IMG/VR virus record: IMGVR_UViG_3300042196_000013
Location: 1 to 31,765 of that record
DNA length: 31,765 nt
Strand: one strand, 5' to 3'
Origin: a virus
Lineage: Duplodnaviria > Caudoviricetes
The position numbers and the translations under genes are program-made. Of this stretch, positions 1 through 31,765 are shown piece by piece. The notes below the pieces were generated by a model that made no database searches, was not told the DNA's origin, and worked only from the letters and a program-made list of their open reading frames with translations. Each line of letters begins with the position of its first letter. Within the stretch, counting starts at the first letter, position 1.

Positions 1-1
1 T

Positions 2-805
2 AGTGGAGGCAGAACGAGCGGCTACATGTTGAGGCGTACGTATGACGCTAATAAACCTGAAGATTTGAGGCGCTGGCTGATTACCTGCTTTGCCAATACC
101 GGCAAAGAAGAAGAGGCGACATTGCGCTTCGTGCGTGACTGCGGCGAGCGATGGAACGTGCCGATTGTGTGGGTTGAATATCGTGCGGACGGACCTGGGT
201 TTGCGATTGTTAATTACGCCACGGCCAGCCGCGGCGGAGAGCCGTTCGAGGCGGCAATACGGAAACGTAGCTATCTACCGAACCCGGTAACGAGGTTTTG
301 CACTGTAGAACTGAAAATCCGCACGATGCACAAGTACCTGCGATCTTTGGGGTGGGGTGAGGGAGACGGGTGGAATCAGTTTGTAGGGATACGTGCCGAC
401 GAACAAAGGCGGGTAGCAAAAATCCGTGCCAGGCCAAGCCCGGAAACCGTGAAGGAAACGATGTGCCTTCCTCTGGATGATGATGGGGTGACGGTTGACA
501 CGATTGAGCAGTTTTGGGATGCGCAACCTTTCGGCCTTGAACTTCCGACCTACAAGGGGCGCACTCTCTCCGGCAATTGTGACCTGTGCTTCTTGAAAGG
601 TGGCAACCAGATAGCCAGCTTGATCGCAGAGAAACCAGAGCGTGCTGTTTGGTGGGCAAGAATGGAAGCCCTAGCCCTAGCCAGCAAGCCAAGCGGAGCG
701 AGGTTCCGCAGCGATCGCCCAAGTTATCAGCAGATGATGAATTTTGCAGCCGATCAGATGCCGCTGTTTGCTGATGAATCCATTGAATGCTTTTGCGGAG
801 ACTAA
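2..805 (+). CDS. PAPS reductase/PP-loop family protein (5' partial; starts upstream of the window)
   Basis: Frame is open from nt 2 and reads SGGRTSGYML (PP-loop SGG motif), then FANTGKE, RFCTVELK, GIRADE and GNCDLCFLK, typical of phage PAPS-reductase-like proteins. Confidence 0.8.
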   Translation, partial: SGGRTSGYMLRRTYDANKPEDLRRWLITCFANTGKEEEATLRFVRDCGERWNVPIVWVEYRADGPGFAIVNYATASRGGEPFEAAIRKRSYLPNPVTRFCTVELKIRTMHKYLRSLGWGEGDGWNQFVGIRADEQRRVAKIRARPSPETVKETMCLPLDDDGVTVDTIEQFWDAQPFGLELPTYKGRTLSGNCDLCFLKGGNQIASLIAEKPERAVWWARMEALALASKPSGARFRSDRPSYQQMMNFAADQMPLFADESIECFCGD

Positions 806-808
806 CCC

Positions 809-1015
809 ATGATCAACATGACCGATGCAGAAATGAAAGCCCACTCTCTCGGCTGGCATGCCGGCTACCGTGCCGCGCTGGAAGAGCATCGCCATCATGA
901 GTTGCTGGAGGCTGCACAGGAAGTGTTAGAGGCTGATCCTACAAATCTACTTGCGGGCATGAAAGATTTGCGCGATGCGGTGAACAAGTCCATCAACTGG
1001 AGCAACCCGGAATGA
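809..1015 (+). CDS. hypothetical phage protein
   Basis: 68 aa ORF tightly packed in the operon with GGAG upstream. Confidence 0.6.
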   Translation: MINMTDAEMKAHSLGWHAGYRAALEEHRHHELLEAAQEVLEADPTNLLAGMKDLRDAVNKSINWSNPE

Positions 1016-1191
1016 CCGCCCTCCCCTCCCGCTTTGCCCATCCCGGCAGCAAGCGCGAACATGAGCTGATTCAGGTCTACGGCGCAATGGACAAGGAGCG
1101 CGCTGCTATGTATGTGCGGGTCATGGCGTATCTCGTGGATGTTGGATTTATCAAGACCAAGCCTGCGCTGAAGTCGGTACGAAGATCATGA
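1012..1191 (+). CDS. hypothetical protein, 59 aa (MTALPSRFAHPGSKREHELIQ...), not in ORF track
   Basis: Translated by hand; ATGA overlaps with both the upstream and downstream genes. Confidence 0.6.
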   Translation: MTALPSRFAHPGSKREHELIQVYGAMDKERAAMYVRVMAYLVDVGFIKTKPALKSVRRS

Positions 1192-1871
1192 GCCGCATGG
1201 CCGAACTGGATATGGAGCAATGCGACGAGCGCCAGCAGCAGGAGGCTGAAGAGTGCGAGTTATACCATTACGAACAGGAGCGAAAAATGAACAAGATAGC
1301 AGCGGCATTGGTGAGGGCGCAGAAGGCGTTTGCCCCTGCGCTCAAGACCAACACGAACCCCGCATTCAAGAGCAAGTATGTGGGCCTCGATGGATGTGTT
1401 GAGGCAGTGATTGATGCGCTGAACGACAACGGCATCATGCTCATGCAGCAAACCAGCGAATGCGACAACGGCGTGATCGTTGAGACCGTGTTTATTCATG
1501 AGTCAGGGGAAACCATGCCCTGCGGCAAATTGCACGTTCCGGCGGCCAAGCATGATGCACAGGGCTACGGCTCGGCATTGACCTATGCGCGTAGATACTC
1601 GCTCATGGCCGCATGCGGGATTGCTCCGGAAGATGATGACGGCAATGCCGCAAGCAAGCCAGCGAAGCGCGCAGAGCCTGAACAGAACGAAGTAGACGCT
1701 GCATGGGTGAAGAAACTCAAGGATAGCGTGAAAGGTGGTTCAAAGGCTTTGCACGAAATGCACGGCAAGGTGCCAAAAGACATTCTCTCCGCTATCTGGA
1801 AACCGCCGCTTTCTGACAACCTGAAAGCGTCTGCTGCCGAATGGGACACTGCGATTGCGAATCAAGCATGA
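1188..1871 (+). CDS. erf: ERF-family single-strand DNA annealing protein (alternative start 1287)
   Basis: IAAALVRAQ...NPAFKSKY...QGYGSALTYARRYSL...EDDDGNAA are ERF motifs; AGGAG precedes ATG 1287. Confidence 0.85.
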   Translation: MSRMAELDMEQCDERQQQEAEECELYHYEQERKMNKIAAALVRAQKAFAPALKTNTNPAFKSKYVGLDGCVEAVIDALNDNGIMLMQQTSECDNGVIVETVFIHESGETMPCGKLHVPAAKHDAQGYGSALTYARRYSLMAACGIAPEDDDGNAASKPAKRAEPEQNEVDAAWVKKLKDSVKGGSKALHEMHGKVPKDILSAIWKPPLSDNLKASAAEWDTAIANQA

Positions 1872-2494
1872 ACATGATCGACATACCGCAAGGCTCACAG
1901 GAATGGCTGATGCTTCGCGCCGGTAAGGTAACGGCTTCCCGCGTTTCCGATGTGATCGCCAAAACCAAATCAGGATACTCGGCCAGCCGTGCCAATTACA
2001 TGGCGCAGTTGGTCGCGGAAATCCTGACCGGCCAGCCGCAGGAAAGCTACACCAACGCCGCCATGCAGTGGGGAACCGAAACCGAGCCATTGGCGAGGAG
2101 TGCATACGAAGCCCACAAAGGCGTTTTTGTAGCACAGACAGGCTTTGTGCTGCACCCGAAGATAGAAGGCGCTGGCGCTTCTCCTGACGGCCTTGTTGAT
2201 AACGGTTTGATCGAAATCAAATGCCCGAACACGGCAACGCACATTGATTACCTGCTGGCTGGCGATCCCCCTTCAAAGTACCAGCCGCAAATGGCATGGC
2301 AATGTGCATGCACCGGACGCGAGTGGGTGGATTTCGTCAGCTTTGACCCGCGAATGCCTGATGACTTGCGGATGCTGGTTGTTCGCTACGAACCAGAACC
2401 GACCTACATCAAGCAACTGGAAGAAGAAGTCTCCGCGTTTATTGCTGAAGTGCATGACACGGTATCCCGTCTTAAAAATCTGAGGAATAAATAA
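1868..2494 (+). CDS. YqaJ-like/lambda exonuclease family protein
   Basis: QGSQEWLMLRAGKVTAS, AMQWGTETEPLAR, GASPDGLV, IEIKCP and YQPQMAWQ motifs; ATGA overlap with erf at 1868. Confidence 0.9.
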   Translation: MNMIDIPQGSQEWLMLRAGKVTASRVSDVIAKTKSGYSASRANYMAQLVAEILTGQPQESYTNAAMQWGTETEPLARSAYEAHKGVFVAQTGFVLHPKIEGAGASPDGLVDNGLIEIKCPNTATHIDYLLAGDPPSKYQPQMAWQCACTGREWVDFVSFDPRMPDDLRMLVVRYEPEPTYIKQLEEEVSAFIAEVHDTVSRLKNLRNK

Positions 2495-2902
2495 ATGAAC
2501 TCACTCAACTTTACCGGCAACCTGGGCCGCGACTGTGAAACGCGCTTCACGCCTGGTGGCGATGCCATCACCTCGTTTTCGGTTGCGCTGACTTCCGGCT
2601 ATGGCGAGAAAAAGATTACCTCATGGATGAACTGCTCGATCTGGGGCAAGCGTGGCGAATCGGTTGCGCCGTACCTCAAGAAAGGCACGCAGGTCGCCAT
2701 CAGCGGAGAACTGGCGTTGCGGCCATACACGAACAAGGACGGCATCGAGAAAGTGTCTCCTGACGTGCGCGTAAACGATCTGACGCTGATCGGTGGTCGT
2801 TCCACGGAATCGGCCCATGCACCCAGCGAACCGAAGCAGAAACAGAATGAACAGAATGGCTCTGGTTTTGATGATTTCGAGAGCGACATACCTTTTAATT
2901 AG
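2495..2902 (+). CDS. ssb: single-stranded DNA-binding protein
   Basis: GNLGRD, YLKKGTQV and acidic C-terminal tail ending DIPF(N). Confidence 0.95.
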   Translation: MNSLNFTGNLGRDCETRFTPGGDAITSFSVALTSGYGEKKITSWMNCSIWGKRGESVAPYLKKGTQVAISGELALRPYTNKDGIEKVSPDVRVNDLTLIGGRSTESAHAPSEPKQKQNEQNGSGFDDFESDIPFN

Positions 2903-2943
2903 AATTGTGCAATAATGGGCATACTTAAGCACGAGGTAATGCC

Positions 2944-3387
2944 ATGCATGATTCTAAAGTTTGTTTTAAGTGCGAAGCCGAGAAGCCATTGTCTGAGTTT
3001 TATAAACATCAGGCTATGGCTGACGGGCATCTGAATAAATGCATTTCATGCACAAAGAAAGACGTGCATGAGCATAGAGAAAATAATCTAGATAAGATCA
3101 GAGAGTATGACCGGACGCGAGCAAAGCATCCCGAAAGGGCCGCTGCCGCGAGTAGGATTAGTACAAGGTGGAGGATGGAAGATAAGCGCAGGACAAGGTG
3201 CCATAACGCCGTGTCCCGAGCTGTACGGTCTGGAGCTATCGAAGTTAAACCATGCATTATCTGCGGCAACGGTAGATCGTACGCTCACCATGAAAGCTAT
3301 GACAGGCCGTTGGATGTGGTTTTCTATTGCCAGGTTCACCACAAAGAAAGGCATAAGCAGATGGCTATTGAAGGTATAGAGCCCTGA
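2944..3387 (+). CDS. zinc-finger/HNH-like endonuclease
   Basis: CxxC...KPLSEFYK...CxxC N-terminus and CxxCG...AHHESYDRPLDVVFYCQVHH C-terminus; more AT-rich than neighbours. Confidence 0.6.
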   Translation: MHDSKVCFKCEAEKPLSEFYKHQAMADGHLNKCISCTKKDVHEHRENNLDKIREYDRTRAKHPERAAAASRISTRWRMEDKRRTRCHNAVSRAVRSGAIEVKPCIICGNGRSYAHHESYDRPLDVVFYCQVHHKERHKQMAIEGIEP

Positions 3388-3484
3388 TTTCCCCCACCCA
3401 TCCCCACCCCTAACGGCAATCTGCCGGAAACTATGGAGAGCTAGGTGGCGAAAATGAACCGGGGATGGGTGGACCTAACAAGGA

Positions 3485-3703
3485 GTGATGATGAACCATG
3501 AGCAAAAAACGAATAGAAGCACTCACGGATGCTGCGCAGACAAGGCATGCACCGACGCAACATGCATGGAACTTGCGAACGGCAAGACCTGCGGTGATTG
3601 CGTGCATGAGCGCAGATGTGTGCTGATGTTCGGGCACACGCCAACGGACACATATTGCGACTGGTTCCCGCGCCGTTTCCGCGAGAATGCGCCAGCCCTG
3701 TAA
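3485..3703 (+). CDS. Cys-rich hypothetical protein
   Basis: 72 aa with 8 Cys (e.g. KTCGDCVHERRC...YCDWFP); AAGGAG RBS upstream. Confidence 0.65.
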   Translation: MMMNHEQKTNRSTHGCCADKACTDATCMELANGKTCGDCVHERRCVLMFGHTPTDTYCDWFPRRFRENAPAL

Positions 3704-3723
3704 CTACACCTATGGAGGATGTA

Positions 3724-3951
3724 ATGAGCGAATGGCAAGCAATAGAGACAGCGCCGAAGGATGGGACATGGGTGCTAGTTGTAATAGCTGGATATGTGCC
3801 GAGCGTAGCCCATTGGGACGCGGATCACGCAGATTGGTTAACCGGCTTGCCGGAAGATGTTAGCGATGAAATGTGGCAAGAATTCATCGAACCAGAATAC
3901 AAGCCTACCCACTGGATGCCATTACCTGAAGCCCCAAGGGCCGGAGACTAA
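3724..3951 (+). CDS. DUF551-family phage protein
   Basis: WQAIETAPKDGT ... PTHWMPLPEAP signature; GGAGG RBS before ATG 3724. Confidence 0.8.
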   Translation: MSEWQAIETAPKDGTWVLVVIAGYVPSVAHWDADHADWLTGLPEDVSDEMWQEFIEPEYKPTHWMPLPEAPRAGD

Positions 3952-3954
3952 CCA

Positions 3955-4491
3955 ATGAGCGAACAGAGAGAAGCGTTAAAGGAAGCTATCGCGTTGCGCG
4001 TTGCGCTATGGCGTAACGGGTGCGACCCCGAGGAAGATGACATGCTCTCCGACGATCAGATTATCCAACAGGATGTTTACGCTAGGAAATGGCAGGCCGC
4101 CATAGCCTCCAAGCCAGAAGCGCAGCCGGTGGCAGAGGTGTTGATGCACGAATGCGAAAAGATCATCGACGCAAGTATGTCGTTCATGGACTCTGCCGCC
4201 ATCGGGACTGAACTCTACACCGCATCTCCCACTGTCCAAGCCGCCGTAGCGATAGCGTACAAGCTGGCTGCCAAGACGCTGCTAAACGGTAGCTTCGTGC
4301 ATGATGAAGCTCCTGATGCTCGGTTAGCTAAGGCGGCAGCGGAAGTAATCCTCGCCCTCACGCCAGCCGACGCCGAGAAGGCGCTGGAAGAACAGTACAT
4401 GAAGGTGGCTATAGCGACGTGGTATGCGTCGCCTAGTGACAACCCGGAAGATGCTTGCCGCGCCATTGTCCAGCGCGTGATAGGAGAGTGA
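3955..4491 (+). CDS. hypothetical phage early protein
   Basis: 178 aa, packed in operon; contains QPVA...GTELYTA segment common in phage Ea-type proteins. Confidence 0.65.
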   Translation: MSEQREALKEAIALRVALWRNGCDPEEDDMLSDDQIIQQDVYARKWQAAIASKPEAQPVAEVLMHECEKIIDASMSFMDSAAIGTELYTASPTVQAAVAIAYKLAAKTLLNGSFVHDEAPDARLAKAAAEVILALTPADAEKALEEQYMKVAIATWYASPSDNPEDACRAIVQRVIGE

Positions 4492-5018
4492 TGATGAAGC
4501 CAGATGGTGTGATTGATTTCGGCCAGTTTGCTACAACCGATGACGGAGGAAGGTTTATGTCGAGGGGCGAACTCGCCACCCTGCGCCAGCAAAACGCCCT
4601 GCTCACGCTGGAAGTGCAAAGGCTGCGGGAGGCGTTGGAGAAGGTCAAGGAGCACGCCGAGTTTGAATCTGACGCCTCGCCGCTTGAGTACGTAGAGCAC
4701 GCCGCTGTCCGCAAAGGCCAGCTCATATCCATCGAAGAAATCGTTGCAGAAGCGATTCATCCTCTCGACACCAGCGCCCTTGATAAGTATGTGGCTGAGA
4801 AGGTGGAGCCGTGGAAGAAGGACGCGGAGCGGCTGGACTTCGTGCTCGAATTCAATGCGTTTATCGAGTGGAGCACCACTGATGCTCAGATTAAGGTGTG
4901 CCAGTTGGTAACTCAGGACGAGGACGAAAACTACGTGAGACTACATGCGCACACACGGTTTTTCGCAGATACGCGCCAAGCCATTGACGCCGCCATCGCC
5001 GCACAGGAGGGGAAATAA
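4491..5018 (+). CDS. hypothetical phage early protein (coiled coil; DAERLDF...RQAIDAAIA C-terminus)
   Basis: AGGAG RBS at 4482; the C-terminal motif is frequent in phage early-region proteins. Confidence 0.65.
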   Translation: MMKPDGVIDFGQFATTDDGGRFMSRGELATLRQQNALLTLEVQRLREALEKVKEHAEFESDASPLEYVEHAAVRKGQLISIEEIVAEAIHPLDTSALDKYVAEKVEPWKKDAERLDFVLEFNAFIEWSTTDAQIKVCQLVTQDEDENYVRLHAHTRFFADTRQAIDAAIAAQEGK

Positions 5019-5260
5019 TGCCTACTGCATACTGGAACAAGAACGGAAATCAGGCGCTGACCGCTGGCGAGATTGCCGCGCACAAGCTCGATATGACAAA
5101 AATGGAGCCGCTGTACAAACGCGAAGTTCTCGTTGCCGTAGCTCACCAGATGGCGGTCGCCATGTCCGGGCAATTGTCTAACGGCGTCACCGTTGCTTAC
5201 AACTACGATGTAATCGTAGACGAGGCCATCGCCAACGTAGAGGGGAGCGAACATGAGTAA
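5018..5260 (+). CDS. hypothetical protein
   Basis: 80 aa, TAATG overlap, GGAGG RBS. Confidence 0.6.
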   Translation: MPTAYWNKNGNQALTAGEIAAHKLDMTKMEPLYKREVLVAVAHQMAVAMSGQLSNGVTVAYNYDVIVDEAIANVEGSEHE

Positions 5261-5427
5261 CGAAACAGGAGCGTTTATCCGTACCGTAGTGGACGGGGTT
5301 GAGGTTTTGTCAGAAGCAAAAGAAGGCGAAAACATCTTCCTAGTTGAGCCGTTTTATTGCGAGAAACACAAGTTGCATAGCTACATAGCTGCGGAATGTC
5401 CGCTTTGCGTAGAGGGGAGCGAACATG
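5236..5427 (+). repeat. 20-bp perfect direct repeat CGTAGAGGGGAGCGAACATG at 5236-5255 and 5408-5427
   Basis: Read directly; each copy contains the RBS and ATG of the next gene. Confidence 0.9.
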
Positions 5428-5435
5428 GACGATAG
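5253..5435 (+). CDS. small hypothetical protein with CxxH...CPxC motif
   Basis: 60 aa, GGGGAG RBS, bounded by the direct repeat. Confidence 0.6.
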   Translation: MSNETGAFIRTVVDGVEVLSEAKEGENIFLVEPFYCEKHKLHSYIAAECPLCVEGSEHGR

Positions 5436-5754
5436 AGAACTGTTGGAGTACGCCGCTAAAGCCGTAGGCGGTCTGGTGTACATCCCGGAACATGGATGGA
5501 TACACGAGGACGCAAATGGGGATCGTGGCGCATGGTGGGATCCGCTGATAGATGACGGCGATGCTTTCCAGCTGGCGGTGAAACTGAGACTTCAAATTAC
5601 GCCAGGCACCTATAACAAGGATGAGTTCACGGCCTACTATGCCGGACGCGCCGAAGCCGGCGAGTGGTTGAGCGCACTACAAGATCAATACGCAGCCACT
5701 CGCCGTGCCATCGTTCGAGCTGCTGCGGCTATCGGCAAGGGTAACGAGGGATGA
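5425..5754 (+). CDS. conserved phage hypothetical protein
   Basis: DRELLEYAAKA...WDPLIDDGDAFQLAVKL...ATRRAIVRAAA pattern seen in proteobacterial phage proteins. Confidence 0.7.
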   Translation: MDDRELLEYAAKAVGGLVYIPEHGWIHEDANGDRGAWWDPLIDDGDAFQLAVKLRLQITPGTYNKDEFTAYYAGRAEAGEWLSALQDQYAATRRAIVRAAAAIGKGNEG

Positions 5755-5794
5755 GCTATGCCAGAAAAATCCACACAAGTTAATCACCCCTTAA

Positions 5795-6316
5795 CTATTT
5801 GCCTCGCTGCTTATTATACAGCTCCCTAATCTCTCTCACCTGCTCCCGGCATTGCTGCCACCTGGCGCCGTTGTCGATGTGGTTTTTGAGGATGTCGGCA
5901 TCGGTAACAGCAGCGGTTCCGGTGGGTCGGTCAGCAGGCTTTCCGGTATCTCCGGGCAGACGCTGCGCACCAGCAAGTGATTCATTCCACAGCCTGACAG
6001 CATCCCAATTAGCAAAACATACGCGGCCATCCGTAGCGCCTGCGACTTGTTTATCCAGTTCATCCTTGAGCCTCCTGATCTGTTTTTCCTTCTGGCTGAA
6101 TTGATTCACTGCCAGCCGGCCCATTTCCGCTAGCTTCTCCCGCTCCAAATCCTGCTGTGCAATGGCTTCCAGTTGCAACGAGAGCCATGATGCCCTCTCC
6201 ACCTTCTTGCCTTGAGAGAAAGACCAGATATTCGTGCCAATTCCTGCAACAAGGACAGCGGTTAGGAGTATCAGCCATTTGTAAGCCGTGAATTTGAGTT
6301 TCAGTAGCGCCCACAT
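5795..6316 (-). CDS. Rz: Rz-like inner-membrane spanin
   Basis: N-terminal TM helix then coiled coil; last gene of the lysis cassette; contains a nested lipoprotein ORF. Confidence 0.75.
   Translation of the reverse strand: MWALLKLKFTAYKWLILLTAVLVAGIGTNIWSFSQGKKVERASWLSLQLEAIAQQDLEREKLAEMGRLAVNQFSQKEKQIRRLKDELDKQVAGATDGRVCFANWDAVRLWNESLAGAQRLPGDTGKPADRPTGTAAVTDADILKNHIDNGARWQQCREQVREIRELYNKQRGK
5836..6063 (-). CDS. Rz1: Rz1-like outer-membrane spanin lipoprotein (embedded in Rz)
   Basis: Signal peptide with lipobox LSGC followed by Pro-rich CPEIPESLLTDPPEP; different frame, fully inside Rz. Confidence 0.75.
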   Translation of the reverse strand: MNWINKSQALRMAAYVLLIGMLSGCGMNHLLVRSVCPEIPESLLTDPPEPLLLPMPTSSKTTSTTAPGGSNAGSR

Positions 6317-6325
6317 TGTTCAGCC

Positions 6326-6514
6326 TCAAGTTTCCCGGCGACGGTGCCGGCCTTCTTTTTTGACATACGGGACTTCAACGATCAGCGTGCCAGTAGTGTC
6401 GGGCGGGACTCGCGCCTCGTCATGCAGGAACCGACAGCCGGAGCCTTCGCACTCAGATACCAGGCAATCATCCCGGCATTCTTCCGGGCGCTCCTGGTAG
6501 GGCGTGGTGGTCAT
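6326..6514 (-). CDS. small Cys-containing hypothetical protein
   Basis: ATG at 6514 overlaps the stop of the 33-aa ORF (ATGA). Confidence 0.5.
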   Translation of the reverse strand: MTTTPYQERPEECRDDCLVSECEGSGCRFLHDEARVPPDTTGTLIVEVPYVKKEGRHRRRET

Positions 6515-6612
6515 CCAAAGGACCACAGCCATGCGTTGAATGCCAGCGCGCCAGCCGCGACGACGGCAAGGATGGCAATGAACGTGATAAACAGTCCTTC
6601 GTTCTCGCTCAT
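6511..6612 (-). CDS. 33-aa single-TM peptide MSENEGLFITFIAILAVVAAGALAFNAWLWSFG (not in ORF track)
   Basis: ATGA overlap with the endolysin stop and with the next gene; one hydrophobic helix. Confidence 0.6.
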   Translation of the reverse strand: MSENEGLFITFIAILAVVAAGALAFNAWLWSFG

Positions 6613-7130
6613 GACAGCCCCATGCATCTGTCGCGTCGTTTTAGATTGCGCTGCCATACGCCCCAGCAACGCTTGTTAGGCTTGCCGTTGATGAGCGTTG
6701 AGCAGTCATAACCTCCGCTGCGTTTGTACAGCGTGTAGGCTTGGCAGGATTGATCGTAGCGGCCTGCGTTGATATGCCGGACCATTGAGCTGTCGCATGT
6801 TGCTTCAACGCCATATTGATACGCGAAGTCCACGAGTACGTCATACTCAACCTGCGCGAGTTCGCCAGTCACGCAACGCTTTAGACCGGCTTCGTCCTTG
6901 GCAATGTGCGCGGCTGATCGCTTGATGGCTTGTGGCGGGGTGATAGTGTCGCCCATCTTGACCGGGCTGCCGTCCTCGTTGAATGTGCTGCCCAGTCCGA
7001 CGGTAGGCACATCATTGATGGTTGGGATTACGGCACGCTCCGTATAGCTTTCATCCTCAATAATGACAAGATAGCCTCCAAGGCTCAGTGCCAGGCCGGC
7101 AATGGCAATGCGCGCTTGGCGGCTAATCAC
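6609..7130 (-). CDS. phage lysozyme (GH24-like), probable SAR endolysin
   Basis: Gly/Ala-rich weakly hydrophobic N-terminus (SAR-like), E...D VPTVGLGST, LVDFAYQYG, C-terminal CWGVWQRNLKRRDRC. Confidence 0.85.
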   Translation of the reverse strand: MISRQARIAIAGLALSLGGYLVIIEDESYTERAVIPTINDVPTVGLGSTFNEDGSPVKMGDTITPPQAIKRSAAHIAKDEAGLKRCVTGELAQVEYDVLVDFAYQYGVEATCDSSMVRHINAGRYDQSCQAYTLYKRSGGYDCSTLINGKPNKRCWGVWQRNLKRRDRCMGLS

Positions 7131-7372
7131 TTGCCTGCTGGCCGTTTATCCAGCCCCTTTTCTGCTAGCATTGCCATTACGTCATCCACATGCAAGCAGT
7201 CACACACGCATGCACCTGCCGCAATTTGCTGCACAGGCGCGATACTGCCGTTGCAGTAATCATTGCCCGGGATCGCGTTGTACAGTACGCCCAGCGCGTT
7301 GATCTTTCCGTCAAAACCGATCTGAAGGATAACGTCGCCATTATTTGCCTCGCGGCCATTTCTGTAGTGCAT
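7127..7372 (-). CDS. hypothetical protein in lysis cassette
   Basis: 81 aa, AGGAG RBS, GTGA overlap with the endolysin start. Confidence 0.7.
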   Translation of the reverse strand: MHYRNGREANNGDVILQIGFDGKINALGVLYNAIPGNDYCNGSIAPVQQIAAGACVCDCLHVDDVMAMLAEKGLDKRPAGK

Positions 7373-7425
7373 GTCGATCTCCTGTTATTCCGGCCTTACT
7401 AGCGGGCGGCCAGATAGCCCGTAAC

Positions 7426-7629
7426 TCAAAAATCCTTCTGTGCCACCAGCCGCGCAATCATCCCGCCCGTCACGGATAGCAGCGTCAGCATCGCAAACAG
7501 TCCTCGCGGGATGGCGTCCATGAATAGCGGCAGGATGGCCTCGGCGGTGGTGAACACGCTTGCGAGCAGCATGAGCCTAAAACTCCATGCTTTGCGCACG
7601 ATGCGCTGCCAATCACTGGCGCGTTGCAT
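7426..7629 (-). CDS. putative holin (two TM segments)
   Basis: WQRIVRKAWSFRL...ARLVAQ pattern, two hydrophobic segments, upstream of the endolysin. Confidence 0.65.
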   Translation of the reverse strand: MQRASDWQRIVRKAWSFRLMLLASVFTTAEAILPLFMDAIPRGLFAMLTLLSVTGGMIARLVAQKDF

Positions 7630-7825
7630 GGTCGCTCATTTGTGATAACGCAAAGCCGACCCAATCCCGTTCGTCTTTCGGCTCCGGCTGATGGCTTGGG
7701 ATGTCCTCCCAATTGGATACAACCGGCTCCTCCGGGCATTTGCAAATCTCGCCGTCATGGGGACAGTAGGAAACATGGCAGACAGGGCAGGTGGTGATGT
7801 CTCTGGTAATGTCGTGTTTGCTCAT
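7613..7825 (-). CDS. Cys/His-rich hypothetical protein
   Basis: ATG 7825 overlaps the upstream stop (ATGA); CPVCH..YCPHD..CKC. Confidence 0.55.
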   Translation of the reverse strand: MSKHDITRDITTCPVCHVSYCPHDGEICKCPEEPVVSNWEDIPSHQPEPKDERDWVGFALSQMSDHATRQ

Positions 7826-8091
7826 CCCCGGCCTCCGAAGTAGTCGCGCGCCATGGCCCAGATAAACGCGAGCGCCACGGCCATGCCGGATAGCCACTTG
7901 AGGAATGTGCCGACCCCGTTGGCCGTGTTCCACGCCTGCAACAGGTCAGCAATCGAATCACTCAAATGTTTGATAGATACGCGGATTTCTCGTCGCTCCC
8001 GATTGTCGATTTCGATATGCTCGCGTAGTTGCGTTTCCAGCCGCGCAATGTGCTGGTCTGATTCACGCCGGTCCTGCACTTCCTCGCTCAT
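7822..8091 (-). CDS. coiled-coil protein with C-terminal TM helix (holin/antiholin-like)
   Basis: Charged coiled coil plus FLKWLSGMAVALAFIWAM TM segment; first gene of the lysis block. Confidence 0.6.
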   Translation of the reverse strand: MSEEVQDRRESDQHIARLETQLREHIEIDNRERREIRVSIKHLSDSIADLLQAWNTANGVGTFLKWLSGMAVALAFIWAMARDYFGGRG

Positions 8092-8112
8092 CCCTGCCCC
8101 TTTTTTTTTAAA

Positions 8113-8910
8113 TTATCCAAGCTCTCCAACCCCGAATATTTGTTGCCCACCCAGGTTATAAGAAACATTCCCTGCTGTTTGCCATGCTGTTACCGGAGGA
8201 TGTGCGCAGCCAAGATATTCGCCATTCCTGATATTCACCCGCTCAATAATCCCGGTTGTTTCTGCGCCGTTTATGGCGATTGGGTAATCGGCACTATTTA
8301 TCCATGGGTCAATGATATTGATGTTGCGAGCCCCTGCAGCGCCAGACGGGTTAATAAGGAACCCGGCAGAGACAGGGCGGTCTATCTTGTAGTTCCTGAA
8401 CCACATATTTACTGCGTTCCCAGCCCCACCAACCCGAACCGCACTGAAATGCCCCTCAGTTAGAACCGCGTCCATATCGACGCTTTCAAATCCTTGCGCG
8501 GAAGCGCCAATGCGCTGCGCAACGGTAGCCTGTCCAGCGACTGCTGCCGTATGCTGAAGACCACGGCCCCATACGGCAGCGATAGATTCCAGTCTCAAAC
8601 TGTCACCTCGGCAGCAGTCGTAGACATCCTCCAGATAAAGCTGGATGCCGTTGCGCACCGTAATACCCGCAGCCTCCGCATAAATCTCCATCTCGGAAAA
8701 TTTCAGTTTGCGAAATCCATCTGCGACAATTCCCGCACAACGCAATGTCCCACCATGAATTACGGTCATGCCGCTCTGATTCCCAAGCCCGTCAGTTTGA
8801 TGAACCTGTAAAGTTTGGCCTGGCGCACTTAATACGCCTCGAATTTCGATATTAGGTTCCTGCGCGTTAATGGCTGCTTGCAGGTCTGAAAACGTGGAGA
8901 TGGTTATCAT
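8113..8910 (-). CDS. right-handed beta-helix-like protein (tailspike/depolymerase-like)
   Basis: LQAAINA N-terminal cap, repeated short beta strands with Asn/Gly turns (NVxIxN-like); lies in the tail fibre region. Confidence 0.55.
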   Translation of the reverse strand: MITISTFSDLQAAINAQEPNIEIRGVLSAPGQTLQVHQTDGLGNQSGMTVIHGGTLRCAGIVADGFRKLKFSEMEIYAEAAGITVRNGIQLYLEDVYDCCRGDSLRLESIAAVWGRGLQHTAAVAGQATVAQRIGASAQGFESVDMDAVLTEGHFSAVRVGGAGNAVNMWFRNYKIDRPVSAGFLINPSGAAGARNINIIDPWINSADYPIAINGAETTGIIERVNIRNGEYLGCAHPPVTAWQTAGNVSYNLGGQQIFGVGELG

Positions 8911-9077
8911 GAAATCTCACCATCATTTATGATGATTTCACCGTTTTGTATTGTTTTTTCTGCCTTGGCGATGGCTGTATAGTTGTCATCAGACAAAAGC
9001 ATGACGTCAGAGTGGATGTCGTTATTGTCTTGCCGCAGTTCAAATCGTCCATCGTTTAAGATAACGGCGTATTTCAT
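8907..9077 (-). CDS. 56-aa protein MKYAVILNDGRFELRQD..., possible fibre chaperone (not in ORF track)
   Basis: ATGA overlaps with both flanking genes; follows the fibre gene. Confidence 0.55.
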   Translation of the reverse strand: MKYAVILNDGRFELRQDNNDIHSDVMLLSDDNYTAIAKAEKTIQNGEIIINDGEIS

Positions 9078-9997
9078 CTCACCCTCCGTGCAGAAATGAT
9101 CCCGTATGCCGACAGCGTGGAAACGGTGAATGTTGATGTTGCGACAAGATAAACCGTCGTGGCTGTGCTTAAAGACAGCCGAGCTACTGGCAACGGGTAG
9201 AAAGAGGCATTACCTGCGGGAACCTGCGCTTCTGAGGCATGTCCGGCCAATCTCCCTGGCGACGTATCTATCGTCGCTGACGTAGTTGATATTGAACCTC
9301 TGGAAATCGTGATGCTGGTTGTTCCTGCCGGATTGAAAGCGGTAACTCCGGTGACATCCCAATCCCCAGCAGTAAGGGAAATGCTGGTTACATTCGCTGC
9401 GACTGTACTTGTTAGGGAAATCGCTGAGCCAACAGTAACGATACTTTCTACATACTCACCAACGTCACCAGCCGCTGCTGAATCGTTGGTATTGGTGCCT
9501 TTGATGTCAACGCCGCCTGTGGTGGAAAGTGCAGTCACGGCAGTTAGCGAAGTAATGTCAGAATTGGCCCCGGCCAAAGCTGGCAATGCGCTATCCCGCA
9601 TATACCAATTGCAGCGCCAGTTACCCGAGCCGAGCGACTCGAACTCTGCGGTATCGCCTGCCACGGTCACGATATTGGCATTGCTCGGCAGGAGCAGCGA
9701 GGTAGCGTGATAGGTCAACGTCAGCGCGCCGGAGAACAGCACGCGCTTGACGATGCCTGCCGATACCGTCCCCAGCCCGGTAATGGTGGTGGTGCCGGAA
9801 ATGGTCAGGCTTTCAGCAGACTTCGTGCCAAGGTCGCAGGTCGTCGCAGAAGCGATGGTGTCCTGCGTGTACAGGTAGCGCACCGCCGCCTGGATGGCGC
9901 GCATGTCCCCGACGATGGTTGCGCTGTCGGTGGTGTCCGGCTGGTTGGAGGCTTCGGTGGTTGACCACGAAGCAATGGAAGTGCCGATGTTTGCCAT
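9074..9997 (-). CDS. tail fibre-like virion protein
   Basis: Thr/Ser/Ala/Gly-rich; GANSDITSL motif typical of fibres; downstream of ejection genes. Confidence 0.65.
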   Translation of the reverse strand: MANIGTSIASWSTTEASNQPDTTDSATIVGDMRAIQAAVRYLYTQDTIASATTCDLGTKSAESLTISGTTTITGLGTVSAGIVKRVLFSGALTLTYHATSLLLPSNANIVTVAGDTAEFESLGSGNWRCNWYMRDSALPALAGANSDITSLTAVTALSTTGGVDIKGTNTNDSAAAGDVGEYVESIVTVGSAISLTSTVAANVTSISLTAGDWDVTGVTAFNPAGTTSITISRGSISTTSATIDTSPGRLAGHASEAQVPAGNASFYPLPVARLSLSTATTVYLVATSTFTVSTLSAYGIISARRVR

Positions 9998-10006
9998 TGT
10001 TGATCC

Positions 10007-10036
10007 TTGACGCGGAAATTAAAAAAGCCGCACAAT
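10007..10036 (+). promoter_or_regulatory. putative sigma70 promoter TTGACG-N18-CACAAT for the antisense 49-aa ORF
   Basis: -35 at 10007-10012 and -10 at 10031-10036; predicted +1 falls at about ATG 10044. Confidence 0.45.
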
Positions 10037-10043
10037 GGCGGCT
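10021..10043 (-). terminator. intrinsic terminator AGCCGC-CATTGT-GCGGCT plus U tract
   Basis: GC stem followed by a T run on the minus strand, between the last ejection gene and the fibre gene. Confidence 0.75.
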
Positions 10044-10193
10044 ATGGGTACTTTGTTATCTGCTATCGGGATCTATGCGGTGTTTTGCATAGCCGGGATT
10101 GGCTTGCTTGTCTGTTATGTTCTATTCCACGTGATAAAGTCGTTCATTGCTGAGTGTCGTAAAGCAAACCAAGACTACGCAAATCGTCGGTGA
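10044..10193 (+). CDS. 49-aa membrane peptide MGTLLSAIGIYAVFCIAGIGLLVCYVLFHVIKSFIAECRKANQDYANRR (moron-like; not in ORF track)
   Basis: Hand translation; long hydrophobic stretch and basic tail; antisense to the late operon with its own promoter-like sequence. Confidence 0.55.
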   Translation: MGTLLSAIGIYAVFCIAGIGLLVCYVLFHVIKSFIAECRKANQDYANRR

Positions 10194-11457
10194 GGGCATT
10201 CGCCGTTGATGCGGCATACGGCGCATATCGCAGCATGTTGTAGGGGTTTGAGGTCATCATTGCGGCAATGGGCGTTGTAACCGGCGATAGCGCCCAAGGC
10301 ACAAGCGACGTGTACTGATCGACCTTCCCGGTAGGCGAGCCTTCGGCCCATCGTGGATAGGCTTTCTGCGCGGACGCAATATCCGCAATCGGTCCCGGCA
10401 TCTTCCCTTGCTTCGCCGTTTTACCAAACTTCTGGAAGAATGCATTTGTCAGCAATGGCGCAGATACGTTGCCGGTTTCAGGATTGACGACATTCCCCTT
10501 TTGCAAAATGTCCATGGTTGAGAATGCCTTGTCGTTGGCTTTCCAAGCCTCTCCCTCGCTTCCGCGTGCGGCATCATCGAGCGCATTCACAACTTCTTTG
10601 TAAGCATCCCCGAGTTTGGCCTTGCCGCCCTTGTAAGCGGTGTCCATTGCCCCGCGCAGGTCGGTGCGCCAGATTTGGTACTGTTCCCCGTTGATGCTGT
10701 TGGAGGAAATGCCATGCTTGACTCGCTCCATATCGCTATTGAATGCGCCGTTCCCGCGCAAACTTTTTTTAAGATTCATCGCCGCTTTATTGATTGCGGA
10801 GATAACGCCTTTGTCGCCTTTCGGTATATTCACGCTTTCGCGCAATACATCCCGCTCCGATCCTAGCCGCGCTTCCGCATTGGCAAGAAGTTCTCCGGTA
10901 ACGCGGTCTGCTTTTTCGCCAATAGACTTAGCTGCTGCCGTGTTAATGCCGGATTGGTTTCTGGCGTCATTGGCCCCCATCACCCAACCGCTACCAGGCA
11001 TGCGGCGCAAGGTATCTTCCATCTGCATCAGGGCCGGACTGTTAGTACGCTGCCCCCATGTCGGATTTACCCCCACCCGAGCCGCTGCATTGCTTGCCTT
11101 GCTGCCAGAAACAACCGCAGGCATGCGGCCAGAAATGAACTTGCCTGCGGCTAGCCCAGCCAAATCTGGAGACATTTTTACCAGCGTCGCCAATGCGGGC
11201 GAGTTGGTGGCGTCCATGGTCTTGTCGGCCAGATAATCAGTGCCTTTGCGGACGTATTCATTCCCTTTTTCGTTGGCGGTTTGCAGCATGCCGAGCGGGG
11301 TTATGCGGTATGCAAAATCCAGCGCCTTGTCGGCCATGCCAACCATGGGGCCAATCCCGCTGCTTTCTGGGGCGGCATCTTCCCACTTGACCATGCGCGG
11401 GTCGATGCCGGAACTCTCCGGCGCATCCCACTTAACCATCTTCGGGTCAATTGGCAT
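10144..11457 (-). CDS. internal virion/DNA ejection protein (large)
   Basis: Ala/Gly/Lys-rich helical protein in the position of podovirus ejection genes; N-terminal IDPxMVKW repeat; start taken at MPIDPK. Confidence 0.65.
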   Translation of the reverse strand: MPIDPKMVKWDAPESSGIDPRMVKWEDAAPESSGIGPMVGMADKALDFAYRITPLGMLQTANEKGNEYVRKGTDYLADKTMDATNSPALATLVKMSPDLAGLAAGKFISGRMPAVVSGSKASNAAARVGVNPTWGQRTNSPALMQMEDTLRRMPGSGWVMGANDARNQSGINTAAAKSIGEKADRVTGELLANAEARLGSERDVLRESVNIPKGDKGVISAINKAAMNLKKSLRGNGAFNSDMERVKHGISSNSINGEQYQIWRTDLRGAMDTAYKGGKAKLGDAYKEVVNALDDAARGSEGEAWKANDKAFSTMDILQKGNVVNPETGNVSAPLLTNAFFQKFGKTAKQGKMPGPIADIASAQKAYPRWAEGSPTGKVDQYTSLVPWALSPVTTPIAAMMTSNPYNMLRYAPYAASTANALTDDLRSLGLLYDTQQ

Positions 11458-12703
11458 AATCAACGCTCCCATCGGAATACTGGATAACCTTTCGTCCCTT
11501 GTACGTTCCGGTCTTTACAGCGGTGCGGGCCGTAGCGGGTGTTGCTGGTTGCGTGGATTCTGCTTTGTCGTACTTGCGCCAAAGCTTTTCAACTGCTTGG
11601 AGCGCCGAAATCCTGCGCTTGAGCGGCAACGATGGATTGCCGACATCCCCGGCCATGCGCTGATAGTTCTCAACGTCGAAGTTCGATTGTGGGCCTTCCA
11701 TGCGCGGCATCTTGGCGACCAATGCCCCGCCGATGGCTTTCAGCTTGTCCGCTTCCGCCGCGCCGTCAGGTGACACGCCAAACGATGCGCCCACCGCGTC
11801 CACCACATTACCGAAGCTGCTATGCGTTGGTGCGGTCGGACCTGTCAGGATGGTCTTTGCTTCGTCGATGATGGACCCGATGCCGCTGATGTTGGCTTCT
11901 TTCTTGGCCGTGCCCTCTGCGGTTACTTTATCCGCCGCCTTTTCTGCGGCAGTTGGCACGCGAATACCGGGCCTGCCGCGAGAAGGCGGCAACACGGCAA
12001 CGGATGCGTCCGTCATCGTGCCTTCGTGCTGGTCGGTTGCGGTGGTGCCTGGAGCGCCCCACGTTACCGGATAGGGAGTGCTAAATCCTGGCATCCCGCC
12101 AGCACGTGCGGCCAGCTGTGCTTCGGTCTGAATAACGCCTTCTTCCATGTCAGTAGGCTTGGCCCCAGCCTTGGCCCATGCTTCAGCGCCTGCGACGTTG
12201 CCGCGCACCATCGGGGAATCGGTTGATTTCACAACGGGGCGCCCATCAGGGCCGGCAATGATCTGGAATTTGCCGGAACGGTTGTCGAAGCTGCCGATGC
12301 CTTGCTCGGTAGGGATGGGCGTAAAGAACGGGTCAACCCCATTGGCTTGCGGGTACAAGGCCTTGAAAGCCGCCTTCGGGTCTACCCTGAACATGTCTGC
12401 CATCGCTGGATTGGCAGACACGGCGCGGTTAATGGCGTCCTGTTCTTGCTGATACTTGGTTTTCTCGAACCCGAACTTTTCCTTTTCCATGCCGAACTCC
12501 TGCGTCTGCATCTCCTGCTGCTGTTGCAGCATCTTCTGCCGCTGCTGGGCCTGCATCATCTGCTGATAGTTCTGCATGCCGCCCATCAATCCTTGCCCGA
12601 GGTCGCCCGGTCTGCCGGTATTCCCCGCCAGTATGCCTAGTCCCATGTTGAGCAGGCCCATGGTCTTGGGGTCGTTAAAATCGATGTTATCAAGCAATCC
12701 CAT
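11447..12703 (-). CDS. internal virion/DNA ejection protein
   Basis: MGLLD...GLL..GLGILAG, Gln-rich coiled coil; typical podovirus DNA-transfer protein composition and position. Confidence 0.65.
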   Translation of the reverse strand: MGLLDNIDFNDPKTMGLLNMGLGILAGNTGRPGDLGQGLMGGMQNYQQMMQAQQRQKMLQQQQEMQTQEFGMEKEKFGFEKTKYQQEQDAINRAVSANPAMADMFRVDPKAAFKALYPQANGVDPFFTPIPTEQGIGSFDNRSGKFQIIAGPDGRPVVKSTDSPMVRGNVAGAEAWAKAGAKPTDMEEGVIQTEAQLAARAGGMPGFSTPYPVTWGAPGTTATDQHEGTMTDASVAVLPPSRGRPGIRVPTAAEKAADKVTAEGTAKKEANISGIGSIIDEAKTILTGPTAPTHSSFGNVVDAVGASFGVSPDGAAEADKLKAIGGALVAKMPRMEGPQSNFDVENYQRMAGDVGNPSLPLKRRISALQAVEKLWRKYDKAESTQPATPATARTAVKTGTYKGRKVIQYSDGSVDYAN

Positions 12704-13355
12704 AGCGCCTCCGCAGTTCCTGCTTCTGTTCTTCGGTCAATTGGATGCCGCCGCTGATCGTTTGCCCGTAAGGCAATTGCGCGGTGGTTTCCGGTTGCGA
12801 GCGCGGGCCTTGAATATTCGGCGGGCGAGAGACTTGCTGCTGCCCTTGCGGCTGGCCCATGTTCAGCATGCGCATTGGGTTCATCTTTTTCATGAAGTCC
12901 CATTCCCCCGGCATCAATTCATTGCCAAATCGTTGCAAGCCGTTCAGCGAGTCATAGCCTCCGGTAAACGAGTTCGGCGTCATGCCGGAGGCTTCCAGTT
13001 TCAGCCCGACTGATCCATCGGCCATTTCGGCCATGTTCGGGCCGAAGGGAAGCGGGGCTTCCGAACTCAGCAGGCCCGGCAATGCAGATTCGCCAGCGGC
13101 AGCCGCGCCGGCCCCAAGTAAGCCTTGCCCACCAGCGGCCCCCGCTGCGATCATATCCGCCGAGCCGAATGCGCCACCAAGCGCCGCCCCGCTGCCAGCT
13201 GCGCCCGCTCCTGCAGCTCCTGCTCCAGCAGCCCCGGCGCCTGCGCCGGCAGCGCCAGCCCCCAATGCCCCGCCAGCGCCAAGCGCGCCGATTGCGTAGG
13301 GCGCAGCAACCGCCAGCGCGAGCGGGGCGATTGTCTCGATCATATTTTTGCCCAT
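12690..13355 (-). CDS. Gly/Ala-rich internal virion protein
   Basis: Long GAGAA repeats after a hydrophobic N-terminus; in the ejection gene cluster. Confidence 0.6.
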   Translation of the reverse strand: MGKNMIETIAPLALAVAAPYAIGALGAGGALGAGAAGAGAGAAGAGAAGAGAAGSGAALGGAFGSADMIAAGAAGGQGLLGAGAAAAGESALPGLLSSEAPLPFGPNMAEMADGSVGLKLEASGMTPNSFTGGYDSLNGLQRFGNELMPGEWDFMKKMNPMRMLNMGQPQGQQQVSRPPNIQGPRSQPETTAQLPYGQTISGGIQLTEEQKQELRRRYGIA

Positions 13356-13903
13356 TATTTAATCCCCATGCTGGTCGTGTAAGTGCTGGTGCCGGATGCC
13401 TTATCGCCGCCAAGCAAGGCATGGCTGGCATCGAATGCCCCGCCGACGGCCCCTTGCAAGCCTTGGATGGTTTGCAGGTAAGGAGCGGTTTTGCCTGCGG
13501 GCGTCACGGTTCGCGGTTGCGCTGGTTGCTGCGGCGCAGACGGTTGCACGGGCGAGAGAGAGGCCATGCCGGGGAACCCGCTTTGCGTTACGCCGAACGG
13601 CGGCAGATTGGCGTTGCCGCCCATTTGCCCGATCTTCTGCGCGTAGGCGTCCATCATCCACTGCGGGGTCTGCATGTTGCCCATGCCGCTCAATTGCTGC
13701 TGCGTGGTCGCGTTTGGGGTGAACGGCTGCCGATTAAATTGCTGCGGCTGCGTTTGTTGCGCCTGATTCGGTCCGTTGTTCATCCATGTAACTTTTTTAT
13801 TAATCAAACCATCAGGCCCGGATGCAAATGCGGGCGCGGATATTCCTGTCACGGTGTAATACTGTTGTTTTTCTGGGTCGAAAAATACTTGTCCTGATGC
13901 CAT
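13355..13903 (-). CDS. Gln/Pro/Gly-rich putative virion protein
   Basis: AAGGAGG RBS; TAATG overlap with the next gene. Confidence 0.6.
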   Translation of the reverse strand: MASGQVFFDPEKQQYYTVTGISAPAFASGPDGLINKKVTWMNNGPNQAQQTQPQQFNRQPFTPNATTQQQLSGMGNMQTPQWMMDAYAQKIGQMGGNANLPPFGVTQSGFPGMASLSPVQPSAPQQPAQPRTVTPAGKTAPYLQTIQGLQGAVGGAFDASHALLGGDKASGTSTYTTSMGIK

Positions 13904-13912
13904 ATGTCCTCC

Positions 13913-14818
13913 TTAGAGTAACAGTCCGCCAAGCCCGCCCAGCGCCGCACCGCCCATGCCGCCCATGGCATAACCGGCCATGCCGCCGCCCAATGCCGAA
14001 GCAAACGGGGATGGCTTGTAGCCGCCTGATTGCGAGGTCGAGGAAGAACCCCCGGCCCCCATGGTGGCGCGCATCTGGTTGCCGAAGAAATCCAGCGACG
14101 AGCGCGGGTAGTTCTGCGCTTCCTGCCAATCTCCGTATTGGGTATTCAGCAAGTCCTGCTGGTACTGGCGGAAGTTGTCGCCCACCGCGCTCAGTTTCTG
14201 CGCGTCGGTGTAGCCGATGCTCTGCATCTGCGGCAGCATGTTCAAGCCCTGCATCTGGTTATTACGCTCGTTCATGTAGTTCTGGCCGTAGAACTGGTTG
14301 GCCGCCGCACCAAGCGAGTCGCCCAGTTGTCGCTCGTTGTTGCCCACCATCTGCTGCCATGCCGACCCGCCGAACGCGCCAGCACGTGAAGCGGCGGCGT
14401 CGGTCTGCGGTTTCGTTCCCGAGCGGTAGGCGTTGGAAATATCGCCCATCGCTTTCTGCGCATTCGCGGCCAACCAAGGATTGCTATCCGGGCTCATGAA
14501 ATCGCCGCGCATAGTCGCCTGGTAGTTGCCCATGGCGTCACCTTGCCCTTGGAAGCCGTTCAGGGCTTGCGCCGAGGTCAGCCCCGCCCCCATGTACTGC
14601 TCAGGGGATAGATCGGCAATGCGTTGCCCCTGATAGGTTTCATAGGGCGTTTGCGAAATGCCCCATGCCTGGTCCATATACGGCTTCATGTACGGCTTAA
14701 CCTCTGCCGCGGGCTCCATCTTGGTCGTCGAGGTGCTGCTGCCGCCGCCGCCTGAGCCGCCGCCGTGGAAAGTAAAAAGCCCGCATAAAGCGGGCAGGAA
14801 TTTGTGCAGTGTGATCAT
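13913..14818 (-). CDS. ejection/pilot-like virion protein
   Basis: Gly/Ser-rich N-terminal stretch, NPWL and GAFGGS motifs, C-terminal GGAALGGLGGLL hydrophobic tail. Confidence 0.65.
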   Translation of the reverse strand: MITLHKFLPALCGLFTFHGGGSGGGGSSTSTTKMEPAAEVKPYMKPYMDQAWGISQTPYETYQGQRIADLSPEQYMGAGLTSAQALNGFQGQGDAMGNYQATMRGDFMSPDSNPWLAANAQKAMGDISNAYRSGTKPQTDAAASRAGAFGGSAWQQMVGNNERQLGDSLGAAANQFYGQNYMNERNNQMQGLNMLPQMQSIGYTDAQKLSAVGDNFRQYQQDLLNTQYGDWQEAQNYPRSSLDFFGNQMRATMGAGGSSSTSQSGGYKPSPFASALGGGMAGYAMGGMGGAALGGLGGLLL

Positions 14819-14826
14819 AATTTCAC

Positions 14827-15228
14827 CTAGATGGTTATCTCGTACTCAACATGGCCGAACGCATAGCCCAACTGCTCGGCGCGTTTGGCCCAGCCCTGCC
14901 GCTTGCTTTGAAACTTAATGCGCTTCGCCCCCATGCTCTTGCCGATGCGTTTCACTTCGTCGAAAGCCTCGTCCATCACGTCATGCCCCGGCACGATGTA
15001 GGCAGCAAACACGAATAACTCCGGGCCGTCCCAGCCGCGCGTCGGTTGCAACAAAACGAACCCTTCGCGGTCGTTGACGATGTGCAGGCTGAAGCCGTTG
15101 CTCTTGATGCCGTGGTAAACATCTTCCACCAGCCAGCGGTCGGTCGCCCGGTCGTGAATTCGGGTGAGCCCTTCCTTGATGAACGGCCACACGTCATATA
15201 GAGCGTCAGGATGTACGTAATGAAGCAT
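14827..15228 (-). CDS. GNAT-fold-like tail assembly protein
   Basis: VKRIGKSMGAKRIKFQSKRQGWAK...LGY pattern; lies between nozzle and ejection genes as in podoviruses. Confidence 0.55.
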   Translation of the reverse strand: MLHYVHPDALYDVWPFIKEGLTRIHDRATDRWLVEDVYHGIKSNGFSLHIVNDREGFVLLQPTRGWDGPELFVFAAYIVPGHDVMDEAFDEVKRIGKSMGAKRIKFQSKRQGWAKRAEQLGYAFGHVEYEITI

Positions 15229-15545
15229 CAATTCCCCGTTAAACTTCTGCATTCAAGCCAAGTACCTGGCGTGCCGGCTACCGTGCATATCCAGCCCGTC
15301 ACCACGTATTTCGAAAGCGCCGCCCCTGCCTCTGCCGGGGTGCTGTTGCGCACAAAGTCGCCCTTGTTCCAACTGCCAGACGTGGGCGCTGCGGTGTAGG
15401 AGGCATGCGCGGTGATATGCCCATCCGACAAGGCGTTGACCTGTTGCGCAATGGGCCGCAGCACGTCATACAGGCGCGTCACCAGTTGTTGCACATAGCC
15501 AGCGGGAGGGTTCTGCGGCAGGCGTGGGTCGGATTGAAGTTTCAT
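15228..15545 (-). CDS. putative virion protein (needle/short fibre position)
   Basis: Short helix then APTSGSWNKGDFVRNSTP...GWICTVAGTPGTW fibre-type motif. Confidence 0.55.
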   Translation of the reverse strand: MKLQSDPRLPQNPPAGYVQQLVTRLYDVLRPIAQQVNALSDGHITAHASYTAAPTSGSWNKGDFVRNSTPAEAGAALSKYVVTGWICTVAGTPGTWLECRSLTGN

Positions 15546-16981
15546 TCGTACCCACCTGGGACAAGGTGATAACTCTGCCCCACCACTTCCACATCGCCCA
15601 CGTAATCCGTCTTGAATTTGTGCCAGCGCGCATCCCGCATCACGTCGAACCGGCCTGAATTCATGGCAATGGTGGCGTCGGTGGTGTAGCTCGCCCCATC
15701 GGTCATGCGATAGTAGTTGGTCATGGTGCCGCTGGTGGGATCGTTCACGAAGCGCGGCTGCACACGAGAAATCATGGTCAACTGCATGTCGTCGCCAATC
15801 GCCCCGCTGGTGAGGCTTGATGTCAGACTAGGGCCGGTCAGTGTGCCGAGCGTGTGCGTCGTGTCAAAAACCGCCATATTCGGCGTTGTCGCCGTCCAGA
15901 AGGGGGAGCCGTAAGACACGTCAGGGAATGCGTCATACGTGGGATAGTCCGTTTCCAGCCCTGCATAGGTGGTCGCGCCTGTCAGGTATTCCAAGCACAC
16001 TTCAACGCTGCGATTTGCCCTGCCCCATTTCCGGCTCTTGTAGTTGAACACAATGCAGGAGTCGAGGTTTCCGGTTGACGCAATGGAAGGGTAATACCAA
16101 TAGATCAGAGAATTTTGCTTGTCATGAACTCCACGGATCTTGTAGGCCAACTCAATGCTCAAATCCGCATAGAACCATTCACGAATGCCGTCGCCGATCG
16201 GTTGCGGGCGCGAACCGTCGAACAGGTAAATATCAGATGGGCCGATAAAGAAATGTGCGGTTTCTACCGAAACAATAGACTCCTGCGAAAACGTGCCGAT
16301 CTCCCCCGAAATGAGGTTAAACCCCCACAACGTAGGCGGGCCGTTGTTGACGCCAAGATAGAGCGAGTTTTCTTTGTAGGCCACGGCATACTGTCCGAGC
16401 CGTTTCAACGCGGTAATCGCCCCTGGCGTGTCCAGCAGGCGCAGGTTGCCGCACTGGGTCGCTATGTCCGCAGTCCAATCGGTGTAATCCAGATAGGCCG
16501 ACCAGTACACCCCATCTAGGACCGCGCTGCCGGTGTTGTAGTTGCCGACCATCACGAACCCGCCCACCGTATCAATGACCAAGGCTTTCGGTGCGCCGGA
16601 CAGTGCCGAGAAATCCCCGGTCGATACGCTCTTCTGCGTGGCATCGGTCAGATTAACCGCAATGGTCACATCCCCGAACTGGGCGAAGCGCCAGACGGAA
16701 TCCGCCGACCCGGTATAGTCTCCCACCGCTGACACATCGCCCCAAACGCTTGAGGCGTATTCGTACAGCTTGGTTTGCGTGCCAGCGAATAGCCTGGTCG
16801 TTCCGTCCAGTTTGACTACGTAAGTAGCCCCACGACAGGCGGCAGCCAGGGCCGGAGTCTCCAGAATCACCGAAGGCGCGCCCTTGTAGCCTCTGAGGCT
16901 GGGCAGCATCATGGTGCAATCGGTGATAACGCCTTCCGAGTGGTCGTCAGCGTCCGGGAAAAATCCGCTAAATGGAATCAT
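15542..16981 (-). CDS. tail nozzle/packaged-DNA stabilisation protein (P22 gp10-like position)
   Basis: 479 aa beta-rich, propeller-like sequence following the adaptor gene. Confidence 0.7.
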   Translation of the reverse strand: MIPFSGFFPDADDHSEGVITDCTMMLPSLRGYKGAPSVILETPALAAACRGATYVVKLDGTTRLFAGTQTKLYEYASSVWGDVSAVGDYTGSADSVWRFAQFGDVTIAVNLTDATQKSVSTGDFSALSGAPKALVIDTVGGFVMVGNYNTGSAVLDGVYWSAYLDYTDWTADIATQCGNLRLLDTPGAITALKRLGQYAVAYKENSLYLGVNNGPPTLWGFNLISGEIGTFSQESIVSVETAHFFIGPSDIYLFDGSRPQPIGDGIREWFYADLSIELAYKIRGVHDKQNSLIYWYYPSIASTGNLDSCIVFNYKSRKWGRANRSVEVCLEYLTGATTYAGLETDYPTYDAFPDVSYGSPFWTATTPNMAVFDTTHTLGTLTGPSLTSSLTSGAIGDDMQLTMISRVQPRFVNDPTSGTMTNYYRMTDGASYTTDATIAMNSGRFDVMRDARWHKFKTDYVGDVEVVGQSYHLVPGGYE

Positions 16982-17604
16982 TGGTCGTTCAGGATGTTGG
17001 AGTTGTGCGACAAGCGAATATCCGTCCTAAGCGATTGCAGGCTGCGCTTGCTTTGGCTGTTAAGCTCGCTAATCGCCTCGTTCAGTTCTGCTTTCCACAT
17101 CGGAAAGCGGTTGTCGTTTTTCACATAACGCTCGGCATTGACCAGCGCCGCGAACAGGTAAATGTCCGGGGCGGTGGTCAATAGCGTATTGGTGGCATCT
17201 GCCGCGATGTCCAGCCGCTTGTAGTGGCGCAGGGTGTAGCTGTACGCGGAATCGGCCACGCGCTCGAAGTCAATGCGCGATGAGATACGGTAATAGTCCG
17301 GATGCCCTGCGGTGGCGTTGCTGGCTGCGCGCTCCAGACTGTCCGAAGATAGCGGTTGCACCGTGTCACCGATGTCATCGGTAAAGCTGATGGCCTCAAG
17401 ATAGCCGGTCGGCAGCGCGACATAGCGCACGGACTGGCTCGGCGTGATGGTGGACGATTCTTCCATGGCCTTGATGCGCAGTTTGCGGTTCAGCCGTGCT
17501 TCGCCCAAGGTAATGAAGTCTGCCGCCATGCCGGTGAGGTCGGCGCGATGCGGCCAGGTCGCAGATACCGCCGACAGCAGTTCCGTGTAGTTGTCGATGC
17601 TCAT
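16978..17604 (-). CDS. head-tail adaptor protein
   Basis: YTELLSAV...FITLGEARLNRKLR...NTLLTTAPDIYLFAAL pattern of podovirus adaptors. Confidence 0.75.
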   Translation of the reverse strand: MSIDNYTELLSAVSATWPHRADLTGMAADFITLGEARLNRKLRIKAMEESSTITPSQSVRYVALPTGYLEAISFTDDIGDTVQPLSSDSLERAASNATAGHPDYYRISSRIDFERVADSAYSYTLRHYKRLDIAADATNTLLTTAPDIYLFAALVNAERYVKNDNRFPMWKAELNEAISELNSQSKRSLQSLRTDIRLSHNSNILNDQ

Positions 17605-17768
17605 TGTTTTGGCTTCCGCGTATATCTGCGCTTCTCAGGCTCAATCTTGGCTTTTGCGCCCATCCATGCCTCATGCGTGCTGATCTTCCAGCCGCTCTTC
17701 TGCATTTCCGGCACTTCGCTCGGCAGCACGTTGGTGGCGCCGTGCAATGGGTGGGTCATGAATATCAT
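17601..17768 (-). CDS. small hypothetical protein with basic C-terminus
   Basis: ATGA overlaps at both ends; 55 aa. Confidence 0.6.
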   Translation of the reverse strand: MIFMTHPLHGATNVLPSEVPEMQKSGWKISTHEAWMGAKAKIEPEKRRYTRKPKQ

Positions 17769-18427
17769 GTGCGGTTCCTCAAATAATCGCCAAGATGCCC
17801 TTGAAACGTTTTGTAGCCGCAATGGCCCATTTTGATCTCGGGGTCAACCCAAACCTGCCCACCCATGTCCGTCCATCGCTTGCAGAATGAGTAATCTTCG
17901 CCCATCTTGTGTTTACCGATGCGGTAATCCGCAAACAAGGCCCATGCGCGCTGGTTTGGAGCGTTCTCGCTGTAGTATTCGCTGTCCGGGTACTGGTCAA
18001 CCATCTTTTCCAGCAAATCACGTGACAAGCGCATAAATCCAGCCGGAACGCCGGCCACTTCCAACAGGCCATCCACCGCTTGCAACTGCGGCTTGTCCAG
18101 CCACTTCACGCAGTAATTGATCGGGTCTTTGCGCTGCGGGTAGATCCCGGCCACAAAGTCAACTGGCGCATCGATCAGCTTGACCAGCGCCCCGGCCTCC
18201 CATGACACATCCGAATCGATGAATATTAATTGCTCCGCATCTGACGCAAGGAATTGCGCCACGATCAAAGCTCGTGCATCAGCAATGAGTGCGTTGCCGC
18301 ACTCGTCATGCACGGTCGCCACATCGCCGCGTGAGGCGAGGGTAAATAAATCCGTCATCAGGGAGCGGAACGTCCCCAGGTGTATCGTTCCCGTATAAGC
18401 GGGGATGGCGATCATGACCTTTTTCAT
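17765..18427 (-). CDS. GT-A fold (GT2-like) glycosyltransferase
   Basis: VMIAIPAY start, LIFIDSD (DxD motif), GFMRLSR, GEDYSFCKRW...GHCG. Confidence 0.8.
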   Translation of the reverse strand: MKKVMIAIPAYTGTIHLGTFRSLMTDLFTLASRGDVATVHDECGNALIADARALIVAQFLASDAEQLIFIDSDVSWEAGALVKLIDAPVDFVAGIYPQRKDPINYCVKWLDKPQLQAVDGLLEVAGVPAGFMRLSRDLLEKMVDQYPDSEYYSENAPNQRAWALFADYRIGKHKMGEDYSFCKRWTDMGGQVWVDPEIKMGHCGYKTFQGHLGDYLRNRT

Positions 18428-18939
18428 TTAATCCTCGATGGTTTGATGGCTTGCAAGCCGAAGAACAGGATGTGTTCGGTCTTGTCCAGGTGGATCAGGT
18501 CGAAATCGGCCTGATAGATGCGCCGAAAGTCGGTCATGGGCGTTTTGCCGACGTTTTCGTAATTCGGCTGGCTCAGGAATGTCAAACTTTCTGACGGAAT
18601 GACTCGCCGATGCGACGGGTCGCCATAGGCCCACGGGCTTTTATCGTTCGGCACTGAGCAGAGCAGATAACCGCCCGGGTTCAATACGCGCCAGAAGTCG
18701 GAGAACTGTGCGAAGAAAAACGCCGCATCCCCCTGCGTGCCTAAATGCTCTAGCACTTCATAACAATGGATTTCATCAGCTGAATCATCCTCGAACGGCA
18801 AAGGATCATTCAGGTCATGAATCACATCAGGTGAATGGCAAGGCTCAATATCCACAGTGACAAGGCCGTCCCACTCGGAACGGCCTTGTACGGTGAGCTT
18901 CTTTTCACGGGACAGCCCGCAGCCAAGAAGCAGTTGCAT
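18424..18939 (-). CDS. class I SAM-dependent methyltransferase (small-molecule/glycan type)
   Basis: LLLGCG motif I, VTVDI, HDLNDPLPFEDDSADEI, EVLEHL, WRVLNPGG, DPSH. Confidence 0.8.
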   Translation of the reverse strand: MQLLLGCGLSREKKLTVQGRSEWDGLVTVDIEPCHSPDVIHDLNDPLPFEDDSADEIHCYEVLEHLGTQGDAAFFFAQFSDFWRVLNPGGYLLCSVPNDKSPWAYGDPSHRRVIPSESLTFLSQPNYENVGKTPMTDFRRIYQADFDLIHLDKTEHILFFGLQAIKPSRIK

Positions 18940-19148
18940 CAGGCAATCAGCCCGACAGTTTGCAGGCGCGAAATAATCGCGTTGACTGCGGTGGCAATGT
19001 CGGTTGCGGTCGGGGTGGTTGCCAGGGTCGTAACAGCAGACCCCTGCACTACCGGAGTTTCCCCGTAGAACCCAATCTTTTCCGTGGCCGAATTGCCGAT
19101 CAGCGCGCCATCCGGGCTGTTGTAAGTCACCTGTTCATAGGTAGCCAT
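18939..19148 (-). CDS. small putative capsid decoration protein
   Basis: Directly after the capsid gene; EKIGFYGETPVVQ...LQTVGLIA; AAGGA RBS. Confidence 0.55.
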   Translation of the reverse strand: MATYEQVTYNSPDGALIGNSATEKIGFYGETPVVQGSAVTTLATTPTATDIATAVNAIISRLQTVGLIA

Positions 19149-19174
19149 GTGTAGTTCCTTTCAAGAATTGAATA

Positions 19175-19192
19175 GGGAGGGCAAGCCCTCCC
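19175..19192 (-). terminator. hairpin GGGAGGGC-TT-GCCCTCCC after the capsid gene (weak U tract)
   Basis: Perfect inverted repeat 5 nt after the capsid stop. Confidence 0.55.
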
Positions 19193-19197
19193 GTTGA

Positions 19198-20433
19198 TTA
19201 AGCGTTAGCTGCGCCCACCATGCGGCAGGCCCATTCGGAACGCAGTGCAGCCATGCCATACAGGATGTCAATCCGCATCAGCAGTTCATCGTTGCGGATG
19301 TCGGACGCTTGCCATACGCGCAAGCTCAGACCGTCCTGCGTGCGACGTACGCACTTGTGGGCATCGTCCATCAGCGGCAGATCAGCGGTGATGAACTGGA
19401 ATGCTTCCTTGTGGTACATCAGAGACTGCACATAACTGGTGGAGGCGGCTCCGACAAACGTCAGCGTTGCACTGTCGAATACCGTGGTTGCCAAGTCTGC
19501 GCCGGTAGCCGAGCCCACATTCTTTTTTGCGCCGGTCAGATAGATCGGCGGGGAGATGGTGGTTTCCGTCGCGCCCACAGCGGTGATAGTAAATTGCTGC
19601 AAATGCGCGTAGGCCTGCTTGGTTTCCGGGTGCACCGCATACACACCGGCAATGGTGAACACCTGGCCCACCTTTTGCTGTGCCACTGCAATGTCGGTGT
19701 CGAAATTAAGCAGGGTGTAGCTGCCGTTGCTGCCGACAGTGCCAAGGCCAGTAGCATCGGTGCCGCCAGTCACATCGGAACCGTTCACCAGCGTCCATGC
19801 ACGCTCGTTCTCGTAGAAGTCGGCCATGCCGGTGCGGGCAATCAGACCTTCACGGTACTGCTCGCCAATGGCATTGGACGGGTTGAAATACGCCGCCACA
19901 CCGTTCACCAGCCCGCCCATGGTCACCGAGTCCATCTGCACGTAGCGGTCGCCCTTGGGCGCCAGGTACTGGTTCAGTTTGGCGCGAGCTGCCCCAGGAG
20001 CTACCAGAGAAGTAATGCCGGTGCCAGCGGTTCCAGCCACGTTGTAGGTTGCCTTGGTGGCATAAGCGAGGAAATCGGACTCGATGCCGGAAACCATCAC
20101 GGAAACAGCAGGCTCAATATAACGCTTGCTGAAATCGTCGATTTCCAGCGCCAGCTCTGCCGAGTTAAAACGCATATCCACGCCGTCCTGCGTTGCGACG
20201 GTGATGGTGCTGGAACCTTCGTTCTGGTCCTGCACATCCATCACGCGGGAGCCTTGGCGGCGGGTGTATTGGTTAGGCAAGCGGACGCGCAGCGAAGAGC
20301 CATTCTTCGCGCCGGTCTTTGCAAACGAATCGTCGTACTGCCGATCCACAGTGCCGATAAAGGCGGTTTTCTCATGAGCCACGCGCAGTGCTTCGCGCGT
20401 GATCATGTCGATGGTGAGGTTGGTGTTAGCCAT
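19198..20433 (-). CDS. major capsid protein, P22 coat (gp5) family
   Basis: MANTNLTIDMITREAL...VDRQYDDSFA..GAK.GSSLRVRLP and C-terminal RIDILYG; 411 aa; follows scaffold. Confidence 0.92.
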   Translation of the reverse strand: MANTNLTIDMITREALRVAHEKTAFIGTVDRQYDDSFAKTGAKNGSSLRVRLPNQYTRRQGSRVMDVQDQNEGSSTITVATQDGVDMRFNSAELALEIDDFSKRYIEPAVSVMVSGIESDFLAYATKATYNVAGTAGTGITSLVAPGAARAKLNQYLAPKGDRYVQMDSVTMGGLVNGVAAYFNPSNAIGEQYREGLIARTGMADFYENERAWTLVNGSDVTGGTDATGLGTVGSNGSYTLLNFDTDIAVAQQKVGQVFTIAGVYAVHPETKQAYAHLQQFTITAVGATETTISPPIYLTGAKKNVGSATGADLATTVFDSATLTFVGAASTSYVQSLMYHKEAFQFITADLPLMDDAHKCVRRTQDGLSLRVWQASDIRNDELLMRIDILYGMAALRSEWACRMVGAANA

Positions 20434-20452
20434 TTACTGCTCCTTAAAATTG

Positions 20453-20475
20453 AAAAAGCCCCAATGAAGGGGCTT
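20453..20475 (-). terminator. intrinsic terminator-like hairpin between scaffold and capsid genes
   Basis: AAGCCCC-TTCATT-GGGGCTT plus TTT on the minus strand. Confidence 0.65.
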
Positions 20476-21397
20476 ATCTGCGTTTGATTTGGCTCCGTCG
20501 CCAGTCCGCGAACTCTTTGTCGCTCATGCGCGCCGGGTCTTTGGTGGCAGACCCTCGCGTCTTGACCGTGGTTACGGGTGGCGGCGGTGCCGTCTTGCTC
20601 TTGCGAGCGTCTAGTTTTTTCATTAGCTGGTCGTACTGGTACGCCTTGTGCAGCAAAACGACTGCACGATGGTCCGCCAGCGGATCAACCACATGCGGAA
20701 TACCGTTCGCCAAAGCCACATAGGGCTTCAGTTCTTCGGGGCGGTATCCCAAATCCTGCGACAGGTAGTTAACCAGTGCTGCCTTGCCTTCCTTTGCCTT
20801 GGCTTCATCGCTCCACTCGGGAATCTTGGCCGTTAACAGCTGACTCTCCTGTGTAAGCTTCTGCTGGTAGGACTGGGCAATCGACTGCTCCTGCTCCTGC
20901 GCCATTTGTTGCTGCACGACTTGCGCCTGTTGCAGCTTGTTTACTTCGCCATCGAATTGATGCTTTGCTGCCACCCATCCGGCTGGGTCTTCCGTTGCTA
21001 GTCGGTCCAGTTCGGACTGCATTTCCTGAAGCCGTTGATACTGGCCTGGAATGAACTGATCCAGCTGCTGCTGGTAAGCCGTTTTAGCCTGTTGCGCATG
21101 ATGAAATTCAGCTTCTGCCTGCTTGCGCAGGTTGGCGGCTTCCTCATACTTCTGCGTTGACGACTTGCCGGTCTGGTATCCTGAAATCAAGTCGTCCAGC
21201 GACACTTCCGCATCCTTGCCGTCAATCTTGACGGTGTAGCGGGGCGGCTTTTCTTCCTGCTCAGGCTCGTCCGATTCTTCGCCATCTGGGGCTGGCGCTT
21301 CTTCTTCCGGGGCATCGAGGGCAATGATCTGATCCTCGATGCTTTCCTCAACTCCCGGCGAATCCTGAAGGGTATCGCCTGCGTTGTTCTCGTCCAC
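20474..21397 (-). CDS. capsid scaffolding protein (GTG start at 21397)
   Basis: Acidic N-terminus, YTVKIDG..EVSLDDL..GY, Gln-rich coiled coil; AAGGAG RBS; precedes the capsid gene. Confidence 0.8.
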   Translation of the reverse strand: MDENNAGDTLQDSPGVEESIEDQIIALDAPEEEAPAPDGEESDEPEQEEKPPRYTVKIDGKDAEVSLDDLISGYQTGKSSTQKYEEAANLRKQAEAEFHHAQQAKTAYQQQLDQFIPGQYQRLQEMQSELDRLATEDPAGWVAAKHQFDGEVNKLQQAQVVQQQMAQEQEQSIAQSYQQKLTQESQLLTAKIPEWSDEAKAKEGKAALVNYLSQDLGYRPEELKPYVALANGIPHVVDPLADHRAVVLLHKAYQYDQLMKKLDARKSKTAPPPPVTTVKTRGSATKDPARMSDKEFADWRRSQIKRR

Positions 21398-21437
21398 TTG
21401 CTTCTCCTTGATCACGGGGCCATCGGCTTGCCGCAAT

Positions 21438-21462
21438 AAAAAAGCCCGCACGTGGCGGGCTT
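21438..21462 (-). terminator. intrinsic terminator upstream of scaffold gene
   Basis: AAGCCCGC-CACGT-GCGGGCTT plus T run on the minus strand. Confidence 0.75.
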
Positions 21463-21481
21463 GGTTGATGAACCTATTGGC

Positions 21482-21919
21482 TCACATAAACTGATACATC
21501 AGCAGGACGATCGCCTGCTCTTCTTGTTCCTGGCTGACCCTGGACTGCATCTCAATGCCTGATAGCATCGCTTGCATGCTGATCTTGGTTAGCATTGCCT
21601 GGCGTTGCGCTTCGTGTTGCATCTGCAACAGCTGGGCATACATCGCGTTCCAGGCGATGCCTTCGCGTTCCATCCGTTGCTGAAGCGCACTGACTTGCGG
21701 CGCTGATACCTCTGCCGCATGCGCCTGCGCTACCTGCGCTATGATCTTGCGCGCCTTAGGGGTAATTCCTAGTTGTTCACGTTCACGCCGCACATCGTCG
21801 CGGCTACGGCCTTGCACATAAGGCAGTCGGCCATGAGCAACCGTTGGCGTGATAACAACAACAGCGCCCGTGCGCAGCTGAAACGCATTGCTCTGAAACG
21901 CGTTAGACTGGAATGCCAT
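21482..21919 (-). CDS. hypothetical protein with N-terminal AFQSN repeat
   Basis: 145 aa; MAFQSNAFQSNAFQ; overlaps the upstream gene end. Confidence 0.6.
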   Translation of the reverse strand: MAFQSNAFQSNAFQLRTGAVVVITPTVAHGRLPYVQGRSRDDVRREREQLGITPKARKIIAQVAQAHAAEVSAPQVSALQQRMEREGIAWNAMYAQLLQMQHEAQRQAMLTKISMQAMLSGIEMQSRVSQEQEEQAIVLLMYQFM

Positions 21920-22139
21920 ACCGCTTTCCGTTCAGCAGTTGCGCGGCATAGCGCACATCGTTCAGGTAGGCCGTCTGGCAGTGGTCGCGGTCGAACCACA
22001 GCAGCAGGTCGATCACCTTGTACCACCCCGATGCAGTGCGATACGCCCGCCCGCTAATAGACTCATTCGGATGGCCATTGAACAGCATCACGTTCAGCAA
22101 CTGGCTCAGGGCATCGCCCATGCGGATCAGACGGGCCAT
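21903..22139 (-). CDS. conserved phage hypothetical protein
   Basis: SQLLNV..NG.PNESISGRAYR...IDLLL...DHC pattern often found next to fibre genes. Confidence 0.7.
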   Translation of the reverse strand: MARLIRMGDALSQLLNVMLFNGHPNESISGRAYRTASGWYKVIDLLLWFDRDHCQTAYLNDVRYAAQLLNGKRYGIPV

Positions 22140-22621
22140 GCGATGGCCTCAACTTCTCCCGCCGTTGTCGCCGCATCGACTTGCGCCTTCAACGCCTTGG
22201 CGGTTTCGTGCAACGTCAGGCCATAGACCGCAAAGGCCGTATTCAGGCCGACCACGCCGGCAGCATCCAGCGGCACGTCGGTATTGTCTGCTGCGGTCCA
22301 TGCCAGTTCGTACGGTTGACCAGCCATCAGCGCGGCCAATGCGGAGCCGGTCGCCACTTGGATGCGGTCGGCGCTGCGCTGGTCTGAATCGAACACATGG
22401 CCGAGATAGCTGAAGCCTGCGGTTTCCAGCTCTGCACGTTGCTGGTTGATCTCGGCGCGCTTGTTGGCCTTGAGTTCATCCAGCGTAGGCGGCACAGGCG
22501 CCGGCAGTGGCGACAGTATCCACTGCACGCCCTTCGATTCATTCAGCAATGGCGGCTGCTCGTCGAACATGCGATACTCGCGGATGTTGCCGGTGGCGGT
22601 TTCGGTGAGGGCGTATCTCAT
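22127..22621 (-). CDS. DUF4376-like protein (fibre-associated)
   Basis: LDELKANKRAEINQQR...GFSYLGHVFDSD...WTAADNTDVPLDA...LKAQVDAATT.EVEAIAW. Confidence 0.75.
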   Translation of the reverse strand: MRYALTETATGNIREYRMFDEQPPLLNESKGVQWILSPLPAPVPPTLDELKANKRAEINQQRAELETAGFSYLGHVFDSDQRSADRIQVATGSALAALMAGQPYELAWTAADNTDVPLDAAGVVGLNTAFAVYGLTLHETAKALKAQVDAATTAGEVEAIAWPV

Positions 22622-23460
22622 GACGTAGGTCTTTCCGTCTTATAAGGGTGATCTGCCGGAAGGTTTGCTGTCAGCCCCCATTTATGCGCAAGGTAGCCTT
22701 CGATCTTTTGCCGGGTTGATTCGGTGATGTCGCTCTCTATACAAATCACCTCGGCTATATCCCCCGGCATTGGTAGCGCAGGCGCCACGCTTGCCGAACC
22801 AATGGCTACTCGCGATGTATTGGTGGCACTGGTGCTGCCGTCTGTCTGAAAGGTAGTGGTCCCGCCATCGAATGAGCCATCTATGTAAATGTTGGCGTTT
22901 GAGTTTGTCCAATCGAATTCACCAATGTGGATTTCAAACGCCGCTGTATCCAAGTTGTTTGTTGAGGCTACGAGCTGCACTGAATCGGCGTCTAACCTAC
23001 GCCCAGCGAGCCCGTTTTTACTCGCGGTAGCACCAGCAATAAGCGTGGCTCTTGCTACCCCCGGAGTATTGGTGGAAATCAAGAAAATCTCACGCCGGCT
23101 TGCCGCATTGGTGACTTTACGGACCGCTACGAGCAGGGCGCTGCCCTTGTTGTTCAGCAGATTCCACGAAACACTACCTGCCCCATCTGTATTGCTAATC
23201 AGAATGTCGTCCGTGCCATCAAACCGTGCGACATTAAGCCCATTCAATTCAGCAGAAATTAGTGCGGGCCGCATTGTTGCCGGGCCTAAAAGGTTAAATC
23301 CATTCCCCGACTTGTCATTTACCTGGGTAATCAAATCGCCTGATAACGTAACGGTGGTCGAGTCACTAATATCAATCCACATCCCAGTGGTTATCGATGA
23401 TGGCGTCCATGTATGCACGTTCCCACCACCACTCAGCGCATTCACTCCCAGCCCGTACAT
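22618..23460 (-). CDS. LamG/concanavalin-A-like domain virion protein
   Basis: WIDISD...NDKSGNG...FDGTDD...GDIAEVI...RQKIEGYLAHKWG pattern. Confidence 0.7.
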   Translation of the reverse strand: MYGLGVNALSGGGNVHTWTPSSITTGMWIDISDSTTVTLSGDLITQVNDKSGNGFNLLGPATMRPALISAELNGLNVARFDGTDDILISNTDGAGSVSWNLLNNKGSALLVAVRKVTNAASRREIFLISTNTPGVARATLIAGATASKNGLAGRRLDADSVQLVASTNNLDTAAFEIHIGEFDWTNSNANIYIDGSFDGGTTTFQTDGSTSATNTSRVAIGSASVAPALPMPGDIAEVICIESDITESTRQKIEGYLAHKWGLTANLPADHPYKTERPTS

Positions 23461-24611
23461 TACGGCTCCACCAGTGTGGTGTTGGTGGCGTAGATCGTGA
23501 CGCCGAGCAGATGACCTTTTACGTCCATGGTGTCGTTGGTGGTGTCGCTGGCAAGACGGCCCACGCGGTGCTTTATCACATCACCCGCTACCCACGTCCC
23601 TGCTGGCTGGGCTGCGCTGGTTTCGGCAGTAATGCGCCGGGTAGTGGCGTTCGTCCCTGTATCTTGTACCGTTACCGCGGTTCCCCATGAACTGTCGATG
23701 GTGTCACCGTCGCCTTGCGCTTGACACATCCCTTGCCACACCACGTTATGCGCTGTAGCTGACGCAGCTTCTTTCCAGTGGAATTTATAGATAAACCCAG
23801 CGGATTCATCCAGCCCCTGCGGTGCAATAAATTCGAAATGCGCATACTGATCTGCCGATGCGCTCGCTCCAAGGTAGCCATCCATCACGTCATTCGTAGT
23901 GGACTCGTCCCACACCAATGCGTCCATGCCGTTGGTAGTTGCCGGCTTCAAGGCAGCTGCGGGCCAGTAGCCGAGATAGACCTTGCCGATGATGCCGGTG
24001 GTGGCTACCGTCACCGTGTCGGTCGTGTCATTGGTGGTGATGGCAATGCCAGTTCCAGCGGCCAGCGTCAGGGTATCCGTTGACGACTCTGCAACTACAT
24101 CAGATTGCCCGCTGACGGCGATGGTCTTAAATACCAACTGATCGCCGGTATTAGTGCCGGAGACAGCATCAAGTGCGGCACTGTGGGCCTGTACATCAGT
24201 ACCAATGACCAGCCCAAGGGTCGTGCGCTGCTCCGAGGCGTCTGCATCGTCCAGCAATGCCAGTCCTGCGACGGTAGGATTGACGCCTGCATACTCGTCC
24301 AGGTTGGCGCTGTACGCCTGCACCGTTCCCCCGATGTCCGCATCCTTGAGGATGGTGGCGTCGGCTGGCTCGTATGTCCCGGTGTGCGCATGATCACCAG
24401 CGGCTACCGTGCCGGCCGTGGTGCCGGTGTTTTTCGCGGCAGCGTCGCCTAGCCCAGTGATGGTGTGGTCATCATTCCAGTCTGACGGCAAAATGATGTC
24501 ATTCAGCGTTGTCCCTGGTGCGTACTGGCCCAATGCAATGGCGTCATCAAGATCGCTCTGCGTCCAGTCAGCAATGGCGTCTGTTTTTGCGTGCGTGACG
24601 GCAACGGCCAT
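23460..24611 (-). CDS. fibre-like structural protein
   Basis: Thr/Ala/Asp/Gly-rich; GLGDAAAKNTGTTAGTVAAGDH and ALLDDADASEQRTTLGL fibre repeats. Confidence 0.6.
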   Translation of the reverse strand: MAVAVTHAKTDAIADWTQSDLDDAIALGQYAPGTTLNDIILPSDWNDDHTITGLGDAAAKNTGTTAGTVAAGDHAHTGTYEPADATILKDADIGGTVQAYSANLDEYAGVNPTVAGLALLDDADASEQRTTLGLVIGTDVQAHSAALDAVSGTNTGDQLVFKTIAVSGQSDVVAESSTDTLTLAAGTGIAITTNDTTDTVTVATTGIIGKVYLGYWPAAALKPATTNGMDALVWDESTTNDVMDGYLGASASADQYAHFEFIAPQGLDESAGFIYKFHWKEAASATAHNVVWQGMCQAQGDGDTIDSSWGTAVTVQDTGTNATTRRITAETSAAQPAGTWVAGDVIKHRVGRLASDTTNDTMDVKGHLLGVTIYATNTTLVEP

Positions 24612-26833
24612 TATTCAGGCGCTCCCGGTTGTTCAACGCTCTCCATGACCCATGAGCCATCCGGCTGTGGCACGGCGGCAGCTTGCACCACTTCGCCCGC
24701 ATCGGTCACGCTTACCATCGACCATGACCCATCCGGGTTCTTTACCGCACGCGCTTGCTTACGCTCCGGCTTGTTGGTCAGCTCTTCCATTTTTGCCATC
24801 AGCGCGCACACATCCTCATGCTGCTGCGTCGGGATGATCACTTGCTCCATCAGGACCGCATTGGTTTCGGCTTCCTTGATCGCCAGTTCGCGCTCTTTGA
24901 TGGCGAGTTCGCGGGCCTTCAGGTTGGCCTCTAGTTGGCTGGTCTGCGATTTAACCGACAAATCAGCCTCCTTGAGCTGGAGTTCCGACATCTTCACGCC
25001 TTGCGCAGACTTCAGTTGCTCGGCCTCGCCCTGCGCCTGTTGCAATTGCTGCTGCAACATCTGGATAGCCTGCTGCATCTGCTCCATCTGCTGCATGCCT
25101 TGTTGGATCATGGCTTGCGCTTGCGGCGGGATGTCCTTTTGATCTTCTCCCTGCTGGATTTGTGGCGGCAGCATCATCTTGAGTCGTTTTGCGATGTCAT
25201 CAGCACCCGGCCAGTCAAGATTTTTAGCCACCAAGTCGCCAATCAGCGGCGCGGCATCCGGGAAATTGCGCATCAGTTCCATCATCTGCGTCGCTGCTTC
25301 TTCTCGACGGCTGGTGAAGTTCGGGCCAGCGGAAACAGTCACGTCATAGGTGCCCGTCCCCACGTCATGCATCACCATCTTGCCGTCTTTTTCGTATTGG
25401 CCGTTAATGGTCACTTCCTTGCTGCTGCCATCCTCTCCCAATACCCGCAAGATGCGTTCCTCGGTGTATATCTTCGGGATCAGGTCAACCAGAATGCGGC
25501 CAGTGTGGCGAATGGCGCGGATGTTGTTATCGATGAAGTGGAAGGTGGATATATCCCCTTCACGCTGGCGCGCCATGATCGCCTTGCCCGAAGTCTCGTT
25601 GCTTCTCGCGCCCAGGCTAGCGTCGTACAGGCCCATGATATTTTTCATGTCATCGGAAGCCGACAACGCCTCCTGCAATGCCCCTGCCGGCACTCCAGCG
25701 AACGGCTGGCGCTGCGGCATGCCCTGCCCGTCAAACTCGATAAACGCATGGCTGGCGGTGTTGGCCGTTTCCCATTTGGCGCGGTCGGTGTCGAACGCTC
25801 CCACCGGGCCAAGGAAAGGAGCCTTTGGCGCCAGTGCCACCAGCTCGGTGGAGGCGGTGCGCCAGTAGTTGTACATGCGCTGCGGGTCTTTGGCGTGCCG
25901 GATCAGGCTCAGGAAATGGCGCTTGCCCTCGACATTTACCTCATCGCCATACACCGGGACAATCGGGATGTACTTGCCGGCCCAGTCGTTGCGCTCCAGG
26001 ATTTCAGAGCCGGTCATAATCAACTGCTTGACCTTGCACCGCTTGCTCATGCGGTCAGCAATAACCTCGATGCCGGCTTCCTGATACATCTCGGCTTGCT
26101 TGAGATATTCGTCCTCAAAGACCGTCATGCCGTTTCTCAGTTGCAGCAGCCGCGCTTCCACTTCCTCGCGCTTCCACCACTCTGCCACGCGCAGCATCTT
26201 GCCATCGCGCCAATTCTCGTCAACGGTCCCATCCTCAAACCCGCTGCTGGTCAGCTTGGCATCGCCGTATTTCTTCTTAAACTCGTCATGCGGCATCAGG
26301 TCGGTGATGAATGCCGTGTTCCAGTCGCTCGAATCGGCCTCGGTGCCGTCAGGATCGCCGTACACGGTGAACGGGTTGCCGATACGACAGATGCGGATGT
26401 CCTGGTCGAAACTGGCGTCAGAGGTGTAATCGGTCTTGATGCGCCAGTAGCCGAAGCCCATGGACACGGCAGATTCGATGGCGGTGTCGTAGGCCACATC
26501 GGCATTGGACGTGTACTCGATGTTTCGGATCAGCCCAGACAAGACTTCTGCGGTTTCCGGGTCGGATTCCGAATCCACCGGATGGATCTTGATGGACGGT
26601 TTGTTCTGGCGCGAATCGTTGACCACCTGACGAATGAAGGCGGGCAGGCGGTTGTTGGTCAGGCATGGGCGGCCTTCGCGCTCGCGCTGGGCTTTGACGC
26701 CATCCGGCCACTGTTCGCCAAGACGTGCAAACTTGAGGTCATCCAGCGCCGCCTTGCGGTTGTCGCTCTCGCTATCGACGGCCAGCTTGAATGCCTCTAG
26801 CGCGTCCTTGAGATCGTCAGTGTCGGTCGCCAT
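24611..26833 (-). CDS. portal protein, P22-like
   Basis: 740 aa after terminase; GEQW...RPCLT.N.L, AKDPQRMYNYW, SNETSGKAI.ARQ.EG, C-terminal coiled-coil barrel. Confidence 0.92.
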   Translation of the reverse strand: MATDTDDLKDALEAFKLAVDSESDNRKAALDDLKFARLGEQWPDGVKAQREREGRPCLTNNRLPAFIRQVVNDSRQNKPSIKIHPVDSESDPETAEVLSGLIRNIEYTSNADVAYDTAIESAVSMGFGYWRIKTDYTSDASFDQDIRICRIGNPFTVYGDPDGTEADSSDWNTAFITDLMPHDEFKKKYGDAKLTSSGFEDGTVDENWRDGKMLRVAEWWKREEVEARLLQLRNGMTVFEDEYLKQAEMYQEAGIEVIADRMSKRCKVKQLIMTGSEILERNDWAGKYIPIVPVYGDEVNVEGKRHFLSLIRHAKDPQRMYNYWRTASTELVALAPKAPFLGPVGAFDTDRAKWETANTASHAFIEFDGQGMPQRQPFAGVPAGALQEALSASDDMKNIMGLYDASLGARSNETSGKAIMARQREGDISTFHFIDNNIRAIRHTGRILVDLIPKIYTEERILRVLGEDGSSKEVTINGQYEKDGKMVMHDVGTGTYDVTVSAGPNFTSRREEAATQMMELMRNFPDAAPLIGDLVAKNLDWPGADDIAKRLKMMLPPQIQQGEDQKDIPPQAQAMIQQGMQQMEQMQQAIQMLQQQLQQAQGEAEQLKSAQGVKMSELQLKEADLSVKSQTSQLEANLKARELAIKERELAIKEAETNAVLMEQVIIPTQQHEDVCALMAKMEELTNKPERKQARAVKNPDGSWSMVSVTDAGEVVQAAAVPQPDGSWVMESVEQPGAPE

Positions 26834-28057
26834 TTATCCCATCCATGAGCCAGCCCCTTTGTAAACGTTGACCTTCTGCTCTCGCGGCTGCGGAGCCTTG
26901 CGCGCCCCTTCCAATGCGTAGCGGAGCGCGTCTATCGTGTGGTTGTATTTGTCTTCCAGAATCGGCAGCACCTGCTCGGTAAGCGGGTCCACCTTGAAGC
27001 TGTACTTTGAGAGTTCGTCGATTACGTTCTTGCAGCGCGGATGCACCACGATGTCAAACGACTTGAGGAACTCAATGCCGTCCTCAATCGACCCAGCGCC
27101 CTTGATGGCCGGGTTGATCTTGGGATACCCGTGCCGCTGCATGTAGCTGATGGTTTCAGGTCGCGCAGTGTCTGCCGTAATGAAGAACTTGCGGCTGTCC
27201 GGCACGCGCTCGAACAGGTCTGGCAGTTGGTCTATCTCGCAGCCCACCATCCACGCTTCGTGGTCCACGTACAGGCGCCGGCCTTCGATGTAGCAGCGCA
27301 CCAATACGCTTGGGTCGGTAGCAAACCCCCAGTCGGCCCCTAGCCGGAACGTGGCGCCGGGTTGCGTCTGAAAGTCCTGCACCTCCCAGTTACGAAATAC
27401 CAGAGCTTGTGAACTGGTGCGGTATTCGCCTAGCCAAACATGCGCATACTTGTCTTTGTCGCGCTTGCGGTCGTACTCCATCTCCGCCTTCAGCACATCC
27501 GTCAACCATGGGTTGTCGCTATAGTTGGCCTGCACCACCACGCTATCTGGCGGCGGGTCGCTACTGCGCAACAGGACTTCTATCGGATCGTCCTTGCTGT
27601 TCGGGTTCCAGCTAAACCACAGCTCAGAACCTTCCTTGCGGATGGTGGGCCTCAACAGGTCCAGGCTGCGCTGGCTCAGGCTCTGCGCTTCCTCCACCCA
27701 GGCAATGTCGTAGCCTTCCAAAGACTTGATAGAGTCCGCTGTGTGGTTCTGCATGCCCTGGAAGATGATCTTGCCGCCGTTGTGGCAACGTATTTCGGAT
27801 TCCATCACCTCAAAAAATGAGCCCACATGCAGCGTTTCGATCTTGTCCTCTAGCAGCTTCTTGACTGACTGATTGAGCGACTTCTGTATCTCGCGCACAC
27901 ATACCGCACTGGTCTGTTTAACCAGCATCTGCTCGATCAGCAACTCAGCAAAGAAGTGAGACTTGCCAGACCCTCGCCCTCCATGCGCGCCCTTGTATCG
28001 TGCAGCCTTGAGTAGCGGCTTGAATACGCGCGCAGTCTTAATCTCCAGCTGCATCAA
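26834..28057 (-). CDS. terL: terminase large subunit (PBSX/Terminase_3 family)
   Basis: Walker A GGRGSGKS, Walker B WVEEA, SWNP, nuclease motifs DWGF and NHTIDALRYA. Confidence 0.95.
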   Translation of the reverse strand: MMQLEIKTARVFKPLLKAARYKGAHGGRGSGKSHFFAELLIEQMLVKQTSAVCVREIQKSLNQSVKKLLEDKIETLHVGSFFEVMESEIRCHNGGKIIFQGMQNHTADSIKSLEGYDIAWVEEAQSLSQRSLDLLRPTIRKEGSELWFSWNPNSKDDPIEVLLRSSDPPPDSVVVQANYSDNPWLTDVLKAEMEYDRKRDKDKYAHVWLGEYRTSSQALVFRNWEVQDFQTQPGATFRLGADWGFATDPSVLVRCYIEGRRLYVDHEAWMVGCEIDQLPDLFERVPDSRKFFITADTARPETISYMQRHGYPKINPAIKGAGSIEDGIEFLKSFDIVVHPRCKNVIDELSKYSFKVDPLTEQVLPILEDKYNHTIDALRYALEGARKAPQPREQKVNVYKGAGSWMG

Positions 28058-28298
28058 CGATGGTCCGCTTGATCTCCTGCACCACTAGCGGATTGTCCGC
28101 ATCCCCTGTTATTTCAACGCTTGAAAGGTCCGGCAGGGCTTTGCCGAGTAACAATTTGATTGCATTCAGCCTATTGGAGCTAATGTCCTCGTCGGTCAGC
28201 TCACCCATGGCGTACTTCTGCACCCTTGTTAACAGGTTCGCTACCTGTATCTTGGATCGCACGTCGTCTTGATGGGTTTTGCGCAAGCGCGCTGCCAC
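28038..28298 (-). CDS. putative terminase small subunit
   Basis: Immediately upstream of terL; LLGKALPDLSSVEITG C-terminus; AGGAG RBS, GTG start. Confidence 0.65.
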   Translation of the reverse strand: MAARLRKTHQDDVRSKIQVANLLTRVQKYAMGELTDEDISSNRLNAIKLLLGKALPDLSSVEITGDADNPLVVQEIKRTIVDAAGD

Positions 28299-28318
28299 GA
28301 TATAAGCTCCTAAAATTG

Positions 28319-28341
28319 AAAAGCCCCGCGAATGCGAGGCT
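28319..28341 (-). terminator. terminator-like hairpin before small terminase
   Basis: AGCCTCGC-ATTC-GCGGGGCT-TTT on the minus strand. Confidence 0.6.
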
Positions 28342-28349
28342 GTAAATGC

Positions 28350-28379
28350 AAAAAGCCCGACTCGTTAGAATCAGGCTTT
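28350..28379 (-). terminator. terminator-like hairpin downstream of late promoter (tR'-like)
   Basis: AAAGCCTGATTC-TAAC-GAGTCGGGCTTTTT on the minus strand. Confidence 0.65.
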
Positions 28380-28413
28380 ACGTTTCTTTGGGCGCAACTT
28401 CGCCCGTGCGAGA

Positions 28414-28442
28414 ATTAGACCATAGTTTTTAGCTATCGTCAA
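28414..28442 (-). promoter_or_regulatory. putative late promoter (pR'-like) TTGACG-N17-TCTAAT
   Basis: -35 at 28442-28437, -10 at 28419-28414 preceded by TGn; lies between the Q-like gene and two terminators. Confidence 0.6.
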
Positions 28443-28569
28443 TAAATGAACTTACATGTAATTACTATGATTGCCACCGCTCCGAAGTCTATTCCGGCGT
28501 CCATCATGCCGGATGATTCTCCGAATGCCTCTCGCTTCGTCCCTGTCAGCTTGCGCCATACGAGTCTAA

Positions 28570-28899
28570 TCACACCAACCCCCTTCTATCTGCCATCAGC
28601 AACAAATTATCCAGCGCGTCAAGGTAAGCCGCTTCAATATCGCGCATCCGATACACCGCATGCAGCCATTTGTGATGTATGGCGCAGGATTGACTAGGCG
28701 GCAGGCTGTCTATCATCGCGTCCAAGGTAATAGCGTTGTCGGTGTCCATGTCGTCGCACATGTACTCAAACGCATCAGCGCAGGCCGATCCTCCTGACGC
28801 AATGCACAGGCTCTTAGCTGGATAGCCGAGTTTATGGGATGGTTGGCGCATGTACTGCACCCAGTTGGATAGGTGTTCCTCAAGTCGCGCCAGGTCCAT
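28570..28899 (-). CDS. antitermination protein Q-like late regulator
   Basis: L.NWVQYMR...LGYP...LDAMIDSLP...AI pattern; GGGGAG RBS; position upstream of promoter/terminators and terminase. Confidence 0.6.
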   Translation of the reverse strand: MDLARLEEHLSNWVQYMRQPSHKLGYPAKSLCIASGGSACADAFEYMCDDMDTDNAITLDAMIDSLPPSQSCAIHHKWLHAVYRMRDIEAAYLDALDNLLLMADRRGLV

Positions 28900-28930
28900 G
28901 CAGTCTCCCCTTGTAGTTATCCTTGGCCAT

Positions 28931-29086
28931 CTATTTACAGCAATCCGCGCAATGCCACTGATACCGCCGCCCGTTGTCCTTCGGCACCTCAACTCCCCCG
29001 GCTCTGGGCTTTGATTGCCGGCAGCGCATGCACATGCGTTGACCGTGCTGTATTGGCGGGCGGTTGTGGCGTTCATCAAAGATCAT
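28931..29086 (-). CDS. 51-aa zinc-ribbon protein MIFDERHNRPPIQHGQRMCMRCRQSK...WHCADCCK (not in ORF track)
   Basis: Hand translation; two CxxC pairs; GGGGAG RBS. Confidence 0.65.
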   Translation of the reverse strand: MIFDERHNRPPIQHGQRMCMRCRQSKPRAGGVEVPKDNGRRYQWHCADCCK

Positions 29087-29150
29087 TGCTCCCCCGTAGG
29101 TGTGTTTGTTGGGATAGGCACCTGTTTAGGTGCCTACTCTTAGTTGTGCG

Positions 29151-29843
29151 TCAAAGCAGCGCCTCCTGCACCGCCGCCGGTTTCTCAGCCGGCGGCAGCA
29201 GTTGGCCCTGCGCCTGTGCCCGCGAAATCCGCTCGCAGGCAATGTCAAAGTATTTGCGCTCGCGTTCCACGCCGTAGAAAGCCCGCCCTTGCATCGCGCA
29301 CGCCACGCCCGTTGTCCCGCTGCCCATAAACGGGTCGCAAACCGTGTCGGCTTCAGGCACCAAGCCAAGGCACCACGCCATCAGTTGCAGCGGCTTCTGG
29401 GTCGGGTGCTCGGTTCCGCCGTCAGCTTGCAGCGCCACCCGGTTCAAGGTGTAGGCGCGCATCGGAAATTCAAAGCTCGTCCACGCCAGTTCGCCGTCGC
29501 TCATCGTCAGCCCTCGCTGGCCTTTGTCCCAAAACAGCCAGCCCTTTGTCGGGTGCGGCAGCTTGTCGGTGAAGTAATTGCCACCCCACACAATCTGGCC
29601 GTCGCTCTTGTAGCGCAGCAGTTCAAAAACAAGGCGCTCCGGCGTCTCGTTGTCCCATCCAAGGAAGTCGTGGGCCTTTCTGTTGTGCTTCGGGTTGCGG
29701 TTCGTGCTTTGCTTCTGCCCGTCAATGCCTATGCCATAGGGCGGGTCGGTCAGCACCAGCGCCACATGCGGCAGCAACGGCAAAACCTCGCGGCAGTCCC
29801 CGTGCCACAACTCTGCATCCCCTATCACTACTTTTTCCGCCAC
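29151..29843 (-). CDS. DNA methyltransferase, N6-adenine/N4-cytosine, beta class (GTG start 29843)
   Basis: LWHGDC, TDPPYG (motif IV) before HPTQKP and DPFMGSGTTG (motif I); AAAGGA RBS. Confidence 0.92.
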   Translation of the reverse strand: MAEKVVIGDAELWHGDCREVLPLLPHVALVLTDPPYGIGIDGQKQSTNRNPKHNRKAHDFLGWDNETPERLVFELLRYKSDGQIVWGGNYFTDKLPHPTKGWLFWDKGQRGLTMSDGELAWTSFEFPMRAYTLNRVALQADGGTEHPTQKPLQLMAWCLGLVPEADTVCDPFMGSGTTGVACAMQGRAFYGVERERKYFDIACERISRAQAQGQLLPPAEKPAAVQEALL

Positions 29844-29893
29844 TTCGTTTCCTTTCTTCGCCGTACCGCCAGCGCCGACTTTTACCGTTTGAC

Positions 29894-29962
29894 GCACAAC
29901 CCGTCATTGCAAGGGACCGTGCGCAAGAAGCCGCGCCCGGCCCCTGAATTCAGGCGTTGGGC
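29894..29962 (+). repeat. attC site 1 (69 bp)
   Basis: GCACAAC-CCGTC-ATTGCAAGGGAC...GCCCCTGAAT-TCAGGC-GTTGGGC. Confidence 0.8.
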
Positions 29963-29988
29963 CAATAACAAACCAAGGAGGCTTTGCC

Positions 29989-30213
29989 ATGAAGCAATAC
30001 AAAGACATCAATCATGATTCTAGCGTTTCAGCATACGAATACACCGATACCAGCATCCGCGTTCAATTCAAAACTGGGAAAATATATGAATACCCAGAAT
30101 CTAAAATTGGTTCTACACACTTAAACAACATGAAGCGTCTAGCCGAATCAGGCGATGGTCTAAACGCCTATATCATGAACAACGATGCAGTCAAAAATGG
30201 TTTTTCTCGCTAA
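29989..30213 (+). CDS. small KTSC-like protein, AT-rich cassette gene
   Basis: SSVSAYEY...IRVQFKTGKIYEY...MKRLAESGDGLNAYI; AAGGAGG RBS shortly after the GTTGGGC core site. Confidence 0.7.
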   Translation: MKQYKDINHDSSVSAYEYTDTSIRVQFKTGKIYEYPESKIGSTHLNNMKRLAESGDGLNAYIMNNDAVKNGFSR

Positions 30214-30377
30214 AACCTTGGCACACGTTGCACAGTTGTTATGCCCTCCATAAACACAGTTTTTTCGCTATCAACAATCGCAGTTACATGCGGGTGGCAG
30301 TTATCGCGCAGCCATTGCATCAGTGGTTTTGTTAAAGCATCAAGTTCAGCTAGGTTTTCGTCTGTCAGTTCCATCAT
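30210..30377 (-). CDS. 55-aa phage-type protein MMELTDENLAELDALTKPLMQWLRDNCHPHVTAIVDSE... (not in ORF track)
   Basis: Hand translation; GAAAGG RBS right after attC2; its stop overlaps the stop of the convergent + gene. Confidence 0.7.
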   Translation of the reverse strand: MMELTDENLAELDALTKPLMQWLRDNCHPHVTAIVDSEKTVFMEGITTVQRVPRF

Positions 30378-30389
30378 GTACCTTTCTCG

Positions 30390-30461
30390 GGCTAACCCTT
30401 CGTTCCAGGGGACAGTCCAAAAGCTTCGCTTTTGTCCTCCCCCTGAACTTGAACGTTATGC
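30390..30461 (+). repeat. attC site 2 (72 bp)
   Basis: GGCTAAC-CCTTC-GTT[C]CAGGGG...CCCCTGAAC-TTGAAC-GTTATGC. Confidence 0.85.
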
Positions 30462-30626
30462 ACTGCGGTGAGGGGCCACCGGTCGCCCGGCTTCCTGGTT
30501 GCGTTCGTATTCCTCACACTGCGCCCAGTAGATGTTCCAGGAGTGCGCGAGAAACGGATCATTCAGCGGCGGCAGTTTCCACCCTTTTTCGGTTGCCAAC
30601 TGGTACAGCCTTAAGTCATATTGCAT
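30456..30626 (-). CDS. 56-aa hypothetical cassette protein (MQYDLRLYQLATEKGW...)
   Basis: GAGGAG RBS; TAA stop lies inside the core site of attC2. Confidence 0.7.
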   Translation of the reverse strand: MQYDLRLYQLATEKGWKLPPLNDPFLAHSWNIYWAQCEEYERNQEAGRPVAPHRSA

Positions 30627-30647
30627 ATCGCTCTCCTCTGGTTCCGT

Positions 30648-30708
30648 GCATAACAAATCAGTCAAGCGGGACTGCGCTATGCGCAGCCCCTTACCTCATG
30701 CGTTAGAG
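30648..30708 (+). repeat. attC site 3 (61 bp)
   Basis: GCATAAC-AAATCA-GT[C]AAG[C]GGG[A]CTGCGC-TAT-GCGCAG-CCCCTTAC-CTCATGC-GTTAGAG. Confidence 0.88.
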
Positions 30709-30923
30709 CGCATCCAGTTGTTGCGGAATCCCCTTGCCCACGATGCCGTATAAACGAACGTCAGCGCCAGAATCCCCCACTGCTCGGCAACGAACGCCGA
30801 GTAGAACCAGAACGGTTGTCCGGCCAACCCGAACACGCTCGCCCACTTGCGCCAGCCCTCCCGCTGGTCATTCGCCAGCCAGATCGCAACGCACCCTGTT
30901 ACCGCTATCGCTAGTTGTTCCAC
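30696..30923 (-). CDS. 75-aa multi-pass membrane protein, cassette gene
   Basis: About three hydrophobic segments; GLAGQPFWFY..EQWG; AAAGGA RBS, GTG start; ends inside attC3. Confidence 0.75.
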   Translation of the reverse strand: MEQLAIAVTGCVAIWLANDQREGWRKWASVFGLAGQPFWFYSAFVAEQWGILALTFVYTASWARGFRNNWMRSNA

Positions 30924-30951
30924 TGCATTCCTTTCTTCGTTGGTGCTGGCG

Positions 30952-31008
30952 CTCTAACCCGGCAGTCCAGCGGACGCCGTGCCGGCGCCGCTGACTTCTG
31001 CGTTATGC
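30952..31008 (+). repeat. attC site 4 (57 bp)
   Basis: CTCTAAC-CCGGC-AGT[C]CAGCGG[A]CGCCG-TGC-CGGCG-CCGCTG-ACT-TCTGC-GTTATGC, with canonical unpaired bases. Confidence 0.9.
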
Positions 31009-31009
31009 C

Positions 31010-31414
31010 TCACGCAATCATCTCCAGCGATCCCCCGCTGATATGCGCACGATGCTTTTTAAGCGGCTCAGAGCGATTAACGAAGTCCTCCGAGTAGTAC
31101 GCCCTACCTTCAGCCGGTTTAACCGCGCCATAGCCGCCCCACATCGCCACAGGGCTATTCTCCAACACTTCATCCGGGTTGAATTGCGACACGCGCCAGT
31201 ATTTCACCAGCGCGGCCCCGCGTTCAGCGCGCAATTTGCCCTCGTTGCGCAACAGGCTGATGTCGTTGAACAGCGTATCCTCGCGTACGCCCATGTCGGT
31301 CATCTGCGCGATGATCTCGTAGCGTGTCAGGCCTTGGGCCAGTTCCAGAATGCGGGCATGACGGGCTTTCTTGGCCACGGCCAGCTCGTCTTTGCGTTCT
31401 TGGGTGAAGCTCAT
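31010..31414 (-). CDS. hypothetical nin-region protein, possible winged HTH
   Basis: 134 aa; ATGA overlap with the upstream gene; ILELAQGLTRYEI...TLFNDISLLRNEGKL. Confidence 0.65.
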   Translation of the reverse strand: MSFTQERKDELAVAKKARHARILELAQGLTRYEIIAQMTDMGVREDTLFNDISLLRNEGKLRAERGAALVKYWRVSQFNPDEVLENSPVAMWGGYGAVKPAEGRAYYSEDFVNRSEPLKKHRAHISGGSLEMIA

Positions 31415-31665
31415 GCAAGTTCCTTTTTCGTATTTTCAACAACGTGCCAACCGGCGGCGCCATTCCATTCGCCCTTCTTTATGTGAATGATTACCCCAGA
31501 TTTCCGCAGGTATTGAATGCGCCCATCAATCACGCGCATATCGTCTCGACCTGTCGCCAGAGCGATTCGCTCCGACTCGGATACACAGTTGCGCTCGTAA
31601 AGCGGAGATTTCCTATTTCTCACCGCCGCGACAATCAACTTATCCAAAATGTCGTACTGACTCAT
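31411..31665 (-). CDS. hypothetical nin-region protein
   Basis: 84 aa; AAGGAGG RBS; RVIDGRIQYLRKSGVI...GW. Confidence 0.7.
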   Translation of the reverse strand: MSQYDILDKLIVAAVRNRKSPLYERNCVSESERIALATGRDDMRVIDGRIQYLRKSGVIIHIKKGEWNGAAGWHVVENTKKELA

Positions 31666-31765
31666 GCTGCCTCCTTTTTTAGTTTTCTGAGTTCTGCGCG
31701 GTAGTGGTCACGGATCTGGATTAGTTCTTCCTTGGTCCATCGCTTCGTCTGATTGTTGTTTTCAA
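31662..31765 (-). CDS. ninG: NinG/Rap-like protein, C-terminal fragment
   Basis: Open frame ENNNQTKRWTKEELIQIRDHYRAELRKLKKEAA* resembles NinG C-termini; position upstream of the Q-like gene. Confidence 0.6.
   Translation of the reverse strand, partial: ENNNQTKRWTKEELIQIRDHYRAELRKLKKEAA

Follow-up and report, generated by a model that had tools for sequence, protein, structure and literature searches.

A phage methyltransferase gene as the probable first cassette of a backwards integron-type array at an attI-type site

The closest described relatives of the locus considered here are integrase-less arrays of attC sites carried by phages. The main text and Table S4 of Qi et al. 2023 (PMC9892861) describe 17 such phage CALINs with five methyltransferase cassettes, three of them of the N6_N4 type. 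Of six phage attC sites, five proved recombinogenic with IntI1 and attI1. An anti-restriction role was proposed, and an attI heads one prophage CALIN, that of Shewanella M16-3. In the available text of a second report (bioRxiv 2022.09.11.507474), insertion takes place in trans at GWT sites, giving the attG/SALIN insertions. Chromosomal integrons of Betaproteobacteria and Methylococcales and the orphan beta-class N6_N4 methyltransferases of phages complete the set of systems against which the locus can be compared.

Our window, the whole stretch of DNA analysed, is 31,765 nucleotides long and makes up an entire linear IMG/VR record that is 88% complete. Its genes include those for a portal and a coat protein of P22-like type, terminase, lysozyme, ERF, YqaJ and SSB proteins, and its methyltransferase array is situated in a stretch of minus-strand genes that precedes the terminase gene. 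With the phage CALINs of Qi et al. (Tetrasphaera phage TJE1, for example) it shares an attC array without integrase and a methyltransferase as cargo, but the TJE1 cassette genes run in the ordinary direction whereas those of the window are inverted. The main text of that paper presents no general inverted class, conserved phage dock or core swapping, although its deposited annotation could show inverted cassettes; a literature search that mostly left subscription journals outside returned no description of an inverted phage cassette class or of this dock. The chromosomal integrons (L172, L185, L192) have in common with the window a palindrome followed by five nucleotides and G|TT, as well as the attC anatomy, yet in them intI lies at a distance of about 105 bp, a direct repeat stands upstream and most genes are ordinary in direction, whereas the phage dock has neither intI nor direct repeat and heads inverted genes. 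Insertions at attG resemble the proposed phage dock in relying on IntI in trans with no intI nearby, but attG, as set out in the available preprint text, is a short GWT consensus used in many places, whereas the phage dock is a long conserved site heading multi-cassette arrays. Finally, the orphan phage methyltransferases (phrog_67; CcrM and DpnA are distant) show the same DPPY to FxGxG-type motif order; unlike them, the window enzyme is packaged in a cassette whose ends are conserved and whose core can be exchanged. We put at roughly three in four the probability that the methyltransferase gene stands first among four cassettes in a backwards integron-type array and was docked at a phage attI-type site by a host IntI acting in trans.

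The first-pass annotation had described the gene as a precisely bounded, excisable cassette on the strength of two inverted 12-mers. Each has a single occurrence, at 29143 and 29889 respectively, and one is precisely the reverse complement of the other; their match in fact reaches 13 bp, pairing a left arm (29143-29155), which consists of the cassette R' core plus an extension and overlaps the methyltransferase stop, with a right arm (29888-29900, coordinates on the plus strand in both cases) that includes R'' of attC1. By itself, this repeat is no more than chance level: the window holds three 13-mer inverted pairs spaced 100-1500 bp apart against a mean of 1.2 in 40 Markov shuffles, 62.5% of which contain at least one. 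The repeat is significant because its arms are the R'' box of attC1 and the R box of the attI-type site. The bounds themselves hold up, with G|TT crossovers at 29143|29144 and 29956|29957 delimiting a unit of 813 bp (29144-29956, plus strand) that comprises the methyltransferase gene and attC1 and stands first in the array.

For a call, our structural detector demands AAC, a spacer of 5 nt, an L'' box carrying one additional base, an L' box that pairs, and GTT. It places four attC sites in the window (29894-29962, 30390-30461, 30648-30708 and 30952-31008), all with their top strand on plus, and none on the minus strand. It yields one hit in 373,579 shuffled bases and recovers the published TJE1 attC sites on the published strand; some attC sites are missed by it. 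The window sites possess R''-L''-L'-R' boxes, the extra base marking the top strand, and the head of cassette 1, of the GTTRRRY type, is complementary to its own R'' over 13 bp. The four cassettes measure 813, 499, 247 and 300 bp, and their heads match their tails over 13, 3, 9 and 10 bp respectively. Folding of attC2 to attC4 beats that of shuffled sequence (z -2.9 to -3.3); attC1 folds no better than its shuffles (z -1.07), its best bottom-strand fold still pairing the R and L boxes.

The left boundary is not a further attC but an attI-type site (29099-29149, plus strand). It consists of a GGTG element at 29099, a 9-6-9 palindrome at 29114-29137, a 5-nt spacer and the G|TT at 29143|29144. 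A decayed attC was considered and ruled out, there being no R''/L'' arm and no array leftward in any viral match. An initial motif search found four other viral records, all with attC to the right. A degenerate motif gave 22 viral matches in 16 left-flank clusters; as befits an attI, the G|TT crossover heads an attC array with no attC upstream in 21 of them, attC occurring to the left in none and on the opposite strand in none, and the 22nd offers only 216 bp of room. When the palindrome alone was searched as a control (47 matches), the 25 occurrences that lacked N5-GTT had attC within 1.5 kb in no case. Bacterial genomes contain 45 dock matches, many of them in Rhodocyclaceae, Sulfuriferula and Methylobacter, with attC within 1.5 kb rightward in 25. 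The dock also adjoins intI in integrons: 14 of the 45 have intI to the left, 12 of these starting 90-126 bp away, oriented away from the array, and all seven integrases tested beside bacterial docks lie above the TIGR02249 cut-off.

Viral and intI-linked docks are not the same in every respect. An upstream direct repeat is present in 14/14 intI-linked docks versus 0/22 viral ones, and the window lacks it as well; the inverted GGTG element occurs in 11/22 viral versus 0/14 intI-linked docks; and the spacer ends in AC in 3/22 versus 14/14. Because of these differences we name the dock attI-type and do not treat it as a proven substrate of the same IntI. Direct repeats are variable among attI sites, according to the available text of PMC3146285.

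Several further observations concern the dock. Among the bacterial matches (L155-L199), 31 of 45 have no intI in the locus and 20 of these retain the direct repeat upstream. Three such intI-less sites fall in a single assembly, NCGK01, and sites of this kind may be solo attI platforms in chromosomes. In phages (L082-L107) the location of the dock varies, by eye, from excisionase- or integrase-like genes to lysis-like genes to a P2-type portal region, and the dock, too, seems to have passed from one phage lineage to another. In one viral locus (L083:2500-2780), a cassette behind a near-identical palindrome opens almost as the methyltransferase cassette does but holds an unrelated 77-aa gene. 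A promoter scan of 28300-31765 produced one weak promoter-like match, at chance level and away from attI, and a role of the palindrome as terminator was not adopted, the scan being at chance level and the palindrome scoring like a terminator on the plus strand only. The gene to the left of the dock (28570-28899) has no confirmed relatives in viral contigs, and hence no empty-site relative was recovered. An Rfam search of the window gave 0 matches.

The gene inside cassette 1 encodes a beta-class N6_N4 DNA methyltransferase of 230 aa (29151-29843, minus strand, antisense to the attC top strand; phrog_67), matching PF01555 (N6_N4_Mtase) with 73 bits against a cut-off of 26.7 (E 4e-20). Assignment to the beta class is borne out by the sequence, in which the catalytic DPPY precedes an FxGxG-type SAM-binding motif; DPPY would favour an N6-adenine target. 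The longest open frame would start at GTG 29897, but the likelier start is GTG 29843, which follows AAAGGA. Relatives in the PDB, CcrM and DpnA among them, are distant (E 1e-15 to 1e-20), scores against curated families fall far under their cut-offs (62 versus 830 bits for CcrM, for example), and no restriction enzyme partner was found adjoining the gene. At the start of the record, 26-805, lies a gene cut at the record start that matches phosphoadenosine phosphosulfate reductase PHROGs (E 9e-39), a possible candidate DNA-modification gene.

The methyltransferase and most array genes lie on the minus strand, opposite the attC top strand, which places attC1 at the 5' end of the methyltransferase gene. 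Cassette 1 thus departs from the usual polarity, in which the gene lies on the attC top strand and ends at attC; that polarity is usual, not strictly defining. Since the genes are inverted, the integron promoter Pc would be unusable for them. The inversion recurs in other viruses: in the best 80 of 598 viral loci with a methyltransferase homologue, 106 of 107 attC sites are inverted and one is ordinary. Judged by longest open frame, cassette genes in viral arrays number 38 inverted, 5 ordinary and 11 unclear, versus 8, 45 and 18 in bacterial arrays. Six of the eight inverted bacterial genes sit in just two loci, L173 and L181, and the dock of L181 nearly equals that of the viral locus L095.

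Behind the methyltransferase cassette lie three others, all with the attC top strand on plus. Cassette 2 (29957-30455) ends in attC2, has a head-tail match limited to 3 bp, and holds both a 74-aa gene, AT-rich and oriented as is usual in integrons (29989-30213, plus), and a 55-aa gene on minus (30210-30377). It is likely a fusion of a host-type AT-rich cassette with a phage-type cassette, the intervening attC having been lost. The 74-aa gene has no Pfam match and may deserve a KTSC-like label; a homologue, 42% identical, is an ordinary-direction cassette in a bacterial genome (G128). Cassette 3 (30456-30702) carries a small minus-strand gene (open frame 30456-30665) and cassette 4 (30703-31002) a 75-aa membrane-protein gene, also on minus (30696-30923); their attC sites close them with end repeats of 9 and 10 bp, and one sequencing run (X2) covers cassette 4 without its flanks. 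The array terminates at 31003-31012 in a GTT head for which the record holds no matching tail rightward; possible origins of this head are the right half of the once empty site, since displaced, or an ancient cassette whose attC has been lost.

Where might the integrase come from? The window record, at its 88% completeness, yielded no TIGR02249 candidate, with no intI between the dock and the terminase gene, and no intI was found near any of the 22 viral docks. With four attC sites and no intI, the array answers to the definition of a CALIN, not to that of a complete integron with intI beside attI. Because none was found in the record, an integrase would have to act in trans.

Among 44 viral records searched with TIGR02249, one, G026, was above cut-off. 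This record (L005:1-4032 / L208:8900-17865) carries what looks like a complete integron, in which 12 attC sites in inverted orientation accompany at least three methyltransferase-like genes and a different attI-like site with two direct repeats; its intI, at the head of the array, is cut by the contig end and lies at the end of the early genes, a frequent place for a phage integrase. In another, G030 (L209:4420-5500), a truncated intI heads an eight-attC array with an inverted first cassette, possibly a step towards integrase-less arrays. Neither gave a terminase match, and the phage nature of the two is therefore judged from IMG/VR and from genes for replication and recombination, which in G026 are of phage type. 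In both, intI and the first cassette gene point the same way, which suggests that a single phage transcript covers the array in the direction of attI and then extends into intI.

We then asked what comparative data say about movement. Elsewhere the methyltransferase cassette recurs in other company: one locus (L215) carries a 92.9% match to 29143-29962, preceded by an attC on the left, in different surroundings on both sides. In seven runs besides the best holder, cover is confined to bins 29078-30003 around cassette 1, and contigs begin at 29143 in six. On this comparative evidence the cassette appears to move as a unit with G|TT ends. A 20-mer from its head has 26 matches in metagenomes, 11 of which follow a detected attC and three, by eye, an attI-like end; five were set aside as having no further likeness to the window. 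Conversely, one left flank can stand before different first cassettes. In the sets L090/L097, L091 versus L093/094/099/105, L093 versus L105, and L095/L181, 88-100% of the 60 left bases are common to both members, and the sequences diverge 4-11 bases past the G.

Association with attC extends to homologues. Near the best 80 of the 598 viral loci, attC was detected upstream in 26, downstream in 16, on both sides in 11, on either side in 31 and not at all in 49, so that the proposal does not founder on homologues that are never attC-linked. The best homologue from an annotated phage (MW202573, 52%) has no attC detected within 3.5 kb. On a tree of 67 rows, made up of the window and 66 of the 80 homologues (identical sequences, those below 150 aa, those with a stop inside and those with too short flanks were dropped), cassette status changes 14 times versus 22.5 times when shuffled and spans more than one clade, counts that are to be read with mosaic genes and detector misses in mind.

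Is the cassette also readily excisable, as originally proposed? The rule that the first cassette is the latest arrival (available text of PMC3146285) would make the methyltransferase, as first cassette, probably the newest arrival, and excision of a first cassette through attI x attC is less efficient (available text of PMC8876359). What stands of the proposal is the bounded unit; with a left end of attI type, "most recently docked" fits better than "readily excisable". Contigs of runs X1-X4, X6, X7, X9 and X10 contain no circle or deletion junction, bearing in mind that contigs drop rare variants and that X1 has a depth of about 6. A gap in X1 at 30331-30408 is not informative on deletion, and skip joints inside the methyltransferase gene had short sides and were not used.

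The idea that specificity is swapped by site-specific recombination likewise survives in part. The whole unit does recur with the same ends, but cores are also exchanged inside the gene. Two loci, L213 and L221, have left flanks identical over about 600 bp and first cassettes that are common only at their ends, their cores being 53-80% alike. The L213 core is 91-100% like that of the window behind another 5' leader; L221, conversely, combines a window-type 5' leader and attC (78-93%) with a different core. Such swaps imply crossovers inside the gene and so point to homologous recombination, and to judge from these alignments the methyltransferase core is likely exchanged in this way inside common cassette ends. 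In an intI-bearing locus (L222), the second cassette opens with the first 43 bases of the methyltransferase cassette head, at the 3' end of that cassette, followed after another GTT by an unrelated gene in the ordinary direction. This cassette, together with the 74-aa homologue in G128, hints at cassette traffic between host and phage.

These elements can be combined into a mechanism. IntI would recombine the folded bottom strand of attC with the phage site at G|TT, so that new cassettes enter adjoining attI. Because the cassette genes lie opposite the attC top strand, we propose that they would be expressed without an integron Pc, from a phage promoter whose transcript enters the array at its far end, proceeds to attI and continues into phage genes. 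Homologous recombination in conserved N- and C-terminal segments could then swap the enzyme core, ERF and YqaJ being phage-encoded, and cassette exit would be easiest once a cassette has been displaced to an inner position between two attC sites. The enzyme would methylate phage DNA, probably at adenine, and give protection from host restriction. Of this anti-restriction reading we are less sure than of the cassette mechanism.

Other explanations for the array deserve consideration. Imagine that the palindrome were bound not by a host IntI but by some other recombinase, Xer-like or a phage tyrosine recombinase, that exchanges cassettes there. Two arms around a 6-bp spacer do resemble tyrosine recombinase sites, and viral docks lack the upstream direct repeat and often have the inverted GGTG element instead. 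Yet the same core is found where integrons with integrases above the TIGR02249 cut-off have their attI, the crossover at GTT falls outside the palindrome, the attC sites have IntI-type anatomy, and the record holds no candidate in a TIGR02249 search that recovered other tyrosine recombinases in other records; we regard such an enzyme as improbable. Quite improbable, too, is a fossil origin, in which non-specific recombination took the array as a block out of a host chromosomal integron and site-specific exchange is not going on in phages. The missing integrase in cis, the lack of a circle in run contigs and the host-type gene in cassette 2 would all suit such an origin, and off-target or illegitimate recombination is what Qi et al. 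2023 (PMC9892861, main text) propose for phage CALINs. Against this, viral cassette genes are oriented opposite to bacterial ones and phages with the same left flank differ directly past G|TT. Moreover, a protein search of 301 genomes from the family of G044, which carries the same attI, found the methyltransferase in only one, there without attC. A DNA search for the cassette had 0 matches in four genomes, and none in the 301 with only two candidates per genome scored.

It would be more surprising still if the left end were a chance GWT secondary site (attG) hit by host IntI, with no dedicated dock. IntI1-3 do place cassettes at many genomic GWT sites (bioRxiv 2022.09.11.507474, available text), but that consensus is short, whereas the dock has a conserved 24-bp palindrome at a fixed distance and, in its 22 viral and 45 bacterial matches, is tied to arrays. 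A different challenge accepts the cassette mechanism and questions the enzyme, which might be broad or non-specific, or regulatory, and not a specificity-switching anti-restriction factor. Non-specific beta-class adenine methyltransferases of phages exist, and the characterised relatives of the window enzyme are distant and all far under curated cut-offs. We nonetheless think this alternative unlikely, though a more serious contender than the foregoing: many divergent cores occur in one cassette shell, and the several methyltransferase-like genes (at least three) in the single G026 array fit selection for varied targets.

Returning to the preferred reading, a docked cassette array served by host IntI, we offer a wider proposal that we hold tentatively, at a little under even odds. 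Many unrelated freshwater and wastewater phages would, with attI-derived docks of their own and host IntI, run a mirror-image cassette pool kept apart from that of the host by polarity, in which methyltransferases diversify at two levels, by exchange of whole cassettes at attI and of cores within a common shell, and which descended from intI-bearing phage integrons such as those of G026 and G030. The phage dock and the IntI proteins that adjoin its bacterial counterparts form a concrete testable pair that bears on who moves phage cassettes, and the cassette family is a natural library of methyltransferase cores within one scaffold. Bacterial integrons have been reported, in the literature available to us, to stock anti-phage genes; if the proposal is true, a phage counter-defence integron mirrors them. 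And if phages shuffle methyltransferases via host IntI, with a dock of their own and reversed polarity, a single recombination system serves both parties to the conflict.

Follow-up and report, generated by a model that had tools for sequence, protein, structure and literature searches.

Genes and sites of the array

The window, by which the whole stretch of 31,765 bases analysed is meant, comprises the entire virus record and is 88% complete. Profile matches over the whole window place a P22-like portal, coat protein and terminase on the minus strand and ERF, YqaJ and SSB on the plus strand, and the phage is P22-like, with Betaproteobacteria as its probable host group. Between the end of ninG (PHROG 171, E 2e-8, a 33-aa end fragment) and a 109-aa gene in the Q position lies an array of cassettes with four attC sites (Table 1). 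A PAPS-reductase-like gene is found at the contig start (1-805), and a methyltransferase-domain gene among the capsid genes (18424-18939) is also annotated in the phage record MW202573.

Table 1. Positions of the array features and flanking genes in the window
Feature	Position	Strand	Remarks
Downstream genes: 51-aa Cys-rich protein and 109-aa probable Q antiterminator	28570..29086	-	followed by terminator-like hairpins (28322-28379), then terminase
Orphan attI, Betaproteobacterial type	29112..29149	+	accessory site, palindrome 29115-29136, L box, 5-nt spacer, R box; crossover between 29143 and 29144
Cassette 1	29144..29956		813 bp; two ends complementary over 13 bp; start follows a different attC in L192
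N4/N6 DNA methyltransferase (MTase), 230 aa, inverted cassette gene	29151..29843	-	Pfam N6_N4_Mtase, E 3e-20; 80 viral homolog loci
attC1	29894-29962	+ (top strand)	71.3 bits, bacterial covariance model
74-aa gene, classical orientation	29989..30213	+	39% GC; weak KTSC-like match; shares cassette 2 (29957-30455) with the 55-aa gene
55-aa inverted gene	30210..30377	-	convergent with the 74-aa gene; homologs 50-73%
attC2	30390-30461	+	48.9 bits
56-aa inverted gene of cassette 3 (30456-30702)	30456..30626	-	two homologs at 78% and 65%
attC3	30648-30708	+	26.7 bits
75-aa inverted membrane-protein-like gene of cassette 4 (30703-31002)	30696..30923	-	PHROG 22312/2421; 6 homolog loci
attC4	30952-31008	+	35.8 bits; one of a family of near-identical sites that is frequent in viral contigs
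Upstream nin-region genes: ninG end, 84 aa, 134 aa	31010..31765	-	134-aa stop abuts the last core

The units extend from TT to G, have complementary ends and occur in varied neighbourhoods, as gene cassettes do; the ends pair over 13, 9 and 10 bp in cassettes 1, 3 and 4 and imperfectly in cassette 2. Integron cassettes are by definition promoterless genes on the attC top strand that are read from Pc, and the classical gene ends before its attC. Here four of the five genes (MTase, 55, 56 and 75 aa) lie on the bottom, minus strand, as stated in the preliminary description, and the fifth (74 aa) is on the plus strand. The MTase start had to be moved from 29897: the GTG at 29843 is most likely the start codon, giving an SD-led gene of 230 aa in agreement with its homologs. 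The starts are 50, 12, 21 and 28 nt from R'', which qualifies their description as just after an attC, and the ribosome binding site claimed for each is weak in the 55-aa gene.

Three of the genes had been described as ending at or inside the next core site, and their ends can be given more exactly. The MTase stop is located 1 nt past the core 29143-29149, and the stop of the 56-aa gene is the TTA inside the core 30455-30461, so that the stop codon is supplied by the site. The 75-aa gene reads past the crossover by 7 nt and takes its final codons from attC3. At no core does the 55-aa gene end; it overlaps the stop of the 74-aa gene within cassette 2. A reading of the 75- and 55-aa genes as shadow ORFs was ruled out by an excess of differences at third codon positions. 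Only the 75-aa frame of all six is open in the window and in all six homologs, differences falling mostly at third positions, and for the 55-aa gene 31 of 51 differences from its homolog in L362 are at third codon positions.

The convergent 74-aa and 55-aa genes make up a single conserved two-gene cassette, which the preliminary description does not mention; the pair is found again, flanked by attC sites, in L361-L364, where it has two distinct sequences. The mismatched ends of cassette 2 may mean that it is fixed or composite. L361-L364 are AT-rich phage arrays with several convergent cassettes of one classical and one inverted gene each, and where the first gene in a viral locus is classical, a convergent gene comes next in 5 of 10 cases. 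For the 74-aa protein, 9 of 12 homologs give a KTSC match, and this is below threshold; a search of solved structures gave no useful match for this protein, and its atlas clusters are unnamed.

For the MTase, 72 homolog loci were counted after 4 short and 4 duplicate loci had been dropped. An attC was detected in the inverted position in 19 of them and in the other polarity in none (0/1440 in shuffles). Since no attC was detected before the gene in the other 53, by a detector that overlooks some visible sites, the family also lives as ordinary phage genes. As an orphan MTase the protein plausibly protects against restriction, to judge from its family. Before the MTase start, at 29858-29890, contigs of run X2 pile up to a summed depth of >7000 with loose ends on both sides; this is probably a short word common to abundant unrelated DNA.

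Strand of the attC sites and orientation of the genes

attC sites are R''-L''-L'-R' inverted repeats of 57-141 bp with conserved AAC/GTT, and the four sites of the window, 57-72 bp long, have this build. With a covariance model of 32 bacterial attC sites, the window was scanned on both strands. All four sites were obtained on the plus strand (E 1e-18 to 1e-5), the next match in the window having E 0.28, and at the four places no minus-strand match appeared up to E 10. A search of Rfam gave 0 matches. The plus strand assumed in the preliminary description is right. In the model alignments the unpaired bases are on the left arm of this strand, in accordance with the polarity of extrahelical bases; they had been given as C and A, but the first one of attC1 is a G.

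The polarity of the model itself is anchored threefold: bacterial arrays come out as classical at 250 of 330 sites, the strands of attC and intI show the textbook geometry in G118, G121, G006 and G072, and in phage TJE1 the top strand according to the model is the opposite of the bottom-strand oligo of Qi et al., with weak matches (E 0.02-0.03). The minus strand as attC top strand was ruled out by the model scores on plus only, the bacterial gene orientation and the TJE1 oligo strand.

Look-alike attC sites were collected by pattern in 66 and 18 viral and in 78, 15 and 97 bacterial stretches, the bacterial records being mostly Rhodocyclales, Thiobacillus, Gallionellaceae and Burkholderiales. 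Orientation was tabulated with a structure-based detector, which is strict (two of the four window sites found, none in 10 shuffles), and with genes from our own simple caller; the loci are interrelated and, being deduplicated by sequence only, not phylogenetically independent. Among 271 viral sites, 223 are inverted, 9 classical and 39 uncalled, compared with 32 inverted, 250 classical and 48 uncalled among 330 bacterial ones. For a single attC pattern, 18 of 19 sites in viruses and 13 of 77 in bacteria have an SD-led reverse ORF starting beside them; for the other patterns the counts are 49/59 and 3/92, respectively. These figures exclude 1 viral and 5 and 5 bacterial sites that lay less than 200 nt from the end of their locus. 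In 86 loci selected and oriented through protein homology there were 101 attC model hits, of which 99 are antisense to the query gene; the remaining two belong to a divergent operon and are inverted too.

These orientation tables, together with the genes being real, bear out the proposal of a phage-associated cassette class whose gene is antisense to the attC top strand. The mRNA-like strand therefore equals the recombinogenic bottom strand, and the suggested change of the recombinogenic strand relative to transcription is supported. With at least two attC sites (four) and no intI nearby, the window contains a CALIN, which in addition has an orphan attI and inverted cassettes and is typical of a phage class that is widespread. 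No further array was found elsewhere in the window by covariance model and structure-based detector. The gene ends fit the sites: of 214 inverted viral genes beside a crossover, 87 continue past it, 62 end in the core TTA, 47 within 12 nt and 18 farther away.

The chance capture of a piece of a host chromosomal integron, whose reversed cassettes would have their own promoters, is extremely unlikely and largely refuted by the orientation tables. The attC and attI sites are indeed of host type, and about 1 in 10 bacterial cassettes is inverted, some of these being toxin-antitoxin pairs. In the viral contigs, however, 223 of 232 called sites are inverted rather than 1 in 10, the stretches between R'' and the gene starts offer neither room nor a consensus match for promoters, and the cargo is phage-type.

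Fifteen genome hits of the attC4 family give phage-like counts (25 inverted, 8 classical, 2 uncalled), and many of them may be prophages or misbinned contigs. Inverted arrays with this family are seen in bins labelled Mycobacterium, Saccharibacteria, Omnitrophota and Peribacteria (L249-L263), which may be misbinned phage. L188 is a locus with divergent phage operons that contain two inverted arrays, one on each strand.

The orphan attI, crossover points and recombinase

As in a complete integron, an attI, which the preliminary description does not mention, lies at the head of the array: 29112-29149 matches the array end in the provirus G072 with equal spacing to the GTT. In pattern scans, motif and spacing were found at array ends of 5 and then of 20 viral loci (15 distinct sites). 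All 20 loci begin, behind the site, with an inverted gene; attC hits in matching orientation are present at 17, and no IntI was found within 3 kb in any of the 20. Of 12 bacterial hits, six have attC hits; four of the six precede a classical gene and one adjoins an intI fragment. A matrix of the 15 viral sites scores the window with 35.0 bits, which is partly circular as the pattern was derived from the window. Applied to 40 regions upstream of intI, the same matrix gives more than 12 bits at the expected position in 9, with a maximum of 35.0 as against 8.7 at most in shuffles. Because the viral matrix scores the attI position beside bacterial intI, the window site is a host-type attI. As a terminator-like hairpin its palindrome scores weakly, and on the plus strand only. 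In one locus (L442 of G123, about 3350-3376) a second attI-type site stands inside an array directly after an attC, the R' box of that attC serving also as accessory site of the attI. attI itself may travel as a short cassette, and if so, this could explain orphan attI sites.

At the other end of the array, the stop of the 134-aa gene directly behind the last core (31002-31012) resembles that of a cassette gene, but its other side is without attC and no matching R'' was found right of this core. The gene may be an old fixed cassette, or the place may be the right half of the original attI. A search for relatives of the 134-aa gene found none, so that an empty site without array could not be seen.

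Shared phage segments that end in attC have 18 of 21 left and 13 of 18 right ends at most 6 nt from G|TT and none at R''. In relatives the start of the MTase cassette follows different attC sites, identity breaking off at the GTT. Near-identical MTase and 75-aa cassettes without the flanking DNA of this phage were found in other samples, one contig piece beginning at 29143. Phages thus exchange units at G|TT, and the junction counts fit recombination of the attC bottom strand by IntI. Since the shared segments end at the normal G|TT crossover, the polarity of recombination is classical and only the gene is flipped; in inverted cassettes the attC accordingly precedes its own gene in the transcript.

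The contig, 88% complete, gave no match to the tyrosine recombinase profile PF00589, and neither an intI beside the array, as in complete integrons, nor one on the attC strand, as in inverted-integrase integrons, is present in the window. In a search of 117 viral records, covering the set outside L002-L006 and the MTase loci without model hits, TIGR02249 is above its cut-off in two (G006, G072), and in 1 of the 15 records at least 90% complete. Both full IntI genes end inverted arrays, as does a truncated one in G010; in all three the intI comes after attI, co-directional with the inverted genes and opposite to the attC top strand. A split IntI in G045 goes with a classical array. In G072 (C1:1-1040 and 39400-43343) the array with attI and full IntI is at the end of the early-left operon, the usual place of a phage integrase, and a second inverted array with an orphan attI lies at the other end.

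The simplest and most likely reading is that a host IntI acts in trans on the array. That a different phage-encoded recombinase serves it, from the missing part of the genome or from co-infecting phages, is very unlikely. The contig is incomplete and some phages do carry IntI; however, phage IntI sits directly after attI, a place filled here by the 51-aa gene, and nothing above the IntI cut-off was found in 14 of 15 near-complete records.

The array could alternatively be a frozen relic, which lost its own phage IntI beside attI and changes only by homologous recombination or slippage. A truncated IntI adjoins the inverted array in G010, L169 looks recombined within the MTase gene, the phage encodes ERF, a YqaJ exonuclease and SSB, and the ends of cassette 2 are mismatched. 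On the other hand, the ends of attI and of three cassettes are intact and matched, the junctions lie exactly at G|TT, the MTase and 75-aa cassettes turn up elsewhere in near-identical form without this backbone (with the piece from 29143), and orphan attI sites are found intact beside many different, unrelated genes. On balance we regard the relic as improbable.

Expression, exchange and relation to known integrons

We consider it likely that the array is an integrase-less integron platform in the nin-to-late-gene operon, with the cassettes read by the phage transcript and a host IntI acting in trans. In lambdoid gene order the rightward early transcript runs on to the late-gene activator, and the origin is upstream of the nin region. 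The minus-strand cassette genes are co-directional with ninG and the late genes, and helicase, nin genes, ninG and terminase follow in the same order in the relative MW202573. The co-directionality with a ninG-to-Q operon proposed in the preliminary description stands as to strand and ninG, whereas the Q label comes from position and an atlas lead (0.89) and is a lead only; Pfam and PHROG gave no match for 28570-28899. Before attI, a simple scan, which can miss promoters, gave no sigma-70 consensus on the plus strand that would resemble Pc. Pieces of the MTase cassette occur in the RNA libraries X19 and X20, and one of the 75-aa cassette in X19; these contig pieces are strandless and possibly from DNA. 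Run X1 matches at 100% and could be the sample of origin.

Expression of the cassettes from the phage early transcript would replace Pc. Promoterless cassettes would be read by the rightward transcript, whose way to the Q-like gene necessarily leads through the array, and therefore every cassette position would be expressed and no silent tail would exist. Excision of cassettes and insertion at attI would be carried out by an IntI-family tyrosine recombinase, usually the chromosomal one of the host in trans. Incoming classical cassettes from the host would be antisense and rarely kept, which could account for the orientation bias. An attC bottom strand on the lagging template favours excision (Loot 2017, PMC5371416).

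If the origin, which is outside the contig, is upstream of the nin region, the flip would put the attC bottom strand on that template and so favour excision, and the flipped genes would stay co-directional with the replication fork.

Phage attC clusters have already been published; the present counts show inversion to be the rule among viral contigs. Qi et al. 2023 (PMC9892861) described 17 phage CALINs and IntI1 activity on five sites, and like the window these are attC clusters without intI that have a DNA methyltransferase as cargo. One of their records, MW202573, is related to the window phage (TerL 60%, coat 63%) and is inverted according to the covariance model, with three significant attC hits on the minus and the annotated genes on the plus strand. 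The published cluster of TJE1, whose sites were tested, is in contrast classical by the model. Antisense-to-attC genes and an orphan attI in lytic phages are not mentioned in the text of that paper, the figures being outside this comparison. In the literature, with limited coverage of subscription papers, no report on antisense cassette genes in phages was found.

Chromosomal integrons consist of intI, attI, Pc and attC cassettes (Cury 2016, PMC4889954; Loot 2017, PMC5371416). With those of Betaproteobacteria the phage arrays share the attC families, the attI family, the G|TT crossover and, where an intI is present, its geometry. The window differs by lacking intI and a Pc match and by genes on the bottom strand that point toward attI. 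The newest phage cassette is last in the transcript, and the site often provides a gene with its stop or final codons. Inverted-integrase integrons (PMC13323075) likewise depart from the usual strand relations; in these, according to the parts of that work considered, intI is on the attC strand, whereas in phage arrays the relation of intI and attC is regular and the cassette genes are flipped. Cassettes of attG sites (bioRxiv 10.1101/2022.09.11.507474) use a resident promoter instead of Pc, as the phage cassettes presumably do. In contrast to what that preprint describes, the window has a genuine homolog of attI as its insertion point, and inversion is part of the build of the cassettes instead of resulting from insertion in either direction.

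A large viral pool of opposite build means that phages use integron recombination for their own accessory genes, and the inverted layout probably lets them swap these within an operon that is already read. This provides a concrete mechanism for the mosaic nin region of such phages and offers an explanation for some reversed cassettes in bacterial arrays. Because one gene family occurs both as a plain phage gene and as a cassette, a testable handle on cassette origin is obtained. More tentatively, and with some doubt, lambdoid-type phages of Betaproteobacteria might carry only attI and inverted cassettes, borrow the host IntI, use an essential operon to express every cassette and exchange units with the array of the host, in which inverted cassettes would be silent behind Pc. 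If this mirror image of the host system were true, phage operons would be one source of cassettes made from ordinary genes, and of the two genes in a convergent cassette like cassette 2, one would serve in the phage and the other in the host array.

Exchange with hosts is suggested by the bacterial integrons G118 and G121, both of which have inverted genes of phage type close to attI. In G121 this is a PHROG 799 methyltransferase with an attC4-type site. G118 (L416:13000-18600) is a Rhodocyclaceae chromosomal integron in which classical and inverted phage-type cassettes alternate and which also contains several toxin-antitoxin pairs.
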